64,000 bases of DNA from Adineta vaga. Its lineage: Eukaryota; Animalia; Rotifera. Positions within the stretch are counted from its first letter, which is position 1, and each line of letters starts with the position of its first letter. The notes under the pieces were generated by a model. That model saw nothing but the letters and a program-made list of their open reading frames with translations, did no database searches and was not told the DNA's origin. Shown piece after piece: positions 1 to 64,000 of this stretch. Location of the stretch: NCBI GenBank assembly GCA_021613535.1, contig CP075496.1, positions 5,456,001 through 5,520,000 on the forward strand, in the 5' to 3' direction. The position numbers and the translations under genes were made by a program.

Positions 1-2582
1 TTCATAACGTAGTTTAACTCGATCATTAGTTTGCTGAATTAAATACGTCAATGTATTACCAATATTTTTCACCTTAATATAGAATAAATATATATATATA
101 GAGAAAAAAGTTTCTTCGATCATTTTAATCTTACTTGTTCTTGAAGAGAATACAATTGTCGAAGAGTATTTTCTCGTGTATTTTCAGTTTCATCAACATT
201 TTCATCACTTGATGCGCCATCATCTGAACTTGTAATCATTGATGACGTATGTCCACCAGCACTACTATTATGTTTGGATGAATGACGTTTACGTTTTCGT
301 ACAGTAGACGAAGATGGTGGTACTAGTCCATTGTTACGTGCACTCGATGATGGAGGGTCAGTATCTATATGTGTTATCGGTGGTTCATCAGGTAATTTTG
401 CAAATTTATCTTCGAACATTTGCTAAAATAAATGAATTTTATAGAAAATCTTTTCAGAAAAATAGTAATATTCCTACTTCGACTTTTTTACACATCGCAA
501 CAACATCTGTGTGTGGTCCATTATAAAGATAGCAATTGCTAAATATAAGTCGTACGTCAGTTGCAAACTCATCTGGTGTTGCATATTCACGATTTTCAAG
601 TTTTTTCTAAAGATACGAAATAAAAGAAATAATGAAAAGGAATTTTTCTTTTCGTTATACCTTAGCAGTACCAAGATCCATTGGTTTTTTAATAATTTGA
701 TAATAATCAGATAGATTAAGAGTTTTAACATCAACAGGTTTGGCAAATGGCCAAACGAATGCCTGATCGAATAAAGAGAAGTATTTGAAAAAAAAACACG
801 AAACGAATCAATCAATAAGTTTACCAGATTCTTTTTATGTAATAAATCTTTGACGATATTAAGACAAAATTTTAACTGTTCCGTCATACGATTTTTTGGT
901 CGTTTAACTGAAGTCTAAATAAAATAGAAGCAATGATTAAATTGATTTCGAGAAGAGAAAATATTTCTTTACATCATTAGGTACACTATTTTCATATTTA
1001 ATACGTTTCAATGGTCCAGTAGTGCTATTTGTACGTTTAAACACTGCATCTTCATCTGTTTCAGTTTTTCGTTTAAAAGTCTAAATAATAAATCGATGAA
1101 AATCTTTCAAAATCTTTCGTAAATAAAATCTTACAGATGCTGATAAATCGTTAGTTGTCAATAATGCTGAATTCGACATCGATTGATGTTCTCCTGATAA
1201 TTTTGGTGACAATGATTGACTATTTTGATCAATATGATTTGAATTATTATTTAATGGAGAAAATGGAGATGTCATAGGATTTGGATTAGTTGTTGATAAT
1301 GTTCGATCTCGTGATGATGGATTTGTACCATTGGCATGAGAACTATTTACAGAACGAGCCGATGGAGATTGTACTAAATTAAAATATAAGAAAATAGTCA
1401 GAATAAAATTCATATGAACAATGAATACATGTATCGATTCGTATATTTTTTTTATAAGCGATTGTCGATCTTTGTATCATTGTTTTCTCTCTTCAGACAT
1501 GTATACAATTCTGTCAATATATCGCTGCTCTTTCCTCTTATGTGAATTGACCTTATATCTATGTTAGACAAATTTATCGTAATAGCGTATAATATATCCT
1601 GTTTGTTCGTTCAGATAGTGTACGATCAAGTGATTTTCTTTTATTTTGATCGTTTGCCTTCTTAGAATTTTCCTATGTAAGTTTCAAAATTCAAAGTAAT
1701 ACTTGTCTACGTATTATGTAAAGCTCAATTTTGAATCAATATAAATATGATTTAATAAAAAGATTATCCAATGATCTAGTGGATCATCTCATCGATAATC
1801 TCTGTCTTACTGAGACTCATAGTACTCTTAAATATGACATTTCTTTCTAGTGATGACATACATGGTGAGATAATATGTTCACTAGGAGTTGATGGTGAAG
1901 CTACGGAAACCGATAAACTTCCATCACCAATACCCTTGACTCCAGCTGGTTTTGTTGGATGTGGTACAATTTCAATCTCCTAAAAGAAATAAAATATTAA
2001 ATCATATTGAAATCTAAATCTACTTACATTTTCTGGCATTTCAGCTAATTTTTCATAGAACATTTTTTCCAATGTTGTACCCATGAGTACAACATCCTAA
2101 ATAGAAGTACAATATTCTTAGAAAACATAATCTTTAGCTTTTTTTTCTTTATCTACTTCGCCTGGTTTATTATACAAATAACAATTTGTAAACATTATAT
2201 TGAAATCAGTAATACATTCTTTAATACTATAATAATAATTTGTTTCGAGACGTTTCTTAATTGTACCAAGATCCATTGGATATCGTACAACTTTATTATA
2301 ATTCTATAAAATAATATACATGTATCAAGATATTATTAAAAAACAAAATCATACAGGTAAATTAAGTTTGACTGGATTAACAGGTTTTTGGAATGGCCAT
2401 GAAAATTCATGTTTCCATAAAAATTTTATTATAACTTTTGACACATATTGTAATTGATTGGTTTGTCGGCCACGTTTTGTTGCCGGTATATGTGGTAATT
2501 TCATTGGATATGCACTTGTCGACTAAAAGATAATCATAAGAAGCATGGAAATTATTCGAGATAAACAATCTTGTACCTTCAT
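1..2582 (-). CDS. BET-family double bromodomain protein (BRD2/3/4, fs(1)h-like); spliced, 3' end lies beyond the window start
   Basis: ATG AAG|gt at 2582, then [61 protein letters not shown] (BD1), and [47 protein letters not shown] (BD2), followed by a Ser/acidic region and a coiled coil. Confidence 0.95.
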
Positions 2583-3908
2583 GATAAAGTTTTTTTTAGA
2601 AGAAAAAATTTAACATGAATAGAATACGAAGATATGATAATATTCGTCTGGCTTTATATGAAAAAGAAGTTTTGTTTTAAACTCTTATATGCATCATTTA
2701 TTTTCATAATAGTGGAAGAAAAGCAATTAATTAAAATATTTAGATGATTCAACGATAAGAAGAATGAATGACAGGTGAAGGTAAATATGTGGTTGAAAGA
2801 AAAAAAAAACAAATTCTTTGAAACAATAAACGATCGCCATTTTCTTTCCATGTGATTAGAAACTTCATGAATTCAATTGATGGATCAAAGTGCATTAATG
2901 TGATAGTTTGTTTGTTTTTCTAATTTAATGAGAATAAATCATGAGATTTTGTATTTTAAATAGAATTTCACTCATTTATGACAATAGAACTTTAAAATTA
3001 TTATTAAGGAAAGATAAATTACTGATTGTATAGATGTCGCATTAGTTCTAGATGATTTTCATTCTACTGAGAAAATATGAGAAACTGCTTTTTTTCGACA
3101 TTCATAAATATATTCAAGACAGAGTGCAATTCATGATAAAAGTATTCAATGAAAAGAAAGTTTTTGTTTTCGAGGAATGAATTAAATAGTAGAAGAAATC
3201 TTCTCATTTAATACGATAGCAATTGAGCGAAAGCATTTTCAATGAAAGAAATACGCAGAACATAAACTAACGAAAATATCTGTTACATTTTCCCTTATAG
3301 TGTTGCCTTGGAAATCGAGTTATTCAATTTGTTGTTGTTGTCGTTGTTTTACCATCATTTACTTCAGTACTATTGTAAAATGATTCGTTCATGGACTCAT
3401 CCGCAATTGAAGATAAAGGGAGTATCAAGCAGAATACAAATAAAGCAAGAAGAAGAATTGTACACGAAATACACACTTTTTTAAATATTATTTTTTGAGT
3501 ATATATCCCATGATTACTAACGATATTCAATCTTGTAGTATTATATTCATACAATATGTATTAAAAGTTCGCTTTTCTAATACAATATACTTACGAATAA
3601 TTTATTTTCTTAGAATATATATACCTGTGTTGTTAAAATTTTTAGTTGCTTTATAGCAATCGATTGTTGATAGAAAAAGATTCTTTAAGTTCGTATGGAT
3701 TACTGATTTATACTTTTGTATGAAACAAGAAGTCAGAAGAAAAGAAACTCTGATTGGTGTCAGTCGTAAGCTAATCAAATCAAATTCTTTCTTCCTTTCA
3801 GAAATTTCCAAGTCATATAAAATAAGTTACATTTATTTAAAAAAAAAACGTTTTCTTCTACATTCATCAAAACTATGTGAAAGTTATTATTTAGATAAGA
3901 CATCAACT

Positions 3909-6900
3909 ATGTCCCCTAATTTAACTGCACAACCTCAATTATCTGAATATAAATTTGAAGATTCAAATGACTGTGTAATTGTACATCTGTATGCAAATGG
4001 AGCAATTGAAATCAAAGATGTTGAATTTAATTGTGATCCTGATGTTCTGGAAATATCTACACCAAGTGAGTCATACAAATATTAAAAACTTATTTTTAAA
4101 CAAGAAAGTCTTTAATCTCTTTTTCTTTAAGTTGGTCAACGATGGGAATTTCAATTATATTCACCTATTTACTCTGATCAAGTTGAAATCGAGGGTACAA
4201 TTAACGAAAATAGAACACAAACAACAATTCAACTTCGCTTACATAAACAGCGAAAACAACTAACATGGCCTCAACTTTGTAGTCGACAAACAAATTCAAT
4301 AATACAACAAGAAAACAACGAACATATCGAAATGACAAATCTAGAAATGAAGCCTTCTATTCTACAAGAACAATCTGAAGAAATATCATTGAAAAAAATA
4401 CAACAGACTTTTATAGAAACAAATGATAATAAAGCCATTTCACGATTACAAATCAAACAAGTTCAAGATTGTCATGTAAATTTTACTGATACAAATTTTA
4501 CCATTATTTTCCAAACAGAGTTCGTCTATTCTTTCAATCATTGATTGACATGTATACATTGGATTTTTTTTCTTTTCAGTGATGAAGAATTTCTTCGTTT
4601 TCATTCTATGTCATCGACAAAAACATTTAAATTATTTGTTCGTGTGAAAGAACGCATTAAACCCGAAGAATGCACTTATGCAGTCACACCAACATGTATC
4701 GAAATTACACTTACAAAAGATAATGAATATGGGATGAAATGGTATCAACTTGAACCCAATGAATATTCAGAAGTTCGTCCACGTTTACACTTATCACCAA
4801 TATCAACAAGTCCCTTAAGATTGACAAAGACAACTCCATTAAAAAATGACATAAATAAAGGTAAATTGAGCGAAAAGAATGATCGAGTGTTTCTCATTTT
4901 GTAACACTGATATCTTGTTCTATTCTATTGGAATAATATTTCTTCTCTTTTAAGTTATTTCTCACCTTCCATCGATGCCCAGATCGGTAAGATGATTTGT
5001 AATTCTATTTTTGTATTACTAAGAAACTCTTCTTATTGTAGTCAGATACGTTTTCTTCTGGATCAACACTTTATCGAAAAGATATTACAAGCTCACCTAG
5101 TACAACACCCACTATAGGTTATACTGGCATATATAATCCAGCAAATTCATGTTTTATGAATGCTGCTTTACAATGTTTGGCGAATACACGTGAATTACGA
5201 GATTATTTCTTACGTATGAACATTAAAATGATAATTTTCTAAAGTATATTCTTTTCATATTTATAGAATCATACTATTGTATGGAAATTAATCGAACAAA
5301 TCCACTTGGTATGAAAGGAATCATGGCAGAAGAATTTGCTAATGTTATTAAAAATTTATGGAGTGGAGCATTTAATTATATTGATGCAAATCGATTGAGG
5401 GTTCGTTCAAAATTTTTTTATATAAGATTCTAGTTAGAATTGAACAATAATTTTAGGAGTTTGCAGCGAAGAGACATCAAGAATTTATTGGTAATGGACA
5501 ACATGATGCTCAAGAATTATTAACCATTATATTAGATGCACTTCATGAAGTAAGAATTGAAATATAGAAATAGGAAAAATGATGTTAATTTTATTGTAGG
5601 ATCTTAATCGAATTATTGATAAGCCGCAAGTACCACCTGTAGAAGATGGAAATCGACCTGATCATGTAAATACAAATATAAAGAATTGTCTTCTCTAGTA
5701 ATATGCAATTATTTGAAATAGATTATTGCTGATGAATATTGGCGTGGTTATTTATCTCGTAATGATTCTTTGATTGTTCAATTATTTACAGGGCAATTCA
5801 AATCGAAAACGAAATGTCCACAATGTCAGAAAGTTTGTTATATCAACAAAATTAAATTCATATTCTGTTTATTCAAAATATTCTTTCAGGAATCAATTAC
5901 ATTTGATCCATTTACTTCACTTTCTGTACCATTACCAAAACGTATTGCTGTTGATACAATCGTTACATTTCGAAATGAAGAGAAATCACCAATTAAAGTA
6001 GAATTGAAGTTTTTTACATAAAATTTCACGTAAAGATTCATTTTTACTTATAGTATCGAATTGTAATGTCATCAGATGGAACAATTGAGGAACTAAAACG
6101 TGTTATATCAAATAAATGCGGTATACCAGTAGCTAAAGTCAGTTAATACTAATTATTAATGCTCTTAGGAACTGTCAATTATATTTTCATTTAGATGTTA
6201 GCATTTAAAATTCAAGATAGTTGTACTGTAGAGCATCTATCAAATCAAATGCATGTACAGAGTAGTAGCTATTCATTTAGTAGTTCGGATATAACTTATA
6301 TGTAAGGGATTTAATATATTTTAATAAAACATCTTATTACAATGTGTATGCTTGTATTTCTAGAACTGAAATTTTGACAAGTGCAGAATGTAATGATGAA
6401 CCAATCATTTCATTAACATTTTTTCAGCGTATATTCAAAACAATTGATTACATATCATCATGTGCTTATTGTCAAGCATTGCCTAATCCTCATACTTCAC
6501 CGAAATTTTGTAAAAATTGCTATCAAACATCCTATTGTGATGAGTATGTTTATTCATATCATTTATTAATCCTTATTATACTTTTCAATCTTTTCATTTC
6601 TAGACAATGTTTAAGATTTCATAAAAATGAACATGAACATAAATGTAAATTTCGGACATCGACTAATTATGAAGTTATTGGTGTTCCATTTGTTATTTCG
6701 TTACCAAAATCTAAATTAACATGTGAATATGTCTTTGAACAGATCAGTATTTATTCTAAGTAAATTAAAAAAAATATCTAAATAACAATAAAATTAATTG
6801 AAATATATTTCTGTTTTGATATTTTAAGACGATATGTCGATATTCATATAGAACGAACAAAACGAATGAAACGATCAATGGCAGTTAATCGAGATTTTGA

Positions 6901-8367
6901 TGATTATGAACGACTTACTGATGACGATGATGAAGATGACAGGTAGATAATATGGATGAAGTTAATCTTAATTTGAAGTTATTTGTTATGAAATTAATTC
7001 ATTGAGAGAATGAGATGAAACTTATTTCGAATTGTTTTAGTTTCAGTGATATTGAAAATGTTGATTGGGAAACAATAAAAAGTACGCTTTCATCATCGGA
7101 TTCTTGGTCTATTTGTCGTATTGGTGATTATTTTGTTAAAACAAATAAAAATAAACGACGTCATAATCAAGAGAAAAAAGATCGAAAAGAAAAAATACTT
7201 AGAAGTATATCCGCCACGGAAAATGATGATGATGAAGAAGCAATGGTTGTCAGCGCTGGTGAGAGTGGTAGTAATAGTAGTACGGAAGATTTTGATATGC
7301 TTGATGATATATTTGGCAGTCAACCCTTATTTCGTTTAACACCTCAAACAACAGATCTTTTCGAGAACAATTCTCAATCCATTATTGAACCTGGTTAGTA
7401 GCATGTGCTCTAAAACTTAAGCAAAGATATCAGTAGAATCGTTATCATTTATAGGTGAAGATGCTGATAACATTTTACGTCGTTATACAACATTTTCAAT
7501 TGATTGGTTTACAGATAATAAATTAGATGCACCATTACGTATTACACCACCAATGAATCGTAATAGAATCAACGGTCTTGTTGAAGATGATAGTGTTCTA
7601 AATTCTACCAGTGGTGGTAAGTAATGAATATGATCTGTTTATTTTTCTTTCGACTGATAATTAATCGATAATTTTATACAAAAGATCAAGATATAACACT
7701 ACAACAATGTTTGGAATTATTTATTAAACCAGAAGTCTTAGGTCCCGATGATAAATGGTATTGTCCACATTGTAAAGAACATATTCAAGCAGAAAAACGT
7801 ATGTCTATTTGGCGTTTACCACCCATACTTATTGTGCATCTCAAACGATTTAAATACAATCATTGTTCATCATCTTCTTATATGTCGAATACACGAGAAA
7901 AAATTGATACAACAGTTAAATTTCCTATACAGTATGTTTCAATCATATTTTCAAATGAAATAAAGACGAAAAGTCTCGTTTTTTAGTGATCTTAATATGA
8001 CACCATATTGTTCTTCAGCATCTGAACAAACTAATAATACAACTCAATGTCGTTATGATCTTTATGGAATTGTAAATCATCGTGGTTCAGCATGGTTTGG
8101 ACATTATACATCCTATGCTAGACTTTTAGCAAATAATGATTCAGCTAAAACTGAAATTGGTAATAAATATTTGCTTACAGTGAATAAGAATCAAGTTACA
8201 TATGTTTTTTTAATTTAGGTTGGCGTCAATTTGATGATACACGTGTTTCTTCATTAACGAATGTCAAAGATCTTATTCGATCTGATGCATATGTTTTATT
8301 CTATCGACATCGTCATCTTGCAGTCAATTTTACCGTTCAAGAACAAATTCAACGTGCTCTAACATAA
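3909..8367 (+). CDS. USP19: USP19-like ubiquitin-specific protease (CS domains, USP domain, MYND finger insert); multi-exon
   Basis: N-terminal CS/p23-like segments ([21 protein letters not shown]); Cys box [21 protein letters not shown]; QHDAQE; [12 protein letters not shown]; MYND-like [19 protein letters not shown]; WYCPHCK; His box [15 protein letters not shown]; [13 protein letters not shown]. Confidence 0.88.
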
Positions 8368-8683
8368 TTAACATTGATGTAAAACAAATGGATAATAATC
8401 GTTCGATTAAATAAACATGTCTATACCGGTTATATGCGTATATTTTTCTTTTATTCAAGACTTTCATTAATCTGTGATTTCTTTTTTTTTTCATTGAAAA
8501 TTAACCCGAGTGTGTATTTTGCTTTCATTTTTATATTCCTATTACGAAAAAAAAAACAAATTGTAAAGGTGCTAAAAGAAAATTCGAATTATTACATAAT
8601 ATTTCATCGAAAAGAATCACTTGTTTATTATATGAAATAGCGACCGACGTTATTCTTTACAAAGTTGATCGAATGAGAATTTC

Positions 8684-8721
8684 TTTCTCGAAATTTCTCG
8701 ATTATATAAAATCATGACTCA
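8684..8721 (+). promoter_or_regulatory. Candidate heat-shock element, TATA box and AP-1 site upstream of the sHSP gene
   Basis: TTCtcGAAatTTCtcGA (8685-8701), directly followed by TATATAAAA and TGACTCA (8715-8721). Confidence 0.45.
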
Positions 8722-9771
8722 TAACACATGCTGGCGCTATTCGTCTATGCTGAAGAAAAAGGAAATATGTGTTTAAACCATAATTTTTGACAAATGATAA
8801 AGCAAGAAGTCTATAGAATTGAATATGCGAAAAAAAAGACACAGACGAAGTAAAAAGAGAACACGATTACTAAAAATAAATAAAGTATCCTTTTCTTTCC
8901 CTCAAAAAAAAAAGCCATTGAGTTATTTTCTTTTTTTTCTCTTTCAGTGGATGTTGGGCATGTAAGTGTGAAAAAAAGAAAAGGGTAAGAAGAATTGATT
9001 TGGTTTTTTTCTTTTACTTCTATTTTTCTTCTTCATCTGCTCTCGATTAATAAATGATATATGATTAAATTCTAGCATCGACTGAAATACAATATTTAAT
9101 CCATAATAAACATGTCGCCTACACAATTCTTTCTTGTTTTTTTCTTTATTGACCAATAAATCTCTCTGTATATACGCATCATACGTATGTGCGCAGTAAT
9201 TATTATCAATGAAAAACATACACCCATGCGGAAGATATATATTCGCATATATGTAGGTTTCTGTTTGACTGATCGCCATCGATGGGTAAGGATACTATCT
9301 TGCTCGACAGACTCCGACATTTTATATAAATACGAAAGATAATTTTCGTTATTTTTTCGATTATGATTTATACAAAAGCACAAATATGATGTGCATTATC
9401 GGTAAGATGTCTTTGTCAAAAAAGAAACTTTCTTTTTTTCGTTGTTTATTTATCATTAAAGAAAAGAAAACGAGAAGAGAAAAGAATAGATCATATCTAA
9501 TATATCAATCGATCGCAAACTATTTGCGTACTTGCATACCCCATTTATACGTTGTTAATCGAGTAGAAGACAAGTAATGATAAAAATCAATCTATCATTA
9601 TCGTCATTATTACTTTCCTTCTTATTTTTACCTGCATTCATTCAGTTAAAAAAGAAAAGATACAAGGCCGAATATTCAATACATATACTCACACACTACA
9701 TATATAAATGAGATGAAAAAGGATGGTTGCTTTTTTTAGATTTATATTTGAGTCAAAAGAATAAACTGACT

Positions 9772-11686
9772 ATGTCTTCACAACGTTACTCAGAAAGTCG
9801 AACAGTACATGGAGAAACTCGTCGAGGAGGTGATCTCTATGATTCACCATATAGTCAACGTGTCACTGTTCCTATTCAACATTCAATAAATAGTTTCACT
9901 AGTACTCCTAATGAACAACGTGTTCAAGATCGTATTCGTCATCAAGATACAACAGTGCAATGGGTCAATGATCCAGTAAGTGGCCAAGAAAAATTTCGAG
10001 TTCAGATTAATATTGAAGGATTTAATCAAAATGAAGTATGTAAAAATGACTAACTTTTATTTCAAGAAGAAAAATTTCCTTCTTTCTTTCCATTATAAAT
10101 TAGGTTAATATTCGTGTGGAAGGAAATAAATTGATTGTCTATGGAGAACATGTAGAAAATCATAATGATGTAAGATCCGTATGTTTTCGCTTTTGTCATT
10201 AATAGATACAATGAAAATCATTTTGAATTGAAATTTTTGTTGTTTATATTTCATTATGTTATATAATTTAGAGTACAGCAAAAAAAATTATCGAAAAATC
10301 ATTTGAATTACCGCGTGATGTTGATACATTAAGGTAGAAATTATTCAAATTTTCAATTGATATTTTTCAATTGTATCATATTATTTTAGTCCACATGTAA
10401 CATTTCCAACATCAGCAAAAATGCAAGTTGATTTTCCATCACGCCATTCCAATGTACTCATTGATGATGGTCGTACATCGTCGAAGTTCATATCTAATTG
10501 TGATATATCTCAACGGTCAGCACCTGAAATTACTCAACAACGAAGTTCAACTGAATATACATCAACAAGACGACTCGGTGGTGGTGGTAGTGGCGGTACT
10601 ACGCATACTTATGAACGAAGTTCAAGTAAAATGCGTTTGTTATCTATGATTTAACTAGAGATAAAAAGATGACTCATTTCAGGTCCACGTCGTCATTCGC
10701 CTTATGATCAACCGTTTGGTAATAATGATATTGGACGTAACACTACTACTAATTATGCATCAACGAGTCAGCATCAATCACGTGAACATCAAAGTTCACC
10801 ACGTCAAGTTTTTAGCAGTTCTATAGCAACAGATTCATACAATCGATCTAATAGTCCACCACGTCAAGGTTTTAGCAGTTCTATAGCAACAGATTCATTC
10901 AATCGATCTAATAGTCCACTACGTCAAGGTTTTAGCAGTTCTATAAAAACAGATTCATTCAATCGATCTAATAGTCCACCACGTACACATCGTATACCAA
11001 CAACCTATTCGCCATCGCGAACGTCGTTTTCATCATCTTCACTTGGTAATATCGGTAATGTAAAAGAAGAAACATTTACTGAATCACATCGTGAAACACG
11101 TCATCAGCGTTCAAGTCCAACATCGGGTGTACAATCATCTCATGAAGTTGAACATCATCGTTCAGGTAGTCCATCAATAGCAAGAGGTCTTGATGAGGAT
11201 CGTTTTCACTCAAGTCTTAGTCTTGGTGGTCGCACTTTGTCACCAGCATCACGTAATCTTGAAGTACGAGAATTCTCGCGACGTGTTGGTAGTGGTTCAA
11301 ATAATCAAAATAATGATAAGTTTCTTAATAATGATTCTTCACTATTTTCTCGTGACTTCAATTCGGATGCATTCTACCGAAGTGCTTTTCAACCGCAAGT
11401 TTTTACTGATGATCATGGTCAAAAACGTATTGAAATGAAACTTGAAGTTAATAATTATCAACCCAATGAAATAAAAGTCTCGGTTAATGGTAATGATCTT
11501 ATTGTTCAAGCTGAACATAGTAGTGATCGTCCACCAACATCTTCAACACGACAATATTTTTATAAACAAATTACATTACCATCCAATACTGATTTATCTA
11601 GTTTATCATCACAATATCATCCTGATGGTAAACTTCATATTACAGCAAAATTATCGCAAGAACAATCATCAATTAGATATAATTAA
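9772..11686 (+). CDS. Small heat-shock protein with two alpha-crystallin domains and a long Ser/Arg-rich linker (about 540 aa, 5 exons)
   Basis: ACD1: KFRVQINIEGFNQNEVNIRVEGNKLIVYGEH..IEKSFELPRDVD. ACD2: IEMKLEVNNYQPNEIKVSVNGNDLIVQAEH..FYKQITLPSNTDLSSLSSQYHPDGKLHITA. Exon phases are consistent. Confidence 0.88.
10795..10984 (+). repeat. Coding tandem repeat, about 3.2 x 60 bp (SPPRQGFSSSIATDSFNRSN)
   Basis: The 60-nt lines at 10801, 10861 and 10921 are near-identical and in frame within the last sHSP exon. Confidence 0.97.
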
Positions 11687-12405
11687 GGTTTTCGTCTTTT
11701 TTTTCTTAATAATATTTCAATCTTGAAAGTTCGTTCTTTTTCTTTCTTTTTTCATCAATTTAAATAAATATATATAATTTTCGGCAAGGTATATTTGAAA
11801 ATATTTCTATAGAATTTGATATACATATTTATGTAGTAACTGAATGTTCTCGAATTTGGTTAAGTTAGAGGTAAATTTTAAATTATTAAATGATACATTT
11901 CTTAGCAACAGAAGATCAATATTCGAATGATGTCATCAGTCTATAATCGAAAGCGCTACATTATAAGAATTTAATATTTCAAATCTTCTCAATCTCAAGT
12001 AGTTTTTCGAATATAAGAAAGTAAAAGGATTGATTATTGTTTACGTTGACGATCTTATTTAATCAAGCGAAACAATTGTGTTTTGTTGTTTTCTACTCGA
12101 AATGAATCAAAATAATTGTAAGACTAATGACCATGAATAAAACAGTTGTTTTGCATAAATTTACGCTTGAAACAAATATAGTTCTTTCTCTCTAACCTAG
12201 GTCATACTTCATCGACTTGTTACAATAATCATTGCTGAACTCAATCAGAAAGAGAAAAGAAATGATAAGAGATTAGTTAAAAACAGATTTAGTTTCTTCC
12301 ATAATGATTAAAAAATTTTGAGTTCTTTTAAGCATGTGCATATCAGAGATTCATGAAATAAACATCCGATTTGCCAAATATTGTCTAGTTAAATGAACGT
12401 CACGA

Positions 12406-12683
12406 GGGTCCGGTACACTTTGCCGATAGTTATATTTTTCGAAAATTTGTTTTCTGAATAAAACTAATCAATGTCTTGGTTCACTTAATCTATCCGTTTG
12501 CAAAGTACAACAAAAGGATGACAGTGAATTAGACTCTCTTCAATAGACTGTGAGTACATAAATAAGGAAAGATAATGGATATAGATGCATACCCTTACAC
12601 CCTCACCCGCACTCTCACTCATTTTCACCATCATCCTCAAGTTTTTGTCGGCAAAATGATTCTCGGCTAAGTGATTGCGGCCC
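12406..12683. mobile_element. Degenerate MITE-like non-autonomous DNA element
   Basis: Imperfect terminal inverted repeats GGGTCCGGTACACTTTGCCGA / TCGGCTAAGTGATTGCGGCCC; degenerate 8-bp flanks CGTCACGA / CATCGCGA; 15-bp subterminal repeats and an internal ACCCTC-like hexamer run. Confidence 0.5.
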
Positions 12684-13035
12684 CATCGCGATATCAACAT
12701 CATTGTTTATTGAAATAAATGACAACGAAATATAGATTCTTCATCCAGAACAATGCTATTTTCTAATCTGTAATGTTTTATCTATTGGCGATGATCAATG
12801 TTGAAAAAATGACTGATCGTAATAATGAGGTGCACTTTATGAATTACATGAAAATGTCTGAAGTCTTTCTTTTTCATTCTTTCTTCTACCGTCCGCAATG
12901 CTTTCTAAGTGTCAATATTTGCGTACTTCAACACTACACACAACATTGAAGACTTGTTTTTTTATCTTAAATAAACTCAATAAAAAGAAGAAAATTAACA
13001 ATTTTATTTCATTTCATTTTCTCCGCAAAAGTTTT

Positions 13036-14369
13036 ATGACTACGACTTCAAACGGTAAAAAACCGTGTAAGAAATGTGGTACCAGAAATTGGGTATTCCT
13101 ATGTGATGGATGTCATGAGTCATTCTGTGTTAAACATGCGTCTGAACATCGTACAGAATTATCAGTCGAATTGGATAATCTCGTTTAGCAATATAATCAT
13201 TTAAAAAATCTTTATGATCATCATGAAAAGCGTCAGGAACATCCACTATGTTCTCAGATCGATGTATGGGAACATGATGCTATCATTAAAATTCGACAAG
13301 CCGCTGAGACTGCTCGTGATGAAATTCGACAATTACTTGACGAATCCAATAGTCGAATGAAGACAATATTAAGTCAGTTTCATGATCAACTTCATCGTGA
13401 ACGTGAAAATGACCATTATACTGAAATTGATATCAATCAATGGAAAGAGCAATTAGTGATGATAAGGAAACAATTAGAAACACCGTCTGATATCGAACTA
13501 ATACCAGACATGCAATTGGCACCGATTTATTTGATAAAAGTAACAGCAATAAAACCTGAAACATTGCTTCAAATACCTGTAATATCTCAAATAACGGTAT
13601 CCTGTAATGAAAGAAATGACATCGACTGCTCGTGTAATGATAACGATGTTGATATTGCAAAATCGAATATTACCAATACGGATGACAAATCCAACATTGA
13701 AGGTATAAATTTATTCATAGATTGTCGACAAAATCAACTAACAGTTTAATTTTAGACACACATGAAGTAAGTCAAATTCTAGAAGAAAAAGAAGAAGAAG
13801 AAATCACAACAACCATGGAATCTTGTCCATCCATACCATTGGTTGAACCTCGAATTCTTCTTGATCCATCTAAGAAAAATCATCTTGTGGTATTGGAATT
13901 ATCTCATACACTTCAATCACAACTAGGTAAAAATCTTTTAAAATTAACAGATCATCCTGTTAAAACATTCAATCAAGAAGATGATTATCTAAATGATTTG
14001 AAATGCATGGAACAAACGATACTTTTTATCGATTTAACAAGTCTACTATCCGATGAACGAAATCGTTTATTAGATAACCTTTCTGAATTGGACAATATTT
14101 ATTTTCTATACATTCAAGGTAAATCAGTGCATGATGATGATGAATGTGGTTATATCTTCAGACGTTATCCAAAGATCAAAGCTATGTTCGAAAATGAGCA
14201 ACGTCTCTTAGTGCAATGGACTATCGATACTGTAAATGAATATAAAGAAGCCGGTGATATGTATACAGAACTAGGAGATAAAGACAGAGGACGTCAATGT
14301 TTTGAAGAAGGTATAAAATTGTACAATCATTTATCTGAATTTCTTCATGAAAAACGACGTATTCGTTAA
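13036..14369 (+). CDS. B-box-like zinc finger, coiled coil and alpha/beta C-terminal domain protein; in-frame TAG at 13186-13188
   Basis: CKKC..CDGCHESFCVKHASEHRTELS..HPLCSQIDVWEHDAIIKIRQAAE. ORFs 12898 and 13357 share one frame across a single TAG. Intron 13703-13756 joins the 215-aa ORF. Confidence 0.7.
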
Positions 14370-14417
14370 ATAAATAAATCATAGAAATCTTTTGTTCTGT
14401 CTCTTATCTCTAGATAA

Positions 14418-14915
14418 ATTTCTACCACTCATTCTACTCTACTTGTATTACTTGATCTTCTAAATGAACATCAGAATTTAGAACAATTATTCGATCTACA
14501 ACTATTTCGTCGATATACCGATAGAAACCAATGTTTAAGCCATATCTCGTCTCATGTTCATACTACTCGTTTATTACATTTTTTCCTACCAAAATCAGAA
14601 CACGTAATCGTCGCAGCTGGAATTGTTATGCTCAACACAATTTATTACATTTATTGTGTAGACCAAGCAAGTATGAATGAAATGCGACAACGATACAATC
14701 AACCAATGTTTGTTAAAATACTTCCTATGCAATCGTTACCGACATATTTACAACAAGCAGCTATTTGTCATCTAACTGAACTTGCAGACCGATCACTACA
14801 TCAACCTGATGAACGAGATCTTGCGTTGCAAACAGCAATCGAATTAACAAAATCATTAACGAACGAACTTCACAAGCATATGCAATACACAGTTGGTACT
14901 CAACCAGAAGATTAA
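14418..14915 (+). CDS. Uncharacterised protein resembling the C-terminal domain of the upstream gene; start uncertain
   Basis: The frame is open from 14418 (first ATG at 14628): LLVLLDL..FRRYTDRNQCLSHI..LHFFLP..IYYIYC, followed by a helical tail. Confidence 0.45.
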   Translation: MSTTHSTLLVLLDLLNEHQNLEQLFDLQLFRRYTDRNQCLSHISSHVHTTRLLHFFLPKSEHVIVAAGIVMLNTIYYIYCVDQASMNEMRQRYNQPMFVKILPMQSLPTYLQQAAICHLTELADRSLHQPDERDLALQTAIELTKSLTNELHKHMQYTVGTQPED

Positions 14916-15929
14916 TCAGACATCTTCTTGTTCTCGTAGATTTCTGTTTTGTAGATATGATTATAATAAACTTTTATCAAAAAAAAAACGTTTATATTCA
15001 ATGTTAATCTTTCGTCAAAAATGGTAAGATACGGAACAGTTATAGGAAGACATTTGTTTCTACTTCTATACAGATGTTTTTATTGTTACTAATATTATAT
15101 TTTCTCGTATTTCTTTATTTGTGTGTGTCAAAAAACTTCATTCGAGGAGTTAAATAAAACACACACATTCACAGATACAGCAAGAAAAAGAAAAGAAAAT
15201 ACAAATACATTTGTTTTCTTGAGGGAGAGAGAGAGAAAGAAAGCGAGATCAGGTGAGCAAGCAAAAGAAGAAGAAGAGAAAAAAATAGAACATATGTGTA
15301 AAGACGTTCAATTAGCAAAAAAACAGAAATGAAAGAAATTGAATTTGAATTAGATCATGTTCTTTTGAAAAATACAAAATAAAATTGAAAAGAAAAAGAA
15401 ATTAAAAGAAAACAGTTTTATAGATATTTTGGTCATCGTACACAAGTTGACAGATTACAAAACAACCGATGGCTATTGCGTCCAAGATAGAAGAAAAGAC
15501 GTGTAAGTCGAGATTCAAATACTAGAATTTTCTCTTAAGGAAAGTATTGTCTTTACAGTCACTGTTAGCATAGATATATGTATATATAAGAAAAAGAAAG
15601 AAAACGATACTATGATTAACTGTACATATTAGAATATGATCTAGGAAGGAATTGAACTCACAAGGAAATGAAGAGCACCATAGAAAAATTCATTTACATA
15701 TCGTTAGATTCTATTTTTCTCTTATTCAACTTAGAAAATTGAGCATAAGGCGAATTGATTTCAAAATAAAACTGGTAAGGCAATTTTGTTTTCTCAGAAA
15801 AGAAAGAGAGAAAGAAAAAAAATATGTATACGAAGAAAAAGAACCATTTTGAATTTAGTTAGAAAAAAAAACAGTTGATAAAAACGAGAAAGAAAAATAA
15901 GCACAGATGAAAAGATTTCGAAAGACAAA

Positions 15930-18391
<2,462 letters not shown>

Positions 18392-21300
18392 TTTTTTCTT
18401 TTCGAGTAATTTGTTTATTGTTTTATTATCGCTTTCGTATGAACGATTCGTCATTTATATCCAAACACACATGGACAAGAAAAAGTAAGCGTAAAAAAAG
18501 GTTCTTTTTCTTTTTTGCTATTCAATATCTGAATACAATAAGATGCTGAAGAAAAATCTAAAATAAATAGGATCATGTTTATTAAATGACTTTCTATGAG
18601 TGTACTCGACGATTGATATTGATGTATGTGCATGAAAAACGAAAATTTATGACAAGAAGTTCGAAATTACTCATTATACATCTATGCACTTGGATATACG
18701 AAAAATGATAAAAGAAATGAAACTGATTTGAAAAAGAAGAAAGATAATAAGTTTAGAAACAAAAAAAATTGAAATCAATAATTTCTATTTTACCTTTTAC
18801 TTTAATGTTTATAACGAATGAATGCATGTGATCTATATTTTATTAGTCACTTTAACTAACCAATCAGAATGATAATAAAATAGAATATCTATTTTTAAAA
18901 TATGAACGAAAGACTAGTCTCATTTTTAAGATAAATTCAAAACTGATCTTTCAATCAGACAAATTCATTTTTGACACTCTATATAACTAGTCGAAACGTA
19001 TGTAATCATTCATTTGGTTATATCGACAATCGAACAAAAACATTTTATAAGTTTATTAATATTTTAAACGCGTTTTGCTCGTTCACTTTACTTCTCATAC
19101 CTGCAGTACGACCTCACGTGCTTAAAACATATTTACATTAACATTGTCTACAATTTTAAGCAAGTTATATCAGATTTTCTCTCTGAAAAAGACTTATTTT
19201 TAGTAACCATTTTCGATGTCATTATTTCGAGTGATTTAATGTTAAAAATACTCTTGAAGGATTAAAAATAGCAATAGCACAAAGATATTTAAGTCAGTCA
19301 AAGCCCACTTGAACTTATGCTATTTGAAGAGGAAGAAATACTTGCATAACTCAAGCATTTTAAGCAAAGAGAATAAATAACTGAAATAGCAAAAGAAAAT
19401 AGAGTAGATAATAAACTTAAAATAGAAGAAAAAAATTAGTTGGGAGCTATTTTATATTTTCATTAAAAAAGAGCAACGAGAAAGATAATAAAGTTCTTCT
19501 AACGCACTACAACTCGTTTCTATGAAAAGAAATTACACTAGATTAATCGGTACGTGTATTGTTGACGAACCTATCTACGAGAAATGTACACAAAGAATAA
19601 ATTCTGACTTACTGGAATTATTTGTTCTGTTGATCATCGATCGACTGGTGCTTCATCATTTGGTGATGATTAATGACATATCGTTAAGCATTACTAGATA
19701 TAACCACGACTCCTACATTGATTAGAGATAAAATCCCATAGTTGTTAGGAACACTTAGATTTGAAACCTTCTTTGTCTAACATCACAAGATTTTTCCAAC
19801 TTACAAATCTGATTTTCATTTTATTATGCATCACTCAGGTAGGGGAGGGAAGAGATGTGTATATTTCATCTATAATAATCTTTCGTTTTCTTCGAACTCG
19901 GAAGATAATGATATACAATGAAAACTTACGACAATATACGTATTTTCCCGGCCCGAGATATATGAGAAAATTGACTAGTTTTACATATCTAATACGTCGC
20001 AAACTGAATATGAGTGACTGAAAAGCTCTTCTCTTCTTTCTTTTTTCTTCTCTTCTCGTCGTCTCGTATGAAAGGCAGGTCGGATTCGCTTTGTATATAC
20101 ACCAATAGAATATTTTCTATTCTATGTTTGATTTTTTTTGTCTCACTTCACAAATCTCAAACATTTTATTAAATGATTACCGATGATTTTCTTTATCACT
20201 GTTAACTCCTAATTTATAGAAAATATAGAAATGAAATGCTTCTCAAAAGTGTTGCCCTCTTTTGCCATGCAAAGATGAGTATGCTATCAATAAAGTGAAT
20301 GCATCTATTTTGAAAATTAATCATTAACAACGACGAATTAAACGATATCAGGAATATGTTTACAGAATAGAATATTCATGAATTTAATTATAAATGTACT
20401 TTGAGTGTGTAAGACATATGCGATGAACTGAAGATATCTCAATCGAAATAAATGGTTGCTAAAAGCTTTTATCTTGAGGTTCAGAGAGTTCATAAGTGAT
20501 ATATAATCTTCAGAAAGAAAAATGAATCTCACCAAATCGTCTAATGAAGAAGGATGACAATAAATTCATCACTAAGATACCTATCACTTCCAAGGATCAA
20601 AAGATTTTGTAACATTTGAAATAACGTTGAATCTATTCAAGTTTTGTAAACTTATGTTGTTCTTATCAAGCAATAATTCTGAAGCCTTTTACATATATTG
20701 CATCTGTATAATTCAATCAATAGTGCTGTTCTTTTTTTTTTGTTAAAGTTTTCTTAATTTTCAAATTGAATGTTATTATAATATCAGAACATATTGACAA
20801 ATAAAGTAGTGATATAATAAGAGTTTAGACTACATTAATTTTGTAAGTTAAATGTTGGTAGTGACTGTCAGAAAACTCCTGATGAACTATGTAAAAACTG
20901 AGTTAATGTTCGAATGATCGCAGATATTGGATCTGATTTATTTACATTGGTTTTGGACGATTTAGACAAATTAACGACATCAAATTGAACTTTTTCTAAC
21001 ACAATTATTTGAACAGAAGAACGAAGTACAAGAATATAAAAAGTCAATATACTAGTCATACATACATTTTCTGACAAGATAAATGTGTAAGATGTGGATA
21101 TCTTTTCCGTGATCTATTTTTAGATTCTCAGAGATAATAGTACATAATTACTATATAACATGAAGTACATCATTCAATGCGAATAGTGACGTGAGAAGTT
21201 TTTCTTTCGATTGAGTAGAATCATTTATAAATAGATTTCTAGACATTTGATGTTTTTGTACACGGATGTACATTTACAATATACACAGGATGTGTACGAC

Positions 21301-22495
21301 AATATTTGTCTTTGTCATTTTTGATCAATTAATGTATACTGTTGACGCATTGTTTTTGAATTTCTTTTATTGTCTAAAATGTTCGATAGTGAATTGATGC
21401 AAACAAGATCAATTCACTCTTAAGATTGACATTAAAACAACATCTGTTTAATAAATGTCGTGATCAAATCCAGCGACTATGAAGACAATATAAGATTTCC
21501 TTACCTATACTTACCACTGTAGAGACGAATAGTGGACATAATTGCATCGAAACATTTAACATTTGTCTTATTCTCTTTTTTATTGATATCTGTCAGAAAT
21601 ATTTTTTATTAAAGTGCGTTCTATATATTGTATCTCCTACATTCAAATCTTTTTTGCATATGTTTAACAGCGTAGATACATTCGACTATCGGGTCATCTC
21701 AAAAAGTAATTTGATTCGTTCAAAATTGACACCAATAGAATCTCACGTATTCCATGTTTTACTCACTTCGTTCTTTCTTCTTTCTTCATGTCTTGTCTTA
21801 TTTCATAAATTTCAGTCAGTTCAAGTCCAGTTATTTATGAATTAATTGTTTCGCTTGTGTCCATCTGTTGATTCCCGTTTAGTTTGTTCCGAATATAGAA
21901 TTCAAACAGTGGACCAAAGTCTCTAGTTTGCATGACAAAATGTTTTCGAATTAGTTGTTGACTGTGAATGCAAGTGTTGAAATTCTGGCTTACAATACAC
22001 TTCAATTATGCTGACAACGTGTTCAAATGGTAACAATTGATTAAGTTATCTATAATGGTCATTGGTAAGTGAAACACATTTTTATATTTTTCTATTCTTA
22101 TTTTTATAGATATGCAACTTTGCATTTAGTAGTAGCGTATGGATTCTTCTGTCTAGATTAGCATGGTACTTGTCTTAAGATATTGGAATATTCTATGAAT
22201 CTTAATCTGATTCTAGAAATAATACTTATGCTAGAAAAAAAATCTCTTAAACATATGAAATCTACTGATAAACAACTCGAAATCGGTAGCATTCGCAAGT
22301 ATATAAATGGTTTCATTTCGACTTTTCTTGCTTATTAAAAACTAGCAGATATGTAACATTCCATCATCTATGAGAACAAATCTCGTCAATATACCAAATA
22401 CATGTTATATATATATATATATATACCTTCTTTTTTTTCATCGAATAATCTATCAATGATTTCTTTGTTTCAGATATAATAAAAAGAAAACAAGA

Positions 22496-24277
22496 ATGTC
22501 TGACGATGATGATATGGGTGGTAATGATGATTTTGATCTTGATTATGAAAATACAGATGAAGAACCCGATGCTGATTTGGAAAATCAATATTATAATTCC
22601 AAAGCTTTGAAAGAAGATGATCCACTTGCTGCAATTGAGAGTTTCAAGAAAGTACTAGCTTTAGAACAAAAAAGTGGAGAAAAAGGTGATTGGGGTTTCA
22701 AAGCACTCAAACAAATGATGAAGATTTATTTCAAAATGGAAAACTATGATGAAATGTTGATTTGTTATAAAGAATTGTAAGTGTTTGTTTTTCAGAGAAA
22801 ATAACATTGGTTCATCGGAAAGGTCATGACATTTTTCCTCATTCTATTGATTGGAAAACATTGAACAGAAAATTTTGCATTTATCTGTTCTTCATACGAG
22901 TCGTTTTACATTAGCCAAACATAATCTAACGCAATAAATAATTCATATGTCTGCTCGTGAAAATATGCAATCGACTTCAAAGTTTCTATAAATAAGAATC
23001 TATCTACGTCATTGATATGTGGTACCTGAAATAATCATCAACTGTATATTGAAAAGAGTTGATTAAATAGTTATATTATTATTTATTTGTTTGAATTATT
23101 TAGATTAACATATATTAAATCTGCTGTTACACGAAATGTTAGTGAAAAATCCATTAATTCAATTCTTGATTATATCTCTACATCGAAACAAATGGATTTA
23201 TTACAGAATTTTTATGAGACAACTTTAGGTGCATTGAAGGAAACAAAAAATGAACGTCTTTGGTTTAAAACCAATTTAAAATTAGGTAAATTATATGAAG
23301 AACAACAAGATTATGTTAAATTACAAAAAATTCTCAAAGAATTACATAAATCATGTCAAACATCCGAAGGTAAAAACAAAATTTAATTTATTTCGCTACT
23401 AATTATACATATCTATCCATACTAGGTACTGATGATCAACGTAAAGGTACACAATTACTCGAAGTCTACGCATTAGAAATTCAAATGCATACTTTACAAA
23501 AGAATACCAAAAAATTAAAACAACTTTATGAATTATCATTACATATCAAAGCTGCTATTCCACATCCACTGATTATGGGTTTGTTTTTTTGGGATTGGAT
23601 TCCTTATTGTAATATTTTATAATTCTTTCCTATTCTATTTAGGTGTAATACGAGAATGTGGTGGGAAAATGCACCTACGTGAACAAGAGTATGAAAAGGC
23701 TCATACGGATTTTTTTGAAGCATTTAAAAGTTATGATGAATCTGGCTCACCACGTCGTACAACATGTTTAAAATATCTTGTTCTAGCTAATATGTTAATG
23801 CGTTCAACAATTAATCCATTTGATTCTCAAGAAGCTAAACCATATAAAACAGATCCAGAAATTCAAGCAATGACAAATCTTGTTGGTGCTTATCAAAATA
23901 ATGATATAAAAGAATTTGAATCCATTCTACGTATCAATCGTCAAGCAATTATGGATGATCAATTTATTCGTGAACATATTGAAATACTTCTACGAACTAT
24001 ACGTACTAAAGTGTTAGTAAAACTAATCAAACCTTATACAAAAATTCGTATTGAATTTATTGCGCAAGAATTAAATATTCAAATGGATGATGTCGAAAGT
24101 CTTTTAATATCATGTATACTCGATCAAACAATAACAGGCAAAATTGATCAAGTTAATCATGTTCTTGAACTCGATCAACAACAAAATATTCAAGGTTTAC
24201 ATCGTTATACTGCTATATCAAAAGTTTCTACTCAATTACAAAGTGTTCAACACGCTATTATTCAAAGATTTAATTAA
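22496..24277 (+). CDS. COPS2: COP9 signalosome subunit 2 (4 exons)
   Basis: [87 protein letters not shown], and a PCI domain. Confidence 0.97.
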
Positions 24278-25080
24278 ATCGAAAGAAAATATTCTTTCCT
24301 TTTTTTCAAAAAAACAAATGCATATAAATTATATTTTTAACTATAAGGAATAAAAAAAAGGTTTGCTGATGAAGTTATATGTTTCTTGTTTTGATCAGAA
24401 ATTATAGTCCAAACGATCCATAGTATATCGAAGCGTTTTTGTTCTGTTCTGCTACGAATGAGACGAGATTCTCCATTAGGGAAAAACGATGTATCGAGGA
24501 AAAAAAACAACATCACTTTTGTACTAGCTAGAAGAAAAACATTCGACTATTACTTGTTATCTTTCTTCATTTCGAAGCGATTGACAGCAAATACCGAATA
24601 TTAAACATACGTAACGGCAGCAAAAATAAAAGTAAGATGTTTTCCTTATATTTCTTTTTCATATTATTTTAAATCTTAATCTCATTTCTATCCTTGATAT
24701 AACGATAGATATCATTAAAATAGATATGTGTCCTCTATGCGTGTACCTAAATCTATACAGGACAAATAGATTGAAGCAGTTCAAAATTGCATCGTCTTTC
24801 TTTTTCGATAATCATCATGTAAGAAATAGGAGGTGTGTATAAAAAAATGCACTCAAACTTCTTTTCAATGGTCTATCCTTGACCTTCCTTTCGTACATAG
24901 TTTCGACGTTAAATATATAGCTGTTAAATAATCCCTATGTATACACGCGTACATATTTTCTATAACTATATACCGTCATTGGATGTGATTTTATAAACAA
25001 TTAAGGACATGACCGCGTTCATACATGCTTTTTCTTCTTTTCAACATTTTCCGGCCGTTTTTCATCAGTGAAGTAACAAC

Positions 25081-25094
25081 TGACGTGCACGTCA
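25081..25094. promoter_or_regulatory. Perfect 14-bp palindrome TGACGTGCACGTCA (inverted ACGTG HRE cores / CRE half-sites)
   Basis: Read directly from the sequence; about 200 bp upstream of the candidate exon at 25295. Confidence 0.5.
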
Positions 25095-25294
25095 TAGCAG
25101 TAGAGTTAGATACATTCGTGGACGATGAAGTTAAGAGAACAGAGAAAAAAGTAGGCAGAGAGAGAGAGAGAAAAAGAGAAAAAAGAAAAATCACTATCGT
25201 CGTCGCCACTTGCGGTCTCATTCTACCATTATTCATCACACTATACTGCTGAACTATTTGTACTGACCATCTCTTCTCAAATCTTATTTTCACC

Positions 25295-25384
25295 ATGAAC
25301 GGACATTTTGCAAAAGAACATACAACATTAGTTAGCCGTCAAACGACTCATTCTCATCCTCATGATTGGCATCGAGCTATTAAG
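25295..25384 (+). other. Candidate upstream coding exon (MNGHFAKEHTTLVSRQTTHSHPHDWHRAIK), probably an alternative first exon of pyruvate kinase
   Basis: caccATG start context, 30 open codons, and a phase-0 donor AAG|gttaga matching the phase-0 acceptor ttag|ATG at 27011. Confidence 0.5.
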
Positions 25385-25580
25385 GTTAGATAATTTGAAT
25401 TTAACTTTTTTCTTATAGAAATGCGAATTTTAAAGAAAGAAAGAAATTGTTGTCGTTTTTTTCCTAATGTACATATTTACAAATTATTCCATACTCTAGA
25501 TTTGAATTCTCTCATCCTTGTCTTCTTCTCTCTGTTACTTTTCCATCTCTTTGTAATACACTGTGATTTTTCTGTAAATA

Positions 25581-26682
25581 ATGAGTTTAAAACGACCAAA
25601 TGAAAATGGCAGTTTGGTACCAATTGGTCCCCAACCACCACTTAAACAAGCTCGAATAAACGAAAATAATCAACTCGTTGCAACACGTACACGTACATCA
25701 AAATTAGCCGCACCAATTATGTTATTACAAGGTCATGAAGGAGAAATCTTTTCCTGTAAATTTCATGCCGATGGTGAAATAATGGCATCAGCTGGATTTG
25801 ATCGAAAGATATTTTTATGGAATGTTTATGATCAATGTTATAATTGGTATGTTTTAACCGGTCATGGTGGATCTATTATGGAAATTCAATGGAGTCCTGA
25901 TGGAAGTGAACTTGCTTCATGTTCGACAGGTTTGTAAAAAAAAACGAAAAGATTTGTCTATTCTATTTTGTTTCCCTTGAATTTATTTAGATAAATTAGC
26001 ATATATATGGGATATTACAACATGTCAACGTGTAAAAAAATTAAAAGGTCATCAATCATTTATTAATTCGATTGGTTATTCACGTATTGGAAAAGATATG
26101 ATGTGTACCGGATCTGATGATGGTACTGTTAAAATTTGGGATCGACGAAAACGTGGTGAAGTTATGACATTTCAATCAACATATCAAGTTCTAACATGTT
26201 GTTTTAATGCATCATCTGATGCAGTCTTCTCCGGTGGAATCGACAATACAATTAAAATGTGGGATATACGTAAACAAGATGTATCATTACGTCTTGAAGG
26301 TCATCTTGATAGTCCTACAGGTCTTGAATTAAGCCATGATGGATCGTATTTAGCATCGAATTCAATGGATTCAACAATACGTATATGGGACATTCGTCCA
26401 TATTTTAATGGAGTTGATCGATGTATAAAATTATTACAAGGTCATCAGCATAATTTTGAGAAGAATCTTTTACGTGTTGCTTGGTCACCTGATGGCAAAC
26501 GTATTTCATGTGGAAGTGCTGATAAACATGTTTATATATGGGATATAACAACACGACAAATACTTTATCGTTTACCAGGTCATCTTGGTAGTGTCAACGA
26601 AGTTGACTTTCATCCAACTGAACCTATTGTGGCATCATGTTCCTCAGATAAAACTGTTTTTCTTGGGGAAATCGAACCCTAG
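25581..26682 (+). CDS. SNRNP40: U5 snRNP 40 kDa WD40 protein (2 exons)
   Basis: RTSKLAAPIMLLQGHEGEIFSCKFH, TGSDDGTVKIWD, GHQHNFEKNLLRVAWSPDG, LYRLPGHLGSVNEVDFHPTEPI..LGEI. Confidence 0.96.
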
Positions 26683-27010
26683 AAACATTTTTCTCTTAAA
26701 TGATTTCAAAACTATGTACATGCTTTTAAGCTGTACAGAAAATTTGTTTTTGTTTCTCTCTCTCTCTCTTTTTCTTTTTCTTTTTCTTTTGTGTGTATGT
26801 TGAGGATGATGTTGTTGTTATTGTTGTTGTTGTTACTGTCCTTTCTATATGTGTGCTTCTATAAAACCTCGAATGTGAAACAAATGTACGCATTTGTATA
26901 AGAGAAAATAATTCAGTTTTGTTGAGAGAAGAATTGGATTAAGGCAAAGATTACTATTCATGTCATTCATAAAGAAATGTTTCCTACAAAATAAGAATAT
27001 TGTCATTTAG

Positions 27011-30000
27011 ATGGACATCCGTGGTAAAATCAAAGACGAAATTAAACAAGACGATTCGAAAAAACGAAATTTCTATCAACATCAAGCATTTGCTGAAACA
27101 GCTGTAAATGCTCTTGAACAACGTACATTACTCGATATTGATTCCGAACCGTAAGAATTAAAAATATTCCGTTTCACTTGTTTCATTTTGATATTTCCGT
27201 TTCTTAATATCTAGATGGAATACTCGTCATACAAGTATCATTTGTACCTTAGGTAGATAATTATGGATCATTACATACGATTAATTCATACTATTTATTT
27301 GTTCTTAGGACCTGCATCACAAAAAGTAGAAATGCTTAGCAAAATGATTGATGCAGGAATGAATATAGCTCGAATGAATTTTTCACATGGTTCTTACGAA
27401 GTATGTCAACGTTGAAAGTACTTTTCGAAGTGATTCTAAGTGCATTTTCTATTAAGTACCATCAACAAAGTATTGATAATGTTCGTGCTGCAGAAAAATT
27501 AACTGGGGAAGGCGAAGAATTTCGACCAATTGGTATTGCATTAGATACAAAAGGTCCAGAAATTCGAACAGGTGTTTTAGCTAATGTAAGATACTGAAGT
27601 TTGAATGAAGAAAAAACAAAACCGAAATGATTTGCTTTTCAGGGAGTTAACAGTGAACTTGATTTACAAAATGGTATGACCATTCGTTTAACTACCGATG
27701 AAGCTTTTGCAGATAAATCTACGCAAGATGCTTTGTATGTTGATTATAAAAATATCGTACAAGTGATTAAACCCGGAAATCGAGTTTTTATTGATGATGG
27801 TCTCATTTCCTTACTTGTCAAAGAAGTTGGTTAGTAACTCAATCACATAATGTCTTTTCAGTTTATAATATCTTTTTGATTTTATAGGAGATACTTTTCT
27901 TAAATGTGAAGTAGAAAATGGTGGTTTATTAGGTAGTCGAAAAGGTGTTAATTTACCAGGTGTACCAATTGATTTACCTGCTGTCTCAGAAAAAGATGAA
28001 AAAGATTTATTATTTGCTGTGAAAAATGATGTAAGTATCTATTTGTTCTTGGTTTCCGAATAAGATCGAGTTCGAAAATGATAATCTGTTTTTTTTAGCT
28101 TGACATGGTTTTTGCTAGTTTCATTCGTGATGCTGAAGGTGTTCGTGTTATTCGACGAATTCTAGGTGAAGCAGGAAAAAGCATTAAAATCATTGCTAAA
28201 ATTGAAAATCATCAAGGCATTCAAAAGTATATTTTTAATTTCATTAAGAAATGATTCGATATATTTCAACACAATTGATTTTTTTGTTTGTGTTAAGTTT
28301 TGATTCAATTTTGGAAGAAGCTGATGGTATTATGGTTGCTCGAGGTGATATGGGTATTGAAATTCCAGCCCAAAAGGTTTTTGTTGCACAAAAAATGATG
28401 ATTGCTAAATGTAATCAAGCTGGTAAACCCGTCATTTGTGCTACACAAGTAAAATATATCTTGTCATTGAAATAGCATTGAATTGAAAATTGATCTTTAG
28501 ATGTTAGAAAGTATGACAAAAAATCCTCGTCCAACTCGTGCTGAAGTTAGCGATGTCGCTAATGCTGTATTGGATAATGCTGATTGCATTATGTTATCTG
28601 GTGAAACAGCTAAAGGCAAATATCCTGTACAATGTATTCAATTGATGCATGAGGTTTGATTAAATAAGAATAATAAAGAATCGTTGTCTTCGACAAATTC
28701 GTTTTAGATCGCTCGTGAAGCTGAAGCTTGCTTGTTTCATCGAGAATTATTTGAAAATCTTCGTTATTTTACAAAACCACCATTGGTAAATAACTTCTAT
28801 TGTTATTTTTCGGTACTTATTAAATAAAATTCTATTGTTTTCTAGGATCAAATGCAATCAACCGCTATTGCAGCTGTTGAAGCCGCTTTCCGAAGTTATG
28901 CTACACTTATTGTTGTACTAACACATTCTGGACGGTAAGAATACATTAAAAAAGAGACACTTCAATGACGTTTTTATGAATTTTTTGCTACGTTCATGGT
29001 ATTTGAGGAAAGCATGATTACTCCTACTACATTCATCATGAAATTATAAGAATTTCAATAGGATATGAATATTATCACGTCTAAGTTAAATGAAGGAAAA
29101 AATTTACACTTAAAATGACCTGAACGTTTGTATTTCGAAAAGAATCGAGGTACATAGAATAAACAAGGATGATTTTGAGATACTTTTTTTTATTTCTCGA
29201 CAGAATGTATATGCACATATGTACTTAGATAGTGAATAGTTTATTACAGTGCAAAAATAATTCTTCTATTCGATTATTTTGGTAATACAAGAAGAAATCA
29301 TGATGAATCAGTTTAACAAAGAGTTACTATAAAAAGAATTGAAATTGACTAACAATAGATACATAAATGATCAAATCAATCAAACTTATGTTCGAAATAT
29401 GAATTTAATCTTTTGAATAGATCTGCACATTTAATTGCCCAATATCGTCCTCGAGCTGTTATCATGACTGTATCACGATCTTTGAAAACAGCTAGACAAG
29501 TACATCTATATCGTGGTTGTTGTCCTGTTTATGTCGTCAGTAAGTTATTTATTTGAAAGATTTCTAATTCATTACTAACATTATAACTTTTTTTTCAGCT
29601 CAACGAAGTAAGTTATTTATAAGGAATGATGTAGTGTTTTCATTTGTAGTGAAAATTATGATTTGTTTATTTTTATTCACTTATAGAAACTGCTTCACAA
29701 GCCAATCTTTCTGCCCAAGGTGAGTAGTATATGAAATAACCTTACTATTTTATTGATATTTTTCTTTCGAAAAATCTCGTTTTATCACTTCTACATGGTC
29801 TATATTTCTCTTTTTTAGGAGGTGCAAATGCTCCTACTGGTAATATAATGATATATCTTTCGCTTTTACTTCTAAAACTTCGTTCCTATTTTAGATTCTG
29901 AAGCTGCTGCTAAAGAGGAAGAAATTTTATTTAAACAACATCATATTTCAACTAATCAAGCTTTAGCTATGAGTGATTGGTTACTTGATGTTGATGCTCG

Positions 30001-30190
30001 TGTTATGGATGCTATTCAACTTGCAAAAAAACGTGGTTTTGTTTCAGCTGGTGATGCTGTTGTTGTTGTAACGGGATGGGTAAGTGATTACAAACTCGTT
30101 TCTACATTCCGAAAAAATATTTCTTCTTTTATCTTTCAGCGACCGGGTTATGGTACAACAAATACATTACGTGTCATCTATGCTGATTGA
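27011..30190 (+). CDS. Pyruvate kinase; many exons including three microexons
   Basis: [115 protein letters not shown]. Confidence 0.97.
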
Positions 30191-30808
30191 ACAATGACCT
30201 GAATCCTAGCCTTTTCAAAAGAAAACCAATTTATTATCAATTTCAATCCCACCTTTATTTCTCATTTTTCTCCTAGTTTTTTTTATCAAGTCAATATCTT
30301 TCTCGATCTACTCATCTTTTTTCTTTTTTCCTTTCTTCATATATTTTTTTAAAGATACATTATGTATCTTTTATTTTTCACACCTTGTGTAAAACCAGTG
30401 TTGTGTTGTATGAAATCTCTACACCTTTGCATGTCTCATTTTCAATGTTCTTCATAGAATATTTTCTTAGTCATTATGTTTAGTATATTATATCATTATA
30501 TCAAAATAATAATAAATTAAGTTTCTAATTAAATATATATATATATATAAAGAAAAGATGTTGGTACTTATTCAGAATATAGCAAAATTCTTGAAAGAAA
30601 AACTAGAATCGAATCTATGTTGTATAAAACATCACTATATCATTCAAGATTCGATGTGAAGATAGTGGTGGTAGAATCATAGAGTATGAAACTAGTCTAT
30701 AATATTTTGAATCTAAAGACTGATGATAAAAGTAATCACTCATTCGTATTTTCTACTAATAAAACAAAATCAGAAACCGTCACAGCGTGTATGCTAAAAT
30801 GGCTATTA

Positions 30809-31476
30809 ACGGGTGTCCCAAGAATAATGGACCTCTCAGTATTTTACTGTTATCTCGTTCAAAACAAATCCAATCGGAGTCAAATTTATTTTTAAAAGAT
30901 AGATCTTTTCACGCTCTATATAAATGTATATTTTGTTTTTCATTCAAACGTATCTTGTCGTCAGTATTAGATGAAAAGTAACGATGTTCAAAAAGTCGAT
31001 TTTTGTAACTTTCGATATAATGGACTCTCTGTTTTTTTTTGTTTTCCAAATACGCGTCGACAAAAGTGTTGTTTTGCAAAACCGTTCACTTTGGACTGCT
31101 CTTCTGAAGAGTGTCGTAGAAACTGATGATGTTAAATTATTTACATAAATAGAAGATAGACCATTTTGTAGAGCATCTCAAGAGGAATCTTTCGAAAAAA
31201 AAATCAAGTTTGAACAAATGAGAACGAATAGAAGTACACTAAAATACTAATAGGCCCATTTTCTCTGATACACCTGTTACAAAAAACGACTTTTTGAAGA
31301 TCGTTACTTTTCATCTAATACTGAAGACAAGATATGTTCGAATGAAATACAAAATATACATTCTTGTAGAACATGAAAAGATCTATCTTCTAAAAACAAA
31401 TTTGACCTCGATTGGATTTGTTTTGAACGAGATAACAGTAAAATACTGAGAGATCCATTATTTTTGGGACAACCGT
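30809..31476. mobile_element. Tc1/mariner-type non-autonomous foldback element (MITE) with about 200-bp inverted arms and TA target duplication
   Basis: Arm 30809-31009 (ACGGGTGTCCCAAGAATAATGGACCTCTCAGTATTTTACTG...) is the imperfect reverse complement of 31276-31476 (...CAGTAAAATACTGAGAGATCCATTATTTTTGGGACAACCGT). TA lies at 30807-30808 and 31477-31478. No transposase ORF. Confidence 0.9.
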
Positions 31477-32846
31477 TATGTTCAATTAACTAACAAAAAA
31501 AACAAGTTTACAGTGTGATATCTTTTGAACTGCTGCTGAATTTTAATAGACATCTTCAACTAAACGTTTGATAGCAACTTAATCTATTCGTCAGATAAAA
31601 TATTGATTTAAATTGTGAGATGAACTAATCAAAATAATCTCTTAAAAAATGAATTTTAAACTTTAATAAATGAAAAGTATCGCTCATTTTACAAAATTCA
31701 TTAAAAAAATTATTTTAATTAAACTTTCATGAATTAAGATCGTGGGAAGTATTTATAACTAATTATATCGTGTCGGTTGTAAACTGGAAGTTCATAAATG
31801 AATTCCATCTGTTATTCATTGTTTCTCTTCGAGTTTTGAAGTCTAAGTTTACTTGTTGATCAGAATATGACTAATTTGATGGTGAATTTGTGCTTCTATC
31901 TGAAATTATTGAATATTAAAAATATTTATCTAGAAGAGATATTTTCAAATCTCATTTACCAATCAAGACTATATGCATCATTTCTTGCACACAAAATCAC
32001 CACGATGAATTTGTATCTAGCTTATTGATATTCTATTTTAATACAGACATCGTTTTAATTTAAACCCACTATAATCGTTTAAATAAAAGTATAGAACAAC
32101 AAAACGACTAAGTTTATAAAAAGAATAAATATTCATACGAAATGTAATATTTAATATATTTAAATAAGTATATGTAAAAAAAGGAGTCTAGCAAAACGGT
32201 GTCATTGACTATTTTCATGTTTCTATAAAAAAAACTAATATATAATATCAAGAAATGCAAGAGTGACACATTCTCTATTTACTCATCCTTATTTGAACAT
32301 CACTGTTTCTTCTACACTCGACAATATCACTAATTCGATCATGAAATCATATATACAACAAACAACTTTCATCTTTGTTTTTTTTGCTACTTGTCAACGA
32401 CAAGAGGTCTATGTATATATTTAATAAATGAAAAGAAAACAAATTGAAACGATAAGTTCATATTCAACAAATCAAATAATCTCTAATTCTTTCCTTGATG
32501 AATAGATGATGTCTATGAATTAATCAAGAGATATAAACAACCTAAATAATTACTTAACAATTAAATTTTCAGTCCAGCTGCGTATCAGATGACGAAAAGA
32601 AGTGTGGGTGTTTTTTTTTCGAGAAAAGAAAAGAGAAAAGCAAAAATCGAATCATCCAATGATGTGATATTATTTCTGTTATTGAACAGCAAAAAATACG
32701 AAGAACCAATACAAATTTTTTGCTTTCTTCTCTCTTTCTCCTTGAACGAGATTTTTTTCTCTCTCTTGTTCTTCTCCAATGGAATGTGAGTGTATATTAA
32801 TATTGAAGTCAAACAGCGTTCGTGAACATTTAGTTGTCTTTTTATC

Positions 32847-34257
32847 ATGTCTTCAATCTTTCCAAACTGGTTTAATGAAGCAATGTTACTTCATCGAAAA
32901 GGTTATAGTAGTGAACAAGTAAATGGAGATATAACCGGTAAATGAATTACGAAATACGAATCTAAATCAAAGATATATTTATATTTGATTATTTAGCTGA
33001 ACGATTAAAATATCTTCTTGGTGTTCAGTATTATTCGAATTTATTTTCTTCACCTGGTTTAAATCTTTCATCATCAGGAACAAGTGATAAATCGGACAAA
33101 AACGACGACGACGACGTCGAAGAAGAAGAAGAAGTTGAAGCAGAAGAAAATGAGGATGAAATGGAAGATGCAACTCTTACTTACAAATGTAATGAATGTG
33201 AAAAATATTTTTCCACTTCTCATGGTTTAGAAGTACATGTTCGACGTACACATTCATCTGATTTAAAACCCTATTCATGTGATTTATGTCCGAAAACATT
33301 TGGACATTCATTATCTCTTGCTCAACATCGAACAACACATACTCAAGAACGTTGTTTTCAATGTAAAACATGTGGAAAATGTTTTAAACGTTCGTCAACA
33401 TTATCAACACATTTATTAATACATTCAGATACTCGACCATATTCATGTGTACATTGTGGCAAACGTTTTCATCAAAAATCTGATATGAAAAAGCATACAT
33501 ATATTCATACGGGTAAATATCATCTTCGATTTTCTTTTCTTTTTTTTGCTTTTTCTTGCTTTTCCTGAACATCCCAATTAACCAGATGTCAACGAATCTC
33601 TCAGGAGAAACAGTGACGATAGCCATTTTAAACATTGATAAGAAAGTCTTGTTAAATATGCATATTTGAAGATGAAAAACGAATAGAAGAGAATATAGTT
33701 TAGGTGTAACTTTCACACATAAATTTTCTTTGGCAGATTCACTCAACAGAGTTGCTTTCTTTTTTTGGGGGGAGAAAGAGAGGATAGATTCAATTTATTT
33801 TATTCGAATATTCTCAGGAGATGATCGAAGTGCGGATCCTGATAAGACTAATCATTTCTTTTATTTTGTTTTATCTTGTGTTAATCATCCGTAAACAATT
33901 ACTCTTTGAAATAGCCAGGGAAATTCAGATATTTACTCTTTTTATTTAGGAGAAAAACCTCATAAATGCATTGTTTGTGGTAAGGCATTTTCTCAATCAT
34001 CAAATTTGATTACACATAGTCGAAAACATACGGGCTTTAAACCATTTCAATGTCATAAATGTTTACGTGCATTTCAACGAAAAGTAGATCTACGACGTCA
34101 TATTGATACCCAACATGGTGCCGAACATCTTCATGAAAATCTTTCTTTAAAACCAACTAATCAACATTTACATCAAAACAGTATTTCAAATGAAATTAAC
34201 AATAGCAAATATGGTCCGATTGGATCATTGATTCAAGAATTAGCTGCACGACATTGA
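32847..34257 (+). CDS. GFI1: Gfi1/senseless/pag-3 family C2H2 zinc-finger transcription factor (3 exons, six fingers)
   Basis: [98 protein letters not shown]. Confidence 0.93.
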
Positions 34258-36987
34258 ACAATAAAACTAACTAACTAACTAACCAACTTTGCATGATAAG
34301 AATTATTTTTCTTTTCTTTTTCTTCATCTTCTTCTTTCTGTATAAAACGATGATCCATATGTTTAGGTGTCAAATTGAGAGAAGAGCGAAAGGCGGTGAC
34401 GAAAGAAAGTGTGAGCAACCATCTGGATACGTTGTGTACACGTGTGTATGTGTGTATGTGTGTGGGGGTAGAGAAAAAGAAATCTTGATTGAGAATTGCA
34501 GACAATAGGTGTGTGTGTGTTAGGTACTGCTATATTATGCATCACAAATCTAGCAGGAGAAGATTATTAATCTCACATCGATTTTGTGACTAGAACTCAT
34601 TTTTTTTACACAACAACAAGAACAGGTCTATTAATCACAGGACAATCTCTAACTGTTTTTCTTGACAATTCTTTTCTATTTTAATCTTTGCTGTTCATTT
34701 CGTTCTAATCATCACATCCTTCTTTTTCTGCTTTCAACATTAATGATAATTTCTAATGTCATATGAAAAATAAATAAACGCTTACGGCATGATATCACTG
34801 AGTTAGTCCTATCGCGGCTTGAAATCAAAAGATTACACGTTCATGCTTTTCTTTTTCTCCTCAGCAGGTGTTGAACATGAGTATACAACACGCGTGTGCA
34901 ATGATCATCACTATCCTTCCAATATGGTGAATTGTTACTGATCAAATCGTCAACGTTGACAACTTGTTTTTACCCGGGAGGCAAACTGAATAGACAAAAG
35001 CAAATGAGAAGAAAAAGAAGCAACATAAAAATAAAATGAAAATACAAAATGCCAGTTGGTCAATATTGCTTACGGGAAAGAAAAAGAAACCTTCGCTTGT
35101 GAATTTACGATTGAATTAGCAAAATGACAATTAAATATAATCTATGTATATCAAGTATTTTTTTTCTCTTCGCTTCTGATAAGTCTTAATAAGTGTCTAT
35201 GATAACATTGATCAATAAGTCAATATTTGATCTTTCATATAACGTAATAACATATACACCCACTCAAGAGACAGACTTGCCATCGAACAAGTACGATGAA
35301 AAAATCCACACATTTAGTAAACTCATCTTCCATCAGTCGATTCGGTTAGAAAAAGCAATCATCAACGATTTAAATCCCTTGGGTATGTCGAACAGCAAAC
35401 GTTTTCTTACCACTTATCACTATTACAAATGCATACAAGAGAAAATCATCTTGACGATGGAATATGTCAGATAGGAACAGAATTATATAGACTATACGAC
35501 AGTTGATGTCGAGATGAACCATCAGTGATTAGGTTAATCAAACGCGTAATAAAACACGATGATTACATTTTCTTCTCGACATGATGATAAAATTATCATG
35601 ATCAAATATTTATCCAATAGAGAAGAAAAAAAAAGATATAATTTGAAGAACATAAAAGTATCAAACTAAAAGTTCATTTCGATTTGTTTCAGATATATGT
35701 AATCTTACTATTGCACATATAATATTAGCAAAAAATCTGATTTTTCTTTGAGATTTTTTTTCAAAAGTTGTGGTTTCGAAAGAATTTGTGATTATCGGAT
35801 ACTATTTAACATCTGCTGTATTTTCTAAGAATAAGAAAGTAATATTTAAAATGAATGTTCACATTATATATGCAATATCCAGGTGGTTTACAACTGGATA
35901 GTTGACTTTTATTTTGGTCTAGTTTTAAAAAGATGAAAGAATACATTATTCACATGACTGTGACGACAGATTTTATTTTCAGAAAAAAAAAGAAATTTTT
36001 TAAATTATTCATAAATTTTATGTAGTAGGTAGTGAAATGACGAATACTTCGCCTACTCGGATGTCATTTTGTATATACTAAGTTAGTCATAGAGTATAGT
36101 TTTGGAATTCTTGTTCGAATGAACTAATTTTTCATTAAGCGTGAGTCGCCCACGTATCTTTTGCTCTTTTAAGAAGACTGGTTCCTTTTACAGTATTTGT
36201 TATATTGGATTTGACACAGAACTTATAAACGTAGCTCGAATATATATAAACAATTGATCAGTCAGAACAATCTCAATAATGATTTGAAAATCAAACTAAA
36301 TCTTTCGAATTTGTAAACACCAAATCATGTGTATTATTTTTCTTTTTGTTAGGAAATGAAAAGTGATAATTGTCGACTTCACAATTATATATACGCACGC
36401 ATAGAATGATGTCTTCAAAAATTTTATTGTTTCTATTTATCATAAAGTTCGTTTTCGTAAGACAACAGAGTCGAATGCAATAGATTTCATTATGAATACA
36501 GCTTTCAAAGAAAATCATATAGATGACGTTTTCGTAATTTCGTCATTCTCCAACTATGAAAACTATTATCATCCTTAAAACTTCGTTTAAATGTGGAAAA
36601 ATAACGAAAATTTCAAAATTACTAATGTATCTGTAAGTTAATGGATATCAAACTTGTGTAATTACTGATTCGTACAGAAAGATATTTTGATAAATTTCAG
36701 AAATAAACAAAAATAAAAAATCTCCAACATATGAATCGGTCGCTTCGTAAATCTTTTGAAACTGTGTAACACTAGATCTTTATGCATGCAAGAAAAGATA
36801 AGGTAGTAATTATGAAAGAAATGTTCTTCTTTAGATATTTTATTATCTCTTTCGTCATATCATCCGTTTGTGCCAAATAAAAAATGCGGATTGAACAATG
36901 CAAAAAAAGAAATTGATGACACAATTGACACATGAAAACGATGATGAATATTCAAAAACGATAACAATTTTTTTTCTCTTTGTTAAT

Positions 36988-38674
36988 TTAACCGAAAATA
37001 TCGAGACCACCCATATCGTCATCGTCAGATTCGGGTTCAGCTGGTTTCTTCGCTTGTTCGGCTGCTGGAGCTTTAGCACCAGCTGCGGCTGGGGCACTAG
37101 CTGGAGCTGCGGCAGCGGCGGCGAATTTCGATGGATCTTTCAAGTATTCTTTAAGCTAAAAAGACAGAACAAAAGTTTATATCGACTTATTTAAAAATCA
37201 AAAAAAGAAAAATAAATTTCTTGAGAAGAAAAAATTAGACGGACTTCAGAACGCTGTTGGATTGGTTCTTATTCATCAGTTGCTATATCAGTAGCAGAAC
37301 TGGATAAACGGTTCATCATTTGTCCGTGTGCTCACAAGTAGAATCGAACCAAGAATTTCGATCGTTTTAGACAATTAAACTATATTTTGACTTACAGTTT
37401 TAGCTTGTTCAAACTCAACATCAGTATTAGCGGCCAATCCAAGTAAACGTTTGAATCCACCAAGAATAAGATGTGGTGCTGATGCTTGATTTGGATAGTT
37501 AATACCGAGCGAAAATGCAGCTAAACGTTGAACACCTTGTGAAAATTTAGCACGTAAGTCAGCTGGTTTAATATCAAGAATTGCTGGTTCGAAACATGAG
37601 CCAGAGTCATAAACTAAATTTCATAAAATGAAAGAAAAATAAAATATTTGAAACAAATTTTTTACCTTGACGAATAATAAGACCATAACTAAACGGCGAA
37701 ATGTTCAACATGTTAAGTAATGTTGCTTCGCTTGGACCGACTTTCTCACCGATTTTAATTAAATGTACGTCGTTCTTAAAAGAGGAAAAATATAATGATT
37801 AACATATTGTTCAAGAAATAAGAAAGTAGATATTCTAACTGCTATTTTCGATGAAATTACAATGTAGAGACAATTTCAATGAGTTTCAGTATAGATTACA
37901 ACTTATTCAGATAAGATCAAATTAGGATCATTCGTGTTTGTTTTATGCTTTTAACAACTTCATACGTACAATGATTTCAATGGTACCACGTGTAATTTTT
38001 GTCGGAATTTGAAGAGCTTGAAAAAAACTTGTTTTTTCTGGACCTAAATTAGTTACTTGAGCTGGGATAGTAACATCGACGGGTGCAATTGCACCAGCTC
38101 GGGCTGGAGCAGCAACCTAGAAAAATCAACTATAAAGAAAATTTTTCTTTTTATCCAAATCTCTATACCTTGTTTTCCAAAATTTTTTCACGGATTGTAC
38201 TTAAATCTTCTTTTGTGAAAACGAAACCAATATTTTCATAGACGTGTGGTAACAATTTTTCCAAATTGGCATTTTTTGATACTTGTCCACGAATTGTTTT
38301 TCTCATCATGGTATTTTTACCCATGAGGATAACTAATTTCAATAAGAAAAAAAGATTCCTACGTATAAATATTTTTAAAAAAAAAGTCTTCATTACCAGC
38401 ATGTCCACGAAGTGAAACACGGATTTTTTGCATTTGACGTGAACCGACATTGTCAGCACCGACAACAAATACTTTCGGATATTCGTCCAAATATTGCTAA
38501 AAACAAAAAGAAAGAAAAACACATTAAAATAGCTCTCAGATAAGCATTATTCTCAACGTTTCCGAAGAAACTCAAAATTGCAGAACACATGATAAAAAAA
38601 AGCATCATCATTGAGCATACCGTCAAACGCATTGTATACTTGGCCTTCCATGTTGAACGATCTTCTTTCACCAT
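36988..38674 (-). CDS. RPLP0: 60S acidic ribosomal protein P0 (uL10); multi-exon
   Basis: [78 protein letters not shown], and the acidic tail [13 protein letters not shown]. Confidence 0.98.
37239..37327 (-). ncRNA. Box C/D snoRNA, SNORD38/snR61-like (LSU rRNA AAGC-Am-GAACUGG)
   Basis: Minus strand: acggac stem, C box ATGATGA, guide CCAGTTCTGCT-a-CTGA (D'), C' TGATGA, D box CTGA, gtccgt stem. The guide is complementary to conserved LSU AGCAGAACUGG and the +5 rule hits the A. Located in the last RPLP0 intron. Confidence 0.88.
37880..37937 (-). ncRNA. Candidate compact box C/D guide RNA predicted to methylate U2 snRNA G25
   Basis: Minus strand: ATGATCC (degenerate C box), ATTTGATCTTA-t-CTGA, then a second CTGA. 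TTGATCTTA pairs with U2 UAAGAUCAA (nt 22-30) with +5 on G25. Located in the 195-nt RPLP0 intron 37775-37969. The terminal stem is weak. Confidence 0.55.
38532..38616 (-). ncRNA. Box C/D snoRNA, SNORD96-like (5.8S rRNA Gm75 equivalent)
   Basis: Minus strand: gctc stem, ATGATGA, guide CATGTGTTCTGCAAT-t-TTGA (D'), internal GTTTC-TTCG-GAAAC hairpin, CTGA, gagc stem. The guide pairs with 5.8S AUUGCAG..CACAU with +5 on the G. Confidence 0.85.
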
Positions 38675-39025
38675 TTTTCAATCTGAAATAATAATGTAAA
38701 AAAGAAAAGAAAGGAGTAACGTTATTAAGTAACTTGTTCAGGATGAAAATGACGAACGCGATGGATGTATCGTCCTCCTTAGAAATAAACAAATAAACAA
38801 CTAATGATAAATATGTTTTTATAAGATCAAATAAATTTGTTAGAAATATTTTTTAAATTTTCTTCAAAGAAAAATCAAGAAATTTTTTCTAAATGATTTC
38901 TATTTTTCAATTTATTATTTTTATTCGTATCAACAAGAGAAAAGAATGAAGGACAAAACGATATTATCATGGAGAATAAACCAATCAGAATGTTTTTTTC
39001 TTTCGATTCGAACGCTGCCAAATGA

Positions 39026-42000
39026 ATGACAAATATGGCACAAATTGAAACAAGCATGTTCGACAGTGGAACAGCTAAGACAAAGAATCTACCATGTTTA
39101 ATTAAACAAGAACGTCCGAAGAGAGAATGTCGTGCACGGAAACGTCCTTATGATATTGAATTGTATGCAACAAAACGTCTCAAATATGATTCAAATGATC
39201 TTGATGAACAGATTGATAATTCATGTTCATTTGCCTTAACAACATCAGATACAGATGAAGACAATGACACAGAATCAAAATGTTCAACAAGTGACGAAAC
39301 TGAGCAATCTTCAATCAAACAAATTGATGATAATAGTGATATAGAAGATGGCGAAGATGAAACAGCATATGTTTATTTTTCGAAAATTTCTTCGGATCAA
39401 CATCGTCATTTTTCAGTTGTTTTAAATCAATCGATTAGTCAACAACAACAAACATTAACTAGACACTCAAAACGATTGGTATCTCAATTTAAATATTTAT
39501 ATGATCATGGTTTACGAAAATCGATTCAACCAACGAATGTTCCAGATAGTGTCATTCCTTCAAATAATGATATTTATCTGGAAAAATTACGATGGGAATT
39601 CAGAAATACATTCAATAGACTGGATCTATTCAAAGAAGGTTATTGTGTTTTATCAAATGAACCATTTCCATTCCATTCACTTTGTTACATGGTAAAATAT
39701 TTGTAATTTTCTTTAAATATGATTCTACTATTGCGAATATTTGTTAACATCGTTTTAATAGGGATACTCTTTAGAATATACGGATCTTCATGATACATTA
39801 ACACGTTCAGCACAATTCACTAACTAAGAACACTATGATTTTGTTTTTTTCTTCAACTTAGAGAATTGCTATCAATTTATAATTAACCGATCGTTTTGAG
39901 AGTAAAAGTTGACTATTACTATCCATCTATTATAGATTTAGTATATCTTTTAATGAAACTTATGTTCTATATTTTTTAGTGTGGCTCAATGGGTTCTGAA
40001 TTGATCTATTGTACAAGTTGTTGTGAAGCTTATCATCCAACTTGTTTAAATGAATATGAACGTCCACGATTAGATTCATTTTCGGATCCATGGTTATGTC
40101 CAAATTGTAATGTATGTAATATATGTGGTTTATTAACTCATCCAAATTTTTTATCACGAATGGCTCATGAACAAAATGTATCTCCACAATTAATTTCTTG
40201 TTTCGATTGTAAACGAAATTTTCATATCAAATGTATTAAACGATTGAAAGATGATCAATTAAATGAATACATTAATGTTAATAATATCAATAATTCGAAC
40301 AATAATAATTCCATAGTATCTTTATCACGTTTATCGAATAGTTATTTATTGAATCAAACATGGTTTTGTCCATCATGTATTAAATGTGATTGTGGACAAG
40401 CATTGATATCAAATGAACGAAATATTCTTTCGTTAACAAAAACATATCTATCACAGCAATCATTAATGTGTTTCGATTGTTTAAATAATATTAAATTAAT
40501 ACGTTTAGAAAAAAATGAAAATATTGAAAAATGTCATTTATGTGAAAAATATATCGAACAGATCTATTCAAAACAACGACAACAAATCAATTCATTTCTA
40601 CAATGTATTAAATGTAAACATCGATTTCATCCAAAATGTGATGGATATTTAAATGAAGATGCAGCAATTCTGCCACATATGAAAAATTTTTGTTCCAATG
40701 TCATTTGTTCAAAATGTGATTTAGATGAAGGAGGAAAAATTCGAAAATATTTATTAGAATATAAATTGCAAAGTAAGGGAAATGATTTTGTTTTATATAC
40801 ATTCAATGATTTGTTATCTATGATTATTCTAGCTATTGAAACGATTTCATCAACACTTCTCTCAACATTAGAATTAATTATATCTGATTCGAATAATTTC
40901 AATAAACTACAAACATCTATATTCAATCTTCAACAATTACATGAATCTCGTCAGCAATCATCAAATTTACATACATATCTCAATGATTTACTTTCTATTA
41001 TTCGACGTTTACTTACTCATCAAGATATCCAACGTTGGCAAGCAGTTATTGATGGTTGTATTATTCGGCAATGTCCATGGTTTAAATCTTTATTATTTCT
41101 TTCGAAAACAAAAGTACCTCATCATTCTTCATCAATAGTTAATCATCATTTTCAACCACCGCCATCAACTGATCATACATATGCATTCAAAAATGAATAT
41201 ATCATAAATGAAACATCAACCGATTCATTATTAAATTATCTTGATAATGATACTATGAATAAAGATTCTCAATTCAATAATCTTCATGAAATTGATCAAA
41301 GAAAATGTCATATATGTGATACATTTTCAGATCATATTTCCGCAAATATTGGTCGTCTTATTTCATTCGGTGTTAATCAATGGGTACATGTAGGTTGTAT
41401 ACTTCCTGCTTATGCAAAAAATCTCGATCAACCACCGTATATCTTACGTAATATACGTGAAACAGTTATTCGTTGTTCAACAAAATATATTTGTGCAATT
41501 TGCTCGAAATTAGGTGCTAGTGTACATTGCTGTGAAAATGAATGCTATCAACGATTTCATTGTGAATGTATACAGAAATATTATTCAACAGTTGATAAAA
41601 TTGTTCAGCAACAATTAAACCTTAAACAAGGATTTCTACCGAATTTAACAACAGTTTGTTTGAAACATAATGGATTGAAAACAATGAATCAAATTCATCG
41701 AGAAAGTATCGATGGAATGAATGAAAATGATTCAAAAGAATTATTGGCAAATAATAGTATGTAATTTAGATATATACTTTTCCCACCATTATATATAACT
41801 TTCTATTTAGATGTTTTAAATCCTCCAAAATTCAAATCTGTCAATGTTTCATCAACAGTCTATGGAGATCTTTCAAATAATTCCGTCGAATTCACTCTGA
41901 TTAATACTCGTCTATGCATTGGTTCACTTCAAATTGAATCCTTGGGTGATTATGATTATCAAATTGATAAACATGATGATCAAATTTTTTCCACTAAAAA

Positions 42001-44808
42001 TTATCCAAATAATTATCGTGCTTCGCGTCTATTCTGGAGTTTAAATAATCCTCGTAAGAAAACTGTCTATCATCTTCATATACAAGTCGATCAAACATAT
42101 CACATCGATGCATCGAATCATAGGACTATTGAACATCCCATGTCAACGGAACAAATGCATATTGAACAATTATATGACAAATGTCGAGAATATTTTACTA
42201 AATTTCAAAAGAAAATTGATGATCATTTGAATTCTATCGAAGAATTTTGTCAGAAAACATCAGTGCATAAAAAAGGAACAGCAAATCAATCAAATTATAG
42301 GAAGAAAAATGCTACTGGTAAAGATATTTTGTTTCTTATTTCTCTTCTATATATTGATAATCTGTTTCGCTTTCAGCTGGAGTTGGAACAACAAAACGAA
42401 TACCAAAGGCACGAACATCTTGTGTAAAACGTCAAACACCTAAAGCAGCTTTGAAAAATGTCTCACGACCACGTAATCGATTTGCTAATGAACCCAATCC
42501 ACAAATCAAGCAAAATCCACCAAAAGACAATAGAGATTTCAAAGCAAATGAAATTCAAAATTTATTCAATGATGATTATTTCAGGACAGGAAACGTTTCA
42601 CAATTTGCTTTAGCACTCATGCAAGCACTTCGACATGTTGGACAATCAACAAAAGTGTACGTTTTCTTAAACTTTCTTTTCTTTTTGTAATAAATCGCTT
42701 TATACAGACAACAAGAAACAAATTCCAATCATTATGCGTCAAATCAAGTCAATAATTCAACGAATGGAACAATAACAGATAGAAATAATGATAATCTTTT
42801 AAAACAATTATTGAAAAATATTACTGTGCCACAACAATTAAATGGTAATAAAGGTAGTTTTTGTTTTCTCGTTCCTAATAAACAATAGAAGAATTGTGTT
42901 TCACAATTCGACAAAGATTTCAAAAAAAAATCGCATAGAGAGATAATTTTAGAGTCAAAGTCGAAATCGTCTTTTCTATTCGTAACTAAGTTTCATTATC
43001 CTTGTGAAATATAGTACTATTCAATATTTCAAAAGGAGATATTTCTATGATGTTGTAATGATCATTCTTTCGTTTGTATTGATTTCAAAACTTATTTGTT
43101 TCTATGTAGATTCTCAAATGTCAATCATAAATTCATCTCAAGTATCAGCATATTCACCACATTGGCGTTCAACTATGTCGACTCAAACAGAAGCTACAAC
43201 TAACTCGAAATCGTACGAAGATATGAAAACGACTAATCATCTGCAACGTAAATTTCTGATATTAAATCAATATAAATTTTCTTATAAATCTCTTTTCAAT
43301 TATAGATTCCTATATCTCATTTACCAGTAACAAATCTTTACCACATACGACTGATAATAATATTACTATAATTCCAAAACCAACTTGTATTCCACAAGTT
43401 GATGGGTCAATCGATATAGATGTTGATGATGCGGATGAAGATTTTACTATATCTTGTATGGTGATAGAATCCCTAATAGAACAGATTATTGATCATAATA
43501 ATAGTGATCGTATTCGCGTAAACAGTGAATATTCAATGAATCTATCTGATTATGTAAATTCTCCATCATTAATTAATATCACTCCAATTTCACCAAATAA
43601 TCATCCGCAACAAGCAATCAATGAGAATAAAAAACCATCTATTTCATCATTTGATCTCATTCGATTATATAAAAAATGGTCAAGATTAAATTTTGCTCGA
43701 GCAAAATTTACTATAACTAATGATGAAGGTTATAAAGTTATTTCTGACAATTTAGATACTGCATGGTCTAATATTATTGATTCAATACGTCATTGTCGTG
43801 ATGATATGAATTTACCACATTTACCAATGACAAATGAAGAATTAAATGGACATAAAATCTTTGGTTTAACGAAACCAATTATTAAAATAATGCTTAATCA
43901 AATGTATACTAATCAACAGCAAATTGGATCAACACTTTTACCACTATCATCATCATCAACAACACCATTGATTGATAATTCAACAAATGATATTTTTAAT
44001 AAGAAAAATCTACTATCATCATGTTCACGAACGAATACATACGATAGAAAAACTCGTGAACGACAACGATTTGGTTGGTTATTGAATCAAAGTCGAAAAA
44101 TTGAATATGCGCTGAAATCATTTGAAATTGATGATGCACTTGCACATGCAAGGTAAATTTCTTTTTCAAGATATAAGTTGCAATATGTTGTTCTTTCCTT
44201 ATTTTACAGACGAATTCTTCTTGCTGAAGCATCAGTTAGTTTACGTCTTTATCATTTACATTATTTTTCTGAACGTGCTCTACTTGTTGGATCATCACCC
44301 ATTCATGGTTGTGGTTTATTTACATTGGTTGATTTAGTTGAAGGACAAATGATAATTGAATATTCAGGTGAAGTTGTTCGACCATGTCTTACAGATAAAC
44401 GTGAACGTGAAAATGAAGGAAAAGTATGATAATACAGCAGAATGTGTGAAAATGAGTTTACAAAGAATTCTTCTTTTAGGGTTTTGGTTGTTATATGTTT
44501 ACAGTTGATTCAATGAATGTTATTGATGCAACACATCGAGGAAATAAAGCACGATTTATAAATCATAATTGTGAAGTAAGTTTTTCGAAATTAAAAATAT
44601 GAAAAATTAAGTGCCACTTTTATTTTCTTCGTAGCCAAATTGTTTTGCAAAGACAGTTTTATCAGGTGGTGTTAAACATATTGTTATTTATGCACTGAAA
44701 GATGTCCCACGTGGATCAGAATTGACATATGATTATTCATTTCCTGAAGAAGATGTTAAAATTGCTTGCCATTGTGGATCAAGTAAATGTCGAATTTATT
44801 TAAACTAA
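39026..44808 (+). CDS. Trithorax/KMT2A-B-like histone H3K4 methyltransferase (PHD fingers, extended PHD, FYRN, FYRC, SET, post-SET)
   Basis: CGSMGSELIYCTSCCEAYHPTC..WLCPNCNVCNIC; GRLISFGVNQWVHVGC..GASVHC; IGSLQIESLG..YPNNYRASRLFWS (FYRN); ELNGHKIFGL (FYRC); SPIHGCGLF..EYSGEV..IDATHRGNKARFINHNCEPNC..ELTYDY..CHCGSSKCRIYLN. Confidence 0.92.
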
Positions 44809-47096
44809 TACGATCGATTTGTGTATATATATATATGTATCTATGTTCCTAGTCAACACTTATTTTTCTCTCTTTCTCTTATGTTCTTCTTCTTCTTCTT
44901 CTTCTTCTCTCAGATTTGCTTTCTTGTACTTTGATTTACAGGATGTAAGAGTGTATTTTTTCTTTTGGTATATCTCTATATACACATATATATCTCTATA
45001 TAGACATATATATTATAGAACTAGATGAACGAATAAGAAATATTAAAAATTATTCATAGCATATGAACGATTAAAAATAGAATGCATTATTAGATGTAAT
45101 GATACTATTTCAAGACGATTGTTTCTGACTTTTCAATCGAATGAAATCTTCTAAATATGCTTTATTAATAGCATGAAATAACAGGAACCAGATGGAAAGA
45201 TGCGAGAAATTATCACGTTTTCCGTTTTAACTTATTCATTTGGGAATGACATGTGAAAAACAACATTGAATGGCGTGAAATAATATGTCTGATAGCACAT
45301 CAGATTATTCTCAAATATTGTATATTGTTTATCAGAAAGTTGGTTTTGACATTCAAATCCCTAAAGAAAAGAGACTTCTATTTAGAGAAATGAAATCAGA
45401 TTCAAAAATCGTATACTAACTATCAATAAAAAACAAAACATAAACCATATGAAAAATTACGTAATGTGTTGTCATAATATTTAGTTTGGACTAAATAATT
45501 ACTCATATTTCAAAATATATTTATAAACTATGAATATCATGAAATGAAAATATAACTGTTCACATGATTACTCATCGATTGTCAAGATTCTCATTTGTTT
45601 AATTGATATGTTCGTAAATATTGATTCTATCAATACTGATTCTAATATTAATCGAATACGCTTTGCGTAGATTGAAATAAGCGGCTTGGATTAAGTTGAG
45701 TTTTTTTCGTAATTATACAGTAAATAAAAGTATTTCATCATTTGTTTTCTGTTTATAACATTTAGTCTTCTCATTAATTTAAATGAATTATCAGATTGTA
45801 TGACTGAATCTTTATTTCGATTCTCTTACAAATGAATCTATTGTCATTGAATTGATTCAATCTAATAAGAAATCTCCACATGATTGCAATACTCTTAGTC
45901 TTAAGTAGAGCCAAATGAATTAATTTCTTGTTTGGAAATGCCAGAAATTTTACATTTATTGTTCATTCTTGTCTGCAAACAGAACATAACCAATCCATTA
46001 AATTAATAGAAATTTTAATAATAGATTACAATATGCAAAAGTTCAAGTTTAACTTCATGACTTTATCAAATTATAGACAATGTTTACTCTTTCATTCCTA
46101 TCAGCTCCGAATTTCTCCCGATTGCTGACATTTTCTCGATATAATATGCGTTCAAATTGAAAACGTTCATCTTAAATCAATCGATTTTTTTTCTAAGTAC
46201 TTTCAAGAATTTTTATGAGAAAGAAGAAAATGAAATTGCTGATTGAATGATTCAACTATGTTTAGATCATTATGCTGCTGGTATAAACACTGTTTTGTAA
46301 GATCTATCACGTCATTGATGTGATGCATTCATTTTCTTTGTTTATTGACAAATTTTTATTGAATCTAGTGAGGAAATTCGAGGGCATGTGTGATGTTTCT
46401 TTCTTCGTCGGTCTTTTCTGCCCTGGATTAGATAAAGGAAAACAAATCTTTCACAATGTTTTCCTAAAGAAAAAGAAGAAAATTGCTCGGTCTTTGTTAA
46501 GTTTGGTAATAATGATAATAGTGATGTAAAGGAAAACGAGCATGAAAATTTCTCTTTTCTTTTCTTTTTTTAAGTACAAAGGGAAAGAAGAGAGAGAGAG
46601 AGAGAGAGAGATAGTCTAAGAGACCGCCTACATATCTCGTCATTCATTCGGAGTCTGATTACATTTTGCATATAGATCGAGTCTTTCAGCTGCTTAAAAG
46701 AGTTCTTTTTTCCAGCGATAAAAGAAAGAACAAGAAGAAAAGAAAGGGAAATATCCTCCGCTTTTTTCCCTATGAAGAAAAGAATTGGCAACGACGACGA
46801 CGACGGCGACGATTTTGAACATAATACTAAGAAAAAATGCTGATGCACGTTTGACTCCAGTCTTATTTGTTGATGACAGCTATAAGCACTTAGGAACTCT
46901 TTTCTCTTCTTTCTCATTTCTCTTTTTCACTCTCTCCAATGTTTTTTTTTACTTTATAGATAGACAGATATAAGAACGTTGACGCAAATACTTCGAACTC
47001 GTTCTCCATCTGAGTTTTTGAAAAAAAAAGAAGAGAAACAAACAATTAGAATTGATTTAGAACAGTACAATCAACATTCATTTTAATATTATACAA

Positions 47097-48759
47097 ATGA
47101 TATCCAACATATCTCTAGGCAGTTCGGCATTGTTATTGGTGATTATGACAATTGTTGTCCAATCAATTCCAATTGAGAAAGCCAAAGAAAGTAAGAAAGT
47201 TTATTGAAAATTTTCATATTGAAAATCTTATTTCACTTTAGTTGTTTCAGCACCTTCGATTGATCATAAACTAGCCGATAAACAACAAGAGCTTCTGAAG
47301 TCTGTTGATTCGGTAGGATCTTCGTCGACATTGTTAAGTAGCACAACAAGTTCAACAACGATTAGTTCACAAAATACACCAACACAAGAATCTCCATTGA
47401 AACAAGAAAAAAGTGATCACAAAAACAAACGTAATGTTATTAGTAACGATCAATTCGATAGATTTTTAATTAGTGAAAGTAATGAAAACATTGATGATGA
47501 AAGTTCTGAAAATAATAACAATAAACAAATTGGGCGAGTTTTACATACAAAAATTCAAGAAACACCCGTGAATACTCATGACAATGCAGATAGTAAAGTT
47601 TCTCTTATTTTGATTTACGCAGATGAATACTGATCCTTTTCTTTTTGTATGTCATATAGAGCCAGTTGATACCGATGATTCAAGTGTGTTTTCTGAGATG
47701 AAAATGACACCAGATGAATTAACAGATATTGTACGTCGACGTCGTGATGTTAAATCAAATATGGAATCAAATCAAAGACGTAAACGAGCTCTATCACCAT
47801 ACGATCTTTACGATACTGATTCGGTATGAAAATACATTCAATTTTTCCTTCAAGACTCTACATTGAATCAAAATAAATAAAAGGGTTCTTCTTGTTTCGA
47901 AATTATAGACTCAAAAATCAATGATGGAGCAGTTCTTTTCTCATATCTCTTATTAAACTAGACAATTACTGTATTAGAACGTTAATATTATCTTTCTGTT
48001 TGAGATTACTTTTGAATTAATATATGACTTCAGAGTACATGATTGAATCACGTTGAAAGAACATGTCATTTTTTCTTTTCTTATTTTAGTTTTATGATCC
48101 GTATGTTGATTTGATCGAAGGACAACAACAATATGCCCGTCCTGTTCGCTCATTTGCGTAAGAATTTCTTAATATTATTTGAAAGTTCTATTGACATTCT
48201 GTTTTGTCATTCAGACCAATCTATTGGTATCCCAATACTTATGAACGAAATATTCGTGCTGCTCTTGCTCCATCTTTCTATGAATCGTCAGAATGGCCAC
48301 AATTATATTCAGCTAATATTCTTGATGACAATGATGATGACGATGACAATCAAGGTAAGAACAATTCGTTTACATTCGACAGTCGATTTTTCTATTTCAT
48401 TTTATCAGATTCTTTATATGATAAAAATGATGATGACAACGACGACGATGATGATGATGATGAAGATAATGATGTTATCGATTATGAATTAAATCGTTAT
48501 CCTATTCTTTTACAATCAGCGAATAATCCTTTCGATAATTTACAATTACAACAACGATATAATACAGATGATTTACCAATTGATGAAGATATTGAAGAAA
48601 ATTTGAACGATGATGGAGACAATTATGGAGCACAATATCGTTCACTCTATGAAAATCAATATCCATATTATGTAAGAATAAATAGGTTCAGTTTTGCTAA
48701 TAAATTTATTTCGTTTTGTCTAGACACGTCACGGATCTTTGGACACATATTTTGAGTGA
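47097..48759 (+). CDS. Secreted acidic, Tyr-rich precursor with multiple basic cleavage sites (prohormone/granin-like); multi-exon
   Basis: Signal peptide MISNISLGSSALLLVIMTIVVQSIP; sites [16 protein letters not shown] and RNIR; poly-Asp tracts; exon phases join through to ..TRHGSLDTYFE*. Confidence 0.7.
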
Positions 48760-49195
48760 AAAAAAAATGTGAGTAACTGTATATCTTTACTTTTGATCAA
48801 ATTATTCTTTTTCTTTTCTTTTTAGATTGATGAATGATTATAACATTACAAAAATAAAAACGATACAGGAACAGAGAGAGGAGAGGAGAGGAGAAGAAAG
48901 AAAATATGAAAGATATCTTACTTATTTATTCTATCAATATTTTGATGATAACGCATATTTAAAGAATTTTATTTTTCTCCTCGTAAAAAAATATCATAAA
49001 CGGCTCCTAATTTCTTCAATTTTGTTTTCATATTCACTCCTTCTTGCATATATTCAGGCCAAATTGATTATTATGCCCATTCATTTATTCACAGTTCGAA
49101 ATTGAAGACCTTGTTTCAATGTCTATAATTTGTCGCTGTAGGCTCTTCTACGTTGTTGAATAAGAGAATATTTCGAGTCAATCATAGAGCGAACG

Positions 49196-49548
49196 ATGAA
49201 TAGTACGGATGATATTTCATCAATATATGGTGTATGTAAAATTTGTCAGATAAGTCATGGTTTTAGTTCAGCTGATCAACGCGCTTTGATTATTTTAATT
49301 GTTATTGCTACAATTGTACTAATATCATGTTATATAGGCGTGCTCTGGTTTACTATACGAACACTCTTATTCCTGATAAAAATTCATTGATTATTTTGGA
49401 AAATATTATTACAAATCAGGCATTTGATCATAGTGAAGACGAAGAGATAAATGTACAGACAATGAACGATACATCAACGCCCACAACAACAACAACAACA
49501 ACACAACCAATGACAGTAATATCGGATGATAAGAAAGAACGTTTTTGA
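49196..49548 (+). CDS. Small single-pass membrane protein, apparently split over two frames
   Basis: Hydrophobic ALIILIVIATIVLISCYIGVLWF in ORF 49196; a tail-like segment LIPDKNS..TNQAFDHSEDEE lies in a second frame. Confidence 0.4.
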
Positions 49549-50052
49549 AAACATTGATATAATTCTATCAAATTTTAGAATCGGCATGAAAAATGTCGTT
49601 TAGATTAGGAAGGAAATTATTTGGATAAAATAGACAGGAAATAAATAATTATTTGCTCCTAAATTCAACATTTCTATATTACATTGATTAGAAAAATAGG
49701 ATAGTATATACTAATGATCAGATTAGAATTAACGGAAATATCTTTTTTTTTCACATCATGCTTAACAAACTTTTTATTAATTTCGTATTTAACCATTCAT
49801 ATAGTCCCCAGGTACAACTACTATATAACTCACGTCTTATATACTAAGATCAATTGGTACGAACATAATCAAAGTTCTCGCCTTGATCAATCATAAAGAA
49901 CTACGTTACAATCTATTTGATTTTTACGTTTATATCAATTACATCTTTTTCAATATTTTAATCGATTGTTTATATATTCTAATCTTAAAGGGCACGAGCT
50001 AACTGTACATAAGAACAATAACTAGTTAATAAAATAGAATTAAAAAAGCAAA

Positions 50053-52983
50053 TCAAGTTGTTTTTGTTTCTCGACCGATGTAATCTAACATTGCTGTACG
50101 TAAAAAATGCAGACGTTTTTCTTCATGATGTTTCAGTTGACTAATTTCTTGTTCACGTTGATTGAATTTTGTTTGTAAATCAGCTAAACGTGCTTCTAAA
50201 TCACGGATAAGATTTCGCTCATTATGACGTTGATCTAGAAACGAAAAAAAAAACAAAATCAAAACAATTTTTTTGTTCGAAAGAAGAATCTTCGCTTTAA
50301 TTGACCTTTAAGATCGTTTTCAAGTTGTTTTACTTGATCTTTCAATTCTTCATTTCTTTCAATATCTTTTTGAATTAAACGTAGTTTTTTTTCATAGTCA
50401 GTTCTTGCTTTTTCTCGATTTTCAAGAATTTCGGTATCTTTAGTAAGATTTGACTAGAAAAAATTGAAATAAAAGAAGACATTTTTAAGTGAAAATAGAA
50501 AAGAATAATTACGGTTTGCACAGCCTCAATTTGTCGTTTAAATGTTTCGATTTCTACTGATTGAAAATTGATTTTTTGTTGAAAATCACGATTAGCAATT
50601 AATTGTTGATTATAACGCGACTTTAAAAACGAATACAAAAGACAATTTTCAAATCGATAAGAGCAAACAATTGATTACTTCAAGATCTTCTTTTGCTATT
50701 GTTAATGATCGTAAACGATCTTCGAGTTCATGTTGTTTCTTATCTTCTTCATTTTTCATTCGAAGTTTTTCTTGTTGAAGAGTTTCTTCATGATTTAATT
50801 TTTGAGTTGTAATAGTTGATTTCAAAGAATTCACTTCCTATAGTTTTAAAAGGAAAATAATCGTAGAAGTAAAAGAAAAGATTTTACTCGTTCAAGTGTT
50901 GTTCGAATCGTTTCAAGTTTATTGATTTGTTCTTTAAGACTTTCTTCTGTAGTGATAAACGATTCTTTTAAACGTTGTATATCACGTGAACTTGATATTT
51001 CATGATCTTTTAAATCTTCTTTATGTTTCAATTTTAAACGTTGATTTTCATTGTCTAAGGCAGATAATTTCAACTGATGATCACGATCATTAATTGTTAT
51101 CTAATACAAAAAGAAATGATTATTGATTAAAAGAAAATTGAAAGCAAATCTACAGTTTCTCGAAATTCGTGAATAATTGTTTGAAGATTTTCATTTTTTC
51201 GTTCAAGATCATGAACTTTTTCATTTAAACGTCGTTGAATTTCTAGATTATCATGTAATTCTCGTTGAAGTTTTGTTTGACTATGAATTAAATCCTATAA
51301 TGAATAGAAAAAAAAAATTGTTGAGATATACAATTGTCAATTCAAACGCTTATAACTAACATCTTTCTCTTTTTGATATTCTTTGAGAATTTGTTGTTTT
51401 AAATGATCTTTTTCTATGCGTAATTTTTTAACTTCATTTTGTGCTTCATGATATTGTTGTGTTGCTACTGTTAAATCTGCTTCTAATAAAGCATTCTTTG
51501 CCGATCAGCATTAAAAGCTAATTTTCGATCATCTAATGCTTCTTGTAATTTCTTTGTTTTCATCGCTAAAGATCTTTTTGAAAGAAAAAGAATTATTAGA
51601 TATCAAAATACAGAAGGGAAATTTCTATGTTTTACTTATTTGCTTTAAGCATGGCTTGTTCTTGTATTGATACACGTGATAAGACACTAGATATTTGTCG
51701 ATCTTTTTCGGTATGAACATTTTGTAATTGTCGTGCAAGAACAGCCATATTTTGTGAATGTCCAAAATGTATTTGACGTTTTTCAGTATTTTTTGTTAAT
51801 GCATCATCTATATTTTTTTGAAATCAAATATTCAGATTGATTCAATTTACAAAGATGTCTTTACTGATATTTTGCATTATATCATCAGGTACATTATTTC
51901 CAACTAAATGCAATTCATTCAAAGTAGAATTTGATTGACAACAAGCTAATAGTGCACGACTACCAACAGGTCCGATATTATTCCAACGAAGATCTAGAAA
52001 TGACGAATGAAAAGTTAGACAAATAAGTTATTTTGATAATTAAGACCTAAGACACGTAGTGTAACATTTCGTTTTAATGCTGCTGCTAATTCTGTTGCAC
52101 CCACATGACTAATATCATTATTACGTAAGTCAAGTTCAATTAAACCTTTATTATTTGCAAGTGCATCACAAAACCCCGCAAATGCTGGCGTGTCCATAGC
52201 ACCAATTTGATTCCATTCAAGTCGTAAACTAAATATGATTAAAAATGAAATAGTTCTTTTATCTTCTGATGATTATTTTAACTCGATGTATTTCAAACAT
52301 TTCTGATTATATATGCCTTTATCTTATGAAAATATTTTAATGGCTGATCTTAAAATTTTAACAAATTTCAAATCTACAGAAATTTGTTTAAGTATGATCA
52401 TCATACATAGAGAATTTAGAAGAAAAGAATGCACTCTATAGATACTTTTGTAATGTTTGATTTTTTCGCAATACTTGTGTTAATGCTTCTGTACCAGCTC
52501 CATGAATACCATTTCCCTAGAATTTAATTTAAACTGTAAGAAGCATATACAATGTATCATCATGTTATACTTTTAATTCCAATGTTCGACAAATTGTATT
52601 CTTTACTAATCCATGAAGAAACGCCCGTAAAGCTTCAAAAGAAAACAGACTGATGATTAATAACATTTCCTTTACAAAGAACTATTCTATACCTTCACTA
52701 GATAGATTACAATCATTGAGATGTATACTTGTACATAAATAATCTTGTGTGAATAATTTTCCTAAGACAGTAAATTGTGTTTCGGGAATATTTAATGAAG
52801 ATAGATTAAACGTTTTTGTTGAATGATTTCCATTAGAAACTCTTGAAAAAACAATGAGAACGAAATTATAAAATGAATTATTCTTTTGTTTTATTACTTT
52901 TCAATTTCTCCTAAGATCGTTTCATTTGGTTCCACAAAATAACTTTTACAAAAATCGTTATAAAGTATTTTCAATTGATCCAT
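50053..52983 (-). CDS. LRRC45: LRRC45-like leucine-rich-repeat and coiled-coil centriolar protein; one apparent frameshift near 51505
   Basis: [24 protein letters not shown]; RI-type LRRs [52 protein letters not shown]; long coiled coil ending [17 protein letters not shown]. Confidence 0.8.
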
Positions 52984-53173
52984 TGATGAATCGTAAAAAG
53001 ACTTATTGTAGAAAGTACAAGAATATTAAGAATCGTCCATTAAAATATTCTCTTTTCAATCAGTATCATTGCAACGATGTCTTCAAATTGCATAGATGTC
53101 ACTAAACGTAATATATGCGGATTTTTCAGTTCTATCTATCTATTCTTATAACGAACTCATTCATTCATTCATT

Positions 53174-53403
53174 ATGACGACATTCAACGAACTACCGATT
53201 GAAATTATTCGACTTATATTTGAATATTTTACATCAGCTGAAATTGTAAATATAAATCATTGATTTCCGTATTGAAATTCAATTCGATTTTCTCCATAGG
53301 TTTATGTATTTTCATCAATCAATCCCAGAATGAAAGCAATCGCTTGTAAACATATTATTGATAATTCTAATGGTGTACTCTTGAAATTTTTTGAAAGAAA
53401 ATA
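53174..53403 (+). CDS. Very short F-box-only ORF (2 or more exons) immediately upstream of SHOC1
   Basis: MTTFNELPIEIIRLIFEYFTSAEI|VYVFSSINPRMKAI, with canonical intron 53246-53299. Confidence 0.6.
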
Positions 53404-53482
53404 AACATGTACTTTATTTTATCATTCGTGTGATGATTATGAAATAAATTGATGAAAACATAGGTTTCTCCTTCTAGATTAA

Positions 53483-56400
53483 ATGTTTTTAAACATCGAT
53501 TATGCAAAACGAGTAAGAATTAATCTATTTTATTGGAATCTTTGTCTTTGTCATTATTAGTTTAGGCTGCTGCTCGAGAAAAGAAGTCGACTAATAATGA
53601 ATCTCTTGTTACGACACAATTTGAAGATGATGATATCGATTATGAACAATTATTTGATGATCAAGAAACCCTTATGAAAACTTGCAAACCAGAAACAATA
53701 ATAAAAACAAAGAAACGAGTTCGTTTTGCTCCAATTATTCATGAAAATTCTCTAACACCAACATTATCACGTCCGTCATCTATTCGACCGACATTTGAAG
53801 TTGAATTTGATTTTGATTCACTCGAATCGTCATCAATTGAAAGTACCAAAGATAGTTTACATGTTCCGCAAAAATCCATCGATCATTTCAATTGGAAAGA
53901 TGCATTTCTCAGTGATTTACATATCGCAAAAAAAACCAAACCAACTATTATATCCTCACCATCAATTGTACAAATAGAAACTAAAACTAATGAAGATACA
54001 TTATGGGATTTTATGAAAGAATCTAATCCTGAATTATTAGAAAAATTGGAACGAACAACGAATGAAAAACAAAGACGTCTTGATCGATTTTCTATTCAAC
54101 AACCAACATCGGCTAATAAAACGAATATTGAAATTGAAAAAACAATGTCTGTACAAAATGAAGAAGGTATTCGGAGGACAGTTGATCATCAAATATGTTC
54201 ACCTAATTTAAAATAATAAACAAACAATTATTTTCTTTATAGAAATCACTAGTATTCATTGATAGAGAATGTTTCTTGTGATAACATCCAAATCGGTACC
54301 ACTATTCGAAAAATCATTGAATACTTCATTAGTTGAAATTCGACTTGAATACGGTATTTATCTTTTTCATTTCTCTTCTTAACTTCTTTTCTTCTCAATT
54401 TAATTAGATGAATTCAATCAAACACATGAAGAACTTCTACAATTCTTATTACCATATCATAAAATTCTTTGTCAAGAAAAAATTTGGCCACAAGAATATA
54501 ATTTTACTTCACCTCAGATATCTCTTCAATTGATAAAGAACATTTCCGAAGATACAAATTCATCGAATTTTCATTTCAATCGAAGTGATATTCTCAAACA
54601 TTTAATGTTTATTTATACTCTAACTTCATTTCTCTACGTATTTGCTTATTGTTCATTACAAACAGCAATACGTCATGTCGAAAATGTTATTGTACAAAAT
54701 ATGAAAAATGTTTGCATTGGTTTGTTAAAATTGATTTCGAAAAAAAATTTTCCATATTGAAATTTAGATCAAGAACGTGGAAAACCTTTATTTGATTTAT
54801 TAACAAAAACTCATCAAAAATTCGAAAATATTCTTCATCCAAAAATTTTACATATTAAAAATATGTTTATGGAGTTTTTCAATAAACGAAGACAATTAAT
54901 CAATATGACTCGACAAATATCTGAACCAAAAGTAATTAAAAACAGAACACATAAAACTTTCATATTTCATTCTTTTCTTCTTATTTAGTTTCTTCTTCTT
55001 GTTCAATATGAATCGATTGATCTTCTTCATGATATCGAACATGGTCTATCATCAATTATTGAACTTCATCCATTTGTTTACGATAAACGAAATAATATCA
55101 ATCGAGATGAATTGAATGATTTGTAAGTCCATTGAAAATTTTTCTTCATTGTTTCGTAATTTTGAAATTCAATGTACAAAGATTGTTGTATAACAATATG
55201 TTAATTATTCGTACACGGCAAATATCACCAGCAATTATTCTTCGACCAAAACGATTAACATTAGTGATCGAATATGAATATGGTGAACAAATATTACAAT
55301 GGGATCGATTTTGTCAACAACAAACAATTGCCTATATGGCTTATAAAACAATTCTACCAACATTTATAGCACCAGGTTTTGTATTTTAATAATGAAGAAA
55401 AGATTATTTTCAAGATATTTTTTATTTAGAAAAAGAAGAAACAATTGAATTAAATGAAAACATTTCTTCTTCAATAGTAGAAGAAACATTAGTAACATTA
55501 CCAGCTATTGTTTTAGCTCGACCATTAGTTGATAATTTTAAATTATTACGAACACTCGAATGTCGGTAAGAACGAATCTGAGTTGTCTATTGTTCTCTGA
55601 ATGCTGCAAACTAATCAATGTTATTTTTATAGACATGATATATCGATTATTACACGAGATTATCATCTATTGGGTATTTCAATGGATCAACAACCAGATA
55701 TCTTAATTGATTCGAGTACTTCAATGTTAATTTTTGATTTAAATACAAAACTCGATATTAATATGGTTCGACATAAAGTATATTATAACTTCTCTTAGTT
55801 TTTCTTTCAAAACATTTTTTTGTTCTATATTATTAGATTCAATCCATGACTCTTCATTCATGTCATATTCATGTTGCTATCTTAACCAGTGGGTATGTTT
55901 TCTTGATTAAACCGTTTCCTTTGATCTCAATACTAACTTCCTATTCATAGATCAATACCGGATTTTATTCTTTCAACATATATTACACCAATAACACAAT
56001 TAGCTAAACAAATTCAACAAACTGAATCAAATATTGATATTCAAGTATTTAATCAAAATAAGATTTACTATTACATCTTGATTTTCAATTCAATAGATTA
56101 AATCATTCAGTAATCTCGATGATTTTGCTGCTCATGTTGCTCAATTAGTACAACAAGAATATATAATGAAATGTATTTTAACTCCATCACCATCATGGGT
56201 AAAACTATTTGTAACATATTTCTTTGTTTTTCTATTGAAATTTCTATAAGAACGAAAAACTTTTACTTCGTCGATGTTCATCACTCAATAGTATTAGGTA
56301 TTGATTTTATCTTTAACATTTCTTCTTATATGTTATTCTTCTATTAAGTGCTCAATTGATTTTACAACGTGTGAAAAATATCGATTTATCAATAGTTAAT

Positions 56401-56538
56401 CTTGATATGTTAATCAATCAATGTCCCGAAATACCAACAATCTATTTGAAAGTAAATATGATTCTTATGATTAAATGATAAAGTTTTTTGGTTTTTTTTC
56501 TCTAGACATTTCTGTCGGATATGCACAAGAGTATTTAA
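53483..56538 (+). CDS. SHOC1: SHOC1 (C9orf84/Zip2)-like XPF-family meiotic crossover protein; about 15 exons
   Basis: Collinear blocks resembling SHOC1 as recalled: MFLNIDY; LWDFM; HLMFIYTL..CSLQTAI; LVIEYEY..WDRFCQQQTIAYMAYKTILP; LLRTLECRHDISIITRD..ILIDSSTSMLI (ERCC4-like); PSWNEKLLL..LNSISAQLIL..CPEIPTIYLKTF (HhH-like). The junction at 54150-54335 is ambiguous. Confidence 0.8.
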
Positions 56539-57248
56539 CTTTTTGTATTGTAAATATTTATATTGTATTTTTTATGAAAAAATATTTATAATTAGATAAA
56601 TAAAGGATAAGTTATCTTTGCAAAAGTGAATAAAATAGGAACCTAGATTTTACAGTTTATCTGCATATTGGACAACATTCTCAGTTTCGCAATGAAATGT
56701 TCAAAGTTTTAGATATGTCATCTGATTATAAAGAAGCTTAATGAATAGACTGATAGAATACACGTCATAAGGTGTAAAAAATAGTTTAAGTAGATTAAAA
56801 AATATAGGTGAACTACATCTATTTATAAAATATACTTCTGGGCATCAAAGAAATTCAGAGAAACAACAATAAATCACCCATACTTTACCGACATATTTTA
56901 CGAAATAATTTAGAAAACTATGTTTTACTATTGATCGAAGACAGAACCTTTAGTTTGTCAATCATTTTCTTTGAAAATATCAAATTCATAAAGACACAAT
57001 TTATGTTTAACATAAAGCATTCTCTCAACTAATAAAAACTGATTTATAAGTTTTTCTCTTGTGCATATATTTATTTATTGATATGCTATCTTCAATAATA
57101 TTCCTTGGCGACGATTGAAGAGGGGCTAGAAAGTAGAAGTTAACATATCAAATATTTATCAGAACTGATTTTTAACACATAACATTTTTTTTCTCGTTTT
57201 AAGCAGAAACACTTAGTAATAACATTTGTCGTTTATTCTTCAAAATCA

Positions 57249-57932
57249 ATGTCGGTTAGTATATAGATTTTAATCATAAAATGCTTTTTTTTATTGAACG
57301 AAAGAATTTGTTTTTTAGCGTAAACCAGTAGCTTTATCTCTTCGACAAATGAAAGGTAATTAACGAGTGAAAACTTCGTTTCGAAATTTTGTTGTTTGTT
57401 CTCTTTGAAATGGATACAGAATTACGTAATACATTTGATTTATTTGATCGAGATAAAAGCGGAGCCATATCATCTTCTGAATTGGAACAAGTTTTAATTG
57501 CATTGAATTTTGATCCGACCGAAAGATTACTTCGAAAAATAATGAAAGAAATGGATATTGATAGAAATGGTCTAGGTAAAATTTCTTTTTCTAAAACTTG
57601 TTTAATTGTAAATGTTATTTAGTTGAATTCGATGAATTTGTAAAAGTAATGCGCAATGTTTATGAACGGAAGTTTACTGATAATGAAATGCGAAAAGCAT
57701 TCCAATGTTTCGATGCTGATAGTTCAGGTATAAACACACGTCATACGTTATTTCGTACTATTTGTCGGTTTTCTTAGGTTATATTACTATCAATGAATTA
57801 CGTGAAGTCTTAAGTCGATTAAATTATAATGTTAGTGAACAGCGACTCGGTGAAGTTTTAGGTGAAATTGATACAGACAATGATGGAAAAATTAGTTATG
57901 ATGAATTTGTCCAAATGTTACAAAGTATTTGA
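57249..57932 (+). CDS. Calmodulin-like protein with four EF hands (5 exons)
   Basis: EF loops DRDKSGAISSSE, DIDRNGLVEFDE, DADSSGYITINE, DTDNDGKISYDE. Confidence 0.92.
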
Positions 57933-58499
57933 ATGACAAGATTTTTCTGTAAATAAACTTTTTGTGTTTAATGAATGTAATTATGGATTCGACTTTTCAA
58001 GGCGATTACATATGGACATTATATATAAAACTTTCGTACTTAATTTTTTTCATCATGTCTAGTCGGATGAAAATTTGATGGAGGCAGTATTGAAGATCTG
58101 ATAGTTAATTGTGAAATATCAGTATTTGCTTTGTTTACGAAGGAAATGGTGGGAATAAATCTTGTGTTTTAAGATTCGAAATATACAAATAAGAGGAAGA
58201 CAATGATTTTTATTAAATCTTGACTGGTGTCAATTTGAATATATGAATCAGCACTTCAGCATTGATCTCAAACATGTCCTATTTCTGTTTAACATCAAAG
58301 GTTATGTGGCATGTTAAATAAAATTCAGTCAAAGCATATTTTTATCTAAAGTCACAATCCACCTGTAATTTACTGTCAGTCAAGGCTTTTGTAGGCCTCT
58401 TATATTATTAATATTAATTATTGACAGTGTCACGATGAAGGCTTTTATTTGAGTTTTTCTACAAAAAAGAAACTCATTGAAATATAAATCAAATGTTTT

Positions 58500-59572
58500 T
58501 TAACATATTCGTTGAAAATATTGTCGATTAAGAAACCAAAATTGTTTACAGATTTCAAGAAATTCTTTTCGAAATACACTCGATGCCAATACATAAAAAA
58601 GTACTGTAACCTGCATTAATATAGAAGAAATTGTATCGTCATTTCTACATTCTTATGAGTACTTACCGACACATACAAACATGACAAATAGACTCCAACA
58701 TAATGAATAAAGCTGAAGATTACAGTACTTTCTGTTGTTTGATGAGTTGAAATAGAATTCAAATATAACATAATGGGACTAAAGGATGATACAAAATTGA
58801 GAAATAAATAAGGAATAACTTGAAAAATGGCTAAACGAATAAAATGCATATCTCGATTATTTTTTCTTGTAGATCGAAGTTGAGGAACGGCAGCTGAACT
58901 TGCAGGAACTCTTGCATTGATTGGAATAGAACTAGCCGGTTGAACTGGAGTGATTCGTTGATGACTTTGACGGATATTTATTATTGTTAATGTACTGAAG
59001 ATAATAACAATGAAAAAAGGTGCACTTGATGTACTTATATTATAAATTGTTGAGAAAATAGCATAATTCAAATCTACGATGGGACTACATGTGGATATTT
59101 TTGATATGTAAGCAATTGGTGCATGTATGGAAAAGAGAATCCAGAATAGAAATGAACTGATGATAATCCATCGAACATTTTTCAATGAACTTTGACGTCT
59201 TAGCCAAATATTTGATGATGTCACAAGCCAACGATCAATAGATATTATACAGATAAAATGGCGAACGAGTACAAGTGAAAGAACACTAAAATATGATCGA
59301 ATTTTACAAAGAGAATTTATTGTTGAAAATCCATCATAATGTGTCCAAGATGTAATTGAACGTAGAAGAAAATTGAGATTTAAAAGAAGAATTTGAGATA
59401 AAGACAAACAAATAAAATACCGTGAACAACAATTACGACGAAGTTTACGACGACCAAAAATAATTAGATTGAATATATTAGTTAATGTACCAATAAAATA
59501 GACAATTGGAATAAAATAATCATTGATTGTTGCCTGTATTTTAATTAAATTGACAATAATTGGTGAAGCCAT
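58500..59572 (-). CDS. Rhodopsin-like (class A) orphan GPCR, 2 exons
   Basis: GTLTNIFNLIIF, LRRNCCSRYF, CKIRSY, SIDRW, seven hydrophobic segments; last exon VTVLFYVLASSVFRKEF after a short intron near 58610-58666. Confidence 0.88.
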
Positions 59573-61161
59573 CGTTAACCACTGAATAATGTAATACTTT
59601 GAAACTTGTACACAAACTAATGTTTATATAAATATATATATAAAATTATAGGAAAATATTGTATTCTCCCTACGTAATAACATACATTATGTAGATCTAG
59701 ACTAGAATTAAAATATTATCATGCTTTCCAAAAAATTAAAAGAAATATTATTACTACTAATAGGATTGACATATTCTTTTGACATTTATAGAAAAACTTC
59801 TTAGAATATTTCAATTGATCTGCACTCACTCAAGCTCAACAGATGCGAGGAAAAAGAACATACTTATTTAACTTTTGACATTAGTTGTTGTTAGTATTTA
59901 AAGAAATTTGTTCTATATTTGATGTTTCAACAAATATGACACTTGCCTTCGTTCGAATAACTTCAACAAATCGATTTCTCGAATATCTTTTAGTTTCGTG
60001 ATTTCAATTTCGGTCGCTTTTTAACTATTGTTTCTTAATCTTCAGGTCATATGTCAAAACAAGTCTTTTTCGAGCGAATGTCATCAAAAAAATAACTTTG
60101 GATATACAATTGATAGATTAACATAGTTTATAAATATTCTTAATAAAGTACTTAACAAACACTTTTTGAGATTGGTGGAGTCAGTAGAAAGAATACTAAC
60201 TCTTTCACGAAGTTTTTGTCATAAAGAACGTTGTAATGCAAATTAACTTACCGTACGTTATTAAATCGTCCAAATAATATCGTCCGTGCATTGTCTTAAC
60301 AGGTTTTTCTATATGAATGTACTTTTGACTTCTACTAGCAATTTAGATAACATTAGTTGTTTCATCTGATTTCAGACGTATAATTTTCTCACTCCTTTTT
60401 CTATTTTTATAAAGTTATTTTAAAATGATACTAATACTGAATTTCTCTTAAGGTCAAAGAAATTACATATTTTTTGTGAAATCATCACATTTATACATGA
60501 GCAGTATGACTTGTAATAAAGCGAAAAAACTTGATATCATCAGATTTAAAAGCAAAACTTTCAAGCACTGAAAATAATCTATCCAATTAGAATCAAAAGT
60601 ACAACTTTTGAACAATGATGAGGAGGATCTTTATATTAGTTTCCATCCATTATCAATAGATCAATATTTCGACATGTCTTGAACGAATCACTCAAAATAA
60701 TCTCTTTCAAGTCGAGTGACCTGTTATATCTATCATACTATCTTGAATTCTCGTTGTTTCTTTTATATTTTATATTCCATCTATATATTATCAAAACATC
60801 AATTTTAGGATATATATTATGATTCTAGTACTCAAGAAGACATTGTAGACGACGAAAATGCTAATAATACAAAAAGTTGTTTCTGACAGTGTATGTCTCT
60901 AAATGCCATCTATCGATAGAAGAATCTATTGATTTTTAGAAAGAATAAATAAACTATGGAGTAGATCAATCGAAATATATGAATGAATGTATGTCAGACA
61001 CACAGATATTATATTTTTTTGATTAATCGATCAAATTTATCGATGTATTCCTTTTTAGAAATGCTATTTAAACTTTAATTATTTTCTACAATATGATGAT
61101 TTTCTTCTATTAATTATTCATAGACACATATAGTTATTTATATAAATAAGAAAAATTAAAA

Positions 61162-61808
61162 ATGCCGATACAATTGTCAGATTTACAGAGTAAATTAGAA
61201 GTTCATTGATGATATTTAATGAAAAAATTCCTTCTTATCTTTAGAAATCGGTCTTGGTTTGACAATATTTGGTGTTGGTTTTATTTTTCTTGGTATGGTC
61301 TTTTTATTTGATAAAGGCTTATTAGCAGTTGGAAATGTAAATATTTGATTTAATTTGATTTCAATTTCATTCTATGGAATAATTCGAATTTATTTAGATT
61401 TTATTTCTCGCTGGTCTTTCAATGATTATTGGATTTGAACGAACATTTCGATTTTTCTTTCAACGGTATAGACTTAAAAGTACTGCTCTTTTCTTTGGTG
61501 GAATTCTACTTGTTTTAATTGGTTGGCCAGTCACTGGTATGATCATTGAATTTTATGGATTTTTTCTTCTTTTCGGGTTTGTTTCTTTTAAATCGCTTTC
61601 ATTCTCTTTATGTTCTCATCAATATTATCTTCTAGAGGTTTCATTCCAATTGCTATTAACTTCCTTCGACGTCTACCTATCATAGGTTCAATTCTATTAT
61701 TACCTGGCATTCGACAGGTTTATATTTATCTTCTTTTTCGTACATCATTCGCATCTCTATTCTTTTTAGATTACTGACAAATTATCAGATAGTCGATCGA
61801 TGGTATAA
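61162..61808 (+). CDS. GOLT1B: Vesicle transport protein GOT1 (Got1/Sft2 family), 5 exons
   Basis: MPIQLSDLQKIGLGLTIFGVGFIFLGMVFLFDKGLLAVGNILFLAGL..IGFERTFRFFFQ..GWPVTGMIIEFYGFFLLFGGF..FLRRLPIIG. Confidence 0.93.
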
Positions 61809-62081
61809 TATTTGTTAAACATACTTTCATATCATTTTTGTTTTTTGTTAACGTATGTCTATGTGTGTGTGTTTGTTTTCTTTTTGGAATTGTTAAAACT
61901 TAGCACAATGTGAAAGGACTGAAGTGAATATTATGAATTACTTTCTATATCTAGATCTATTCCATTTTTGTTTTGTCAAAAACACTCCGTCAACATGTAG
62001 AAGAATATCTTTGGGTTGATTTTTATTTTCAGATGTTTCTTTTTGAATTCATTGATTTGAATTAACAAAAACAAACAAACT

Positions 62082-64000
62082 ATGCAACGAAGAATGAATC
62101 GATTGATGCAAAATCTCTTGACCTATGGTGAACAATCTAGTAAGCAAATAATCAATTTAATTCTTATTTCAACATACATATGTCAGCAATGGTTTGATTT
62201 CAATTGATAGACTAAAGATCTGTTTAAGAACAAGATCATTATATCCGTGATAGTTTATATTTGGAGAATCTCATTTCTATGTAAAATAATTGCTTTTACC
62301 AAAGATGTAATTTCTATATTCCTTGAGAATGTTTAATATATCTGTTCAATAAAAACCATATTTGCTATGTTTATTAGGTCATCGAATATCTACAATTATT
62401 TATATTCAATGTAAATATAGTACACAATGTACTCTACTCCATAATATTTCTTCTACGTAAGTCTTTAGACGAATTATTATATCTCGATTCAATCTACTTT
62501 CTTTATAGTTTCAAAAAGTCTAATCAGTATGAGATATTATCACAACGAAATACTTTTTATTCATCGATTCGGAATCAATCAAATTCTACCCCATCATCTA
62601 CTAACACTACCCAATCGGTAACATCTGATAAAAATGTTCCAACTATGTCACCAGTTTCAACTATATTAAAAGGTATCTGTTATTCATTGTTTATCCAATA
62701 TGTAACATATTTATATTAGTTCGAGCACGAAAAACGCAAATTACAGATTATGCTGCAAGTTACACAGAAAATAATTTTATAACAGCAACACGAGCGATGC
62801 ATGAATATCTTTTAAAAGCCAAGTAATGTTGTTATGAACTATTCCTTAGATGTTTGTATCAAGAAAATTTTGTCTGTAGCGATGTTGAAACACTGAAACA
62901 ATACAAAACGCGATCACCCTATTCAGATGAATGGGATGTAGCACAAATGTTAACTGTTTATCGACGAGCTGATGTTGAAAAACGGTAAGAAAACGTGTTG
63001 AAAGTTGAAATATCGATTTTGTTTCTATATTTCAAGTGCGTATGAAGTATGGGGTAGTCCAGAAATGTTAAATAAAGAAAAAGGAAAGCGAATTCGAACA
63101 AGACAACAAGAATACGAAGGTAAATCGATTGTTTAATTCAGTTTCATTATACTTTGGTATTGTTTATCAGCTATTTTTAGTTTAAAAAAATCCGTCAAAG
63201 AATATCACAAACGTTTGATCATGTTAGAAAATGCTCCGTTGGATAATCGAAAAGCAGTAAGCTCAAGTTTTTAGTAGAATACTTTTGATTATCCATTGGA
63301 TTCTATAGGTTAAAAATACTATTCTAGCTACTGGTGGTGGCAAAGTAGTGGTTGCAGCGGTTCTAATGTAGGATTTTACATATTATGAAAGAGGCAAACG
63401 AAGATTTTTATTAATTTTGATTTTTGTAAATGTTTAGTAACGCAACAAATGCTGTAGTTAAAACTATCGGATGGTTTTTTACTGGTTCAGCATCATTATT
63501 TTCCGAAGCTGTACATTCGATTGCTGATACTTGTAATCAACTTATTCTTACATTTGGTTTATGGCAATCAATCAAAAAACCTAATCCTGAACATCCGTAG
63601 TTTCTTACTCTTCTTCGAATAGACTATTATCTATTGAGTTTAATACATTGTTTTATAGTTATGGTTATTCAAATATGACTTATATCTCATCGTTGATTAG
63701 TGGTGTGGGTATATTTTGTTTTGGCACAGGTTTAGCTTGGTATCATGGAGTTTTAGTTCTATTACATCCTCAAGAAATGGAATCTATTTTTTGGGTAATT
63801 AAATTTATAAATTGAAATCATATTTTTTGAAAATTATGTTTTTCATTATTATTGAAGGGATTAGCTCTATTGAGTGGTTCATTAATTTCTGAAGGAGGTT
63901 GGTGTTTTATTTGTATGTACTAGAATTTATTTATTTTATCTACATCTATTTAAGCAACACTTTATATGGCTGTTAATGAAATTCGTGCATCAGCAAAAGA
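62082..64000 (+). CDS. SLC30A9: Zinc transporter ZnT9; partial, 3' end lies beyond the window
   Basis: Presequence-like first exon MQRRMNRLMQNLL; YTENNFITATRAMHEYLLK; RSPY..VYRRADVEKRAYEVWGSPE; WFFTGSASLFSEAVHSIADTCNQ; PEHPYGYSNMTYISSLISGVGIFC. Confidence 0.93.

Follow-up and report, generated by a model that had tools for sequence, protein, structure and literature searches.

A compact, probable SHOC1/Zip2 ortholog from Adineta vaga, a bdelloid rotifer

We analyzed a 64,000-nucleotide window of the Adineta vaga genome, in which positions 53483-56538 of the + strand read as a 15-exon gene (16 exons if a 9-nt microexon is counted). Every intron (48-166 nt) is of the GT-AG type and the phases are consistent. 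The full path comprises 2172 nt and 723 codons without a stop, or 726 codons with the microexon at 54243-54251, in agreement with the first-pass annotation of about 15 small exons coding for some 700-750 aa with no unavoidable stop. The motif blocks that it had placed in SHOC1 order are likewise present: MFLNIDY opens the protein, CSLQTAI lies in exon 4 and VIEYEY..IAYMAYKTILP in exon 7. The exons and the small ORF preceding them are listed below.

53174-53245 and 53300-53404, + strand: F-box-like mini-ORF, two exons, about 58 aa
53483-53512, + strand: exon 1, ATG and MFLNIDYAKR
53566-54166, + strand: exon 2, N-terminal module of about 200 aa with many short conserved motifs
54333-54353, + strand: exon 3, short form, encoding V/I-EIRLEY
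54269-54353, + strand: exon 3, long form, if translation begins at ATG 54269
54408-54719, + strand: exon 4, containing CSLQTAI
54768-54931, + strand: exon 5, helicase-like half
54989-55122, + strand: exon 6, helicase-like half
55182-55375, + strand: exon 7, VIEYEY..IAYMAYKTILP, the PF17825 (SHOC1 family) block
55430-55565, + strand: exon 8, ERCC4-type nuclease-like domain
55633-55777, + strand: exon 9, ERCC4-type nuclease-like domain
55837-55892, + strand: exon 10, ERCC4-type nuclease-like domain
55951-56044, + strand: exon 11, ERCC4-type nuclease-like domain
56097-56198, + strand: exon 12, ERCC4-type nuclease-like domain
56251-56297, + strand: exon 13, C-terminal helical region
56349-56451, + strand: exon 14, C-terminal helical region
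56506-56538 including the stop, + strand: exon 15, C-terminal helical region

At least 12 other bdelloid loci carry the complete set of exons in unchanged order, and because of this recurrence a chance pattern is excluded. Exon 1 has a strong acceptor (ttctag) 5 nt 5' of its ATG; its peptide is 90-100% conserved and the acceptor-ATG arrangement is kept in 10 bdelloid loci. Exon 2 carries the motifs DDDIDYEQLFDD, KRVRFAP, FDFDSL, NWKDAFLSDLH and LWDFMKESNPEL, and its 3' end is a conserved phase-1 donor (AAG/GTATTC; slashes mark splice boundaries). Pfam scans matched no family in the N-terminal module that it encodes. The upstream mini-ORF, which has weak Pfam F-box/PRANC matches, sits at the same place in Adineta and Rotaria loci and in those of environmental bdelloids. 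It is followed on the 3' side by AATAAA signals and then by the acceptor just 5' of exon 1, and TAA at 53480-82 prevents its in-frame fusion to exon 1 in A. vaga. The mini-ORF is a neighbor or possibly an upstream cistron, lying outside the A. vaga SHOC1-like protein.

The bdelloid host, suspected in the first-pass annotation, is established by exact identity to A. vaga proteins and by the taxonomy record. The spliced frame from ATG 54269 to the stop is identical to the NCBI protein I4U23_018787 (534 aa), and exons 1 and 2 with a read-through tail are identical to I4U23_018786 (226 aa). As these exact matches show, the locus is annotated publicly as a pair of unnamed genes; public records name the protein 'hypothetical' or 'unnamed'. 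Exact look-ups of I4U23_018787 and of a 180-aa ORF matched no further contigs. The gene is single-copy in A. vaga and is found throughout Bdelloidea. The A. vaga protein is 76-85% identical to those of other Adineta and Rotaria and 51% identical to that of Didymodactylos, and more than 100 positions are invariant in the bdelloid alignment. The proposed comparison across related species gave dN/dS values against A. ricciae of 0.24 for the N-terminal part and 0.10 for the C-terminal part at dS 0.78, pointing to purifying selection.

The junction between exons 2 and 3 (54150-54353) requires closer consideration. Three features, in addition to the exons, are relevant here.

54167-54220, + strand: read-through tail of 16 codons, its stop (54214-16) overlapping AATAAA at 54215-20
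54243-54251, + strand: candidate 9-nt microexon with a strong acceptor (ttctttatag/) and the donor CTA/GTATTC
54283-54284, + strand: lost ancestral intron-2 acceptor, gatAA/CATCC in A. vaga versus gatAG/CATCG in A. ricciae

The strongest acceptor (54242/54243) leads to TGA at 54260, while 54332/54333 is the sole canonical stop-free in-frame partner for the conserved phase-1 donor. The microexon is frame-neutral when joined to 54333, and the same TGA is reached if its donor is left unused; in A. ricciae, gene model P0012 uses a homologous 9-nt microexon. Pairing acceptor 54265/54266 with a weak phase-0 donor (54150 or 54180), or acceptor 54267/54268 with donor 54146, was considered and set aside for the canonical path from 54166 to 54333. 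The stop risk noted earlier for 54150-54335 is therefore a real weak point, but one that the in-frame acceptor avoids. The gene is possibly intact by way of the canonical path, yet the NCBI annotation divides it exactly at this junction. If intron 2 is retained, the read-through tail forms the end of I4U23_018786; A. ricciae has a similar tail sequence with a stop at the same place. ATG 54269 sits in sequence that is intron in A. ricciae and has no counterpart there. In the bdelloid comparison, the N- and C-terminal parts are linked through an in-frame phase-1 intron in eight loci and lie within a single continuous ORF at two entries (L016 and P0039); they are joined in every other bdelloid lineage examined. 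A junction-pattern scan of metagenomes gave no matches. Judging from the sequences, the ancestral product is a single polypeptide, and a one-protein product in A. vaga would require that 54166 be spliced to 54333, whether or not the 9-nt microexon is included.

It might be argued that the ancestral gene is functionally split in A. vaga into a 226-aa N-terminal adaptor and a 534-aa XPF-like protein, a possibility that we entertain but do not favor. The adaptor would arise by retention of intron 2 and end at the stop/AATAAA at 54214-20, and the second protein would start at ATG 54269 on a transcript with its 5' end formed at acceptor 54242/54243, possibly through trans-splicing of a spliced leader. 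The docking function would in that case either be separated from DNA binding or be reconnected with it non-covalently. Consistent with such a split are the exact match of both NCBI models, AA in place of the ancestral acceptor, the stop that follows the strongest acceptor, and the AATAAA overlapping the read-through stop with a strong acceptor and an ATG at most 55 nt downstream, an arrangement also found between the F-box mini-ORF and exon 1. Moreover, 54285-54332 appears coding-like against A. ricciae (most changes are synonymous, and there is an in-frame indel of 18 nt), and the A. ricciae read-through tail is similar. However, a canonical in-frame path with a conserved donor is available, ATG 54269 is absent from A. 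ricciae, and the N-terminal module is under purifying selection along with the remainder. The split annotation itself is weak evidence, because gene predictors also divide Rotaria loci whose in-frame join is clear. The loss of the ancestral acceptor and the premature stop encountered when splicing takes the strongest acceptor and passes over the microexon donor could also be taken as signs of a decaying pseudogene, a relic of sexual ancestors. Yet the remaining exons are all open with intact GT-AG sites, and the low dN/dS values of both parts, the identities to Adineta, Rotaria and Didymodactylos proteins and the invariant positions make decay highly improbable.

Domain searches and folding used single exons, I4U23_018787, P0018 and orthologs. 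The predicted structure is of middling confidence (mean pLDDT 61). Exons 4-7 (54408-55375; I4U23_018787 residues ~26-295) correspond to a degenerate helicase-like half, made up of a helical insertion domain and a RecA2-like alpha/beta domain, exons 8-12 (55430-56198; residues ~318-468) to an ERCC4-type nuclease-like domain, and exons 13-15 (56251-56538; residues ~476-530) to four helices in the predicted structure. The model suggests that this C-terminal region is tandem helix-hairpin-helix-like; Pfam scans matched no HhH family in it. Foldseek matched nuclease+HhH2 chains, and ERCC1-chain alignments reach residues 532-534, loosely (rmsd 14-18 A). Thus, the predicted structure shows the arrangement expected of SHOC1/Zip2, with a nuclease fold of ERCC4 type and, after it, a tandem helix-hairpin-helix end, and a helicase-like region is present N-terminal to the ERCC4-like domain. 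In none of the bdelloid orthologs does the nuclease-like domain contain an ERK, [DE]R[KR] or GD motif. On this evidence, the protein is an XPF-family pseudo-nuclease in which the catalytic GDXnERKX3D is gone. Human SHOC1 is reported to be without nuclease activity (PMC13245411).

Among the tools based on sequence, SHOC1 is the sole family indicated. Exon 7 alone matched PF17825 with an E-value of 7.3e-5, and its counterparts in A. ricciae (1.7e-5), two Rotaria (4e-3) and Didymodactylos (3e-4) matched at profile positions ~812-848. PF17825 was the top Pfam match for each of these segments (58-121 aa). All these matches, including that of A. vaga, score 14.8-22.8 bits (profile positions 798-849), below the Pfam curated cut-off of 25 bits; they span ~37 of 1449 profile positions, and those of the orthologs are mutually non-independent. 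The match is seen with the 58-121-aa segments only, as whole-protein Pfam scans gave none, PF17825 included. A six-frame PF17825 search of the whole 100.8-Mb genome found this locus alone. The nearest protein-language-model clusters are labeled 'shortage in chiasmata 1' (0.91, 187/256 features shared); this family set accounts for nine matches, with ERCC4 families lower (0.79-0.86). A PF17825 cluster is also the closest by structure in the Atlas, the match covering residues 16-289. For the N-terminal 300 residues (the helicase-like half) alone, generic Helicase_C clusters score 0.88 versus 0.80 for PF17825, and fold scores tie Zip2, FANCM, ERCC1, XPF and MUS81. No match to PF02732, Helicase_C or DEAD was found on any segment scanned. 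Genome-wide, PF02732 is found at C6:11.58 Mb (77.8 bits) and C4:12.44 Mb (40.8 bits), not at the SHOC1-like locus. A third 'ERCC4' locus (L022) proved to be an NRPS-like ORF, and therefore its weak match is spurious. The published A. vaga gene list includes XPF, MUS81, EME1 and ERCC1 (PMC6264785). A full HMMER search with exon 4 and word searches with the Didymodactylos protein and a six-species profile revealed no relatives beyond bdelloids, and PDB sequence searches returned nothing relevant.

Comparison with known proteins places these results in context. Members of the SHOC1/MZIP2/C9orf84 family (PF17825, DUF5587), found in animals and plants, share with the bdelloid protein the order of an N-terminal interaction region, a helicase-like region, a motif-less ERCC4-like domain and a helical end. 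The likeness extends to the local match at profile positions ~812-848 and to the nearest ESM Atlas clusters by both features and shape. However, the bdelloid protein is about half as long (723 aa versus 973-1615 aa in the clusters), shows no resemblance detectable at the sequence level in its N-terminal module or its ERCC4-like domain, and stays below the Pfam cut-off. Saccharomyces cerevisiae Zip2 (its XPF-like domain in the Zip2:Spo16 structures 6BZF and 6BZG) shows 11% identity and no sequence-level match, scoring no higher than FANCM, ERCC1 and XPF in fold comparison. XPF/ERCC4 chains (6SXA, 6SXB and 9QEC) are the top whole-length Foldseek matches (570-610 columns, E ~1e-6) and have the same order of helicase-like domain, nuclease fold and C-terminal helical end. 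In contrast to them, the bdelloid protein has no GDXnERKX3D, no PF02732 match and no RecA1-like lobe, and a canonical A. vaga ERCC4 gene lies elsewhere, at C6:11.58 Mb. Against the ERCC4-like domain, the best Z belongs to the FANCM pseudo-nuclease with FAAP24 (4BXO, 4M6W and 9HJO), at 15.0 with an rmsd of 2.4 A over 127 residues, and the FANCM C-terminal domain is catalytically dead too. Yet FANCM is much longer than 723 aa, and our protein has no DEAD or Helicase_C match, its model showing a RecA2-like lobe and a helical insertion only.

On balance, we consider the locus to be probably a bdelloid SHOC1/Zip2 ortholog, compact (~723 aa) and fast-diverging. The original SHOC1 assignment is thus partly supported by the PF17825 and Atlas matches, but these are sub-cut-off and local (~37 residues for PF17825), and the fold cannot separate Zip2 from XPF, FANCM and ERCC1. 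The tie in fold scores, the sub-threshold profile matches and the generic appearance of the helicase-like half would also suit a bdelloid-specific, nuclease-dead XPF-family scaffold other than SHOC1, such as a degenerated old XPF or FANCM-like duplicate. Instead of designating crossovers, such a scaffold would help to mend double-strand breaks that desiccation or radiation leaves in soma and germline. The confinement of detected relatives to bdelloids, the failure of the PF15162 genome search to detect SPO16 (its control was also silent) and the unusual, expanded DNA-repair gene sets of bdelloids (PMC6264785) point the same way. We nevertheless find it unlikely: PF17825 is matched repeatedly at the same profile positions and PF02732 and Helicase_C nowhere in the protein, the PF17825 search finds this locus alone in the genome, the whole-protein feature search puts SHOC1 clusters above ERCC4 clusters, and canonical XPF and MUS81-type loci are located elsewhere.

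In the crossover complex of meiosis, Zip2-Zip4-Spo16 (SHOC1-TEX11-SPO16), SHOC1/Zip2 is the subunit that resembles XPF. By analogy with published Zip2 and SHOC1, the A. vaga protein would not cut DNA; its ERCC4-like/HhH region would pair with an ERCC1-like partner, SPO16, its N-terminal module would dock a TEX11/Zip4-type scaffold, and the protein would bind branched intermediates of recombination, D-loops and junctions for instance. Together with MSH4-MSH5, it may stabilize joint molecules between homologs while the oocyte is in prophase. In A. vaga this activity might serve homolog pairing, crossovers, loss of heterozygosity and break repair in non-reductional meiosis I. As for partners, the six-frame genome search for SPO16 (PF15162) gave no match, with small split exons being hard to detect by this means. 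The search for TEX11 (PF08631) returned 82 weak matches, mostly TPR-repeat genes, and one candidate region (C2:441000-451000) was rejected as a generic TPR gene. MSH4 and MSH5 are present in A. vaga and MLH3 is reported absent (PMC6264785).

The first-pass annotation had stressed the presence of a ZMM gene in a putatively asexual host. The host is indeed a bdelloid, but this framing is dated, since non-reductional meiosis with bivalent-like pairing, chiasma-like structures and spontaneous crossovers has been described in A. vaga (PMC9710870, PMC13564844). Because its meiosis and crossovers are already published, retention of a ZMM factor is expected and not paradoxical. Bdelloid meiotic-toolkit surveys covered SPO11, REC8, DMC1, HOP1/2, MND1, MSH4/5, MER3, ZIP1 and RED1 and left out ZIP2/SHOC1, ZIP4/TEX11, SPO16 and HEI10; our literature search found no paper naming bdelloids together with SHOC1. 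The SHOC1/Zip2-like gene is new as an annotation, yet expected given the crossovers and MSH4/MSH5. The result is incremental and breaks no paradox.

It is tempting, though doubtful, to see in this locus a ZMM gene caught mid-fission, one SHOC1 gene becoming two cistrons. The steps would be the loss of the ancestral intron-2 acceptor, the appearance of a new ATG in what used to be intron, and a poly(A) signal within the gene with a strong acceptor after it, the acceptor possibly serving spliced-leader trans-splicing. A docking-module cistron and an XPF-like DNA-binding cistron would then stand behind the 58-aa F-box mini-gene in an operon-like array. If so, an animal whose meiosis is non-reductional would have a crossover factor in which recruiting partners and binding DNA are separate tasks. 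As a probable SHOC1/Zip2 ortholog, the gene brings a factor for crossover designation to a species known to pair homologs and make crossovers in its oocytes, and it offers a marker and knock-out target for asking whether A. vaga crossovers take the class I (ZMM) route despite the reported absence of MLH3.

The SHOC1-like gene runs on the plus strand from an ATG at 53483 to a stop codon at 56536-56538, according to a three-frame reading of 53400-56650 and a splice-site table. The window is AT-rich (27-32% GC) with short GT-AG introns, and splice phases are consistent across all junctions of the gene. The first-pass annotation (about 15 exons, roughly 700-750 aa, SHOC1-like motif blocks) was right in coordinates, exon count, size and motifs.

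Exons (three-frame reading, splice-site table) and neighbouring features
53174-53245, 53300-53404, plus: conserved two-exon F-box-like mini-ORF (~58 aa), directly upstream
53483-53512, plus: E1
53566-54166, plus: E2
Between E2 and E4, plus: short E3 (see E2/E3 junction)
54243-54251, plus: candidate 9-nt microexon, donor CTA/GTATTC
54408-54719, plus: E4
54768-54931, plus: E5
54989-55122, plus: E6
55182-55375, plus: E7
55430-55565, plus: E8
55633-55777, plus: E9
55837-55892, plus: E10
55951-56044, plus: E11
56097-56198, plus: E12
56251-56297, plus: E13
56349-56451, plus: E14
56506-56538, plus: E15
57413-57929, plus: EF-hand (calmodulin-like) gene, just downstream
58616-59572, minus: intronless 318-aa ORF, hydrophobic periodicity as in a seven-pass membrane receptor

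Public annotation presents the locus as two neighbouring unnamed genes. Translated from ATG 54269 onward, the exons give exactly P0010 (534 aa, 'hypothetical protein I4U23_018787 [Adineta vaga]'), retrieved by a word search; P0018 (226 aa, 'hypothetical protein I4U23_018786 [Adineta vaga]'), retrieved by a second search, is E1 plus E2 with the donor read through to a stop at 54214-54216. Because the products of the gene model match these proteins, and in agreement with taxonomy, the supposed bdelloid host is indeed Adineta vaga. In its assembly (100.8 Mb, 6 contigs; the window is C4:5456001-5520000) the gene is present in one copy.

All exons occur in order in A. ricciae, Rotaria sordida, Rotaria sp. 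Silwood2 and Didymodactylos carnosus, as well as in an activated-sludge contig, a Logan contig and six metagenome contigs; further orthologous proteins come from Rotaria sp. Silwood1, R. magnacalcarata and A. steineri. The Adineta and Rotaria orthologues share 76-85% identity with A. vaga and the Didymodactylos one 51%, and more than 100 positions are invariant. In exon-wise counts pooled against A. ricciae, dS is ~0.78 for both parts, dN is 0.079 and dN/dS 0.10 for the C-terminal part, and dN/dS is 0.24 for E1-E2. Judged by this conservation, the locus is a functional gene and very unlikely to be a relic. Intron content differs among bdelloid lineages: intron 4 is missing in two loci (L017, 883-1044, and L023) and intron 2 in two others (L016, 1390-1980, and the contig of protein P0039).

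The E2/E3 junction was compared in A. ricciae, Rotaria sp. Silwood2 and 8 further contigs, including environmental ones. E2 ends in a strong phase-1 donor, AAG/GTATTC (54166/54167), kept in every bdelloid locus examined, and in each compared locus this donor has at least one canonical in-frame acceptor into a conserved ..EIRLE.. exon. In L016 and the P0039 contig the N- and C-terminal parts form a single uninterrupted ORF, and gene models unite them in Rotaria sordida and Didymodactylos. Taken together, these sequences indicate that the ancestral product is one polypeptide. The A. ricciae acceptor gatAG/CA reads gatAA in A. vaga (54283-54284). The strongest A. vaga acceptor (54242/54243) leads to a TGA at 54260 unless the 9-nt exon, whose homolog is used in the A. 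ricciae model, is spliced onward. The only canonical, stop-free, in-frame acceptor remaining is 54332/54333, with a predicted product of 723 codons (726 with the microexon); the stop that had been feared at 54150-54335 is therefore avoidable. Alternatively, the A. vaga locus may yield two proteins, the ancestral gene having been split into two cistrons: the stop of the read-through frame shares bases with an AATAAA that is followed by a strong acceptor, and A. ricciae lacks an equivalent of ATG 54269. This poly(A)-signal/acceptor/ATG arrangement also precedes E1 in 10 bdelloid loci. The acceptor loss and possible two-cistron split are the most unusual aspect of the gene and are local to A. vaga.

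Searches were run per exon and with database proteins, and the structure was modelled from P0010. The AlphaFold2 model (7-sequence alignment) is of middling confidence, with a mean pLDDT of 61, yet its fold matches are clear. Foldseek placed full-length XPF on top (E 8e-7 to 1e-5, ~570-610 aligned columns), followed by FANCM-FAAP24, archaeal XPF, Zip2-Spo16 and MUS81-EME1. Residues 476-530 of P0010 form four helices in the model, which may represent a tandem helix-hairpin-helix end, since ERCC1-chain alignments, loose as they are (rmsd 14-18 A), extend to the C-terminus. The nuclease-like domain has no ERK or GD motif in any orthologue checked, and PF02732 (ERCC4 nuclease) gave no match in segment scans or at the locus in the genome search. 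The protein is therefore a predicted nuclease-dead member of the XPF family.

Within that family, orthology to SHOC1/Zip2 is the likely assignment. Exon 7 by itself matches PF17825 (DUF5587; E 7.3e-5), and its equivalents in A. ricciae, two Rotaria and Didymodactylos match it at the same profile positions (E 1.7e-5 to 4e-3), PF17825 being the top Pfam match for each. A six-frame PF17825 search of the whole A. vaga genome found this locus as its sole match. In the ESM Atlas feature search, 'shortage in chiasmata 1' clusters (PF17825 in 95% of members) came on top (0.91, 187 shared features) and ERCC4 families ranked lower; the closest Atlas structure was a PF17825 cluster (residues 16-289). Canonical ERCC4-domain genes sit elsewhere in the genome, and the A. 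vaga gene list includes XPF, MUS81, EME1 and ERCC1 (PMC6264785). Against the assignment, all PF17825 matches are short, fall below the 25-bit cut-off and disappear in whole-protein scans; fold scores fail to tell XPF subfamilies apart, and the helicase-like half alone resembles generic families. An exon-4 HMMER search and word searches with protein and profile reached no relatives beyond bdelloids. A six-frame search for SPO16 (PF15162) was without match, as was its control, small split exons being hard to detect; TEX11 matches (PF08631) were weak and dominated by TPR-repeat genes, none identifiable as TEX11. A weak ERCC4 Pfam match inside a very long open frame on another contig (L022, G000:C3:16427754-16431029) was rejected as spurious; the frame resembles a non-ribosomal peptide synthetase gene and is probably among those that the genome acquired horizontally. 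The D. carnosus public models P0004 and P0008 lack the counterpart of exon 7 and the greater part of exon 8; they are incomplete, because the skipped exon is present in the DNA (L014, CAJNOK010005469.1, 8981-9154) and matches PF17825.

By analogy with Zip2/SHOC1 (summarised in PMC13245411; also PMC5859969 and PMC6357729), SPO16 would be the ERCC1-like partner of the ERCC4-like/HhH end, which would bind branched DNA without cutting, the N-terminal region would dock Zip4/TEX11, and the complex, with MSH4-MSH5, would shield crossover-designated joint molecules. A. vaga oocytes undergo a non-reductional meiosis I with bivalent-like pairing and chiasma-like structures (PMC9710870); spontaneous crossovers and gene conversion occur (PMC13564844), and MSH4 and MSH5 are present, with MLH3 reported absent (PMC6264785). 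A SHOC1-like factor fits this picture. Retention of a meiotic factor, as proposed at first pass, agrees with published pairing and crossovers; biologically, the gene is no longer surprising in A. vaga. The assignment is new as annotation and would add a highly divergent member to an established family, because surveys of the bdelloid meiotic toolkit left out ZIP2/SHOC1 and our literature search found no papers linking bdelloids with SHOC1.

Short conserved motifs in the N-terminal module encoded by E2 (53566-54166) are candidate docking sites, among them an acidic DDDIDYEQLFDD block; KRVRFAP (KRARF in Didymodactylos) resembles the PP1-docking RVxF motif. The F-box-like mini-ORF is kept in Adineta, Rotaria and environmental bdelloids (loci L015, L016, L018, L019, L023 and L026-L029). 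Downstream of it come an AATAAA and, 3-5 nt ahead of the E1 ATG, a strong acceptor, an operon-like or trans-splice-like arrangement. An in-frame fusion of the mini-ORF with the SHOC1-like gene appears in some gene models from Adineta and Rotaria; the A. vaga sequence has a TAA at 53480-53482 that blocks it. Several public models mistakenly merge the SHOC1-like gene with its EF-hand neighbour. A. vaga, A. ricciae and Rotaria sordida share one gene order: a minus-strand LRR gene, then the F-box mini-ORF, the SHOC1-like gene and the EF-hand gene.
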